From the NCBI GenBank assembly GCA_965153455.1, contig OZ234493.1, forward strand, positions 29,998,213-30,062,212: 64,000 nucleotides of DNA. Direction: 5' to 3'. The position numbers and the translations under genes were made by a program. The notes below the pieces were generated by a model, which did no database searches, was not told where the DNA came from, and saw nothing but the letters and a program-made list of their open reading frames with translations. The DNA comes from Sphagnum compactum (taxonomy: Eukaryota). Below, in pieces: positions 1 to 64,000 of the stretch; position 1 is the stretch's first letter; each line of letters opens with the position of its first letter.

Positions 1-3000
1 GCCGGGTAGGTTATTTCTACTACAATTGAAATGTTTTGTAACCCACAAGGTATGAAATAACCGTTTTCTTTCAATTTTTGGGTACTTGACTGTTATGGAT
101 TTGCCTTATCAAGTAATACCAGCCGGATATCAATGTTCAAGGTTTTTTGTTTTGGGGGGGGGGGGGGTCAATATCCACGTGGTATGAAATTCATGGTCGG
201 GTTTTAAATACTTGACCTAAGAACTGTGTAGGATGTCTTCAAAGCAATACCCGACCAAAAAGGGTAAGTCTGGGTAGTCAAACTACACATACCCGGCAGG
301 CCGGGTACTCTGCCAGTTCATAGTTCATGCCCTCCAGGTCAGTTATTGAAAGCGGACCCTTGTATACTGGTTGATAACCGTTACTTTTTCAATAACTGGC
401 CAACACTGGTCCTGACCAACATTTCAAAGAAAAGTTTTAATTTAGCTTAAATGCTGATCATCCATAGGAAAATGAAAGAAAAAATGGCAATCGTCCTTAG
501 GGAGATTTAGCCAAATTTAGCTATAAATCAGATATGAAATACACATCTTTAATCAACCTTCTTCATTTCTGGCTACACACTGAAAATCGATTCTAGAAAT
601 TTGGCAATTTTTAGGTATTTTTCCTCTTGCTTTTGATGATTGAAACCTCCAAAGATCATTTCATTTTCAATTTCATTCTTTGAAAAAAATCAATGGTTTT
701 ATACCCGTTCTCAAAATTTGGTACCCATCGATTTGCATGTTCAAGAAATACTTTGAGTTACCAATTTCTCTATTTACTTTTTCAGTAATATGCACCCAAT
801 AGAATGTCAAGGTAGGTTTTAGGGTAAATGATATCCCAAAAAAATCTGCATTCCCAGTGGGCTTCTCACAATTGCCAACTAACATTGATGAAGTTCAAGT
901 TATAAGGGAGAGCTGAAAGTAAATATTGGAGACTTGTGCAACCAAATAAAGAGTGACAACTCTCAAAATGTTTTATTGCTCAAGAATTCAAAATGTTCAA
1001 GGCTTTCATTGTTCAAAACTATAAAGAATATGTTTAGATGAACCATGAATGGAGATGGGTTGGTTTCGTGGTGTTCATCAAAGCTAATAGAGTTTTGTGT
1101 AAAATGTGACAATTCATGGTTCCCATTTTCTCACAGGGTTCTAAAAACAAGCTTGATTTTTTTAATAAATAAAATAAAATTATGAGAAGTTTCCAACGAT
1201 GAAAGTATCAACTTTCAAAAAAATTTAAATTTAAACTAGTTCTCACAAATGTAAATACAATTGGTTATCTCCAATAGTTCTCACAACCTAATTATTGAAT
1301 TTATTTTACTCAAACAATGAAATATGCAATGTGCACCCAAGAATGCACACTTAATATATTCCCCAATTTAGCACGACAATTTGTCCCATATTCCTTGCCC
1401 AAAAATGTGAACATGTATTGGATATATTTGAACTAACCCTTCTCACATTAATGTGTTTGTTCTAATACATTGGGGAACATTAAATACAATCTTAATCAAA
1501 ATGATCCATTGAAATAAAAACATTGAACTTTGGGATGTACTCACATTATAATGCATTCACAAGCAATAAATAGAAAAGATTACATATTACCATAATATTT
1601 GGTCTAATTTGACATTTTTATTTTTATTTTTGATTTTGTTGAAATTTTTGAAAAATGGTATATAATTAGGTCGAAAGTTTTAAAAACCTTAATTGCCATT
1701 TGCCAAACATTCACAAAATTTGGCCATTGTTCATTAGTGATCGAATGTTCAAGAAACCTTTTTTTTTGCACTAGCTCAAATATTGATTACATCAACTTAA
1801 ATATTTTATGCATTGGCTCAAAGATTATCATTGTCAAAATATCTAAAAATAATTACAATTTTTATCCAAATTTTTTAAAATTTTAATAAAAGGTGTCAAT
1901 TTGGATTTCTAAAAATTAATCAAATATTCAACAAAACCTATTGAATTAACCTAGGTATTACAGTGTTTACCCTATAATAGGTATCCCCTTCATCCTAAAC
2001 CTTTAAAATGTTCACAAGCGAAAATCATTTTATAAATTAAAAATAAAACACATGAAATTGCCAAGGGGGTGGAATTTAATGCAATTATTATCAAATGGTG
2101 ATTTTTAATAGTTGTCAAGGTAGAAACCATCCTGAAAATTGGGATGGTTCTCACTTCAATTGTGAGAATTGCGCAACATTGATACATACTAAACCAGCAA
2201 GGTCTTTATTCAATGTTTAACCAATCTCAAATGTGATAGCTTGGTTACAAATAACTTACCCTTACACCTTGTTCAACATACCATTTTTTCAATACTAGGC
2301 CAACATTAGTATACACTCTTATGTTTTAGATGTCAATATATAGCCATTGGGCTCAAGAGCTAGAAGTAGAATATTCATCCCAACTAAAGTGAACTAACAT
2401 CCACTAATGCACCATGATGGATGGATAGTGTGTGAAAAGTGCCAAAATGGTTACCATCAATTGGACAATTGAGCATATTTTGGTATAAAATAATTTAGAA
2501 AGAATAAATATTAGGTTACATTCTTTTTTTATAATAACATTTGGCAATTGGCTTTTTTTCAATGAAACCAATTTGGTTTTTTTCCATGAATATCCTACAC
2601 TTGGTCATTTTTTAATTTAGCATTTATAATGATGGACAATACTTCAATTTTAGATTCTTATCTATGGCAATGAAATGATTTTTACATGTAAAACTCAACA
2701 CCCCCGCAAAAATCAGCCCAACCAACTACCCAACTATAAACCGATCAACTATGCAACCACAAACGACTTGCCCACTCCAACAACAAGGGAGTCTTGCACT
2801 CAACAATCACAAACCCCACATCCAAATTCCAATCCAACACCCAAACCATCATTTTTCACATACAAAATTTTGCAACATATAAATAGCACCACAAATCACA
2901 ATAACACATTTACCTAATACCTCAAGATCACTACCTTTCACAATGCAATTGCTTCATCATAAAGGAAATTGGACAACGTGAATCGTTTTTTGTTAAACAT

Positions 3001-6000
3001 CATAAAACACAAGTCATTTGGTGAGTAGTTAGTTGGTCTCACAACTTGTTTTTCATTAATGAAAGATTGTTAAATGTTTTTTCATCCTCAACAAACCCCA
3101 ACACTTGAACGATTGCAATCTTTGTCAATTTCATGTAGCTTGAGCTTTTTATTCAAGATGGCAAAAAAAAAATCTTCTTTCACAATCTAGAGATTAGATT
3201 TAGATTAAAATGTTTAGCCATTATCATTTTCGCATTGTGTGACATAACCAATTTGAAAAATGAGGATTATATATCAAACAATCAAGAAGGGGGGACAATA
3301 ATCCCTTTTGTTATCCTAGGAGCAACCCACAATGTTAATTTGATAAGATTCAAATGTAAAACGAATGAATTATTTCTACTACAATAAGGTTCAACTAGTA
3401 TTGAAAGTACATAAAACCAAGGGCCATCATAATTTCATGCTCAAGAAATCACCTTTGTAACTTTGAAATTAATGTTTAGGTCCTTTCAACACATGAATTT
3501 TTCATTGTAACAACAAACTTTTTGAAAAATCTTTCATCAACCTTGATTCGAAACCCATTTGTTAAACTACAAATGTGGACAAAATTGTCTTGCAATTTTG
3601 AACATTGGGATGGTTGCAAGTTAGGATGGTTCATTTTTTGTGCATGTAACATTCCCAAAAGTCCATATTTTAATAATAAAATGGACAAAAACACCATATA
3701 AAACCAAGGTTAAAGGTGGATTATGTGGTGATTAATCAACCAACAAAGTTAGATGAATAAATACCCAACTAAAAAACTCTATGAAATACATGTTAGGGGA
3801 AAACATTCAATCTACTAAAAATGACCAAGCTAGGGATAGAACTTTTGAAATTGGGTTCAAATTCATTTTTCAAAAGTTCATAGCCATTTGTTGGTTCAAG
3901 TTTTTGTAATTCTTTTTGGAGTTCATGTTTGTTTTTTTAACATGTATCACATACTAAATCTTTATAAAGCATCTTAAAATGAAATGATATTAAAAAATGT
4001 AAATGAATCTTCATACAAATTTAGGACCACAATCCATGTTTCCAATAAATAAAAATTCATTACTATATGAAGTTTGGTGTATATTTATTGAATTTCATCA
4101 TTATGCACATATTTTTATTCAAGTTGGCAATCTTAATCTATAGAAAAAATCACATTGATGATTTTACCATACATTTATGGCATGTGAATAAAGTACATTT
4201 TGCAAAAAATCCATTGTGATGGAAAGAGTTAGCAACCCTTTCTTGCAACTACCCACCAAGAGAGAGGCAAAACCTTGTGAGAATGTGACAAACAATTATG
4301 TGAAGTTGTAACAAAAAAGAAGGGTGTATAAAGAAAACCTCTTGGACACAAGAGACTCATAGTAGAGACACAAATCCTGGGAATCAATTCCAACAACTTA
4401 CATCCTTGAGACTGCAAATTCGATACTACTAGAATTTCCCTTGGTGTTTCTACTCTGTGAAAACAAAATTCAATATTCTGGTGTGAATTGCCAACTGGCA
4501 CATACCTAGTGATCTCTTACTAACTTGTTATAATGGTACCAAACAGTTTGTTGCCAAGTACAAATCCACACGTTATAAATCCAAAATCTACTGAGGTATA
4601 GCTTGAGGTTAAAACCTTTAATGTTCAATCAGTCCATATGAGCTGCCAACAATGCAGAAAAACAATTAAGTTATTTATCTGATAAAACCTAATCTCATAA
4701 ACATCTTGGTTTCTATGTCTGGACCAAAGTATGAGTGACCTATACTAGGTTGACTTAGAACCACCTAGGAAAGACAAATTTTTGTGTGGATATTGGCTAC
4801 TAATAGATTTCTATTAACTTCCCATTTTTGTCCTTTTTTCTCTCATTTTGCCCAACCAAAAGACACCCCACTAAGGCTTCTAGCATTCACTCAGATACCT
4901 ACCTTACTATATGGATTAAAGAGAGCTTCAACCAAGGTCCCCATTCAAAATGCATATTTATCACCCTACATGCCAATATCTTCACAACTTGGACTTCCTT
5001 CTATTCATCATCAATCCTCAGCATCAACCCCTTATAGAATCTATTACTAACAAGAACACATTGCTGCCATAATGTAGTCACTGGCGTAGCGGAAATCAAA
5101 TATAACAACTACAAATCTCAACAAGCTCAACCTACCATCACTTGAAACTCATGAAGAAAGAAGAAAGACTTACCTGCATTGCTCTCGAATTTTCCTTCTT
5201 ATCCTGCTTTCCATCGCCCGACTCTCCATACCTCCATTCACTGTTGCAACTTCCTCAGCCATCCATAACTTGTTGTCGATCAATTCCACATAATATGCAA
5301 ACAAACAAAGCTTCCTACCCATGCTCACAAGTTTCCTTGAAACAGCCATTGCTACAGCTAACAAATAGTGACGAAATAATTTCCACCATTAGCATGCAGA
5401 AAGTTGACGACCACTTAGAACAAAAACCAAAACCCTAAAACTTGCTATGTTCACATGAGAAAACTATCCGATTACCTTCCTGTTCGGTCACAAAGTCATC
5501 AAACATAATATGAAGTTGGAACAATTCAAGGTGTAAGCACAATAAAATATATAACAAATTTACCTTTCCAAAATTCAATGCAAATAGATTGAAAATAGCA
5601 ACAAAATTGATCATAACATTATTATACATTGAACAATTTTACATGGATGATGAAAAACAAGATGGTCTTCAATATCATCCATTAATTTTCAAATCTTACA
5701 TCGTAAAAATAGGTTGAAAGTAGGCATTTCACAATACAAGTAATAAGTTTGCAATTTACTTTTTGTAATGTGAACATTTGCAAAGTACAAGTGAAACTAA
5801 CAAATAGCAAATAAAATCAAATATTGTTTTTGCATTTGACATTTAGAAGAAATATAAATAATTTTTTTAATATAATTTTATTTTCAATATATTGATATAC
5901 ATATCTTGAAATTTTGAAATCAATTTAATGAATATAAAATACTCAAAAACACTTTACAAACAATTGTACTCATTGTTTATACAATGTAAAAAGAATTCAT

Positions 6001-7943
6001 ATTTAACTAGTTTTGACAAATTTAATTATTTACCTATTTCTTTATTTTGAAATTTTTTGAATATAAACCTTAACATAATAATATAAGTAACATTTTAAAG
6101 ATTTTAAAAGATTTTAAAGACGATTTAAACTATATTTTTTAAATATTTAAAAAAATCTTAAAATTTTCAAAAATGTTGTTATAAAAAAAGTAATGACCTA
6201 AGGGGGTATGTGTGGCTCATGATTGACTGTTTGCACCTCAGGTGATTGCACCTTGCCTGTTTGAACCTAATTTCTAATTTCATTTATGTTTGAAACCAAA
6301 TCCAAGACAATTCTAATTTATTTTTAAAAACCAGAGATTCTTCATAAAAAATTAAAGAACCATCCAACATGGGGCATAATGGGTTTCCAATGGATGGTGC
6401 ACTGGTGGGTGCTGGTCACATAATATTATGGGACGGGCACGTGGTTGCACATTATGTTGCGTAATTTGCCCTTGGTGAGCCCATTATGGCAAGATAAGCA
6501 TTGCACCCAACAGAATAGGCAACCACAAGCTCACACCACTTTTCATTACAACACGTCAATCATAATCTCCTACCCTGGAAGTTTAGGAAGCATAATCTTC
6601 TGAACCTATAAGATTATGAACAACATCAAAGAGCACTAAAGGCTACCCAGCTTACTCTTACTTTTAAAGATGAACCAAAAGAATGACATAATAGTGAAGT
6701 AAGGAAAACATAGCACTAGAACCCTGAGTTTGGTCATATATAGGGTGAGATTAAAAAAATCCTGCAAATAAAAAAGTACTTTATCATTCAAGGGGCAGGG
6801 GAGGGGTTGAAACTCAGAAAACCATCAATTTTGGTGGTAAATTCTGTTTCATCCTATCTTTCTTTTTCGTGAGCCATCAATTTTGGTGGTGAACTGAGTT
6901 TCATCCTGTCTTTCCTTTGTCTGAGCGCCTCCACTGCTACTACATATATTTTCACTGCTCCTACCTGTACAGGTACTATAATTATACTCGAACATTGTGC
7001 ATTAAATGCTGAGTTTCATCGGTTCATACCCAGATGTAATAAAATTTCCTTGCCTTGCGGATACCTACCACTGAAAGAGGGGTTTTGGGGGTGAAAGGAG
7101 GCCCAAAGACAGGGCGAAGACAGGGTGACTTTGGGGATAACTCTAATAATTCATCACGGCTGTTAAAGCCCTTGGTGGTAGGATTCACCGGAATAAGGGT
7201 CCGCAGAGCTGAGCGTGAGTAGCTTAAGGAGCCTAGATAGCTTAAGTAGGCCCTAAACAGAGATAGGAAGGTAGGAAATGACAGAATCAGCCACCGCCAT
7301 GGCCGATTCTTCAATTTAATAAGAAGACCTGAAAAACGTGCGGAATCGGCAGCTACAGACCTTTTACGTCAGTCATTCCACAACTGAAGAATGAGTCTAA
7401 CATGGAAGAAAAAGAGGTGGAGATGGAGAGCTGAAACATTAGGGTTTTGCGGAGGGACTCATGCAAGAACGAAGAACCCCGAAATCACAATCTACAATAC
7501 TCCATCGCCGGAAGGAAGACTCAAGAAGTTGAATAATCGATCTTGATTTTCCATCTTATCTCTCTGTCTTTGCCACATCAACTAGAAGGGCGTTGGTGCA
7601 CCTGGTCAGTCAAGAAAGAAGCTTTTCCTGTGGTCAAATGGCTGCCTTTTTGGTTGTATCTTTTATTAGGGCTTCAAAGGCAAAACGCTATTCCAATGAT
7701 CCTGAAGTGTAGGAGGAATTTTTCACGAGCTCGCTTCTTTGCTTCTTGTCCAAAGGCGATGGCAACGGCCGGTGGGGGCGGCCAATTGTGGATGCACATC
7801 CGTAAACGATGATGGAAAGAAAGTCCTCACTCTTGAAGCTGCTGGTGAGTAAGTTTTGAAAGCTGTGTGGTTTGAGGTTACGGTCGGAGGGCAAGAAAGG
7901 AAGAAAAGAAGGACGGAGGAAGCAAAAAAAACGAGAGATGAGA

Positions 7944-10900
7944 ATGGGATTGTTGGGCAAACCTCTGGGCTGGGTGGACAGTGTTGGGAATAAAGTCGGC
8001 CGTCTCCTTGCTGACAAGGCGCCGTCCTTCCGATCGCATGAGCACTCGCCGTTGCTTACTGAGGATCCCGATGCAGAAGAGGTGCCCAGCTTTACTTTGT
8101 TGTCTTGTCTTTTTAGGGTTTGTGCCGTAACCCTAGCTTGGGGTGATTGATTTCATTAGAGCTCGTGAATTCGGGATTAACCTTGATGAGCTAGGAAGCA
8201 TTACCCAGCCTTATGTTTTCCTGGGAGTCTTTCTGTTCTTGTTGCCAGGTCGGGTCGAATCCTCATGGTGGCATCAGGCAATAGGGGAATTGGTTTTTTG
8301 GCCAGCAATGTGCAGCTCTCACAAGCTGAGAATGGGTTATATGATGCAAAGAGTCTTTACTCGTAGCTTACGGCATCACTATCAAAGCTAGAAGGCAATT
8401 TTTGGAGTGCTCAGAATTCAAAAGACATGGTCATGGGTGTTCTCTTAGAAGGCTGTGAATGATGGGATGATCTGTGTGTGTCTGCAGGCCCCCTTTGTGG
8501 GGGCAATCAGTGAATGAGAGTTAGGGCATTTGTGTCTGATTGGATTTTTGTTTTTTGATTTTGGCCAGGAGTTTGACACAGGATCAGAGAATGTGAATGA
8601 GAAGAGTGATCACGAAGGTGGGTGTAGGTCAAATGAATTGGAAGATTGCAGCAATGAGGACTTTGAAGGGCCTGACACATCCTCTCTTTCTGCATTCCTT
8701 TGGAATCTTCTCTCTTGCTCTGAGGCAGACATCAGAGGTGCAGAGGAGACTGCATCATCCTCAGCTGACCATGTGCAGGTGATAGATGGATCTGTTAATG
8801 TGTCTGCAAGATCAGCAAGCAATCAAGCTGGTCAAGTGCAGGCACTACTCAAAGCAGAAGCTTGTGGGGAAGAGAATGTTACAGAGGATATGGAACTAGT
8901 AAGGACTACAGGCAACAATGAAGATGAGGCTGACTGGCAGCTGGTTGATAAACATGATTTGTTCCATTCAAGGACGATAGGAAGTGTGTCAGAGCAGGCA
9001 ATGGTTTCTACAGGACCCCATGAACTTCCGGCAACATCAGATGAATCCTCTCTGATGTCTGACAGCTTACGTGGCTTTCTCCATTCAGCACTGCCTACGC
9101 TTGCCAAGGGACGACAGTGGGTGCTTCTTTACAGGTATGGACATCTAGGCAACTGCACCCATGCTATGAATGTGAGCATGTTTAATGGAATTCTTACAAT
9201 ACTTGTGTGAGTTGCCTAATGTTGTAAAGTAATGCAATGCCTGCTGATGCAGTCTTCAGAAATGCACTTTCTGAAGAGGTGTTTGTCACTTACAATGTAC
9301 ACCCTGTTTGTGATGAGCAGTACACAGAAACATGGGATGTCTCTACTTACCCTGTATCATAGATGTGCCATGCAGCCAGGGCCTTGCTTATTGGTATTGT
9401 TTTCCCCACTGAAACTGAGTTTTCTTTCAGCGCAGTCCCTGATTTGCTCTCCGTGTTTGAATTGATCCTTTCCCTGAACTGGATACTATTTTTGTCTTGC
9501 TTTCTGTGGCTTCATGGCCATGCCGAACAAAGTTTATGATTACTCTCTCTCTGTTGTTCCTCTTTATCCTATTGCAGGGTTATTATGTCAGTGTACAAAG
9601 ATTAAGCCTCATGATTGAGCAACCTCCAAGTTCTTCTCTAGATTACTAGACTGTTCATGACTGAAGACTTGGGAAACCTGTTGTAAGAGCTCTCTAATCT
9701 GAACTGGATACATTTCAATGTAAAGCTTTGCATGGCTCATATCCAGGTGGCAGGGGACACAGAGGGAGTTGTGTTTGGTGGCTTGGTGAATGCACCATTG
9801 CAACCAACACCAATGAAGAAGTACCAGGTGAAGCCTTTTGTGTGTTTGCAAACTGACTATTGTGCAACCAGTTGCCTTAGTTTTTATGTCCTTCCAACAC
9901 AAGATTATTTGATAAGGATTCTTCATCATGAGAATGGACATTTCTCTATTCTTATGAAAGATATTATTTGATAAGGTTTTGAGGCACTAGGTACAAGGAT
10001 ATGCTGTCTTGTCAGGTCCCTTGCTCCCTTTAGGGACTCTGGGGGTCTGAGTTACATTATGTGAATGGGTCCCAGTTAACTGTTGCTGGGAGGTTCTCAT
10101 TGCATGGTGCTTGCATTTGTTGTACACTATTTAATGGTTCCCTTTCATGCACTAGAGTGCTAAGTGTGTTCATCCATGTCTAATGGAAAGCTGTGATCTT
10201 TGCTTTTCTCCAGGGAACTAGTGAGTCATTTGTTTTCACAAACATTGCTGACCCTCCATACATATTTCACCCCACAGGTGAGACTTCAAGATGTTGACAA
10301 ATTCCTGTCCTGTAGAATCTCCATTCAGTGTTACAAATTTATGTGTAATTGTTGAGTCTTTTCTTTCCAAGGATTCTTCCAGCAAGCAAGGAGGCACATG
10401 TTTCTGTGGGGTCTGAAAGCAGTATTGCATCATTTACAGGCTTGAACAGATATTTTGTGCTCTGCACGACTGAGTCCCTTGCATTTGGAGGTGGTGGTCA
10501 TTTTGCCCTGCACATTGATGCAGAGTTGTGAGTAATCTGAAACTTATGGTTCTTTACAGTAACACCAAAGACAATTTGCTAACTTTACTTCCAGCCACCA
10601 CGTCTTGCAGGGATTGTCACATAATGTCTCAGAACTCTTCAAGTTGCTGGCTTAAGTTTGTGCTATTTTATTGATCGAGTCCTGAGAAGGCTCACATTGT
10701 GTCATGTACAGGCTGAATGGATCAAGTGGGGCTTGTGAGACATATGGCAACTGCTGCCTTGCTCAAAGAGAAGACTTCACCCTCAAGGATGTGGAGGTAC
10801 TTCAATCTGCCCCCCTGATTTAAGCCTCTTATAACCTTTAGCAATGTCAACCCAGTGAAGATGACAACTGCATGTTTTCCATCTATTGAAATTATTTTCA

Positions 10901-11475
10901 ACCCCAAGCTTTTGTGTCAAAGTCTGCCAAGGTCTGGTAGTGGATTGACCGTCCTTTTTTTTATCCTGTTGGTATTTGTGGTGACTCACACAAGCTGCAC
11001 TGTTGACCCTCCTACCAACAGCTAGTGTAGTACCTTCCAGCTGCAGAACTGCAGAACTGTATTTCTACTAGCCATAAACCAGGATCCAAGACCAGACACT
11101 CATTTTATCAGTCTAATTTCACAGAACCTAGAATATGCTACAGTATAAATTGGCCCTTACCATGATGGTAGCATTCACTGATTGTTGATGTAGCAAGTAG
11201 TGATACAGGTTGCCTAATCGTGGGCCAGGTTATACTTAGCAGCAGTTGATCTGCCTGGTCGACACAGTAGTGAATGGTATCTTAACCTGTTTTGAGGTAA
11301 CCTTTTACACAAAGGCTGGGACACTTGGTGAGGATCGAGACCTAGTTTAACAACACACCAATTCTAACCAATTTATTCTTGGCAGCTCTGGGGCTTTGTC
11401 CATACATCAAGGTATACTCCCTCTTATGCAATCTTCAAGGAGCCAGAGGAGGTCCCCAGTTTCAGATCATGGTAA
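7944..11475 (+). CDS. TLDc-domain (OXR1/oxidation resistance-like) protein, 8 coding exons, ~394 aa
   Basis: GT-AG exons join in frame: 7944-8081, 8569-9134, 9321-9393, 9747-9827, 10214-10277, 10440-10527, 10712-10796, 11386-11475 (alternative in-frame ATG at 7938). Product has TLDc motifs LPTLAKGRQWVLLYSTQKHGMSLLTLY, GDTEGVVFGG, KKYQGTSESFVF, TGLNRYF, LAFGGGGHFALHIDAELLNGSSGACETYGN, VELWGF. Confidence 0.93.
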
Positions 11476-12179
11476 TGGCCATGGATCTTGACCAACATGC
11501 ATAAAGTAAGCAACATCCCAAAAGTTCTGTGCAATTCATGTGAATCTATGTAGTGGCCTGGTTGTTGACGGGCACCTTGACTGCATTAATTTAGGTGCTG
11601 TCACGATGTCATAACACAAGTAAATGGAAACACCATGTACAGTTAAATAGTAGTACCATTATTGTAGTGTTTATCTAGTCTCAACTCAATAGAAGAAATT
11701 TGTGCAATCCTTTAATTGCAGATATAGGCACTCCTGTAAATAATTCTCATGATACTGCAATGAATAAATCATCTGGCTGATATCTTTGAGAAGATTTAAG
11801 AAACTATAGGCCAGGGAGAGAGAGCCATTAATTTTGAGATACAGCAAGTCCTTTTGTCTGTAGGGTGAATAGAGCTTACTGCTTTGAAGTGGACACTTTA
11901 TATAGTCTCATGCTATGCTGCTAACCTTCTTCCTGGTATTATCTCCTCACTGAAGCAGGCCACACCACCCTCCACAGGGTTGATTGTAAGGTTCTTAATA
12001 TCATGTTAAGGATCCCTCCATAGGTCCTTAATACTTGTAGGCATTCACAAGTATAGATTGATACCAATTTTGTGATGTAACTAGAGTGGGGATTGGAGGA
12101 AGATTATAACCAAATTAGGCTATAAATGAGATGTGAAGGTAAAAAATATTTAAGCATCCTTCTATGTTTTAGCTAACTA

Positions 12180-12756
12180 CTAGTGTGACCTGTGTCAGTG
12201 CCCGAAGTGTGAACAGGATTATGTAATTGTTCCAAGTGTGAACAGGACTATCTAATTGCTCCAAGTGGGAACACAACCATGACCATAGGGGCCAATTTTT
12301 GAAAAAAAAATAATTTGAAATTTGAATTAATTTCTAGAGATGAAAACTACCTAGAATTCAGTATCTGCACACCTTAGGTGTAGAAATTGTGAAATCAACT
12401 CCAAAAGAAATCTCACTCATCAAGGGCTTTCTAGCAATACCAAGAGCTTGCCCTCAAAAATCAAAAGGAGGTTTTGGTTTGGTTGATTGTTTTTGGATAG
12501 AGTTGTACAATGTTCAATAACTCTTGCACCATAAGGTTGAAACATGATGAAACCACCTTTGAGCACCCATACTCATCGAGGGCTTTCCAATGGTATCAAG
12601 AGCCTGATGGGGACACCATGGTTTGGGAGATTTGAACATGACAAACAAAATGAACATACAAGCTTCCTTAACCCCTAAATGTAAGAGTGTGACAAAATTA
12701 CATTGGAAAGTAGACCAAATTGGTCCTTCCTCATGTTTAAGGGTTAATTGATATAA
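12180..12756 (-). mobile_element. Non-autonomous Helitron-like element (decayed)
   Basis: The minus strand ends in a degenerate GC-rich hairpin then CTAG|T at 12180-12183. The 5' end is a decayed TCTATATC-like start near 12756. The internal block (GAGGGCTTTCCAATGGTATCAAGAGC...ACCATGGTTTGGGAGAT) is shared with 39060-39179 and, inverted, 27256-27440. Confidence 0.5.
12672..12743. mobile_element. 72-bp piggyBac-like MITE with TTAA target duplication
   Basis: TTAA|CCCCTAAATGTAAG ... CTCATGTTTAAGGG|TTAA. The imperfect 14-bp TIRs begin CCC. The insert is absent from the homologous position of the related repeat at ~39165. Confidence 0.5.
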
Positions 12757-14821
12757 ATTTAAGTTTATGTGAATACATAGACCAAGGGGGTAGGTTATGA
12801 CACCTCCTTTTCCTCTCAGAAGCAGGGTTGTTTTATTTATTGTTTATTATTATTAAATTATAAATTATAATTAAAAAATTAAATTTAAGAAAAATCAATT
12901 TTGTGATGTAGTTGCGGTGGCCATCATCCATAAGATGATTTAACCAGATTTGGCTACATAGTAGACATGAAGATAGAAAAAACTAGAATTCTTTCATATT
13001 CTTGGCTACCATTCACAACTGAGTAATATTAGGTTTTCAATGGATGGTGCACTAGTGAGTGTTGAGTTACATGATCCCAAGTTAGAGCATCTTGGAGCTC
13101 TGCCAATACCCAATTTTGGGCCTCCAACAATATTTCACATTTGGTTTACTTAACCTTTCAACTAGTTTCATTCATAAACATCAAATTTGAAATTGTAAAA
13201 GGTGAGAGAATGCTAATAGCAAAATATTTGACCAATCATTCTATTAGGTAATCAAGAATAATTTTTAGATTTGTGTAGCTGCATTTTTTTGGTGACTAAA
13301 AGTAGTCAAAATGTTATGATAGAAATGCCATTGCTAAAAGTAAGAAAATAAATGGGATAAACATGAAAATATCGTCGAGATTTGTTTACTTTTCATGCCA
13401 TGGTAGCCATCACATGATTATAATGATAGTCTAGATTGCCACAAAAACTAAAGTCATCTAGATAGATTTGTAATTTTGCTCATTTTTATTAGAGAGTTAA
13501 TAGTTTATCGTCATCGCATGAATGAAATGTGCATCTTGTCGCACTGTCATTGTTGTGATGAACTTGTGTTATGTCTTGTTTGAATTGTCATTTCACAAAA
13601 TCTTTAGAGCTTTGGGGAACCAACACCTACATTGGTGGTATTTTAAAAGTTTTTGAGTGAGGCCTCCTAATGGCTAGAGTAAGGCTGAAAAATGTTAGGT
13701 TTGTACCCCAGAAATTCAGATTTAGTTTGAGCTTGGGATATTTTGTAATGTTTAGAAGTAATTTAAATTAATTTTGGGGTTTTTAGTTTTTACCACGGTA
13801 CCAATTTGGGTGTTGGTTCACCCAAAACTTAGGTGATGACTTTTTTTTTTAAATTATTATTTTTCATTTTTTTTGTTGGAACATGAGTGACTATGATCTC
13901 ACAAAAGATTTAGCATGAGAGGTGATGATCCCAAAAAAATTAGATTTAATGACAACAAGTATTTGAGGAAATTGTCCAAACAATTAAAAATAGCATGAAA
14001 ATCACTATAAAAATAAAATTTTAGTGAAATTTCCTTTGTCCTTGGATGCAACCTAGCATTTTAAACCTCATCTAGAAACCATGCGTGGTGAATTGGGAAA
14101 CTAAAAACTCATGTTATGGTGGTTGCACCTCCTTAGCGAAAGGTGAAATCAATCCATTAGAAAAGAAAAGGCTAGCGATATTCCTTGCAAAAGGATTGTA
14201 CCTATTTTTTGTACTTCTTTCTCTATGAAAATATGTGTTGCTTGAAGTCGTTATTGAAAATATATTTCATTTGTTTTAGTCTGAATTGCATTGTAAAATT
14301 ATAGCAAATTGAGAAAGAGTTTTAGTGTTTAAGTTAGTTTTGATTTTCGGTTCAATTCTTTTAAAGTTTTGAGCTTCATTTCACATTTTGGGCTACATCT
14401 TACTATCAATTTTGAAACTTTTGAAAAAACACATTTTAACAATGAACTTTCACCAAATTTATATTTAATTTATCTTTTCATAACCATTTTTGCTATTTTG
14501 GTGAAACAATCATTGTCACACATGCTCCAAAATGAAAAAAATCATTTTCCCTAGATGGATACAAGTAATTCATTATTTTTTTCATAAATGTGTGAGAAAA
14601 AATAACTAAAGTTTGCCAAAAATATCTTCACTTTTTTACACCAAGAGTCATCCATAAAAATTTCAAAAAGTCCATGAAAAGCATTATTACATAATTTGTT
14701 TGTAAGCACAACTAGTGTTTTTTTTTTTTCAATTTCTTGATCGAACATCTTCAAGCAAATTTCAGCTTAATTGGTGACATTATTTGGAGGAACTCTTTAA
14801 ATAGTTGACAATAGACATAAA

Positions 14822-15183
14822 TGTTGGAAATTGACAATGGATCAATAAGAAAATAAAGATGGTAAACATCTTTATTTATCACAAGCTCTCCACCCAACCT
14901 TAGGATCATGCCGATGTTGCTACAAACCTATGATCCACCCTCTAGCTCTTGTCTAATCCAAATACGAGGTGAACACCCCCATGCAAATGTTACCTACCTT
15001 AGAAGGCACATGTCATCTCATGCATTGAAATATTTCACACTAAACTTAATTAAAGAAATATAAGCAAACTTACTTAACATATCTCATGGTCCCAAAAATA
15101 TGTGCATGTAACACAAATATCTCAAATAACTATAAATTGGTAAAAACAATTTAAGTAACTTGGTAGGAAGTTGATATCCAACA
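14822..15183 (-). repeat. Copia 3' LTR
   Basis: TGTTGGAAATTGACAA...GTTGATATCCAACA, aligns along its length to 26723-27083. The adjacent minus-strand purine-rich tract AGTTGAGTGCGAG (15184-15196) is a decayed PPT. Confidence 0.93.
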
Positions 15184-15199
15184 CTCGCACTCAACTAAC

Positions 15200-16871
15200 T
15201 ATTAAATTATGCACTTAATCACACCCATCAAGTGTCAAAAATATTCATGATTATCAGTAGAAAATCCTTTGGTCAATATATCTACAACCATATTCTCCAT
15301 GTTGTAATACACCAACTTAACAAAGCCTTCTTCAACCTTCTTTTGCATTAAATGATGAAAAACCTCAATATGCTTCGTGCAAACATGAAAGACTTGGTTC
15401 TTTGATAAATATATACAATTTTGATTGTCATAATATATGACATGGGTTTCATTTGTGGAACACTAATGCTCCCAAAAAGTGATGAAAACCACATTGCTTG
15501 CCTTGTAACTTGTGAAGCTACCATATATTTTGCTTTCGTTAATGACATAACAATAGAGGTCTCTTTCTTGTTATTCCAACTACTAACACCATTTCCCAAT
15601 AAGAAAACATAATTTGATGTGGATTTGTGGTCATCCATATTGTTAGCCCAATATGCACCACAATAGGCACTTATTTGTGTGCTTCCATAAATAATATCAT
15701 AATCACCAATATTGGGACATAGGCTTTGGTAAACACTCCTTTCGGAATGTACTTAACCCATATTATTTTCATTAATTCCTTTGCTATGATAAATGTTTCT
15801 TTCCCAATGCATATGGCCCTTCATGTTCATGTTGGAACCTTGGCTATGGCTTATGTTTCTTTTGAAACATGTTTGGCCTTGGTTATGGTTTACATTTCCA
15901 TTAGAACGGGCCTACCCCCCCATGTTCCTTTTGGAACACTAACTATGACTTACATTCTTGTTAAAATGTGCCTTTCATGTTTTTTTTGTAGCCCTAGCTA
16001 TGGTTTACATTCTCACCAAAATGTGCTTGACCCTCATGTTCCTTTCGGAACCTTGGTTAAGGTTTACATTCTCATTATAATACACTTAGCCTTTCATGTT
16101 CTCTTTGAAACTTTGGCTATGGCTTACATTCTTGTCAAAATGCACATGGCCTCTTGTGCTTTTTTAGAACCTTGGTTATGGCTTACATTCTCGTCAGAAT
16201 GCGCTTGACCCTTCATATTCATTTCAGAACCCTGGCTATGGATTACATTCTCATCAAAATGCACCTTGCCCTTCATGTTTCTTTCAGAACCCTAGCTATG
16301 GCTTACATTCTTATCAAAATGTGTTTGACCCTTCATGTTCCTTTTCGAACCATGGCTATGATTTACGTTCCTTTCAAAATGTGTTTAACCCCAACTATGG
16401 TTAACATGCTCATTAGAATGCACTATGCCCATAATAACATCCTTGATGTTTTTTCTGAACACAAACCAAAATCCATTATGCCTTTCAAATAACAAAAAAA
16501 TTGTTTCATTACAATCCAATGTGATTGTCCAGAATTAACCATAAACTGGCTCACAACCCCCATTGCCTGTGCAATATTAAGTCTTATGTATACCATTGCA
16601 TACATGAGATTTCCAATAGTGTTTTGAAATAAGAGGCCCACATTACTTCTAAGTTTGCATCACCTTGAGGACCCATATCCTTCAAAAGCTTGCAATTGGT
16701 CATAAAAAGAGTTTAACTAACTTACTTCCAATCATTCCAAATTGCTTCAATATACCTCCAATGTATTTGTTTTGATTTCAATAAATCGCACAATTTTGTC
16801 AAACACGATTTATTTATATCCCCAAGCAATATTAGATCTCACCTAAATCCACCATTTCAAATTTTTTGGGT
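15200..16871 (-). pseudogene. Copia pol 3' part: C-terminal RT, repeat-containing linker, RNase H
   Basis: KKFEMVDLGE continues across the CACTA insertion. IGNLMYAMVYIRLNIAQAMGVVSQFM..HWIVMK..YLKG (RT end). AYWANNMDDHKSTSNYVF..SWNNKKETSIVMSLTKAKY (RNase H). Confidence 0.9.
15725..16425 (-). repeat. 60-bp tandem repeat (roughly ten or more degenerate units, some half units) inside Copia pol
   Basis: Unit ~CTTCATGTTCCTTTCGGAACCTTGGCTATGGCTTACATTCTCATCAAAATGCGCTTGACC, visible in register in lines 16021-16380. Confidence 0.9.
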
Positions 16872-17554
16872 CACTATTACAAAACATGGGTTTTTTTACT
16901 ACTAGTATAGTGATTAAGATGACTACATAGTCATTTTAGTTGCAATGTAATATGTCTAGTTTGACTAATAATGTCTAATTTGCTTAACATGAAAAGTAGG
17001 TATGTTTGTTGTGACTAAAACAAATTAGCACCTTAATCACATCAGACAATTGGATACACACGTGGCATGTGTGGCACCGACGTGGACTCATTTAATTTGA
17101 CTAAGATGACTGAAATCAATCATTGTAAGTTGACTAAATGTGACTATAATGCAACTTTTTATGAGGTGGCAATATGAAAATTAAAAAAAGATTATTTAAG
17201 TTTTTAAATAGTGAATTATTGGAAAATATGAAAAGACCATCAAGTTATCAGACGCTTGATTTATGTTTTCGATCATTCATAGTAAAATAGAAGTAGAGGC
17301 AACAATGGAAAAATAACAAAATGCATATGAGAAGTGAAAAAATGGAAGATTGAAACTGAAATTTTATACTAAAATGGTTTTTTGAACTTTGATTATTTAT
17401 GCACCATTGGCGAAGTTTCATAGATTGAACATATAAATGTCTAGTTCCTAACTAAACTAAACAGCAAGGATGGTCTAGCAATAATTGACCATCCTTTATG
17501 TTATAATTAATTAACCATCACTATCACAACTTGTTACATATTTCTTTGCACTAT

Positions 17555-20285
17555 CTACTCCATCATCTTCCCCCTCATGAGCAACCAATATAAATCTAAG
17601 GGTGCAACAGTAAAATTGCCTACGATTGTGGTAGGTTTAATGGAATCCTCAATGGAAATAGGAGCTTGTAAACATGTGTAATCATCAATGTTGTCAAGTC
17701 GGAACATATCAACTTCCATAAGGTCGGTTTGAATAGTTTTGGTTATTATCTCCCATAGGGATCTTTCCGTAGTATTACCTTCCACCCCCTTTCTTTTGGG
17801 TCACTAGAAAAAAAAACTTGCTCTACATGTAGGGGGAAAGCAAATGATTAGTCTAAAATGGAAATAAGGGATGAAAAGTTCACAAGTGTGAAACCATATT
17901 CATTTCGTTTAATTGTTGCACTATTCCCAATTGTAGTTTGCTTTCACCCAGTTGCACAACAAGACAACTATGTTGAGCACCCCATAATTTTGTTCCAGTA
18001 TCTCCTCAACCCAACCAACATATTCCAATTTTGCAAGAACTGGTCTTTGATCATTTGGGCTTGATATGCATTCTTGTTCAAAAGTTGCCACTACACCACA
18101 ATCACTTGTTGTTAGATGTTCTTCGGCACTTGCAACACGAATGTGATTGCCATAAGCATACATGGTTTGATATGACATGGCTTCCAATGTTGGAGGCATG
18201 GACATATGCACTATGGTTTTGTCAATTGTGTCCCCATCATTGGGAGTCACTACAATGGAAGCCTTTATCCATGTTGCAAAGGGGGGCAATGGAGCAAGGT
18301 CATTTGGGAACACAAGATTCCTTGCCCAAGACCAACCTTGAAGTAACAAAACAATTCTCCTCTTGATCCCGAATTTTAATTGATGTAAAATACTTCCTGC
18401 CAATACAACATGTAACACATAGTTAACGTTTACAATTCTTCAAATTTTCTAAAAATTCAAATTGCCAATACAAAATTGTGAAACAAGAAGTGGTTGTAAC
18501 CTAGTTACAACAATAACAACAATTCTTGATAAATTGAATGGTGTGACCTATTTAAGACATATTCTTAAAAGAACTATGCAACTTCATTATTAAGATAATT
18601 AATAACAATGAATACATTACTCACCCCATGTAGCCATTAGTCCCACATTTTGAAGCACTAAAGAATGGGCCATGTCCCAAATACATTCATAATTCGTGGA
18701 CGCCCACCACCTTCCAACACCTCATCAAACATGGAGGGGTTTTCTTTGTCATCCCACACCCTACGTCTTGTGGCTATAAAATCCATGAGATACCCAATGC
18801 AAAACCTGACCGTTTTCTCTATTGTGTATCTTTTTACCATACTTTAGGTTTTGTTATATTTCCCACATATCCTTTCAAGGTTTTCAAATACCTTTCAATA
18901 GGATACATCCACCCAGTTTGGACTAGACCACATAGTTCCAGCTCCTTAACTAAATGAATTAACAAATGTGTCATGACATCAAAAAATGAAGGAAGGAATT
19001 TTTGTTCTAACAAGGCTAAAGTGATTGCTACTTCCTTTTTCAAGTCCCCCATCACTGCCAAATCCACAACCTTGGCATACAACCTTTTGAAAACCCAACA
19101 CAAGTGAATAATTGCCATCCTACATTCCTTAGTCATAAGATGCCACATGCATAAAGGCAAGATTTCTTGCATCATAATGTGGTAGTCACGTGACTTCATG
19201 CCCTTTAAGTCCTAGTCCATGATTCTCTTCTTGAGTGAAAATACATAATGTGTAGGTGTCTTCAAAGTTTCAATAATTTGGATAAACCTTTCCTTCTCCT
19301 CATCTGTCAACACATATGATGATGCCGATTTAATGAAGCCACGGTCCATAACACTAGCTTGTAGCCACAAATGTGGCTAGATGTTGCACTCCTTCAAGTC
19401 TTCCCAAACTGCTATTGTGTCCTTTGTCCAAAATATGGCTTTCATCACATTTTCACAAATGTTTTTTTCACAATGCATCACATCTAGTGTGTTGCGAATG
19501 AGCAAACCCTAGCCAACAAACAATTAAATGAGATTAGTGTTTTTTATAAATCAAACCCTAACCTATTTTATTAAGTGTTGGGCCATGCTAATGTAAACAA
19601 GCAAATAACACAAAACTAATTGTGATTAAATGGTTTAGTTGAAGGGGACTTACCTCCCAGTATGGGAGTTTAAACATGATGGAATGTCGCTTGATGCCAT
19701 GTTTGGGTATAGGATCATGTTTTGAATTGGATCTGTTTCGTGGACCTTGTAACCACACTTCCCGTTCCTTGCCTCATTTCATGATGTTTAATGCATTTAC
19801 TCGCACGAGCACCACCCTATTTTCCGTTTCCCCATTGAAAGCACTTTGAGCCCATTGATATGGATGGGTCCATGGCAAATACCATCGACTCCCATAGTAA
19901 ATGACTTTCTTCAATTTCCTTGAATACTGTGATTCTACAGCTGGGCCACAAGGTGGGCATCCCACAAGACTTTTGGTAACACATCATGTAAATAACCCAT
20001 AGGCTGAAAAGTCATGGATGTTCCAAATGCACATAGCCCTTAAATTGAATGTTGCCCCTTGGAACGAATCAAAAGCTTTAACACCTTGCCACAACAACTA
20101 TAACTCTTCAATAAAAGGCTCCAAGCACACATCCATGTTTGCAGTGGTTAATGATTCCTTGCCAAGAATTATTAAAGCCAACATCAAAAAGTAATGTTTT
20201 GTTACCAACCAAGGTGGCAAATTGTAATTCAACAAAATTACTAGCCATGTAGAGTGACAAGAACTTGTCTCCAAATGGGTTCACC
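17555..20285 (-). pseudogene. CACTA transposase remnant (Transposase_21/DUF4218/DUF4216-like), 5'-truncated
   Basis: GVNPFGD, YNLPPW, MDVCLEPFIEEL, YWE|GLLIRNTLDVMHCEKN (intron ~19509-19654), MKSRDYHIMMQ, FFDVMTHLLIHLVKE, WMYPIERYLKTLKGYV, YVGWVEEILE..VVLLCNWV. Multiple stops. Confidence 0.9.
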
Positions 20286-21599
20286 CACTACTAGAATTCC
20301 TATTTTTTTTACTATAAATTTTGGCCCAAAAAGACCCATTTTGGATAGGCGTCAAAAAGACCTCCCAATCATTTTGGACAAGTCGTTTTGAACTTGTCCA
20401 TTGTGACTAGGCCATGTAATTTTTGACCAAGCTTAAGCAGGCATTTTTGACTAGTCATTTCAACTAGTACTTTTGACTAGTACTTTTGATTAGTCATTTT
20501 GACAAATCAATATAACAGTCAAATGATTTTTTGACAAGTCAAACACCATTTTGACTACATGGCATTTAAACAATGGCCACCCAAGTTAAGCCATGTGGCA
20601 TTTAAACATTAGCCACCTAGGTTATGCCACGTGGCATTTAAACATTGGCCACTAGGTTATGCCACATGGATAGAACCTAAATAACTTAAGTTAGACTTAA
20701 AATTAGATACTTGCTCCTAAGGTCCCTATGTCTAGGAACCTACAACCTAAACTCCTAGGTCTAGGTTTAGGAGCCTATAATTAGCAACTAGGTATAAAAG
20801 CCTAAATTAGGTTATGGCAACTTAAACTATGACCTTTACTAGGCTTAAATGTACACCACTTAAATTAAGCTTACACCTAGTTGACCTAGGTAGGAAAATC
20901 CTATTTCATTTTGAATTTAACCTTTAAAGTTGAGCCTTTTCAATTGGTTCATCCCAAGTGGCCTTCCTTTTAAAAATATTTCTTATGTCTTCAATGTTTA
21001 TGGTGCATCTATTTATATTGTTCATCATTTGGAAAGGATGACAAACAATATGGGACAAACTTTTGGAAGGGAAAAACATTTTCATGTCCACACAACACTA
21101 GAACCTTTTAGTTCACACAACATTATTCCTAAATAAATATGTAAGATACATAAATGAAGTAAATAAATAAATAAAGAGGTAGGTGAATTTGTATGTTAAT
21201 TAAGTTAAAATAAAAATTAGTAATAGTTAATGTCTAATTAGTTAGTTATAATTTAATTACAACCATATTATAAATCCTTGAATTATATAAAATATTAAAA
21301 TAATTATAATATACTATATTGTTGATTGATAATTACAACCAAAATATAACTAATCCTTACAAATTTGACCTAATTCATTATATATTATCAACAATGTATT
21401 TGTAATAATTAATAATTAGTGTATTTTAGGTAAATAACCAACTAATAATTTATCATAGGTATATAAATGGCCTACCTTACCCTATATAACTAAGTTACCT
21501 ATAGGCTAAAATATAGGTAAATACGTGGAATATAGGTAGGGTATGTCTAAATAAATACACCTACATATATGTTAATTGTATTTAGGTCATGTAACCACA

Positions 21600-22775
21600 T
21601 ACTTACATTACATAAGTTAAATAGGCGGTTAATTTAACCTAGGAAAAATGAATTATGGAAAAATCAATGATTATTAAACTAATAATGGCTAAACCAACCA
21701 AAAATTAAAAATAATTATGGAAAAAGCATCCATGACTAAACTAATTATGCTTCAATTAACCATATTTAAATAAATATGGTGAAACTAACCATGAATAAAG
21801 TAAATAAAGCCAAGCTAACCAATGAATAACTATTTTATGGCTAAACCAACTATGCATAAATTAATTATGGCTCAAATCAAAATAAACGAAATAATTATGC
21901 CTAAAATCAAAATGGTGAAAATATTTATGGCAAAATTAAACATGGCAAAACTAGAAATGGTTAAATCATGAGTAAATAAATTTGGCTAAACTAACCACTA
22001 ATAAAATTAATATGGTTAAACTAACTAATGAATAAATATTTTATGGCAAAACCAATTATGTAAATTAAATTACGACTAAAATAAACATGAATGAAATAAT
22101 TATGGCTAAAATCAAAATGATTAAAATAATTATGGCAAAATTAAACATGGCTAAACTATAAATGGTTAAACTAACCATGAGTAAATAAATTTGGCTAAAC
22201 TAACCATTAATAAAGTTAATATGGCTTAATTAACTATTGAATTTTATTTTTTTGGAAAAATCAATTATGCAAAAATTTATTGTGACTAAAATAGACAAGA
22301 ATGAAATAATTATGGCTAAAATGAAAATGGTTTAAATAATTATGGTAGAACCAACCATGGTTATTTTAGTAACTATAAGTAAAATGAATTTGGCTAAAAT
22401 AAACATTTGTGAAATAATTATGGCTAAAATAAATTTTAAAAAATAATTATGGCAAAACCAACCATGGCTAAATTAACAATAATTTTAAATTAATTATGGG
22501 TATATTGATTATGGTTAAATTTAGTAGGGTAAAATAATAATATGTTAAAAATAAATATGACTAATTTAGTTATGCTTACAGTAACCATGGTTAAATTCAT
22601 TATGGCAAAACTAATTATCATGGCTAAACTTAGTAAAGTTAAACCAATTATTGTTAAATTGACCATGGTTAAAATATTTATGATTGTTAAACTACTTATG
22701 GCTAAATTAACCATAATTAAATTAAATATGACCAAATAAATGATGGAATAATTAATTATGGTTAACTGAATCAAG
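21600..22775. repeat. AT-rich ~15-bp degenerate minisatellite inside CACTA
   Basis: Recurrent AACTAACCATGGCTA / AATAATTATGGCTAA units over more than 1 kb. Confidence 0.85.
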
Positions 22776-22954
22776 GTAATGTATATCTATATGTTGTATG
22801 TGTAGTACCATAATGTAAGGTTCAAGTTACAAGCTACAACAAAATGTTGCAAGATTTTAATTAGTAAGTACCAATAAACATAAGTGGAAGACTAATTTGG
22901 CATGTTATTAATCATGTACACATAATCAACATTAGTCAAAAAGTCAATCACAAT

Positions 22955-23370
22955 AGACAACCATGTGGCACCTAAATATATGGGTTGATTTTATTAGTTA
23001 GTTTAGTCACAAAGACATGACATGTGTCACTTAAATACGAGTTAATTTTATTAATCACTTAAATCACAAAGACATGACATGTGTCACCCATGTATAGGTT
23101 ACTATTTTAATGATCTTAGTCATAATGGACATACCACGTGTCCCTCGATTATTAATTGCTTATTAATCGCTTCAGTCAAAACAGACAAAACATGTGCCAC
23201 CTAGTTATTAGCTACCTTTTTAGTCATTATAGTTAGAACAGATAGGACGTGTCACCTAGATATAAGCTATCTTGTTAGTAATATCAGTTAGGATGACAAG
23301 ACACGTGTCATTCAAATATAGGCCACCATTTTAATCACCTCAATTACTGTAAATAAGCCATGTGGCATCC
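22955..23370. repeat. CACTA subterminal ~57-bp repeats with CACGTG/CATGTG cores
   Basis: About 8 units each containing (C/G)A(C/T)GTG(T/G)C. A related ~35-bp repeat GCCA(C/T)GTGGCATTTAAACA lies at 20555-20670. Confidence 0.8.
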
Positions 23371-23585
23371 ACATCAATTAGGAACTTAGTCAGGTTTGTC
23401 AGAATAGACATTAAACACTTTAATCAAATTAGACACACAAATAGTCACTTAGACAAAATAGATTCAATCATAATTTTATTTTAAACGACTAGTCTGTTTT
23501 GACTAAGGACATTTTTGTCCATTGTCCATAATGACTGAAATTTCAGTCATAAAAACCAACATAAAAACAACATTATTTAATAGTG

Positions 23586-26549
23586 GGTAGATTATCCTTT
23601 GTTTCTTTCAATAAAGTCAAATCATTAAAAGCCAAAATCAAATCATCAACATACAAAGTTATGTCACATAAGAATTTTATTGAATTTTTTAAAAATAAAT
23701 TCATTGTGGTCAACAAAACTCTTTTAAATTTTTTGAGATAAGAAATATGCATTAATCTTGTTCCATTCACAAGGAAATTGCTTCAAACCATACAAGGATT
23801 TTTGAAGCTTACATACCATATTCTCCTTATCATTGACCACAAAGCCTTTTGGTTGTTGCATATATATTTCCTCTAAAAACTTTCCATTCAGAAAACCAAT
23901 TTTAACATCCATTTGATGCACCTCAAGATCTTCAATGGTTACAATTACAAGTAAAGCTTGAATTGATTCCATTCATGCAACATGGGAAAAGGTTTCATAA
24001 AAATCAATACCTTCAACTTGTGTAAATCCCTTGGCCACCAAACGAGCCTTGTGCTTTGCCACAAAGTCGTCAACATTATATTTGATCGTGAAAATCCATT
24101 TCCAATTCACTAGTTTGTGATCAGGTGGAAGAGGAATAAGTATGCAAGTTTTATTGTCTTGTAAAGATTAAAACTTAGAATCCATGGCCTTTTTCCAATG
24201 TTGTGAATCTTCACCATTCAAAGCATCCGCAAAAAAATGGGGTTCATCAACATCAACAAAGAAAACATATGAAAGATTCACATTTTCTTCAACCATTGTT
24301 AGATTTTCTCGCACCTATTGACAAATTCTTTCATCCTCCATCTTTAGTCCTTGATTTAAAATCATATGTTCTGATTCAAAATCCAACCTCAAAACCATTA
24401 TTTCCTCATTAAATTTTTTGGATTCATCAAAAACATCACGATTGATGATAACATATTGGCTTATAGGGTTGTAAAATTTATACCTTTTAAACTTTTCACA
24501 ATAACTAATGAATATGTGCATTTCACACCTTTGAAATCTAACTTTGTCCTTGCTTCATTTAGCACATGAACAAATGCAACACAACCAAAAACATGCGAAT
24601 GACTTTGCACACCAAACCTCTTTTGATTTCATGTTGGAAATTGCCTTGGTAGGGATTCAATTTTGGATATATGTTGCAATTGCCATTACTTCTACCTATA
24701 ATTTATGATCTAACTACATATGTTGTAACATACATCGCACACTTTCAACAAATGTTCGATTATTCCTTTCAACTAAACCATTCCACTTTGGTGTGTATGG
24801 AATTTTTATCTATTTTTCAATGCCATTCTCCTTGTAGAAATATGTATTGAGATTTTAAAAGTTAACTCCCCACCTCCATCACATCTGATTACCTTGATAT
24901 TCTTTCTAGTCTAATTTTCTATCAAAGCTTTGAAAACCTTAATCTTGTTTAACACACCAAATTTAGTTTTAATGTTATAAAGAAATGTCTTCCTAGAGAA
25001 ATCATCAATGAAGGTTAGAAAATACTTTACCCTTTCATGAAATGTGGCCATGAGACCACATAGGTTCACATGCATAAACCCACGAATTTCTTTTGCATGA
25101 GAACCCCCACTCAAAGGAAATGGGGTACAATGGTGTTTACCATACACCTCCATTACAGCGGCAAAATTCAAGTCATGATCTCCATTGAGATCCATGCATT
25201 TAACAAGGTTATTTCTATCCATGGTTGTTAAAATTTGCATATAGACATGTTTGAGTCTTTATGCCACAAATCATTTTTTAAAATATTGGTGCTACATTTT
25301 GCAACCAAGGATTGAGTAATTCTAACCAACTTATATAACTTTCTTTTTTAAACAACTTCAACAACCACTTTTTTTGAATGAGAAGACTTCAACCAACATC
25401 TGGTGGCTTTAAATTCCACCTTAAAGCTTTGCTCTGTAAATTGATTAATCGATAATAGATTTTTTGTCAACTTTGGAACATATGACGCATCTTTAATACA
25501 CTTGGAAATCCCATTTGGCAAGTTGAAGACAATAGTGCCTTCCCACATACATCAAGCATACCATTGTCTCCAAGATATACTTTGTGATTCAAAGTAAATT
25601 ACTCAAAGGTTAAAAATACTTAATTCTGAAAGGTCAAATGTTGTAAAGCTCCAAAATCAGTAAACCATGCATCCCTACAAACTAAAAAAATGGATAAAAC
25701 AATCACAAGAAGTTCAATATTGCTTTTTGTGGTTATTTGTGAAGAACCTTTGAATTTGTTCTTTCAATCTTGTTTCTTCTTGTGACATTCTCTTGTAAAA
25801 TGGCTTTGGTGCCACAATTATAGCAAGCTCTTTTCGTCTCTTGCTTTTCATTTTTGAATTTTCCTTTAATCTACATCCCTTTTGAACTTCCCAAAAACAC
25901 CTTTAACAATTAATGTCTCATGTATTGTACTATGGTTAAATTGCACTTCGCACTTACATCACAATTCTTTTTGCAACAATTGTCCACATACTAACTCCAT
26001 AAACAATTGATCACTGCGAACATTAAGTGAAACCACAAGGGTATGTAAAGATGGTGGCAAATTCCTGAAAAATGTGAATGCCAAATCTTCATAAAAAATT
26101 TGATGATTAATGTTTGTTAACTGATCTGTAATCATCCAAAGCTTGTTAATATGAACTTGCACAAATGTGCTTTCTACATTTTAAGATTGTAAAGCTTTTG
26201 ATGTAATTACAATTTATTGTTAACATGTCTTTTCTCAAATGTTGCACAAAAATTGTCCCATACATCTTTTGCAATTTCTGTACATGCTACATAATGTAAT
26301 AGAGAATCAACAACATTTAAGAATATTGTTCCATGAACCAATTTGTCTTTCTTCATGAATAAACAACGTTCAAGACCACCTCTTTCAAAAACAATTTATA
26401 CAAATTCAACTTTTGGGTGTAATAATTTTCCTAAGGTGATCTCTCACAAATCTTTTTCATGCAGGAGAAATTCCATCTTCATTTTCCATGTATGAAAAGT
26501 ATTACCATTTAACTTTTCAATACTTCAAGCATCAAAAGTGGACGCCATG
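23586..26549 (-). pseudogene. Copia gag-pol 5' part: gag/UBN2, zinc knuckle, protease, integrase, N-terminal RT; many stops and frameshifts
   Basis: ORF fragments: LPPSLHTLVVSL (gag), CYNCG...HFTREC knuckle ~25785-25825, WFTDFGALQHLT protease, YVPKLTKNLLSINQ, KYFLTFIDDFSRK (integrase), VHQMDVKIGFLNG..EEIYMQQPKGF..VCKLQKSLYGLKQ and LYVDDLIL (RT). Confidence 0.92.
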
Positions 26550-26722
26550 ATTGTGAGTTGAACAAATGCCCCAAAACAAAACACTTAAAACTTTAAAACT
26601 TTCAGCAAAATGCTAAAAACACACACACACACACACACACACAATGTTTCAAAGCTTTCAAAAAAGTGTAGAAAACACCTTCAATCATCCTTTCCCTCAA
26701 AAACAACCATGCTCTAATATTA

Positions 26723-27083
26723 TGTTGAAAGTTGACAACATATTGATAAGAAAATAGAGATGATAAAACATTGATTTATCACGAGCTTTTCACCCAACCT
26801 TAAGATCACACAAATACAATTGCTACAAACTTACGATCCACCCTCGAACCCTTGCCTAATCTAAATAGGAGGTGAACACCCTCATGCAAATGTTATTTAT
26901 CTTAGAAGGCACATGGATAAGGTCATCATCTCTTGCATTAATATATTTCACACTAAACTTAACTAGAGATATTTAAGTGAAACTTATTTAACATATCTCA
27001 TAGTCCCAAAAGTACATGTATGTAACACAAATATCTCAAGTAACTATAACTTAAGTAACTTGGCATGAAGTTGATATCCAACA
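26723..27083 (-). repeat. Copia 5' LTR
   Basis: TGTTGAAAGTTGACAA...GTTGATATCCAACA, followed on the minus strand by TAATATTAGAGC (26711-26722), a transition-mutated TGGTATCAGAGC PBS. Confidence 0.93.
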
Positions 27084-27255
27084 ATAAATCTGACGACACC
27101 CTCCCGAGAAAACAGTTTTCCATTAATTTTTAAGTGATTTTTTCCGCTAAAAAGCAATTTATGACAGAAAATTCTATCACACACTCTGTCACCCACTCCC
27201 ATTTGAAATTCCAAGAAAATTCCCTTTTGCCTGACCAAGTGTTCAGGGGTTAATA

Positions 27256-27450
27256 TCTATATATCAAGAAAAGTGAAGTGTTTCTTTGTTTGGATGCAAT
27301 CACACCAAGGCCCTGCCAAGACCCTTTTGGTGCTGTTAGAAAGCCCTCAAACAAGGTGGTGTGCATGTTCATCATTTCACAATTTAGAACCCAACAAAAC
27401 AAAAGCTGTCATATTTAGAGTAACTTTCCTCTGAAAATTAAAAATTATTT
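27256..27450 (+). mobile_element. 5' fragment of the same Helitron-like family
   Basis: A|TCTATATATCAAGAAAAG start, followed by TTGGTGCTGTTAGAAAGCCCTC, the reverse complement of the block in 12420-12610 and 39070-39100. Confidence 0.45.
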
Positions 27451-27748
27451 AAAAAGAAGGTTTTCTCACAAGAAGTCTGAAGTTAAGTCCATTTTGACTG
27501 GAATAGTATTGGGAGTGGGGATTTGACACAAGCAGAATTTGACAAAGTAATTGCACTCTGGTGCTTAATAGTGATCAACATACAAGTCAAGCAAAGAAAA
27601 AAGGACTGTTGTACTCAAGGAACAGTCACAAAACTGTCCTGGTGTGTGCCATTGTAGTGCTTGGTGCTATCACTACACAAGAATCAGAGCTAAACAAAGT
27701 CCCACCAGTTTTGCAAGCAAATATTTGGGAGTTCATTTTGTATATGAG

Positions 27749-30521
27749 TCATTCTTTACTTTGCTCTTTACTTGGAGTTAGCCTTTGAATCATTTCAACA
27801 AACCAGTCCTGCACCTGAAGCCCTTTGAGGTCAGAATCCTCACTGAGATCCTTAGCAGATATGGCATCAACTTGTGCTAACTGATGTAATGCCTTGGAAG
27901 CATTGTCTTGTTGACCAGCAAGTGCAGCTGCACATGCCAGATTGTATAATGCATCACATTGCTCTTCAAAGTTCAAAGTGTACTCTCCCTGTGTGTCTGC
28001 AAACAAACCCCCATTACCCGAATAAGACAGCCATTCAGTAACTGATTGGTTAACCAACACACCACAACTCTGAAATATTCCAGTGGTCTCCTTGTGATTA
28101 TTTGCACATCCAATACAAAGCTGGTCCTTAAGAGGGTACTAAAAACATTCACCAAAAATAGAAGGAACTACAAAGATGACCTGCTGAAAGGAGCTTTACA
28201 GCTTGCAAGAATGCATCAGAACTTTGCACCCAGTGAATCATTGCATTTGCAGGGTTCCCTGACTCATGCAGAAGCTTTCCTGCAGCCAGATGTGCATCAC
28301 CTAACCCCAACAGTGCCTCAATGTTTGATGAATTTATTTTCAGTGCTGCACCAAAACCATCATTCACTGCTTCCTCCAGAAGTTTCAGTACCTGGAATCT
28401 TACCAAAGAAGAATTAGGATTTGATGACAATTTTCAAATACCTGCTAAGGTTTGTTTTAATCATTGAAATCATCTTCTCACACTAGGATTTTTGGGGTTG
28501 TTATCGATGGCAACAAGAACACAGATATCACACTCTAAAGAATGAGACCTCAGGTTGGAGAGCTGGGTGGTTTCCAAAACGCTCAGCTTGAATGCAAAGA
28601 GTTTCTCCAAGTGCAATGGGGAGGCTTGCATCAGTGGGTCGGAAGCTAATGGCAGACCGGAGCTTCTCTTGCGCTCCCTTGTATGCCTCCTTGGATTCTT
28701 CCAAGTCTGGTGTTCGCTGAAACCCAAAGCTCAGAAAGTCAGGTGACTACAAAAAAAAAGACTGAAGATCCAAAACAATAGCATGTTCCAAGAAGATAGG
28801 CTTTACCTCTGCCAGTGACAATAGACCAGCACCCCAGTTCTGAAGCAAACCAGCCACATCATCACCCACCCGGGCATCAGCATGGGCACATGCAGCAGCA
28901 TATGCCTGCAACCCTCGCTCATACAGTGCTCTTACTGCAGCCCAGGTTTCTTGTGAGCCACTAGGAGCCCCACTTTGCTGCACTGATGTGGCAGTCAGCT
29001 CTGCACGTTGCACACAGATGTCTCCCACATTTGTCAGAAGCTCCACATCTTCAGGAGTACTTGTCAAGGCCTCTGCATATCTGTTCTGTACAATACACCA
29101 AGAGTTATGGAATAAGCATACCGTGGGTGAATTTCATTAGACTAATCAGGGCCTTGAGACGGGCAACCTGTGTCAGGGATATTTGAAGCCCATGTAATAT
29201 CCTCAACAACACATTTAGCCACATCCTTGGACTAAAGAGATTTGTCACAGCATCAAATTCGACCTAATCTCTTACCATTAGATCTTACCTCTTTGTCTGC
29301 CTCACTGTATCACTCTGCAGCAGCAGCAGTTCAGCAACACCACCTCCATTCTCCTCAGGAATGCATGCTAGAAGAGAAGCCCAAATCACACAGAGATCTT
29401 ACCTCTTGTCTGCCTCATTGTATCGCTCTGCAGCAGCAGCAATACCACCTCCGTTCTCCTCAGAAATGCTTGCTAGAAGAGAGGCCCAATCACACAGAGA
29501 ATTGCCAGAGTTAACAAGAGCTTCCTGCTTCAGCTCTCCACAACCCTCCAAAGCCCACACCCTCTCATACATCTCAAAGCTTTGCCTGCATGATTCGTAC
29601 ATATGGAAAAACCATGTATAAAAATTCCAATTCAGAGACAGACTTTGAGATATAAAACTGCTTTCTTTGGTGTCTATGGACAACCATCCACCATCTTGAG
29701 AAAAACTGGAAAAACTCCACAGATATGATGCTCAAAAGACAAATACTTGCAGGTTCAATCAAACTATGTCTCTCTCACCTGCTGAGATTTGCTGCATTAA
29801 TAGAGATCTGATGTTGCAGGTCCAGAGCTTGATCTTTCTTGATCTTCCCTCTAAAAGGGCTACCTGCCTCAATAGCCCTCCTGGCCTGCAACGAGCTTGA
29901 CCATAGTAGGAAGACCTCACCCTGATCATCAAAGACACAACACAGATCTTATGAAATACTGAATGCCTAAAAGATAAAGCTCTAAACCCTTAACCTCTGC
30001 CTAATTGAAACCCCAAACCCTAATAACCAGCTTTCCAACACAAGAGAAACTGCTCCTAGGGATTGGATTACGAGGTCAAAGAGAGCTTCGTCTTGGATGG
30101 GCAGAGAGAAGAAACTGCTCATAGAGGGATTGGGCTTACGAGGTCAAAGAGAGCTTCTTCTTGGATGGGCAGGGAGAGAGGCAAATTGAGGGCATTTTGG
30201 AAAAGTCGAGCACTTTGCTCCAATGTTGCCTGCTTGCTGACTATCCCATCTGGCTTCCTTTCTGCTGCCTGCTTCAACCTCCTGGCCTCTGCATGTGCAA
30301 CCAAAAACCCCCCAATTCCCCCCCCCATCAATACCCACGTTCTACTACTCCATCTCTATTGCCGAAATCACCAAACAACCACTAAAGATGTTGAAAAAAA
30401 CGTTTCAGGGAATGAAAAGAACACCTGCGAGAATGGCAGTTGCTGTTGCTGGAGCAACAGCGGCAGAATTTGACGAATTTCGGGGTCGTGCACCACTTCT
30501 AGAGCTATGGTTGGGTGCCAT
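27749..30521 (-). CDS. TPR-like alpha-helical repeat protein, 8 coding exons, ~505 aa, function unknown
   Basis: In-frame GT-AG exons 30521-30425, 30288-30140, 29921-29779, 29585-29403, 29080-28807, 28716-28549, 28391-28181, 28041-27749. TPR-like segments ALVNSGNSLCDWA, YAEALTSTPEDVELLTNVGD, LLQNWGAGLLSLAE, ALKINSSNIEALLGLGDAHL. C-terminal ALYNLACAAALAG...DLSEDSDLKGL. Confidence 0.85.
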
Positions 30522-31359
30522 CCAGCTGCAGCGCCAATGCAACGTCCGCGCACAAGCACACGCCAGTCCACACGGCGGGCGTGAAGGCGGAGGCGGCAGC
30601 AGCAGCAGCAGCAGAATGGGTCGCTCCTGTCGATTCTACCATCAGAATTGGTCACCCTAATTGGACGTAAACCAGCAAGAACATTCAAGATGGGTCGCTC
30701 TTGTCGATTCTACCACAGAATTTTTCACCCTAATTCTGTGGATGTAAAACATCAGGAACAATTCTAAAATCATTAGTAGGAAAATCCCAGAACCTCCAAA
30801 ACAAAACCTCTGGTTGTCTGATACCCTCTGACAAGAAAATCCATATATCCAGAAATTACCCTCCGGTTCCCAAAAGCTTGTGCTCAATCAATTTGTTGTT
30901 GGGTTGGGTCCCAAAATTTTCAATCTTAGTTTAAACTTTGACATATAAATAAATCTCTATAATAAAAATATTGTTTTATCTATTTGTTTATAATGTCCTT
31001 TATTATACCTACCTTTTCCGAGCCTAAATATTTCACTCTTTCCCTATTAACTACCTCATTTCTTTTCTCCTACCCACTTACATAATGAATATGAAAAAAA
31101 ATTTAATATGGGCCTTTTTTCCTTTTCATGTTATGAATATTAAAAGAATTCAAAACCCTACCTCTTTCAATCCTATCTACATACATACTTCCATTAGAAA
31201 TAAACAATTTACTAAATGAAAATTTGATCCCTTTTATTCAATTTTGCAAAGTATGTGGTGAGAGATTTGAAAGGCAAAACCATATTGGGTCTAGGGTTTC
31301 AAATCTCTGCTTTGCTCAAAAATTCATTTTTAATTGATTGATTCACTTCATATCCTAAT

Positions 31360-31900
31360 TTTGGGCAATCTAAAATCTAAAAATTTGGGGATTTATGTAT
31401 TTGTATGTAAACTAATCCAAATTTCAACTCACTCCATATAATCTTGCCTTTAGTGTCTTCTACAATCTAGCATCTAACATTTTGGGTCTTTTACCAATTC
31501 CATGTAAAAATAACCTATTTCAGCTGGCTTGATAATCTTACCTTTAAAGTCATTTGCAATTTTAAATCTAAAATTTTGGTGCTTTTTCAACTGTATATTA
31601 AAATAATCCATTTCAACTCACTTGATAATTTTACCTTTTAAGATTTTCTACAATCAAACATCTAAAAATTTGTACAATTGTATGTAAAAGTAATCTAGTT
31701 CAACTCACTCCATAATCTCACCCTAAATTTTTTTTTTGCAATCTAATAATAATATCTAAATATTTAGTGCCTTTTTTTCCCCTTTGTAATGTAAATGACT
31801 AGAACCTCCTTGGTTTTTTTCCATTTACAAAATAATCCATTTCAACTACCTAACTTGAAAATCATATCCTACAGGTATTCAACAATGTAAATGTAAGCCA
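31360..31900. repeat. Degenerate ~95-bp tandem repeat between the divergent TPR and PITP genes
   Basis: Recurring TGTAAAATAATCCATTTCAACTCAC..ATAATCTTACCTTT..CTACAATC..ATCTAAAAATTT, about 5 copies plus one at ~32150-32260. Confidence 0.7.
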
Positions 31901-32586
31901 AAAAAAATTGCCCAAAATTTTGCATTTATGTGCCACTTAAAAATTAAAAAAACCTTTTAATTCATCACATTAATTATGTGGAGAAAAACGTGGAAGTCAC
32001 CATATGAAAATTTCTAGAAAATGTTTACTGCCTTGTCTGACCAACCTATAGCCAAATTTGGCTCTTTCCCTCTTGTGAATGGTCGCCAAATTGTGGTGTA
32101 ACCCCCAAAATTGGAAAAGGCAAAAAAAAACCCTTAATGTAATAATAATAATTTGGTGCCTTTTTAAAATTTTTTTTCACATATTTGTAAGTAAATAAAT
32201 ATAACCTATTTCAAATCACGTGATAATTGACTTAACCCTAAAAAAATATTCCTACAAATATTCAGAGATGTGGAACTTGGGGTTCACTTTTCAATGACTT
32301 TCCTTCTTCATTGCAATCTGAAGTGAGGGAGGTGCTGCAGAAGAAGAAGAAGTAAGAAGAAGAAGAAGAAGAAGAAGACATCAACAGGACAGATTTGGGC
32401 AGAAAGAATGGATTTGGAGTGTTGGGTGATGAAGATTCTTGGACCAAAGTTGCATCAGATGCTTGCTTGTCTTTGACGACACCAATTTGGAGTCAGATCT
32501 CAACTTATCTAGAGCTTGGAGGAGGAGCAGGAGGAGAAGGGACAAGTGGGTGGGTGGAGTTGGAGGCTGACCATAATCTCATCGTC

Positions 32587-32833
32587 ATGGTGCAAATCAC
32601 AGAGTTGTATCTTTCTTCTCTTAAAAGCCTTTTGCAATTGCACAGAAGAAGGAAATCAATCAGTAACAACAACAGCACACCTAGTGAAAGATGTTCATGA
32701 TGATGATGCCCAACCCACTTAATGAAATTTGTTTTTGCTTCAATTAGATTTATCTTTCTCGGTTGGGAATTCTGATTTTGTTTCTTGGGTAGTAGTGAGA
32801 GATGATTATTTTTCAGATTAGAAGGCTAGTAGC

Positions 32834-32874
<41 letters not shown>

Positions 32875-35800
32875 AGAAGAAGAAGAAGAAGAAGATGAAG
32901 AAACATAAGTATGGTGGTAGAGTGCATAAAGAAGAATCAAAACTATTGGGTGTGAAAAACTTGACAAGGATTTTACTGGTGTGGTTGTGTTGGTACCTGT
33001 GAAGTCGGGTGGTGATGCCATTGTCAGTGGAGGAGGTTAGCTTTCTTTGAGACTTCTTTCATTTTCTGGATCAATTTGTGGGTGGTAGTTTTTTGGTCCA
33101 CCGATGGGTTTTTTTGTAAATCAACAAGACTAAAACATGCAGAGGGATGAAGAAGAAACACTTGCAAAGACATTCAGGGTAAGTTATTTTCTGTTTTCAG
33201 TTTTTGCCAGAGGAGTACAGAAACAGAGAAATGAGAGGACTCGGTTGGACTTAAGGTTTTTAGGGTTTGGGGGATTTTTGCCTGCAGTACAAGATAGCCC
33301 AAATGTACATGGTTACCAAAATGCAGCAGCAGCAGACAAGTGGTGGTGCAGATGAGGGTGTTGAAGTATTGGTGAATGAACCTTTTGAAACTGAAGAATT
33401 TGGGAAGGGTCAGTTCACCTCCAAGATCTACCATTTGCAAAGGTACCAGCAATAAGTGCAATTCCATCATATCAAAGAAAATGTTTTTTCCGTCTTCTGT
33501 GGAGCACGATTCGATGCTTCAGATTGCAAATTTAGGGTTGGGATTTGATTTTCTGCAAAAAAATTGGTGGGATTCTTTTTTGGTTTCGGCTGCAGCAAAC
33601 TTCCTTCATGGCTGGCTGCATTTGCGCCCTTGAATTCTATGTTAATAGAGGAAGAAGCGTGGAATGCATATCCCAAGTGCAAAACAGGTTGCATCTCCTT
33701 CCATGTCCCTTTTGAAGATCAGCTGCTTAAGAAATGTATGTAGTTTCTGAACTCATTCAATTGGTACAAATGAGAACAGGGATTTGTGATCTCATGCTGT
33801 GTCATCTGACTGAGGCAAAAATATGTTTGTGGTTTTTCATTTTTTGCATGTGCTGGCAATTTTTTCACAACCCATTGCTGATGACTATCCAGTTCTCAAG
33901 GTTTGGCCATCCCCCCTGCTGGTCTATCTTTCTGCTTCTTTAGGGAATCATGCATAGCAACAAAGGATAGACTGTCAGAAGTACAAGGTAGACAAGCCCA
34001 TCAAAAGCTAGTCAAGTACCTTAGAAAACTGTAGAAAACCATAGAAAACCCAACTACAGAAGCTTTTGACAGGTGTTAAGATTTTGAGAAGTGGCTCTGA
34101 CATGGTATTCTGTAGTGTCCATACTTTGGCAGGTTCAAGCTTACAATTGAGAGCATCCATCTCTCTGACAATGGCCGTTCTCCCAACGTGTGTAAAAATC
34201 TGTCTATTGATGCATGTTTTGCTGTAATTTTTGTTCCACTTACTGATCACCACACTTTCCAAGTTGGGCTTCCATCTTGGGTGATAAAACTTTAAGCTTA
34301 TTAATCTGCAGTTTTATTTCCACTCTAAGAAAATGGGTTTGTGCACAGGTGCACAATCTGGATGCTGATGCTTTAGCATTAAGGAAAGTGGAGACACTGG
34401 ACATTGGCACAAATGCAAGGGACTATTGGACCTATGTTGTTGGGGGTCCAGAAATTGATCTCACAAATTTCTGTTCAGCAAAGAAACAACGTGGGCCCCT
34501 AACTCAGGGCTGGCAGGTCTGATCTTTTTCACTTATTTCACACACATGGGATTTGTTTCTTGCCATTTTATATCACAAAATGTCAGTGGGTGCAGTGTTG
34601 TTTGGTTATTTGAATTTTTAAAGAACTGCTGGTTCTGGTTCTTTAACTATTCCAGAATCAAAAGAACCACTGGTTCCAGTTACTTCAAAAACCTTACAGA
34701 ACCAGTTGGTTTCATGAAAGAACCCGGTTCTTTGACTTTTTTCATATTTTTTGCATATACAGGGACATGCTAAAATGAAATAAAAGCTCTTTCCTTCAGA
34801 AGCTTGTTGCAGCTTGAATGAGGATACTGTTGACTTTTTTGATTAGCAATGTCTCTTGAGTGCTAGCCAACGTCATGTCTGAGTCTTCCCATTGCTTCCG
34901 GAAAGGCAACAGAAGCTCAGGACGCAGATTGTGTATAATGGTTTGCCCAAGTTTTTGGGAAGATTATTATATGCTTATCTACACCCACTGTTGGGAGCTG
35001 ATGAACTCAGTGGGTAGTCATGGCAGCTTGTCACTGCCGTTCATGATGAAGGTGATGGTCTGTCACTTTGTGAGCGACTCTCATGAGGTTATGACTGCAC
35101 TCATTGTCGTGTTACCTTTAATTGTTGTTGTGGAGATTTCTCTGCAACTTCATCAATCTTTTTCATATTTTTTGAGAACTGTGGTTATGTACCAAAACCA
35201 ATTCTTTGAATTTTTTGAAAACTGGTGGGTAACTGCATGTATACCCGGGCTGATAACTGGAGGGTATCTACCCCTAATTCTAGGAATCACCAATCACTAG
35301 GCGTGTCTCAGCATTTCTTGAACAATGGATCCAGAGAAGGTGTGTACTTATGTGGGGGTTCAGGTATGCAGGAAACGTGTGATCCTGTTATGACAGCTTA
35401 CAAACTAGTTACTGTGGATGCACCATACTGGGGTTTTGGCTACCGTCTTGAACAGGCAGCCTTAGCAGTATGTTCTCAAACTTTGTTTGTGTTTTAATCT
35501 TAAGATTCACTCCTGGAGCACTCTTTCAGAGGTGCCAGAAAAACAACCTTGGTTTTTTTTTCGGTTTCCACTGGTCTTAAGAGGTATTGGTTGTTTGCAG
35601 GGGGAGAGATCTCTGTTCCTTGAGAGTCATAAACAATGTATTTATTGGCTTGATGAGTGGTGTGACCTCACATTTGAGGATGTAAGGCAACTAGAAGTTG
35701 CAACTGATGCGGCACTGAATCAGGTTTGTTGCATCAACCCACCACCCAATTTTTCAAAGTTCACCAAATCAGGTTTGTTTGCATCAACCTGTTACCCAAA

Positions 35801-36013
35801 TTTTGAAAGTTAATTGCTTGACTGGGTTCTGAGTTTCCTTCTCTGAAGTGTTATGAAGATTGAGGTGCATTGGATCTGCAGAGGTTTAACAAAAAGCACA
35901 CAATGTCTCCATCAGCAAAAAGCAGTGATGCAAATGGCCTGATTGTGGAAACATCAAATCAACAAGCCATGGATGAGGCCAACCTCTCCAGCTCACTGGT
36001 GGTTAGAAGTTAG
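32587..36013 (+). CDS. Phosphatidylinositol transfer protein (IP_trans/START-like PITP), 10 coding exons, ~298 aa
   Basis: Exons 32587-32606, 33005-33035, 33288-33442, 33596-33687, 33893-33900, 34116-34187, 34349-34516, 35372-35467, 35601-35723, 35882-36013. They give MVQITEFRVVMPLSVEEYKIAQMYMV..GVEVLVNEPF..GQFTSKIYHLQSKLPSW..EEAWNAYPKCKTVLKCPYF..RGPLTQGW..PVMTAYKLV..WLDEWCDLTFEDVRQLE. Confidence 0.94.
32838..32895. repeat. Compound (GA)n(GAA)n microsatellite in PITP intron 1
   Basis: Directly visible. Confidence 0.95.
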
Positions 36014-36353
36014 AACATTGAATTGGCAAAGTGCTCTGTGCAAGCAGGTCACAACCATCCAGTCTCTTCTATTTATCATCGTCAGACATTTTTTTTTTTT
36101 GGTTTGTTCATGGATTGTGCAAGAGAAATAGTTAAAACATTAAAATTGCTTTGGGTATAATACAAAAAAACCTCGAAAAAAAAGGTATTTTCTCCTGTTG
36201 AGCAATGTTGTGCAACTCTGTTGAACTTGTTGCACCTGTTAAGTAGCGCTTGTCGATTTGTAATTAGATCGATAAAGAAGAAAAACCTTGTATGTTAAAA
36301 AAATAAAAATCCGAACCCATTCGCAAGAAGCACAAGGCAGATAAAAGCACGAG

Positions 36354-36640
36354 AACACATGTCATGAAAGAACATAACAATTGGATATCGCTAATACGTT
36401 AACAAAATAAAAAATCGTAAACTAAAAATGCATTATTTATCAAAAATTTGATTAACAAATGTCATGAAAGATCATAACAATCAGTATATCGCTAAAACAC
36501 TAATAAGATAGAAATTTGTAAACTATTGCTAATACATTAATAAAATAAAAAACTGTAAACTAAAAAAGCATCATCTATCACAAATTGACTAACACATGTC
36601 ATGAAAATACATAACAATCAATATATCGCTAAAACACTAC
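36354..36640. repeat. ~100-140-bp tandem repeat, 3 copies
   Basis: A(C/A)ATGTCATGAAA..CATAACAAT..ATATCGCTAA recurs at ~36356, ~36456 and ~36593. Confidence 0.85.
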
Positions 36641-36904
36641 TGAAATGGTTAGTTACTTAGATAGGGAACTGAAATCCAATAGAAATGTGTTTGGTGTGCA
36701 CTCATCATTCAACCCTCAGGGTGCAGTGATAGCTGTTGGGTTCACTCGGGCCTTCTTTTAATTACAAGTGATGTAAAAAAAGTTCCAGATTATTTTTTTC
36801 TTGGGTCCAAGTGTTCAAACCTAAGGTTGAATGAAGAAGAAGAAGGAGATAATTACACTGTTCTGCAATAACTGGAATTTTGAGATCTTGGGTGTCAGAT
36901 ACTA

Positions 36905-39179
36905 CTAGCAGGTAGGTACATAGCATAAACCATGATCATGTAACCTCAAGATTAATTTAAGGTTTGAATTTTGAATCCATCTGATATTATGATTTAAATT
37001 CTTACTATACACTTTTCCAGATAGGGTAAACTGGCCGGTCATTAGTACACTTAAAAACAGAGAGGAACTTTGTGATCTAGGGTCCAAAGACGAGTTATAC
37101 AGGAGCTCTGGGCGCACCTAGTGCGCTTTAGATTGTTGGATTTGGACTAGAGATGCAAAAGATATGGCCTTTGGAAGTTCTCGGTTTCATTGTCCCAGAA
37201 AAAAGAAGAAGTCTCCAAACATTTTTTCTATCTATGTTCAAGCAATTGAAATCCTATCAACGAACACCTTTACACTGACACATGTCACAAATCCACCCTA
37301 TCACCAAACAATCTCATGCTCAAACTAATCATGTTCCTTGAAAAAACTAAACACCTTTATTCAAGGGTTGAGATTAAAACCCTAAAACAAGGCAAAACAA
37401 TGTTTGGTTATCAAACCCTAAAGGTTTGTTAAACCCTAAATTAGCTGCCGCTCTCCCATGCAGTGCCGACCCAAAAACCCTCTACCCCCTTCCCCCTTCC
37501 GTCTCCTTTCCACGCACAGGTCAGATTCCCGCGATTGTGTTGCTTGTCATTTTTTCGAGCTTTCCTCCCGTTCGTCTCCTTTCTGTGCACAACCCCCATG
37601 CCTCAATTCCCCCGTCGATCTTTTCTCTGTGTGGGTTAGGTTCCCCTCGACTCAACACTCATTCCCCCTTTCGTCTCCTCTTTGTGCACGGGTTTGGCTC
37701 CTCCCAACTCGATTCTTATTGCGTTGTTCATCTCCTCTCCGTGCATGGGTCAGGTTACTCCCAACCTGACTTTCATTCCCTTATCTATCTCCTCTCCGTG
37801 CACCAGTCGGGCTCCTCTTGATTCGATTCCCATTCACCTCTTTGTGCTGCAGGTACATGAACGTGAAGCTCTAGCATGTGTGTGAATTTCCTACAAGTTG
37901 GCAAGGCCCAATTTTCAAAGGTTGAAAGGAGCTCGAACCTCCCTGGTTCAAACTTCTTGCTCAAGTTTTTCTGTAGCAAAAGGAGTGCACAATTTGATGT
38001 TAGGTTCTTCTATTCTAATGTTCCTTTGCCAATTAGGAGATTAGTGTAGTGGAGCGAAATCAAAGCACATTGCAATAATAAACATTTTTGTCGAAACTTT
38101 TGCATTTGTAGTAGTCATGGATCAAACAACATGAATTGTTTTTTCAATTTACTTAACATTTGGACATTGTCAACTTCATCGATGAAATTATAACATAAAA
38201 TGCATGTAACATGAAACAAACCTATTGATAGTTATTTAAGTATTATTCATTGATGGGTTTGAATAATACTTAAATAACTATCAATAGGTTTGTTTCATGT
38301 TACATGCATTTTATGTTATAATTTCATCGATGAAGTTGACAATGTCCAAATGTTAGGTAGGCACAATGATGGATGGGTTGGGTAGGTAAGTAGGTGGGAA
38401 GGTGGGTATATAGGTGGGTGGGTGGGTATGTAGGTAGAAGGCTAGTATATAGGATTTGCTGGAAAGTAGAAATTTAGTTATATGGTATAGAGGTTTTTCT
38501 CAAAATGTAAATGTCTAACCAAAATGTGAAAACTTTTTGCTAAGAGGTAGAGGTTTATCCAATAATAAATAGAGGATTAACCAAAAATAAAAAGTTTTTG
38601 TAAAAAGAAAAATTTTAACCAACAAAAGATTAAAGTTTTCTTGAAAGTAAAAGTTTAGCTAAGAATAAAAAATAAACATTTTAACAAGGAAATAAAGAGG
38701 TTTTGTTGAGAGCAAAAGATTTAGCCAAGAAAGATAAAAAATTTCGCCAAAAAATAAAGGTTTAGTCGACAAAAGATAATTTTTTTGTCAAAAGGTAAAA
38801 ATTTAATTAAGAGTATAAATTTTTTTGTTGAGAGATAAAGGTTTTGACAAAAAAATAAAGAGGTTTTGTCAAGAGCAAAAGATTTAACCATGAAGAGATA
38901 AATTTTTTTGCCAAAAACTAAAAGTTTAATCGAGAAGAGATAAACATTTTTGCCAAAATGCAAGGTTTAAGTAGGAAAAGATAGAGAGAAGGTGGATAGG
39001 GTGATTAGGTGAGGGGTTGGTTGTTAGTTAGTAGGTAGGGCCAGGATGTCGGTCACAACCCATCCTATACCCTCATTGAGGGCCTTCCAATGGTAAAAGG
39101 AGCATGACGAGGGCACCATGATTTGGGAGATCTCAACATGAGAAACAAAACAAACAAACTACTTTCCTTCATACATAGA
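36905..39179 (-). mobile_element. Non-autonomous Helitron-like element carrying tandem repeats and a perfect palindrome
   Basis: The minus strand starts A|TCTATGTATGAAGGAAAG at 39179 and ends ...CCTACCTGCTAG|T at 36905 after a decayed hairpin. The 5' block is shared with 12560-12670. Internal ~57-bp repeats (37500-37850) and ~21-bp A-rich repeats (38480-38970). Confidence 0.5.
38154..38355. repeat. Perfect inverted repeat, 96-bp arms, 10-nt loop
   Basis: 38154-38249 is the exact reverse complement of 38260-38355. The loop is TTGATGGGTT. Confidence 0.97.
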
Positions 39180-41063
39180 TGTAATAACAATGTAACAACC
39201 CACTACTCCCCACCTATGTCCTAACCATCTACATGCTACTTACCTAGTAACCACATTCGTATCCTATATAGTGTTTTATTTTCAATTTTCCAACGAAGAA
39301 AATTGGGAAAATTTTGACCTTCTTTTTTTCTAATGTGAATTCAACTAATTTTGCTAATGTTTTACAAAATTCCTCAAAATTTTCAATATGAAAAAATATG
39401 AAAAAATAAACACCATACCAAACACCCTAGAAGACTTATTCTTTAGAGGATAGGTTACCAAGGTGAAACTCATCATCCACAATTGAGTCATCCACTTTTT
39501 CAAAATCAAAAAAATGAAAAAAAAAAACAAAAACATACTGGGTTAACATGATCCTTGAACCTGATGATGCATTGATGTAATGCTCAAAGATTGCAATACC
39601 TATTATGGGGCTAAAGAAGTGGAAATTTAGCATCTATTTGTAAACATACTTTGGTCCAAAGAAAAGGGGAGAACAAATCCTATGCACATGTTCTGACCCA
39701 CTTTTGACATTTGTATCATAGTTTATTCAATTTTGTAGCAAAAAGAAATGAATGAACTCTAATATTAATAATAGAAATGTTTTATAAAAAAAAAACATTC
39801 CATCTAGATGCAAACTGTGAACAGCCATATTTCTTTCTCCTTAATTTCGCACAAATGTGAAAAAGATCAATTGAATAGGGAATATTCCATTGTAGATTCT
39901 TTGATTTTTTTGGGGGAAAAATCATTGGATTTCAAAGATGTTTTTTTAAAAAAAATTCACCACATTTCCCCTCTACCTATGGCTTGGTAGCAAATTTTGT
40001 GTGTATTCTATGAACCTGTAATCGTTTAATGTGAAATCTCTCTTGGAATGTCGTAAAATTGAAGGAAAACAAAAAAAATCCTAACCATGAAGCAAATTTC
40101 ATGAAATGCTCCAAAGAGAACTTCCACTAAGTTGCCATGAAAATGAATGGGGGAGAATTTGATCACATTTGGTCTACTACAGAGGTATTTTTCTTAACAC
40201 AAAATCCAGTCGAACAATTCAGCGCAATTCTACTGATTCTGAATTGCTTTAGACATGCAGGTATTTTATTTCTTCAACTCTCTTGAACAGTCCATGAACC
40301 AAATAAAATGTATAACAAACACAAATTTATGTGTCACAGACGAAAAATTTATGTGCCGGAAATGAAAATTTATGTGCTGAAAAGGGAGGAAACCCTACAT
40401 ACAAAAGTAAGTGATGACATGATATGGGGAGGTCAATTGAAATGTCCAAACCAAGAAGAAGAAGAAGAAGAAGAATAGGCTCTCAATGGATCTGGACAAA
40501 ATGGAAGGAAAAAATGATATGGGATGGAAGTAAAGTTGACAGTATTCATAAACCCAACAGGGGAAAATTATACAAAAGAATATAGTAAAAGAAGAAAAAA
40601 TCATTATTTTGTGCCCCAAAATTTTTAAGATAATCAATACCATAGTACCTTGGCACTATTTAGGTATATTATTAGGCAAAATGTTGAAATTTTCAAAAAA
40701 CACTTTTAAAATTCCAAAGAATAAAAAGTTTTGTGTACTAGGAAGAGGAAGAATCTTGTGAAATATTCCATTTTTTCAACATGGAATCTTCAAAATGAAT
40801 GAAGAAATGATTGAATGGATGGATGAATTACTGGACAGACATGTGTTGAACCTGCCCCTTGTGCTAGAGTATCCATCTACAGAATTTCCCAATCAACGGC
40901 ACAACATGGATGATCCATCCCTTGTCCATGTGGTTTCAATAGAGGTGAACTTGTGCTCCTTCCTTGTTCCTCCTTTGGTGTTTGTTTGTCTGAGAGAGAA
41001 AAATAAATAAATAAATAAAAAAAGGGGGTTTTTGCTCCAGGATTTTTCAAGGTCAAACATGCA

Positions 41064-41233
41064 GTGTAACAACCGAGTGCAGTCAAAAAAGCAACACTTA
41101 ATTGTTTGTCAGGAGTGTGCAACAACCCGGTGGTGCAGTCAAAAAAGCAACACCTGATTGTTTGTCTGGAGTGTGTAACAACAACCCAGTGCAGTCAAAA
41201 AAGCCACACCTGATTTGTTTGTCTGGAGTGTAT
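41064..41233. repeat. ~57-bp tandem repeat, 3 copies
   Basis: GTGCAGTCAAAAAAGC(A/C)ACAC..ATTGTTTGTC(A/T)GGAGTGT x3. Confidence 0.9.
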
Positions 41234-41532
41234 GTCCGAGTATTTTGCACCCTAGAAATCAGGAAAGGGGGGGTGGCTGGGGCGGGGCAGGGGATTTAAT
41301 TTAATTCAGGCCTTTTAATTTGAAGGGGACCAGGGCTTGGCAGTAACTCTTCAAACCGAATCCATGGAAGAGATATATACTTCCTCTAATAAGGCTGGCC
41401 ACATGCACGCAAATTAGCTGGACCTGGCCACAAAGCTTGCTGACTTGCAACTGATGCCAAGGCTGAAAGACAGGGTTAATGTGCAGGGTTGTGCTAGCTA
41501 GTTCCTTCACCACTCGGCCAGCTACCTATTAC

Positions 41533-41700
41533 AATGGCACCAACAAGCGGCTTGTTTGCTGTTGTCGTCCAGTGTATAATTTTTGTTCTTTGATTGGAAC
41601 CGAGTGGATATTAAAAATGGCACCAACAACAGCTTGTTTGCTGTTGTTGTCCTGTGTATAATTTTTTGTCCCTTGATGGAACTGAGCCGATATTAAAAAA
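41533..41700. repeat. ~84-bp tandem duplication
   Basis: AATGGCACCAACAA..GCTTGTTTGCTGTTGT..GTGTATAATTTTT..GGAAC..GATATTAAAAA x2. Confidence 0.9.
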
Positions 41701-44700
41701 AAAAAACGGGTCCACATTACAGCGTCTCGTCGTGGGTCCACATTACGGCGTCTCAGCACAACGCAGCATTGGATGCTCAATCGCCTTGTTGTGGTTGAGA
41801 CGATGGTGAGGCCTCCTAAAGATCCATTTGGAGGCTGAATCAGCCTGCCCGTCAATTCTGCACTGTTCCCATGAGTTCCCAATGAGGAGTTAGTTTCCCA
41901 TGAGTTCTTTGGCTTTATTTACCACACAATAATAATGGGCGGTCCAGGGTGGATTCAGGGTCCTAGCGCACTCCTGACATTGCCCTAATGGACTTGCCAA
42001 GGGATTTGCTAAGGACCCAAAGCCCCCCTAGGTGGCTCATGGTTTAGTACATTACGGTATGGGGTGTCAGATTCCGTCGTTTTCTTGCCCACATTATATG
42101 ACATAATTTTCTGTTGATGATCATACAATTGCAACCAAAGAGACCAAAAATCTCTGGAATATATATATATTTGGGGGGGGAGAGGGGGCGGGATTGTTGA
42201 CTCTCTAACCCCATGTCATGCTATGGGCTCAACCTTGCCCAATATGTTGGGTTCATGGCCCAGATGCCCTGATGGACTCAGGTGGCACATTACCCAACAT
42301 AATGGACAGAGGCTTGACCATTCCATAGTACATTAAAAGATCCCCATTATGCAGAAAAACAAATGACAATCAACAATGCATATCTTTCAAATTGATTCAT
42401 TATAAGTATATTTTATTATGACAAATTTTAGACCCAAGCATTCAAAAGAAGCATGACAAAGGGGAAATTTATTTTATTTTACATATAACCCATTTGCAGA
42501 AAGTTAGCTAAATTTTCTTTTAATCTTTACTTGTGAGGGAGGCAGTCCTCTTATTTGCCTTTTAAGCTGTAAGCATGGCCTGGCTGCCTGTGCTCTAGCA
42601 TGCTTCAAAATTGTGTGCCTTAATTTAATTGCTAAAAAATTATTGTGTGTCTTAAATTTACATGCTTGAAAATTTGGTCACCAAATTTTGCAAATGTATC
42701 TAGTCTCTCTAGTCTCTCTACTGTAGACACTGGCACACATTTAGTTTAGTGAAAAGGGAAAAACAAAAAGGAAAACGAAAAGCTCAGTCATCTGAGGGTA
42801 GGCTACTTAAATCACTTCAATGCAACACAAATGATTTAGTGAGAAGTAGGCTAGGAGGAGGTAAAAAGGTGTAAAAACAAAAGTTAGGTCATCTGATCAG
42901 ACAGACAGCAATAGAAGAAGAAGCTTTATTTTGTTTGGTACCCAAATGAGGGTTGACTCATTCCACTCAAGTAAAGTATTTAGTATTTTACCGTTTTATA
43001 GTAGTAGTGAGAATAATGACAAAATTCCAAGAACCAAATATGCTCTGCCAAAGTCTGGTTCTCATGAAGGAAAAAGAAAACAAAGTGCAAATTAACAAAA
43101 ATTTCAATCAATTTTATAGTTTGGCTTGCTACTACTAACTACTCCAGCTCCCACATAAAAGGAGTTTCCACTTAATTGAAATCACACCCACTTGAGAGTC
43201 TTCCACAGTTCCTCATCAAATTGGCCATTTATGGAGCCTCTGAAATGAAACTTCACACATGGGCTTGGATTTGTTTGTTTGCTTGTTCTTGGTTTGGGAA
43301 GCTAGGCTAAACCCTAAACCCTACTACTACTACTACTACTACTACTTTCCACAACTAACTGATGTCAGCCTCTTCTGACAATGCTAGAGACTGTTGTGTT
43401 CCTTTTGTTTTTGTAATAATGAAATTGGAGTTCGAGGGTTTTTGAACCCTTCCCTTTCTATTGACACTTAAAAGAACTGGTAGAATTTTTCTACTCTGCA
43501 TCAGTCTTTAATTTTGTTTTTGGGGCAAAACATTGGCAAAAGGCGACACAGATTTTTTTTTGAGGGAATATTTTGTCACAAATTCTCTGGTTCATTCAAA
43601 AGAAACATTTGCCAAGTTGACAGAAAACTGGTTTTTGTTTGGGAGGGTGTTGCCAGATTCATGCCATTTATGAGCTCCCTGGAAAAGAAAAGAGTCGCCA
43701 GTTAAGTCGAAATCTGCCAAGGGATGCTTGTCACTCTGGCTCAGTCAGGGAATTGAGGAAAAAAAAAACTCTGCTCTGGGTGGTGATCACACATACAAAG
43801 TTTTTTTTTTTCTGTTGGTGGTGAAATTTTGCAATTTGGGGAATTATTTTTTTGTTGCTTGAATGGTTGGTTCTACATCAGGTTTCATTAGGTAGCCAGA
43901 AAATAGAAGGGTTTGTAAATCGTTCGAGCTTTATGTTTTGTTTTTGGCAAATTTGGCTAAATCATCTTATGAATGATTGTAACTTGTGTTACATCAAATA
44001 ATAGGGTAAATTTTTAAAATAACATTATTAAAAATAAAATAAATAAAACCCTGATGTGGTAGGCATTAGTTTTTTTGGGTGAATTTTTGCATGGATTTGT
44101 TGGGAGAACATTTTTGTACAAGTTTGCTTTTTAGAATGTAATTTCAACTAGATTTGCTATTTTAAGGGAAATATACAACAGCTTGTATGACCTTGTAAGT
44201 GAGCCCTAGGCAAATAGGTCATACAAGCTTTATTTATATTATTTATTTTTGTGACATTTACTAAATTTGATGCCTGGGTTCCAGCATCTTATTTTTATTT
44301 ATTTTATTTTATTTTATTTTTAAAGAAAAGAATATTGGAAAATTTTCCCAAACTTACGACTAACTAGCCTATAAAATTGTCACTGGGAAGAATTTCTGCC
44401 CTTTGCATTAAAAGTTTTCAGGGTCAACTGCCGTTTCAAAGGTATGCGACTGACTACGAACACAGAGAACTTTGAACGGGTCTAAGCAGATACCTAGTCA
44501 ACAAAGTCCGTATAATAATGTGACAGAAATTGCTCATGAGTGCCAATTGCATCATGTAATCGTCATGCCAATTACTTCACAATGAATGGTCGCTGGTCAG
44601 ACCAACCTTTGTTGCGGCAACCCACCCGTAGGCTTGGCGGGTGCATCCCCAAATAGCCATTACCCAAGATAGCCGTAAATTGGCTCTTGCAAAAGAAGTT

Positions 44701-47700
44701 TTTTTTTTTTTTGTCCTTTGGCTACTAACAAAGCAGCAAACAAGCAGCTCATCACATCACATAATGGCTCTGTCCTTTCAGGCAGCTTCAAACTTCAAAC
44801 TAGAAACTTTCATTACTGGATGTAGAACTTCTCATCTAGATGCATGCACTTCCAGGGAACATGCCCATGCACCACATACTGTAGTACCTGGGTCAGTTCG
44901 GCAGCAAGGTGCCTAATTATTATTATTATTATTATTATTTTGTCATTTACTTTTGACAGTAAAAATAATAATAATTTTCGAGTAGGCACTATAATAAATA
45001 ATGAAGCTTGTGAGTTTGTTCAGATTTTCAGCATGATAATAAGTACATAAATCTTTCAAGAAATTTTGGGTGAATTTTTAAAACTAATGAATTAGTGTCT
45101 AACCAGCCTAGTACTATGGTAAAGTGTCTGGAGAGTCCAGATGTCATTCCCACATTGGGTCAAGTTGGAGCCTAAATTTTTTGCCCAAAATCCTCCCACA
45201 TCAAAGGCCATATAGTCTCTTGGCTCTTTGTACAGAGCCAATAAATGATGATGTCTGTGTGCACACAGAAGAGTAGCAGTACTTGGGGGGCCCATCAATC
45301 CTCTCAAGACAAACCCTCTCTGATAATCTGTGACAATCTCGCCTGGAATTAACTAAGTTCCAGTTCCTCTCTCATCTCTCATCACTTCAGTTCCAAAACA
45401 CACCTGATGGATGCTACTTAATTCAGTCTTAACTCAATGCTAAGGGAGCCAGTTATGGATTCAAACTAAGTTAATTAGCATAAATGGGATTAGGGTTAGG
45501 GTTCAGATCTGCCTGGTCTCCATCCACACACATATTTAGTCTAGTAGTTCTTAACCAACTCCTTTTTTCATCACTTCATTTGCTTTGCTCATGCATTGCA
45601 TTGCTTGCTTGCTTTCAAAGGGCCAGAGTGAGCCACAGCAACAATGGTGTTTTTTCTTTTTTTTTCTTTTTTGGGGTAAATTTTGTGATGTAGCCAAAAT
45701 GGCAATTGTTCATAGGAAGATTAGGAAAATTTGGCCACAAAGTGAATTATTTTGCTTTTTTATAGCATCCTTCTATATTATTAGGCACCTAATTGAATGA
45801 AACATAAGAGTATGAACATTTTTATTTTGTCAAATTTGGCCATGAACCAGATATGAATTTTTTATTTTTTTAAAAGTATGCTTATATATTTTTCTGTACC
45901 TACTGGAACCATATATAGAAAAATCTGGAGATATTTAATATTTTATTCTATTTTTGAATTTTGATGATTGAAATTTCTCAACAATCATTTGATTTTCACT
46001 TTTTCAATGTTTTCTTTTTCTTTTTGGTGAAATTATGCCTGTAAAAGAAAAGGGGGGTGAAAAGCAGCCACGCATGCACAATTCAGGATGAATGGTGTGT
46101 GGGGATGGGAAATAACTTTTTCATTGTATTGTTCTTGTTCCCAGCTAACCATGGTGCTTGGTTATGTACTAACTACTAACCATCCACAGGCATCTAATCT
46201 ACCTAGCTAGTAGCCACCAACTGCCTTACCTAGATAGTAACCACTTACATTCCCTACCTACTTACCCATCATGGTACTTATGACTTACCCGAAGATGGAT
46301 TGACAATGCAATGTCATGTCGGTTTCCTTCATAATTTTTTCATAATTTTTTTCAAGAATAAACTTAGGATGTTCTTAGGAATTGTTACACTAGTGCAAAG
46401 AATGAAAAAACCCAGAATTTGTTTGGAATTAGGGAAATTGAGAATGAATTCTACTTCTCCACCTAGAAATTGAAAATAATTTTCTACCTTTCAATCTTAA
46501 AATTAAAAATTAGGAGATTTCCCACAAATCATGTCATACACAGTTAATTTCATGTTGAGAAAAATATATCAAAGGTTAACAGTTGTGATATCTTTGGTGG
46601 CTTTGGCATAAATTAAATTATTTTTTGAATCTGTCAAATTTTTGAAAATTTTATTTAAAATGTAAAAATTTGATCTTTGGTTGTCTTGAAGGGAGGATAC
46701 TAAATAGAGGTTCACTTGACCACTAAAACAATTCAAATATTTGAAACAAAAAATACCTTATCATCAAAACATTTCAAATTGTTTGAAACAGATAAATACC
46801 TTGATTGCTAAAACAGTTTGAATTGTTTGAAACAAAGTACCTTACAAGAAATTTATTTTATTGTTAAATTTTTAAAAAATTAAAAGCCCAAGACCCCGTC
46901 AAGAAACTGAAGTTAAATTAATTATTCGACAGACATTCGTGTGCCAAATCTGCAAAAATATTACGATAATATCTTCCCAACCAAAAATCAAACCCCCTTC
47001 TCACAAGAGTTAATTACCTAAAACAATTCACAACATGACTAAATACCACCACCACCACCATAGTACGATTCCATCTTATTTATTAGAGTGATTTGATGCT
47101 TTTGTTGGGGGGGGGACTTGACCACATCCTCTCGTCTTCACTTGCACACAACTCTTTCTTTAACGAATAAATTATTGGCAAATAGGTACACAAAAGATTG
47201 ATCCTATCTGAAATCATAGGAGAAGTAACTTAACATATTCGATACACATTGTAGTGGCCGGCATGACCTCCCACCCATATGGGCTGAAATAAAAAGGTGC
47301 TTTCAAGTCGTATGATTTTTGACTCATCCAAGAAAGCCTTTCCCCCTCCCCTCCCCTCCCCTCCCCTCCCCAAAACATATTGGAGCCTACCTCTATGAAG
47401 AACAATTTAAATTTTTTATTGCAATGGCATAAAGCAGAAGGTGTAAATACTAACTAATTTTTTTTATTGAATCAAAGAAATCTCTACACAATAAGAATTA
47501 TTTGAACTTAAGGTCCATCATATCATGGTAATCTACAAAACTTCACACAATAACACTATTTGAGGTGAATGCAAAGCCAAAACCCTAAACACATTCAATT
47601 GCACTACCTTCCCTTTGGTTGATGCTTACGAAACATAATAGTGCAAGTTACTATGTGAGTCTGTACCAAGAAATAAACAAATAAAAGGAGAATCCCCTGA

Positions 47701-49408
47701 AATTGTAATCATCATATTTGTGGAATGACTTAAATTGAACCCCATTGGCTCGAAACACCGTCAGCCTAAAACCAAAAAGAAAAACCAAAAGTTGCCAAGA
47801 TGCTTACTTAAATGGTATGGAATTTGGCAACAATTTTGTCTTGGTCTCTATGTCTCGACCGAAGAGAAATTACTCCTCATTTGTTTTGAAATGGGACCAA
47901 GTTTTGCACTTGCAACCCATCGAGACAAATGGATTTTGTCGCAAGCATTCTTGTTCACAAACTTTTATTTTCAAAAGCGTTGGTGTTAGCTAAGGATTTT
48001 TTGGGGGAGGGGGGAGGAGGGAACATGAAGAGTACAATTTTCTGGGTCCCAATGTCTCCCAATGTGTTCAATTGGTGGTGGGTCTAGTGGCCTTCCGTGA
48101 GCTGATTTCCATTACCATTAAATTTTCATGCCTTCATTTCCAAGCCTCTTGTGGTGGTAATAATAATAATAATAATATCCTTGTGTAGTCCAAAAAATGG
48201 CTTGTGTTAGTTTGATTGATTTTGAAACCCTGGACCTTAGTGTTATTGGAATTGAAAATTTTCCAAAGTTTGGGAAAAGAAATCGTCAACTCTCAAACTC
48301 AAACCCTAGACTACCTCTCAACATTTTTGGATGTATTAGTATTTTGTTTGATAATGGGGGTGGGGGAATAAGAAAAATTCAACCTCAAAACATGGACCCA
48401 AAATGTGTCTCAGAATGCCAAGGTGAAAATAAACAGGAAATAGGGGCAAAAATAACTATGGGCAAAACTAATGTTAGTGCATTGGCCACACTAATTTAGC
48501 TTTATTCACAAGACTATAACATTACAACAACAAAAACAGAAGGTATAATGTTCATAATGGGACAAAGCAAGTCATGTTGTATATAATGACTCAAAACACA
48601 AGATTTATTATTTAATGTATATAAATAATACAAAATATTGTCATTTTGGTTCCTAAGGGAGAAGGAGGGCAACCACATGATTATTAGTCTGGGAAAAAAT
48701 AATATTAAAAAATTGAATGTGTCAATCTTTTTAACAAGTGTGCAAAGTAGGATCCAAATCATGAGCTCAGATACCAAGTCAGGATGATGATTATATTATG
48801 ATGATCATCATCATCCTCTTCCTTTGGGGGTAGAAGATTGAGGAAGAACTTTCTTATTCCTCCCTCAAAATTAAACCCAACTACAATTAGTGATAAGAAT
48901 CAATGTCTATTTCATGTATTATGTGAATATTAAAAAAAATCTAATGAAAATAGTAATATTCTCTCTTTTTTTATGGCAGCATAACAAAGAGGTCACTCAT
49001 ATTTTTATGAAAATGGTATGAATTTCAGATAATGAAATTTTCCTATTCACTTTCGGGGATAGAATTTATATACAATTAAAAGATACATCAATATAAGCCT
49101 ACCATTAAAAGCTCTTGAAAATTTCTATTAGAAATTTTTTTTGAGAATTATTTCAAGAATTCCATTTATAAATTATATTGTAAACGTATTAATGATCAAA
49201 ATTGCCATATTTGTTGCTAACATAGGAATAAATATCGTCTATTATCTAGTGTTTTTTTAAACCTTTTATATGTGTGTGTGTTTTTCTCTCAGTTCATGAT
49301 GTCAAAGCCATGATGAAGTTTTCTCAAATAGAGAAAATTTAGTTGAAATTAGATTTTTTAAAAAAATCCCTTAAACATTTGGCTCAACTAGTGGGAAAAT
49401 AAATAAAT

Positions 49409-49534
49409 TTAAAACATCTCCAGATTCTACAGTAAGTTGCAATAGGTAGCCAGAAATATAGAAGGAAACTGAAATTTCCTTCTATATTTTTGGCTACCTA
49501 TTGCAACTTACTGTAAACTCTGGAGATTTTTTAA
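49409..49534. repeat. Imperfect ~60-bp-arm hairpin derived from a dispersed repeat
   Basis: TACAGTAAGTTGCAATAGGTAGCCAGAAATATAGAAGGAAA-CTGAAA-TTTCCTTCTATATTTTTGGCTACCTATTGCAACTTACTGTA. Confidence 0.9.
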
Positions 49535-49644
49535 CTTAAAAAATGAAACTTTTGGTGACTAAAATACCCTGAAAACAGTCTCTTTATTATTTTGTGAAAA
49601 AGAAAACCACCATTTGGTGAGCTACGGTATTTTATAATTATCCC

Positions 49645-49830
49645 GATTTTGTGATATAGCCAAACTAGTGATCATGCACAAGAAGATTTAGCCAAATTTG
49701 GCTACAAACCGGATATGAAAGTAAAAATATTTAAGAATCCTTTTCTATTTTGGCTACTTGCTGGAACCAGTTGTAGAGATCTGGGGTTCTTTTTTTAAAA
49801 TAAAAATTTCGAAATCTGGCGAAGATGGAC
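49645..49830 (+). repeat. Copy of an abundant dispersed repeat family (GATTTAGCCAAATTTGGCTAC core)
   Basis: Homologous copies at ~455-620, 12065-12180, 12900-13010, 45680-45935 and 50305-50430. Inverted copies at ~32045-32100 and 43890-43995. Confidence 0.85.
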
Positions 49831-52800
49831 CAATTTTTTTTGCACAAAATTCCTTTTAAATGTGTTGAAATTATTTTTTCCGGATTAAAAAAAAGGGAAA
49901 ATTTGGGGAAAACAAAACACTGCCCCAAGTGAAAAAAATCAAAACAAAACAAAACTTTTACCGCTGAAGCGCTTTCGTCGCGCGACGCTCGTCCCGAAGG
50001 ACGTCGTCGTCGGCGACGTCGGGAGCACGGAGTCGGAAGAAAGCACCTGCCTGCTATGTCGCGCACGACGCTCCTCGCTGCCGATGGACGTCGTGTCGTC
50101 GTCGTCGGTGGGGAGTCGACTACGATCGAGTTGCCCGTTTCAAACGCCATTTCAAAGTCCTGTCCAGTGTCAAGTCGACAGTCGTCGCCATTTAATGTTT
50201 TGTTGACTGGTTGCTATCGTCGGTAAAAAATAAAAATAAAAAAATAATTCCCTCCCTGTTTTTAACAGACAGACGAGAGGGAACAGACAGAGGTGGGAAT
50301 CCCAGTAGCCAAAGTGGCGATCATCCCTAGGAAAATATAACCAAAGTATGGCTATAAACTAGAAATAAATGAAAAGTCTTTAATCATCCTTCTATACTAT
50401 TGGCTACACATAGGATAGGAAGGAGATCCAAGTATATGGCTATTTAAATGTGTTTTTTTTCTTTTCCTTCCTCTATCACTTCTGGCGACTGAAAACCTAC
50501 AAAAATCACCTTTTTTCCCTAACTTTTTAATTTCTTTTATTTTAATTTCTTTTTTAGGCGAAATTTCGCCAGGGAAAAAAACCAATTGGCTAAGACGATA
50601 ATATTATTTCTTTTTCTCAGGTAGCCCGGCGCCGGGTCTCGCGGTAATGGGTGGCGGTGCAACAGGGAATTTGGTCCTATAGGGGGAGAGAGAGAGGGAG
50701 AGCCTAAGCGCTTTCAGCGTTCAGTATAATAGCAGCAGCTACAGTCTTTGGCGGCACGCTTGTGTCAAGATGCTGATCAACAGTAAGTACTAGCTAGCTA
50801 CTGGTTTGCAGCTGTTGTTGTTGTTGCTCATGCACAGCGGATCCAACTGCTGGTGCTGCTGGAGTTTAACGTCTGCAATTAACAAAGGCAGTGATCAGAG
50901 ATCCATATATATGCAAAGAAGAAGAAGAAGAAGAAGATCCAACAGAGATTCATATGAAAAAATCCACTAGTATAAGTTAAGGATTTACAACTGCAGTATA
51001 GTAGTAGCAGCAGCAGCAGCCTCAAGCGGCCGCTGCTGCAGGGCTCGAAGCTAGCTAGACAGCATTCATTTTAGTCAAACCTGACGTGGGTCATGGACTC
51101 GACGTCATGACGCGGCTGGCTGGCTGGCTAGCTGCTGCAATATAAGATGTCGATCTGCACTGCTGAAGCTAGCTGCATGCAGTGGGGTGATTTATTATTA
51201 TGATTTACGCTGATGCAGCAGCAGCAGATATGTGCAGGACCCATGAAGCTGCTGCCGCTAGCCGCTAGCTAGTGCAATCAACAAAGATCTAACCGGCCTT
51301 AGACCACCACCACCACCACGACTGACTTATCAGAAGTTTGGAAGTTTTGTAATTTGGAGGAGCTATTGCTTCTGGGATGATGCTGCAGGGGATTCATTCA
51401 TTCATCACTAGCAGCTTAGTGCAAACCCGGCGAGTTTTTGTTGTTGTTGCAGTCAGGAGGACCGTAGTCCGTACTTCTGCTCGTGGCTGCTGGTTAGCCG
51501 GTTGCTCTAGAGAAATTTTTCCACAGAGAGAGACTACACTGCTGCTGCCAAAGACACAGCCCGCATGCAGCCAGCAGCAGATGAGACAAACGGATTACGT
51601 CAGGAACTGAGACACTTGTTCAGACTGCAGCTCCTTTTGTTTTGTTTTGTTTCTCTTCTTTCACAAGAAAAAGACATCTATCTACGTTCCCGCGTCTCAC
51701 GGAGTCTCTTCGTCGTTCTTGCATCGACCACAGTAATAATATCGAACTTCCGATGGAAAACAGTACCCTCCACAGCTCGAGTGAGTTCTAACGTAGAGAC
51801 AGACAAACAGTAGATAGCACAGCTGCAGACACAGACGTCCCTGGCAGCACCTGCAAAAAGGGTAGTTGCAATAGCAACTTCTAATGACCTGCGTAAAGAT
51901 GACGGAAATGGACGCAAACCTCATGATGAGTCCCGTCAAAATGGCAATCTGTATCGTCGAGAAGAGTTGCTGCTGCTGCCGCCCGCGATCTCTTCTAGTG
52001 TCGCTCACTAGCTCTGCTCTACTTGTGTCGATCACTAGTGCTGGATATTGTTTCGGGAAACCTAGTGCTAGCGCTCAAGATTCCCATTAGGAGTTCCAGA
52101 AGAGTCATGTGCGTACCTCGCTAGTGCTCCTTCTTATTCTGTCATTTTCTATTAGTGGGTCCGTGCGTGTCTTTTGTGCTGATCTAGTACGTTCTGTCTT
52201 CGTCCATGGGGGACCACGCATCTTGGAAGTTGTCTTCATCCGGGATCGGAGGAGCAGCTCCTGCCGCTGCTGCCGAGGAGATAAAGTTAAAAGTTTGACT
52301 GGGATCAGGATCGACAGTGGCGGCTGGAAATCAGCAAGCTCTCAGGCTCCAGTAGCAGCAATAAGATGCATGATCTGCAGACCTCCAATGAGGCCCTAGC
52401 TACAGCTTCGTCAAGGTGACAATAGCTGCAGCTACTAGCTGTTGCTGTGCTTTTTCAGAAAAGTCGAGCAGCTCCTGGCTACAAATGCGCGCAGAAGAGT
52501 TTATGAACATGTGGACAAAAAAGATTGACCCCTGCAGCAAGCAGGCAACCACGCACGTCAACAAATCCGTAAGAAGTGTCGCGTACATGCAGTAATCTGC
52601 AGAAACAGCTCGAATTCCCGCACTGAAGTCGTGAATTCCTGCACGCTCATACATCTAGTACAGTTGCTTCAACAGCAGCGGCTTCAGCTTCTTCTGTGAC
52701 GAAACAGAAGTCGTCTTCTCCGCCAGCATGTTACCAGCTCCTGCAGTACTCAAAGCATGATCACCTGATGATTCTAGGTTGCGCTGCATCGACTTACGGC

Positions 52801-52975
52801 TCTAACGCTTTATATATTCGAGAGAGAGAGTTTACACAAGGCATTTCCCATTGACGATTTGTGAAACAAAACTTCAACCGACTCGCGACGGAGAGAATTT
52901 TTCTTGTGGCGCCTGCTGGCCGGCCGCGGGCGACTTCAGATTTGAAAACTCCAGGTTAACTAGCTAGGAGGAGGA

Positions 52976-55751
52976 ATGATGCACCAGGACATAGCTGCTT
53001 ACAGCAGCAGCAGAGACTGCAGCACGTCGTCGAGCGCCGCCTGCATGATCAAGCTTCTGTCTGATCATGAATCTGATGGAACTGGTGCTCCTGCTGATGA
53101 TGATCACATTGCTGATCGACCCGTGTTCTTTGAACAGCTTCCTGCCAGCGCGGCAGCACCTGTACTCGCCGGAAGTCCACCTAATGAGCTTGTGTCGACT
53201 CCGGCTAGTCCTCCTCCGACTAGCACCAATGGTACCATCAACAAGAAGCGCAAGCGACGACTTGCAGGAACTCCTGGTACGTATACCTACTTCTTCTTCT
53301 GACTAGAGATAGATCATGACTAGCTAGTGAAAGAGCTCGCTCGACAACAGCATCAGATCAGTTGAAAGATTGTAGAGCTTTGATCGTACTCATGTGTGCA
53401 CTGCTGCATTTGATCTTTCCTGGGTAGCGTAAACGCAGATGCGGACGCGGAGGTCATTGCACTCACTCCCAAGAAGTTGTTGGAGTCGGATCGATACGTG
53501 TGCGAGATCTGTAGCAAGGGCTTCCAGCGTGACCAAAACCTCCAGATGCACAAACGCCGACACAAGGTTAGTCGATCACCAGTCCTCCTGGAACTCACTC
53601 TCGATCGAGTGCCGATTGTTTTCTTCTCTCTATGGTTCTATGTCGAGACTCGACACGGGTCCTTGCAATCCGGCAAGGTTCGTGCTCATGGGTTTTGAGC
53701 AAGATGGATATGCAGCAGCAGCATGTCGTGCTGCAGGTTGAATCCTTGAATGCATTGCTGCTGGCTCGATCTTAGAAGAAGTGGATCACGAACTTGCTGG
53801 CGCGTGATTGCTACAGGTACCGTGGACGCTGCTGAAGAGGGGTAGTACGACAGCAGCTGCTGCTAATTCGACTAGCGAAGTGCAGCAGCAGCGCAAGCGC
53901 GTATACGTATGTCCTGAGGAGTCTTGTCTGCATCACAACGCCTGCCATGCGCTGGGCGACCTTGTGGGCATCCGAAAACACTACCGCAGAAAGCACAGTA
54001 CTGAAAAGCAATGGCAATGCAGCAAGTGCTCCAAAGAGTACGCTGTGCAATCCGACTACAAAGCTCACCAGAAGACCTGCGGCACCCGCGGCCATTCATG
54101 CGACTGCGGTCGCGTTTTCTCCAGGTAAGCTAGCTGCTGCAAGCCTTGGGTAATGTTTGTAGGTAGCAGGATCAATCTGCCCCCTGTGTCCTATTCCAAT
54201 GAAATGTGTGAGAGCTCCCCCAAAAAAAAACGCATCATCTTGAAGGAGATCATAAGATCCTCCATCACTATGTCTCTGAAATCAAGCAAGCAAGCTGGCT
54301 GCAATGTTCTCTGCAATTGCTGCAGGGTAGAGGGATTCATCGAGCACCACGATAAGTGCATGGCGCTCCTGGGCAAGGAGAAGGCAGCTGCTGCTGCCAT
54401 CGCAAACAGCAGCGACATGAGTCGAACACCAGAATCATGTACTGATCATCACGGCCATATGAGCGCGGATATTCAGCAGCAGCAGTTGATGTCGGGATGG
54501 AATCTGATGAGACCAGCTCTTGAATATGCGGAAGCTCCTAGAGACTTTCAAGGCTCGGTTGAAGAAAAGTACGCAGCGGCGGCATGGTCTGCTGCAGCTC
54601 CAAGTCGTAAGTGCCTTGCGGGGATCGAAGAATTCAATCCAGCTAGGTCGACGACCGCGTCCTGCTCGATTGCCGCCACTTCCTGCGCTGAAAATCGTCG
54701 AGGAGCTGGGGGGCTTTTCCAGGAGATGCAGGCGGGTCCATTTCTTGGTGCTGCAAATTCGCACTGGTCGCGGATGTGGTTCGACCCTGCAAAGTTCCAC
54801 GATTTGCAACCGGGATCCGTGAACTCGTCGACTACAAACCAAAACTGTGGTACTCGTGCCGCAGCGGCTCCTTCTAATCATCAACCTGCAGCAGCCGGTC
54901 CATACGCGACGATCACTGATCAGCTGTTTCCGACCGATCACGATGCATCTTTACGTCTCTCGATCGGTCCTTCCCACCCGCTTGTTGAAGTCTTAACGCC
55001 TGCCAAGCTTTCTCGGGAACAACAGAAGCGTGACCTGATTCTGATAGAAACTAAGCCGAAATTGGACATGTCCGCCTACCTCCAAAGGATACGAAGCAGA
55101 TCATGTGTCGATTCTGATGTCGAGAATTATCGGCTTCTACCTCCTGCTGCTGGCCGCGAGGTGGTACTGGACGTATCTGCTGCTGCTGCAGGTAGCAATG
55201 AATCGCGTGCTGCCACTGCTGCAGGTCGACGTGCAGATCATGATTATGAACTGAATATTTCAGCACGACGAGCTGCCCAAATTAGTACTGCTGATGGATA
55301 TTATTCTTCGCGTATCCAGCTTCTTCAGAAGCAAAGCGATTATAATTCTCCGCATGCAGATCTGCAGGTTCTGCAAGCTGCAGGAAGCTGCTGCAATTAC
55401 TCGAGTCGGCCTCCAGCCGCAGCAGCAATCACAGCTTTTCGATCTCTTGCCGGACCTGCTGGCGAATACGCAGCAGCTGCTGCAGATCAGTACGGATCGA
55501 CACATGAAACAGCAGTTTTAGGGTCGAGTACAAGGGAATGTTGGAATCCAAATCCAACTTATAACTGCAACACTAGTACGTCTACTAGTCTAATTAGCAG
55601 ATCCTCTACGACATCAAATATGATACTGGACTCGCGGGAAGTCAGTCGTGTTCCAGATCAGCACAATTCGACAATGGGAGCTGGTGCTAGCGGTCCAACC
55701 AAGACTGCAAGGTCGCTCATGCTGCAGCAGTACTGGATCAGCCCCAAGTAG
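52976..55751 (+). CDS. INDETERMINATE DOMAIN C2H2 zinc-finger transcription factor, SGR5/IDD14-16 clade, 4 exons, ~720 aa
   Basis: Exons 52976-53276, 53439-53566, 53817-54124, 54326-55751. KKRKRRLAGTP|DADAEVIALTPKKLLESDRYVCEICSKGFQRDQNLQMHKRRHK|VPW..VYVCPE..CLHH..HALGDLVGIRKHYRRKH..KQWQC.KCSK.YAVQSDYKAHQKTCGTRGHSCDCGRVFSR|VEGFIEHHDKC. LRLSIG motif. Confidence 0.93.
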
Positions 55752-58700
55752 TCCACTTTCTAATTAGGTGAATTTATAACAAACAGCTGCATGATCGATC
55801 CATCTGTGCACAGGCCGCTTTCCCTTGACAAACTATAGCTTGTACCGAGTGCCGCAGGATCGAGAGCAAGTTGTAAGTACCTGCTCTGCATCAGCTAATG
55901 ATCTGCAACGTCTGCAACAAAAATTCTTCCGATGTATATATCACCAAGCGCATGGCATCACTGCATTGGTTCTAATGCAGCTGGAAGCTTGGTCGAGCTG
56001 CAGCTGATGATCAGTCTCGACACATCTCTTCCAAGCATACAGCGCCCGATCAGTAGTGCTGGATCACACAATTAGAGCTGATCACCGCCTCAGCTTCATC
56101 AATCCTTGAGTCAGCTAGCTAGCTAGCTGCTTCTTAATGCACGCTACCAGCTGGTGATCGATGCAGTTGTGGAATTTGCACTGGAGATCATATGCATATA
56201 TTACATGATTATCAGTATCCTTATTGATGCTGCAGATGATCTATAAGTATGTGCATATTGATGCAGATCATGATCTAGTATGCATCATGTTGTTGCAGCA
56301 ACCAACTTCTAGACATTAAACTAGTGCGGTAGTACAGTCGAGCTGCAGGTTGATGAATTACAGTGGTCGAAGCTGAGAGCTTATGGAAGTGGTTCTTTGC
56401 ACAAACTGGATCAATCATATTGTGCATGCTGGCTGCAGCTTCTGCATGAGCCTCCTAGCTAGTGCTGCTGCAGCAGCAGCAAGCTTCTTCTAAAATATAT
56501 AATTAATTTGATCATGAGCAGCTGCTAGCTGCAGATCATATTCCCTGCATCATTTACATGGTACTAGATGGTATGAATTCATTCGGTATAAGCTGATGCA
56601 CTGCTTCTCATGATTGATGGATGCTGGGTGCTTCATGAATGCGTGGATCAATATTCAAAGCCCAAGAAACATCATTTCCATATTGCTGTAGCTGCTGTAA
56701 TTTCATGACTCCTTGCAGGTTGATTTTTCTTTCTTCTTCTTTTTCTTCTTCTTGTGATCATATAGATTTTAATTATCCAAGATGAATATCAGGCCCAGCT
56801 GAGGTGGTGATCAGGTCTGCTGTTAGGGCTGCATGCAAGTTGAATATGAACCATCATGAGCTCCTGCACTAACTCTTGCATCCAGCTGCTGCACCAGGTA
56901 ACCACAGGACAAAAGCTCGCATTGAAGCAGCCTAGCAGCTCATGGTCCAGCTGCAACGCCTGGCAAGATCAATGCTCTGCATTTATATATATAGCAATTA
57001 TTATTATTATTATTATTATAAGGTTTTTTTGTGGCATAGAGATCTGCATTAACATGATCTAATCTGTGTCTTCATTGCTGCAGGAAATTATAGGAAATAC
57101 GATTTGTTGATCTTTAATGAAGATGAAAAGCTTGCTAAATTCATTGATGATTGATGCAGCCCAGAGAATCATGGGCCTAGGATGCAAGCTTTGTTCACAT
57201 GAGCCTGCAGCTGCAGTCCAGTTCTTTCAGATCAGCAGCTTCTTCAACCTACAGGCTGGCTGACGGGCATATATCCTCCAGTTTACTAGTTAGTTTCCTC
57301 ACAGAATAATATAATTTCATGCACCTCCTCCTTTCAGGTGCCTCTCTGTCTGCATGATCCAGCCGATCTTGTACACAACTATAATTTCAGTTTAACAACT
57401 GATCTGATCCTCCTCTTTCCTCAACATTGCAAATCCAGCCTTGCTGCAAAGTGCATACGTTTATTTTTTCATTTCCATTTCTTTATATGCTTATTACATC
57501 AGGTTTTGAATTTACTTTCTTGTGTTTATGTAGAAAACTGGGTCATACTAGATTTTGAGCCAGGAAGTCTATATATTTTTTGGTCTACTTTATCATGCTT
57601 TCACCTTGAACTTTAAGAAAATATCTTCAAGAAAAAGTGATGTGGCGTACCTTTTGCCCCCAAGCAAATCTTTGCGTGTGTGTATATATCCTTGGATGTT
57701 TTTGTCGCTCCCAATGGACAATAGTTGGATCATGCCACTAAATTATTAGCAGATGGTTGACATAATTTTGGATTGTAGTCAACATTTTGAGGAGATTGAA
57801 AATTTGAAGACGAAGGTGCATAGGAAGTGTTCATGATCACTGCAATCACACACAAAGAAGTTTTTCAGACATGAGCCTGGAATTAGAGAGCTGACAAGCC
57901 AGCTGCCAGGGAGCTTATAAGAGCTCAGATGCAGTGCACCTGCATTATAATATGGCAGAGCGCAGACTGTGCACAGTTTAGAACTTTTTCTCTCTCTTGA
58001 TATTTCTTCATCATGGGTGGTAGGTTAAATTAGAATCAAGGTTTATCAAAAATGGAGCTACCTTTCAACTACATTAATTCAATGTGTTTCAATCATGTTT
58101 CGGAACTGTCATCATGAAATTGCCAAATCTAACAACTACATTGTTCTCCAACAGTTTGCAACTTACATTATCTTTTATTTATTTACAGCTCCAAAGTTCT
58201 TGAATTGAGGCTTCTTGACTCAAGTATGTTGAGGGAGCTGAGAATCCACCTATAATTGGTTATAATAATTGCAAAAAGTTGCAGGCATTTATATATCAAG
58301 AACCCTAGTAGTAGTGAACATTTGTTCTAGATGTTTTTTCTTAGTATAGTTCGTTAATCTGTTTCTGTTAAACTCTATGGTTGGTAGTTTGTAACTTTGT
58401 GGGGAAATTGGCTCAGGAACTTTGTGAGCGAATATTGACAAAATCCTTTTTGAACACATGGATATGAGCTGATCTTTGGGAGACCTGTGCCCATTTTAAA
58501 ACTGTGTGGTATCTACTTCAAGAGTGTTTTTCAGCAGCAAATGGGTCTGTACTTGTGGAAGAAAGTAGTGAATTCGAGATGGTGACCGAAATCATAATAA
58601 TGGGACAACCTTGTACAGAAAAACTCAAGTGATGTACATGAAAGAAAGAAAATTTGAAGTAGTTATTCGTGTCAAAATGGAAACCGCTTTAGTACATATG

Positions 58701-61700
58701 CTTTTGACATGTGCTATTGGGTGCAAGGAATATACCACGATATTTAAATACATACAAATTGGCAATACAGTGATACCTAATAACAACTACAATAATTTAG
58801 AAAACATGGCACTGGGTAAACTTTTATCAATGTAGTCATGCTAGATAGTCATGCTAGAGAATATTGCCAGGCTTCAATTTCCATCATTTGCAAAAATTTA
58901 GAGAACTTGGTTGAATTTTGCATGAACCGTATAGGGCAAACCAAACTTGTATGACAAGACTTTCATCGCAATAAGGCTGAAATCATTGTTCCAGTGTCAA
59001 AACTCTATCTCTTGTACTTCAGCAAAGTTTTATACATGCATAATCATAAAGACATGTAACACTATAATATTGCAACTACCTGGTGCATATATATGATTAA
59101 TTTTCAGATGTGCATATGGCGTCTACCCAACTAGAACAAACCCATTGTATAAGGGAAACTTGGTGCTCAAGTCCAATATTCTTATGAGTTACATTGTATC
59201 ATGATCCCTTTGGGTTGAATGGTAGGATGGATTAATTTTGGTGTCATTGAGGTAGTTTTCCTTTTCTTTTCTTTTTGTTGTTTGTTGGTGTGTGTGTGTG
59301 TGTGTACTGGGTGTGATTGCAATTGCTATATATAATATTATATATCTTAAGATTTGTTAATATGGACTCACTTTCAAATTACTGACTTTAATATCTACAT
59401 GGGCTAATTTGTTGTTAAAAAAATTTATGAAATCCCAAGAGTTAGAGACTTTTGAAGTTGAACCATAAAGAATGTAACACTTGCAACAATCAAGCTAATG
59501 GATTTTGATTTGATGGAATGATAGATCTTGTATTTGTTCATGGACAGTTTTAGGGTGAAAATGGGTGAATGCATATTATGGTGACCTCTTTTGGGGTGTG
59601 TCATATTATACTATTTTTCAGGGACGTGCATGTTTGATTCTCACAATATTTTTATATATTATGTTAGAATATAATTTAGACAGGTATTAAGGAAAAAATA
59701 TAGATAATATACATTGGTATAATAAGGTCGTTGTCTATATTGAAAGATGTATATTATAAATATATCTTTCACTATAGATAACATGAAATTTATTATTATT
59801 ACTTAAATGATAATACATAACATTAATTTTATAAAGATAATAATTTAAAAACCCAAAAACCAAAATTGATACCCAAAATCAAATGTATCATAATTTTGAA
59901 ACAATTATATTATATGTATTATAATACTAAACCCAAAAATGGCCCAAAAGGGGTCATCATAATGTGCTTTCACCCAAATATATCAATGAAAATAATGTAG
60001 AACAAAATTTCATTGAAAGAAATTGCTATGAACTTTTGAATATGAAAAACAACACCATATTTTCAAAAGTTCTTAGCATATGAAAATTAAATTGTTTTGT
60101 GTCAAAATTTTGCACACATATTTTAACACTGCCCTTTACATATCCAGATCACAAATTAAAAGATTTTAAACTTTGGTTCTATCAATATGCTTTGTGTCAC
60201 AATGTGACACAATGTAAACAAAATGGACTTTTGCCCCCAAATTATATGATCCATAAAATAAACATTTAAAAATTCTGCATCAAACTTTACATTATGATCA
60301 AATGTACTTTGCTTTGAACCATATTTTCTCAATAAAAATTGTAAATTACTTTAATCATTAAGGACATTTGAAATCAAAATTCAATAAAATGCATGTAAAA
60401 ACAAATTTGAATGATTGAACACTATGACCCTTCTTGCATGAAGTTTATTAAAACTCATAACAAGTTTCAAAACATTTGGTGCACATTTGATAAGGAAACA
60501 TGACTTTTAAAATTAAAAAACACTTTTTCATATCTTTGGTTTGACTATTTTAAGTAGACAAAAAAAAACATTAGAAAATCCATCTTCTTCCCCTCAAGAT
60601 TTCCCTTAAGTCTTGAAGGAAGTCATTGATTTGAACCCAATTTATTTTATACTTGTCACCATGATTCTTAACAACTACATCACACTTCTTTTTTTGAAAA
60701 AATTGGGATATCATTGATAATTAAAAAATTCCATTCATGATTCAAGTACAATAAATATTTATTGATGAAATACTTTCCAATGGGGCACATAGACCCTATA
60801 AGAACATTGAGACTATTAGGTTATTAAGTATAGAATGGGTTTTTTTTTTTTTTTTTTGGGTAAGATTGGTTTGTGATTGGAATCTAATTTAGTGTGCACA
60901 ACGTTTCAACTATTTTGTGTGGGTGCCCACAAGCCTATTTGGTGTGTGTCCCATTGTACTTCTCACATGGATCCACACAAGGGGCACAAATGTAAAAGCA
61001 AATCCACCCCTTTGTGAGCTAAGGAGATAGGGAAAAAGTTTGAAAAGAATGCACCCATTTTGTAGCAAGGATCATTGCCTGAAGGAGAGAACCAACAAAT
61101 ATAGATAACCAGATTGCTTATGGAAATGATACTGTCTACTTGGGAAGAACGGTGTCATGTGTTGTTACTAAATCAGCACCCACACTATCAAAACTATCAA
61201 AATCAGACACAAATTGTCCTCCAGTTGCAAAATGAGTTGATTTTGTAACACCAAAAGATCAGGCTCTAGAGAAGGCCCCTTGGGGGATAAAAACCCCTGA
61301 AACAGAAGAAGTGATGTTCTGCAATAAATACCTGGCAATACATGTAAGCAATATCCAGAGATTCATGTAGGTTTTAATGATTCTCACTGAATACCTACAA
61401 TTCCTATGGCAGTTCTCAGCACTGCAAACAGCAAACTACAAGAAACTCTCTTGAAATAGCAGATTTTCCTGACTGAAAATCCTCTTGTTGAGGGAGATAG
61501 TCTGAGATAACTCACAAGGCTGCTTGGGAGAAGACAGACTGAGAAATAGAGAGAGAGAGATAGAGAGAGAAAAGACTTTCTTCAGCTTGTGAAAATCAGG
61601 GCTGAAGGAAATAATATGCTATTGAGAGAATTGGCCCCACTTTATTTACACCTCTCTGCCTTGGTAAAGTTCAAATACATGTACAAAGATGTCAAATCCA

Positions 61701-61988
61701 TGTGAGCTTTGTCCAGAAAGAGAACTTACATCACCAGCTGTACAGGAGTGGTGACGAATTTATTAGAATTGGATTAATTGCAACGGAAAAACCTTTGGAG
61801 GTGGGTTGCTGGGATTACAGCTGTCCAAGGTAGCACCACATCAGAAACTCACAACCTCAAAAATGATAGTATCCAGCCATCATAAATGGCTGCAAGGCCT
61901 GGTGAAGCAATGTGGGAGGACACACCTCAAAAGCCTCTACTTCCTCCATAGTATAATTGAAAAGTGAAGACTTTTCAGCATATCAACG

Positions 61989-63043
61989 CTAGCTTCCGTA
62001 CTGCAGGCTTTTGCTTGCAGGTGTCAGGTTGTGGGATAGTGAGTTCTCTCTTCTCTTTGTAAGAGGTTGACTAGGTGGTGCTGCTCGCTCCTGGCCAACA
62101 GGCATCACCACTTTCCTGGGTTGCCCTGCTGCATTGAGTAACCTCTGAACAATCACACCTCCACCTGCAGGCACCTTGGATACAGCACCTGTGGCATTGC
62201 GCAAGATGCCTGGATTATGAACTGATGTGATGCGATATGAAGATAGGCGCCTGATACTGTTGTTCAATGGAAGCCTGCTGTTGTAGGGAGAAGAGTGGAA
62301 AATGCTCTTGGTAGAGAGGTAGGAGGAAGAAGGTTGACAAGCGGAGTTGATGGATAGGCCCCCAAGTGAAGTTTCAATATTCACTGCTTTTCCGGACCTT
62401 TGTCCCCCCAACTGTGAGAAACGATCCTGTGCAGGGGTAGGCACAAAGAAAAGCCTTGATTCTCCCGCTCTGATGCTCCCAGGTCCTTCATCCTGGCAAG
62501 CAATCCCAAAACACGTTTCACATAAGCAAACTGTGAACAGGCTAACGTAGTACAAAGACTAACTTGCAAATCTGGGGATCCAACCTGACAATGTTGCTGC
62601 TGAAGATCAAAGTGATCGTAACATATGGTGCTTAGCCAACTTTGTATCCAAATGTCATATGTGCTGAGAGGTTATGTTGTTCTGTATGCGGGCTGAATGA
62701 ATGGTCTTGGATTCAAAGGAAAAGCTTTCAGACCCTCTTGCAAAACTGCCCAGTTTTTTCTCTGAAGGATAGGAAACCTCCAAAAATGGCACCAACTACA
62801 AGGAACATGCACCACCAAACAACTGGAACAATTAAATACTAATCATCTCATGTAAGAGCAAGGATGTAGCACCTCAGATGTTTCATCCCTCAAAGCTGAT
62901 ATCTTCAACTGTTGTGGAGGTGACCTTGGAGTGGTGTGGTCTTGGAGCCTAGCTACTCCACCCTTCCAATTCTGACCAAAACCACTGGTCCCATGGATTT
63001 CCTGCCACTTGTAAACAGGGTAGTGAGACCAGGGCTCCATCAT
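61989..63043 (-). CDS. Putative spliced gene of unknown function (low-complexity, S/P/G-rich); structure uncertain and may extend upstream
   Basis: ORF 63043-~62873 (MMEPWSHYP...DETSE|gt) can splice in phase 0 to ag|DEGPGSIRAG...SLQYGS* (~62493-61989). A further exon-like ORF ~63714-63467 ends at a GTGAGT donor. Genic base composition, no recognisable domain. Confidence 0.4.
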
Positions 63044-64000
63044 GGATCAGTTCTCTCCCTACTTCAATCTGAACACATGCTTGACAGAACTAACTACGGA
63101 GATTCAATTATTGGAAACTGGCATGCATGGTTGTTGAGTAGCATGTATTGTGATAACAATTGTTTGAATCAATTACAAACTCTTCCCCTGAAAGAGTTCT
63201 CCTTTGTGGTGTAAGCCTTGTTAAATCTCCCCAACTGACCACAAATCCAAATCATGTTAAACATGGTTATCTCCTTATCTGGTTCCATTTTGCTCATAAC
63301 TTTTCAGCCCCTTGGCTTGGATCATCATATTTTAGCTGTCTGCAATGGTGCACTTGTTCAAAGTAGCACTATGCTTATTGCTAGATATATCCAGTACCAG
63401 AAGCTGCCTTCTGTGAGGAATTCTCTCATAGGAAGACTGGCCAGAGAAGTTTTCTGTCATCACTCACCCTGCCTTGAGCATTATCTCTTCCAAGAACACG
63501 ATTTGCAGTGTACTTTTTGGATGCTAAAAGATTATTGTTTCCCTGTGTCCAAGCAGCTCCTCCAGCATTTGGTGTTGAAGATGGAGATGGTACCCCAGTC
63601 ACGCTTCCAGGCTGATTTGGCAATATGGGCACAACAGTGTCTTGCACTGACTTCGGAAAAACTTGACAGCTGTTCATGTTTCTTACTACCTTCTGATTCC
63701 GCATTGCATCACCCTGCACAAAAGAACCCTTCCAAATTCAGCCCTTGATTGAAGAGTAGATAACCAGGTGTGATTTTCTCCGAGAGTCCACAAAAAATGA
63801 GGTAGAGAGAAAGAGCTGCACAGAACAAAAAAATACATTATAGATTTCATCATCCATCACAAAACCAGCCTGCAGCAGCCAGTGGTAACCACAGTCCATC
63901 CTAACATGGCTTTTATAAGCTCCATAAATGTCCCGGGGGAGCTTAGATGGAGCACAAACTTATGTTGGCTTAGTTCAGCCAACTAAGACAGATGCTGGCA

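Follow-up and report, generated by a model that had tools for sequence, protein, structure and literature searches.

How does a tandem repeat come to lie within the pol gene of a Copia retrotransposon, between the reverse transcriptase (RT) and the RNase H, and was it ever a part of the protein? The question is raised by a window of 64,000 nucleotides of Sphagnum compactum DNA (contig OZ234493.1), the whole stretch analysed here. A sequence-only reading of the window had noticed a 60-bp repeat at this place in a Copia pol. It proposed that the active ancestor encoded a repetitive tether of about 250 residues there, which might define an undescribed Copia architecture. We found that the 60-bp repeat between RT and RNase H is real and that the peptides quoted for it are present in the translation. 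We then asked what element carries it, whether other copies share it, and what its reading frame says about its past.

The host of the repeat is a structurally complete but decayed Ty1/copia element on the minus strand (27083-14822), flanked by the target-site duplication (TSD) TTTAT. The same five bases stand beside the 5' LTR (27084-27088) and beside the 3' LTR (14817-14821). The 5' LTR (26723-27083, minus strand), with TG start and CA end, and the 3' LTR (14822-15183, minus strand) were delimited by a BLAST pair (14821-15183 against 26722-27083) and by global alignment, and loose ends of reads at 15183 and 14821-14822 mark both ends of the latter. In the global alignment 302 of 360 positions of the two LTRs are identical (84%), which corresponds to a K2P distance of 0.186. 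At a plant substitution rate of 1.3e-8 per site per year, this divergence would place the insertion roughly 7 million years ago, a figure good only to the order of magnitude. Adjoining the 5' LTR, the sequence context reveals a decayed, putative primer-binding site of 12 nt (26711-26722, minus strand), which would be complementary to the 3' end of tRNA-Met; reads of other copies, with loose ends at 14821, continue past the LTR end with a better-preserved version of it. The 5' untranslated leader that separates this site from gag contains a (GT)n microsatellite at about 26610-26640 (minus strand).

The coding parts of the element follow on the same strand. The gag region (26002-26569) was recognized by Pfam as Retrotran_gag_2 (PF14223, E 2e-10) when stops were read as X. 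A heavily decayed, putative integrase-like stretch (24501-25100) was seen by eye in the three-frame translation, and no integrase family was detected by Pfam in the read-through of the element. The N-terminal part of RT (23589-24200), in which the YVDD region is visible, matches RVT_2 at 23667-24200 with an E value of 7.4e-42. The C-terminal part of RT (16459-16868) ends in YLKG..DFGLC in the translation and is 43-55% identical to Copia polyproteins by BLASTP. Beyond the repeat, a short conserved tail followed by RNase H reaches to the end of pol (15235-15716). This region is represented by the ORFs 15348-15752 and 15235-15462, with 32-40% BLASTP identity to Copia RNase H. The order of gag, RT and RNase H on one strand, with the integrase placed between them by eye, and the TG..CA LTRs flanked by a 5-bp TSD are those of Ty1/copia elements.

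The RVT_2 match covers profile positions 1-141 of 244 only, because the RT is split by a nested CACTA-type DNA transposon of 6.7 kb (16872-23585), which also accounts for the RT core missing from the window. The transposon has CACTA...TAGTG ends, is bordered by a GGT duplication (16869-16871 and 23586-23588) and harbours a DUF4218 domain (18834-19211, minus strand, E 5e-23). At 16864, reads from other copies of the family continue without interruption. The order RT, repeat, RNase H that had been read from the sequence was confirmed, but the RT in this copy is not contiguous. The transposon further contains long subterminal arrays of 30-bp repeats (21675-22770), and the same CACTA insertion is present at the orthologous locus of organism B.

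The tandem array lies on the minus strand at about 15717-16458, between the end of RT (DFGLC) and the start of RNase H. Tandem Repeats Finder reported, at 15992-16391, a period of 60 with 6.7 copies, 75% matches and a score of 360, and a direct-repeat finder reported nine copies of 66 nt from 15815 to 16392. A profile built from eight units gave 11 matches with E values of at most 2.7e-4, all on the minus strand, at 15816-16423. By alignment of the flanks, the array reaches from just past the Cys codon of DFGLC (about 16458) to about 15717, and the 40 nt after this codon align with the last unit junction as the tail of a unit. Repeat finders, unit profile and flank alignment together describe a head segment followed by approximately 12 units, each measuring either 60 nt (20 aa) or 39 nt (13 aa). 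The array of the window amounts to about 12-13 units, two of which are of the short, 39-nt type. From the end of the GL motif (16462) to the start of RNase H (15674), the spacing is 787 nt, so that the long insert claimed by the sequence-only reading stands and its length of about 750 bp is corrected slightly upward. In the rest of the 64-kb window, the eight-unit profile found no unit match below E 0.46.

The site of the array is an interdomain linker, whose length we determined in ordinary Copia proteins. Among 120 Copia proteins fetched with the N-terminal part of RT, 26 yielded a total of 29 motif pairs. The spacer between RT and RNase H was 6-9 residues long in 28 of the 29 pairs and 14 in the remaining one. 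The linker had been given as about ten residues, which is right in that it is short and a little too long as a figure. A short linker is typical of Ty1/copia elements, though not formally defining, and the 787 nt found here depart from it. The closest proteins that lack an array, P0088 and P0060, are 55% and 48% identical in the C-terminal part of RT, respectively, and both have an ordinary short spacer. Protein names among the Copia matches are generic ("TNT 1-94") and assign no lineage.

The peptide encoded by the repeat consists of 16% Asn, 12.5% Ser, 10% His, 10% Gly and 9% Lys; 75% of its residues are polar, and the mean Kyte-Doolittle hydropathy is -1.3. Pfam assigned no family to the repeat ORFs or to the ORFs at the RT end, and a search of the ESM Atlas with the database ORF P0002 returned no usable match. 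An AlphaFold2 model from single sequence reached a mean pLDDT of 48 and left the repeats without secondary structure. The low pLDDT would be consistent with disorder, for which a single-sequence prediction is weak evidence. Neither Pfam nor the single-sequence AlphaFold2 model revealed an RNase H-like fold or family in the extra segment.

The sequence-only reading had the repeat running in frame into RNase H, interrupted by a few stops from C>T decay and some single-base indels. The first part holds, since the last units and RNase H share one frame in the ORF 15348-15752, which begins in the last unit. The decay is heavier than had been described: at least seven stops interrupt the array frame in the window copy, and the frame changes four times between RT and RNase H, once exactly at the junction of RT and array. 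As read from the translation, every stop occupies the place of a Gln codon in other units, which is the pattern that C>T decay would leave.

We next examined whether the array is shared by other copies. We compared the window, at 80% likeness, with raw reads from its own species and with contigs from three organisms. The summed depth of the raw reads was about 17-34 over the RT and RNase H flanks, 3.4-13 in the bins of the array and about 1.5-4 at the unique edges. From the depth of the flanks against that of the unique edges, the number of family copies is therefore on the order of ten or more. A paralogous contig of organism B (1768 nt) passes from the C-terminal part of RT through the end of an array into RNase H, with 347 nt between instead of 546, and another contig of organism B represents the orthologous locus at 96% identity. 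Pieces of the array were also found in organism D. Among the best 15 of 317 joints in reads and contigs at least 80% alike, none skipped the whole array. Nor was a freely amplified array seen in the window or in the four read and contig runs at this likeness. With no unit elsewhere in the window and a read depth of the array below that of its flanks, the array is not an independent satellite, which the sequence-only reading had named as a ground for refutation.

A second set of copies came from metagenome contigs, which were scanned with patterns taken from an alignment of the in-frame ORFs. The search patterns included the head of the array, so that array-less relatives could not match; only the read comparison is free of this bias toward array-bearing copies. 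The scan returned 80 loci, of which 79 had at least two unit matches and one (L004) had none. At 97% identity they fall into 50 groups, that is, about 50 distinct copies. None of them is the locus of the window, to which the best are 76-81% identical. The distance from RT to RNase H was 365-1784 nt, with a median of 570, in all 30 of the 50 representatives in which both flanks are present. Expressed in codons, the encoded segment ranges from about 120 to 590 across copies, with about 250 in the window; the longest distances may include further insertions. Alignments of the array head and of the array tail comprise 38 sequences each, and the site, head and tail are constant in the copies recovered. 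The number of units is not: 14 unit matches over 1.3 kb were counted in L047 and only two in each of L011, L012 and L017. The metagenome contigs, up to approximately 198 kb in length, carry decayed copies of a plant-type Copia family and are evidently host DNA within the samples.

A separate observation concerns the RT part upstream of the array. Twelve raw reads of the window's species (organism A) and several contigs of three organisms leave the window at 16713 and continue with one common, different sequence (agreement 0.94), and 36 of 47 metagenome copies run normally to 16860. The departure at 16713 is likely to mark a rearranged or recombinant subfamily.

Protein databases were searched as well, as the sequence-only reading had suggested. 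We queried 1.84 billion representative proteins by phmmer with the read-through of 16124-16534 and obtained 17 matches. Of these, thirteen are repeat-bearing ORFs of 34-92 aa, and the other four, which are long, are by inspection unrelated repeat proteins. The peptide is on record in short ORFs but not in a long protein: phmmer found no polyprotein with the array among the 1.84 billion representatives, and neither the repeat nor the RNase H ORF matched any longer protein in a word-index search. Nine of the 13 repeat ORFs span the end of RT and the head of the array. In P0017, P0005, P0002 and P0012 the RT frame reads straight through into the array; P0004 spans the same region with an out-of-frame detour, and P0008, P0009, P0015 and P0016 enter the array from another frame. 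The short first unit is common to the window and the other copies. The clusters to which the repeat ORFs belong are small, with 1-4 members from 1-7 contigs, and seven of the ten ORFs that were looked up are named "hypothetical protein".

The frame of the array was then assessed across copies. In the 50 representatives, 214 spacings between adjacent units were measured, the most frequent being 60 nt (96) and 39 nt (66), followed by 78 (9), 99 (6), 63 (3) and 33 nt (2). Of all spacings, 183 are divisible by three and the remainder are off by one or two. It is unlikely that two frame-keeping unit sizes arose by chance, the expectation being roughly one in nine if the sizes are independent. The slice at the RT/array junction has an in-frame length in 27 of 38 sequences, and the one-base gap of the window at this junction is common to none of the 37 others. 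In L006 an ORF of 191 aa extends from RT through 34 residues of the array, and in L010 an ORF of 84 aa leads from the last unit into RNase H. The former is the longest ORF that touches the array, the longest sense ORF anywhere in the elements being 218 aa. An uninterrupted frame through RT, array and RNase H was found in none of the about 50 copies. The proposed tether in the ancestor gains from the family-wide array, its frame-keeping units and the RT frame kept in 27 of 38 junctions, and lacks an open RT-array-RNase H frame among these copies.

At position 16457 copies differ by one base. Nine of 18 raw reads (X21) carry the non-window state, as do 6-10 contigs in each contig run, and RT and array then form one frame. 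The out-of-frame state accounts for about half of the reads at 16457 and for P0008, P0009, P0015 and P0016. We considered whether these nine of 18 reads and four ORFs stand for a common subfamily with a frameshift at the junction. The candidate was not borne out among the metagenome copies, of which 0 of 37 share the gap of the window; within the window's own species, the state of the window may still mark a subfamily.

All three antisense frames of the unit are also open. The openness of the pol frame is therefore weak evidence by itself, being partly compositional. On the plus strand, stop-free ORFs at 15723-16208 (161 codons) and 16109-16492 (127 codons) encode hydrophobic repeats. Such antisense ORFs of the array result from its composition and can mislead gene-calling programs.

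A test of codon positions among the units, which had also been suggested, had no power to decide on selection. Within the window, the third-position excess was significant with 10 units (p = 0.018) but not with the eight well-aligned ones (p = 0.12), and the frames were not separated: pN/pS was 0.40 in the pol frame versus 0.44 and 0.48 in two other frames. Among copies, the RT control itself had no third-position excess (0.224, 0.226 and 0.178), and for this reason the signal at the head of the array (p = 0.03) is not readable as selection. Nearly all of the divergence between copies is decay after insertion. The units of the window differ from one another by approximately 0.27 per site, versus 0.16 between the two LTRs; the array is therefore older than the insertion of the window copy.

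Two simple origins of the unit were tried and found no support. A duplication that left a second, decayed RT-end motif before RNase H was sought by local alignment of the DNA, and the best score of 28, reached by 14 of 300 shuffles, does not rise above chance. Derivation of the unit from the RT-end motif was likewise dropped, since the unit profile has no match upstream of 16458.

We consider it probable, with some room for doubt, that the array is a minisatellite which grew in frame from the RT/RNase H linker of a Ty1/copia family, was inherited by its copies and was most likely translated as a tolerated tether. The architecture itself, its sharing across copies and its frame relations were observed directly. 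The minisatellite would have arisen at the boundary of the two domains, and replicating elements would have passed it on to every daughter copy. Its units, of 60 and 39 nt, both keep the frame, and neither the head that follows DFGLC-F nor the tail that precedes RNase H varies. Changes in unit number would be due, most likely, to template switching during reverse transcription or to unequal recombination. Active elements most likely translated the array, whose peptide is very hydrophilic, as a flexible, disordered tether, and its position in a linker between two domains may be why it was tolerated. The family has since died out; its copy in the window is old, riddled with stops and frameshifts and interrupted by the CACTA transposon. 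The array is probably not a domain selected for a function. That selection maintained it as a functional component of the enzyme in an autonomous Copia family, with a role of its own such as binding of metal or nucleic acid or assembly of the particle, seems unlikely to us. Such an element would have held RT and RNase H 120-500 residues apart by His/Asn/Ser-rich repeats, their number tuned by template switching, and if this is true, the array would be the first extra pol module described in plant Copia elements.

The main rival holds that the array arose in dispensable pol sequence of defective riders, for which an array-less autonomous relative provided RT and RNase H in trans. The relative would have driven the multiplication of these copies, and the repeat would at no time have belonged to a functional enzyme. 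We regard this as possible, though not probable. It would explain why no copy in the about 50 groups is intact, why several database ORFs and nine of 18 reads at 16457 have an out-of-frame junction, and why codon-position and pN/pS tests do not separate the frames; the 12 organism A reads that depart at 16713 (agreement 0.94) add a hint of a rearranged subfamily. Against it stand the unit sizes and the rarer spacing classes, which are multiples of three, the in-frame state of 27 of 38 junctions and the absence of the one-base gap of the window from all 37 others. The copies also keep gag, RT and RNase H in normal order. No candidate partner was seen, the closest array-less proteins being 43-55% identical in the C-terminal part of RT, and no array-less joint was among the best 15 of 317 (reads at least 80% alike). 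Foreign DNA, either a satellite or another mobile element, may instead have landed in the pol of a founder. No resemblance of the unit to the RT or RNase H sequence beside it was detected, and the closest array-less Copia proteins have nothing similar at the site. Yet neither terminal repeats nor a TSD of its own were found at the borders of the array in the window, and the unit is absent from the rest of the window. The array depth of 3.4-13, below the 17-34 of the flanks, speaks against an abundant free satellite at 80% likeness or more. All 13 related database ORFs belong to the present Copia family, the four long matches being, by inspection, unrelated repeat proteins. We therefore hold a foreign origin to be improbable. 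If the array had been spliced out of the pol message, its frame would be irrelevant. Splicing in retrotransposons has a precedent in Ogre elements, which have an intron removed in this way, but the frame-keeping unit sizes would then be a coincidence, and by eye no conserved pair of splice sites joins RT to RNase H in frame. This leaves splicing with very little probability. As for an expansion in the window copy alone after its insertion, minisatellites can expand in place, but 79 of 80 metagenome loci, the 13 database ORFs and contigs of organisms B and D all have the array at the same site, which refutes a private expansion and reduces its probability to practically nothing. These same occurrences bear out the family architecture that the sequence-only reading had put forward: the array is a family trait, not a private expansion.

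That a family multiplied with a variable, frame-keeping repeat at this place suggests that the RT/RNase H junction of Copia elements tolerates very long insertions. The family thus offers a natural case for asking how far the activities of RT and RNase H can be separated. There is a practical side as well. Arrays of this kind break the domain-based annotation of RT and RNase H and yield spurious ORFs on both strands, and the 13 related ORFs in the database, all short predictions, are fragments of the present Copia family.

In the literature searched, supplementary files excepted, no Copia element with a repeat between its RT and RNase H came to light, and the proposal of an undescribed architecture stands to this extent. 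The accessible part of one source (PMC6317226) regards plant Copia elements as structurally uniform and as differing only in the type of primer-binding site and in extra ORFs. With ordinary plant Ty1/copia elements (Pseudoviridae; nearest P0088 and P0060), the present family shares the order of gag, putative integrase, RT and RNase H, the TG..CA LTRs, the 5-bp target duplication and the matches to RVT_2 and Copia gag, and it has a putative primer-binding site beside the 5' LTR. It differs in the distance from the GL.Y motif to the first strand of RNase H, which is 6-9 residues in the former, whereas 365-1784 nt of repeats lie there in the latter.

Tandem repeats are known from other parts of plant LTR retrotransposons. 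They lie in LTRs and untranslated regions, and some seed satellites. The cranberry survey, in its available portion, places retrotransposon tandem repeats in LTRs and UTRs and says that coding sequence contains none (10.1101/2021.07.15.452536). The likeness to our case consists in an array of minisatellite scale that is copied together with the retrotransposon and varies in unit number between copies. Unlike those non-coding repeats, the array described here lies inside pol, in frame between RT and RNase H, with no free amplification seen.

The nearest functional analogues may be the tether (connection) domain of retroviruses and the dual RNase H of Tat elements, which also place an extra polypeptide between the polymerase and the active RNase H. 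As stated in the accessible part of PMC4408406, this polypeptide is thought to affect how RNase H and its substrate meet. There the extra part consists of folded, degenerate RNase H domains in Ty3/gypsy-type elements and retroviruses, whereas here it is a low-complexity repeat, with no family match or predicted fold, in a Copia element.
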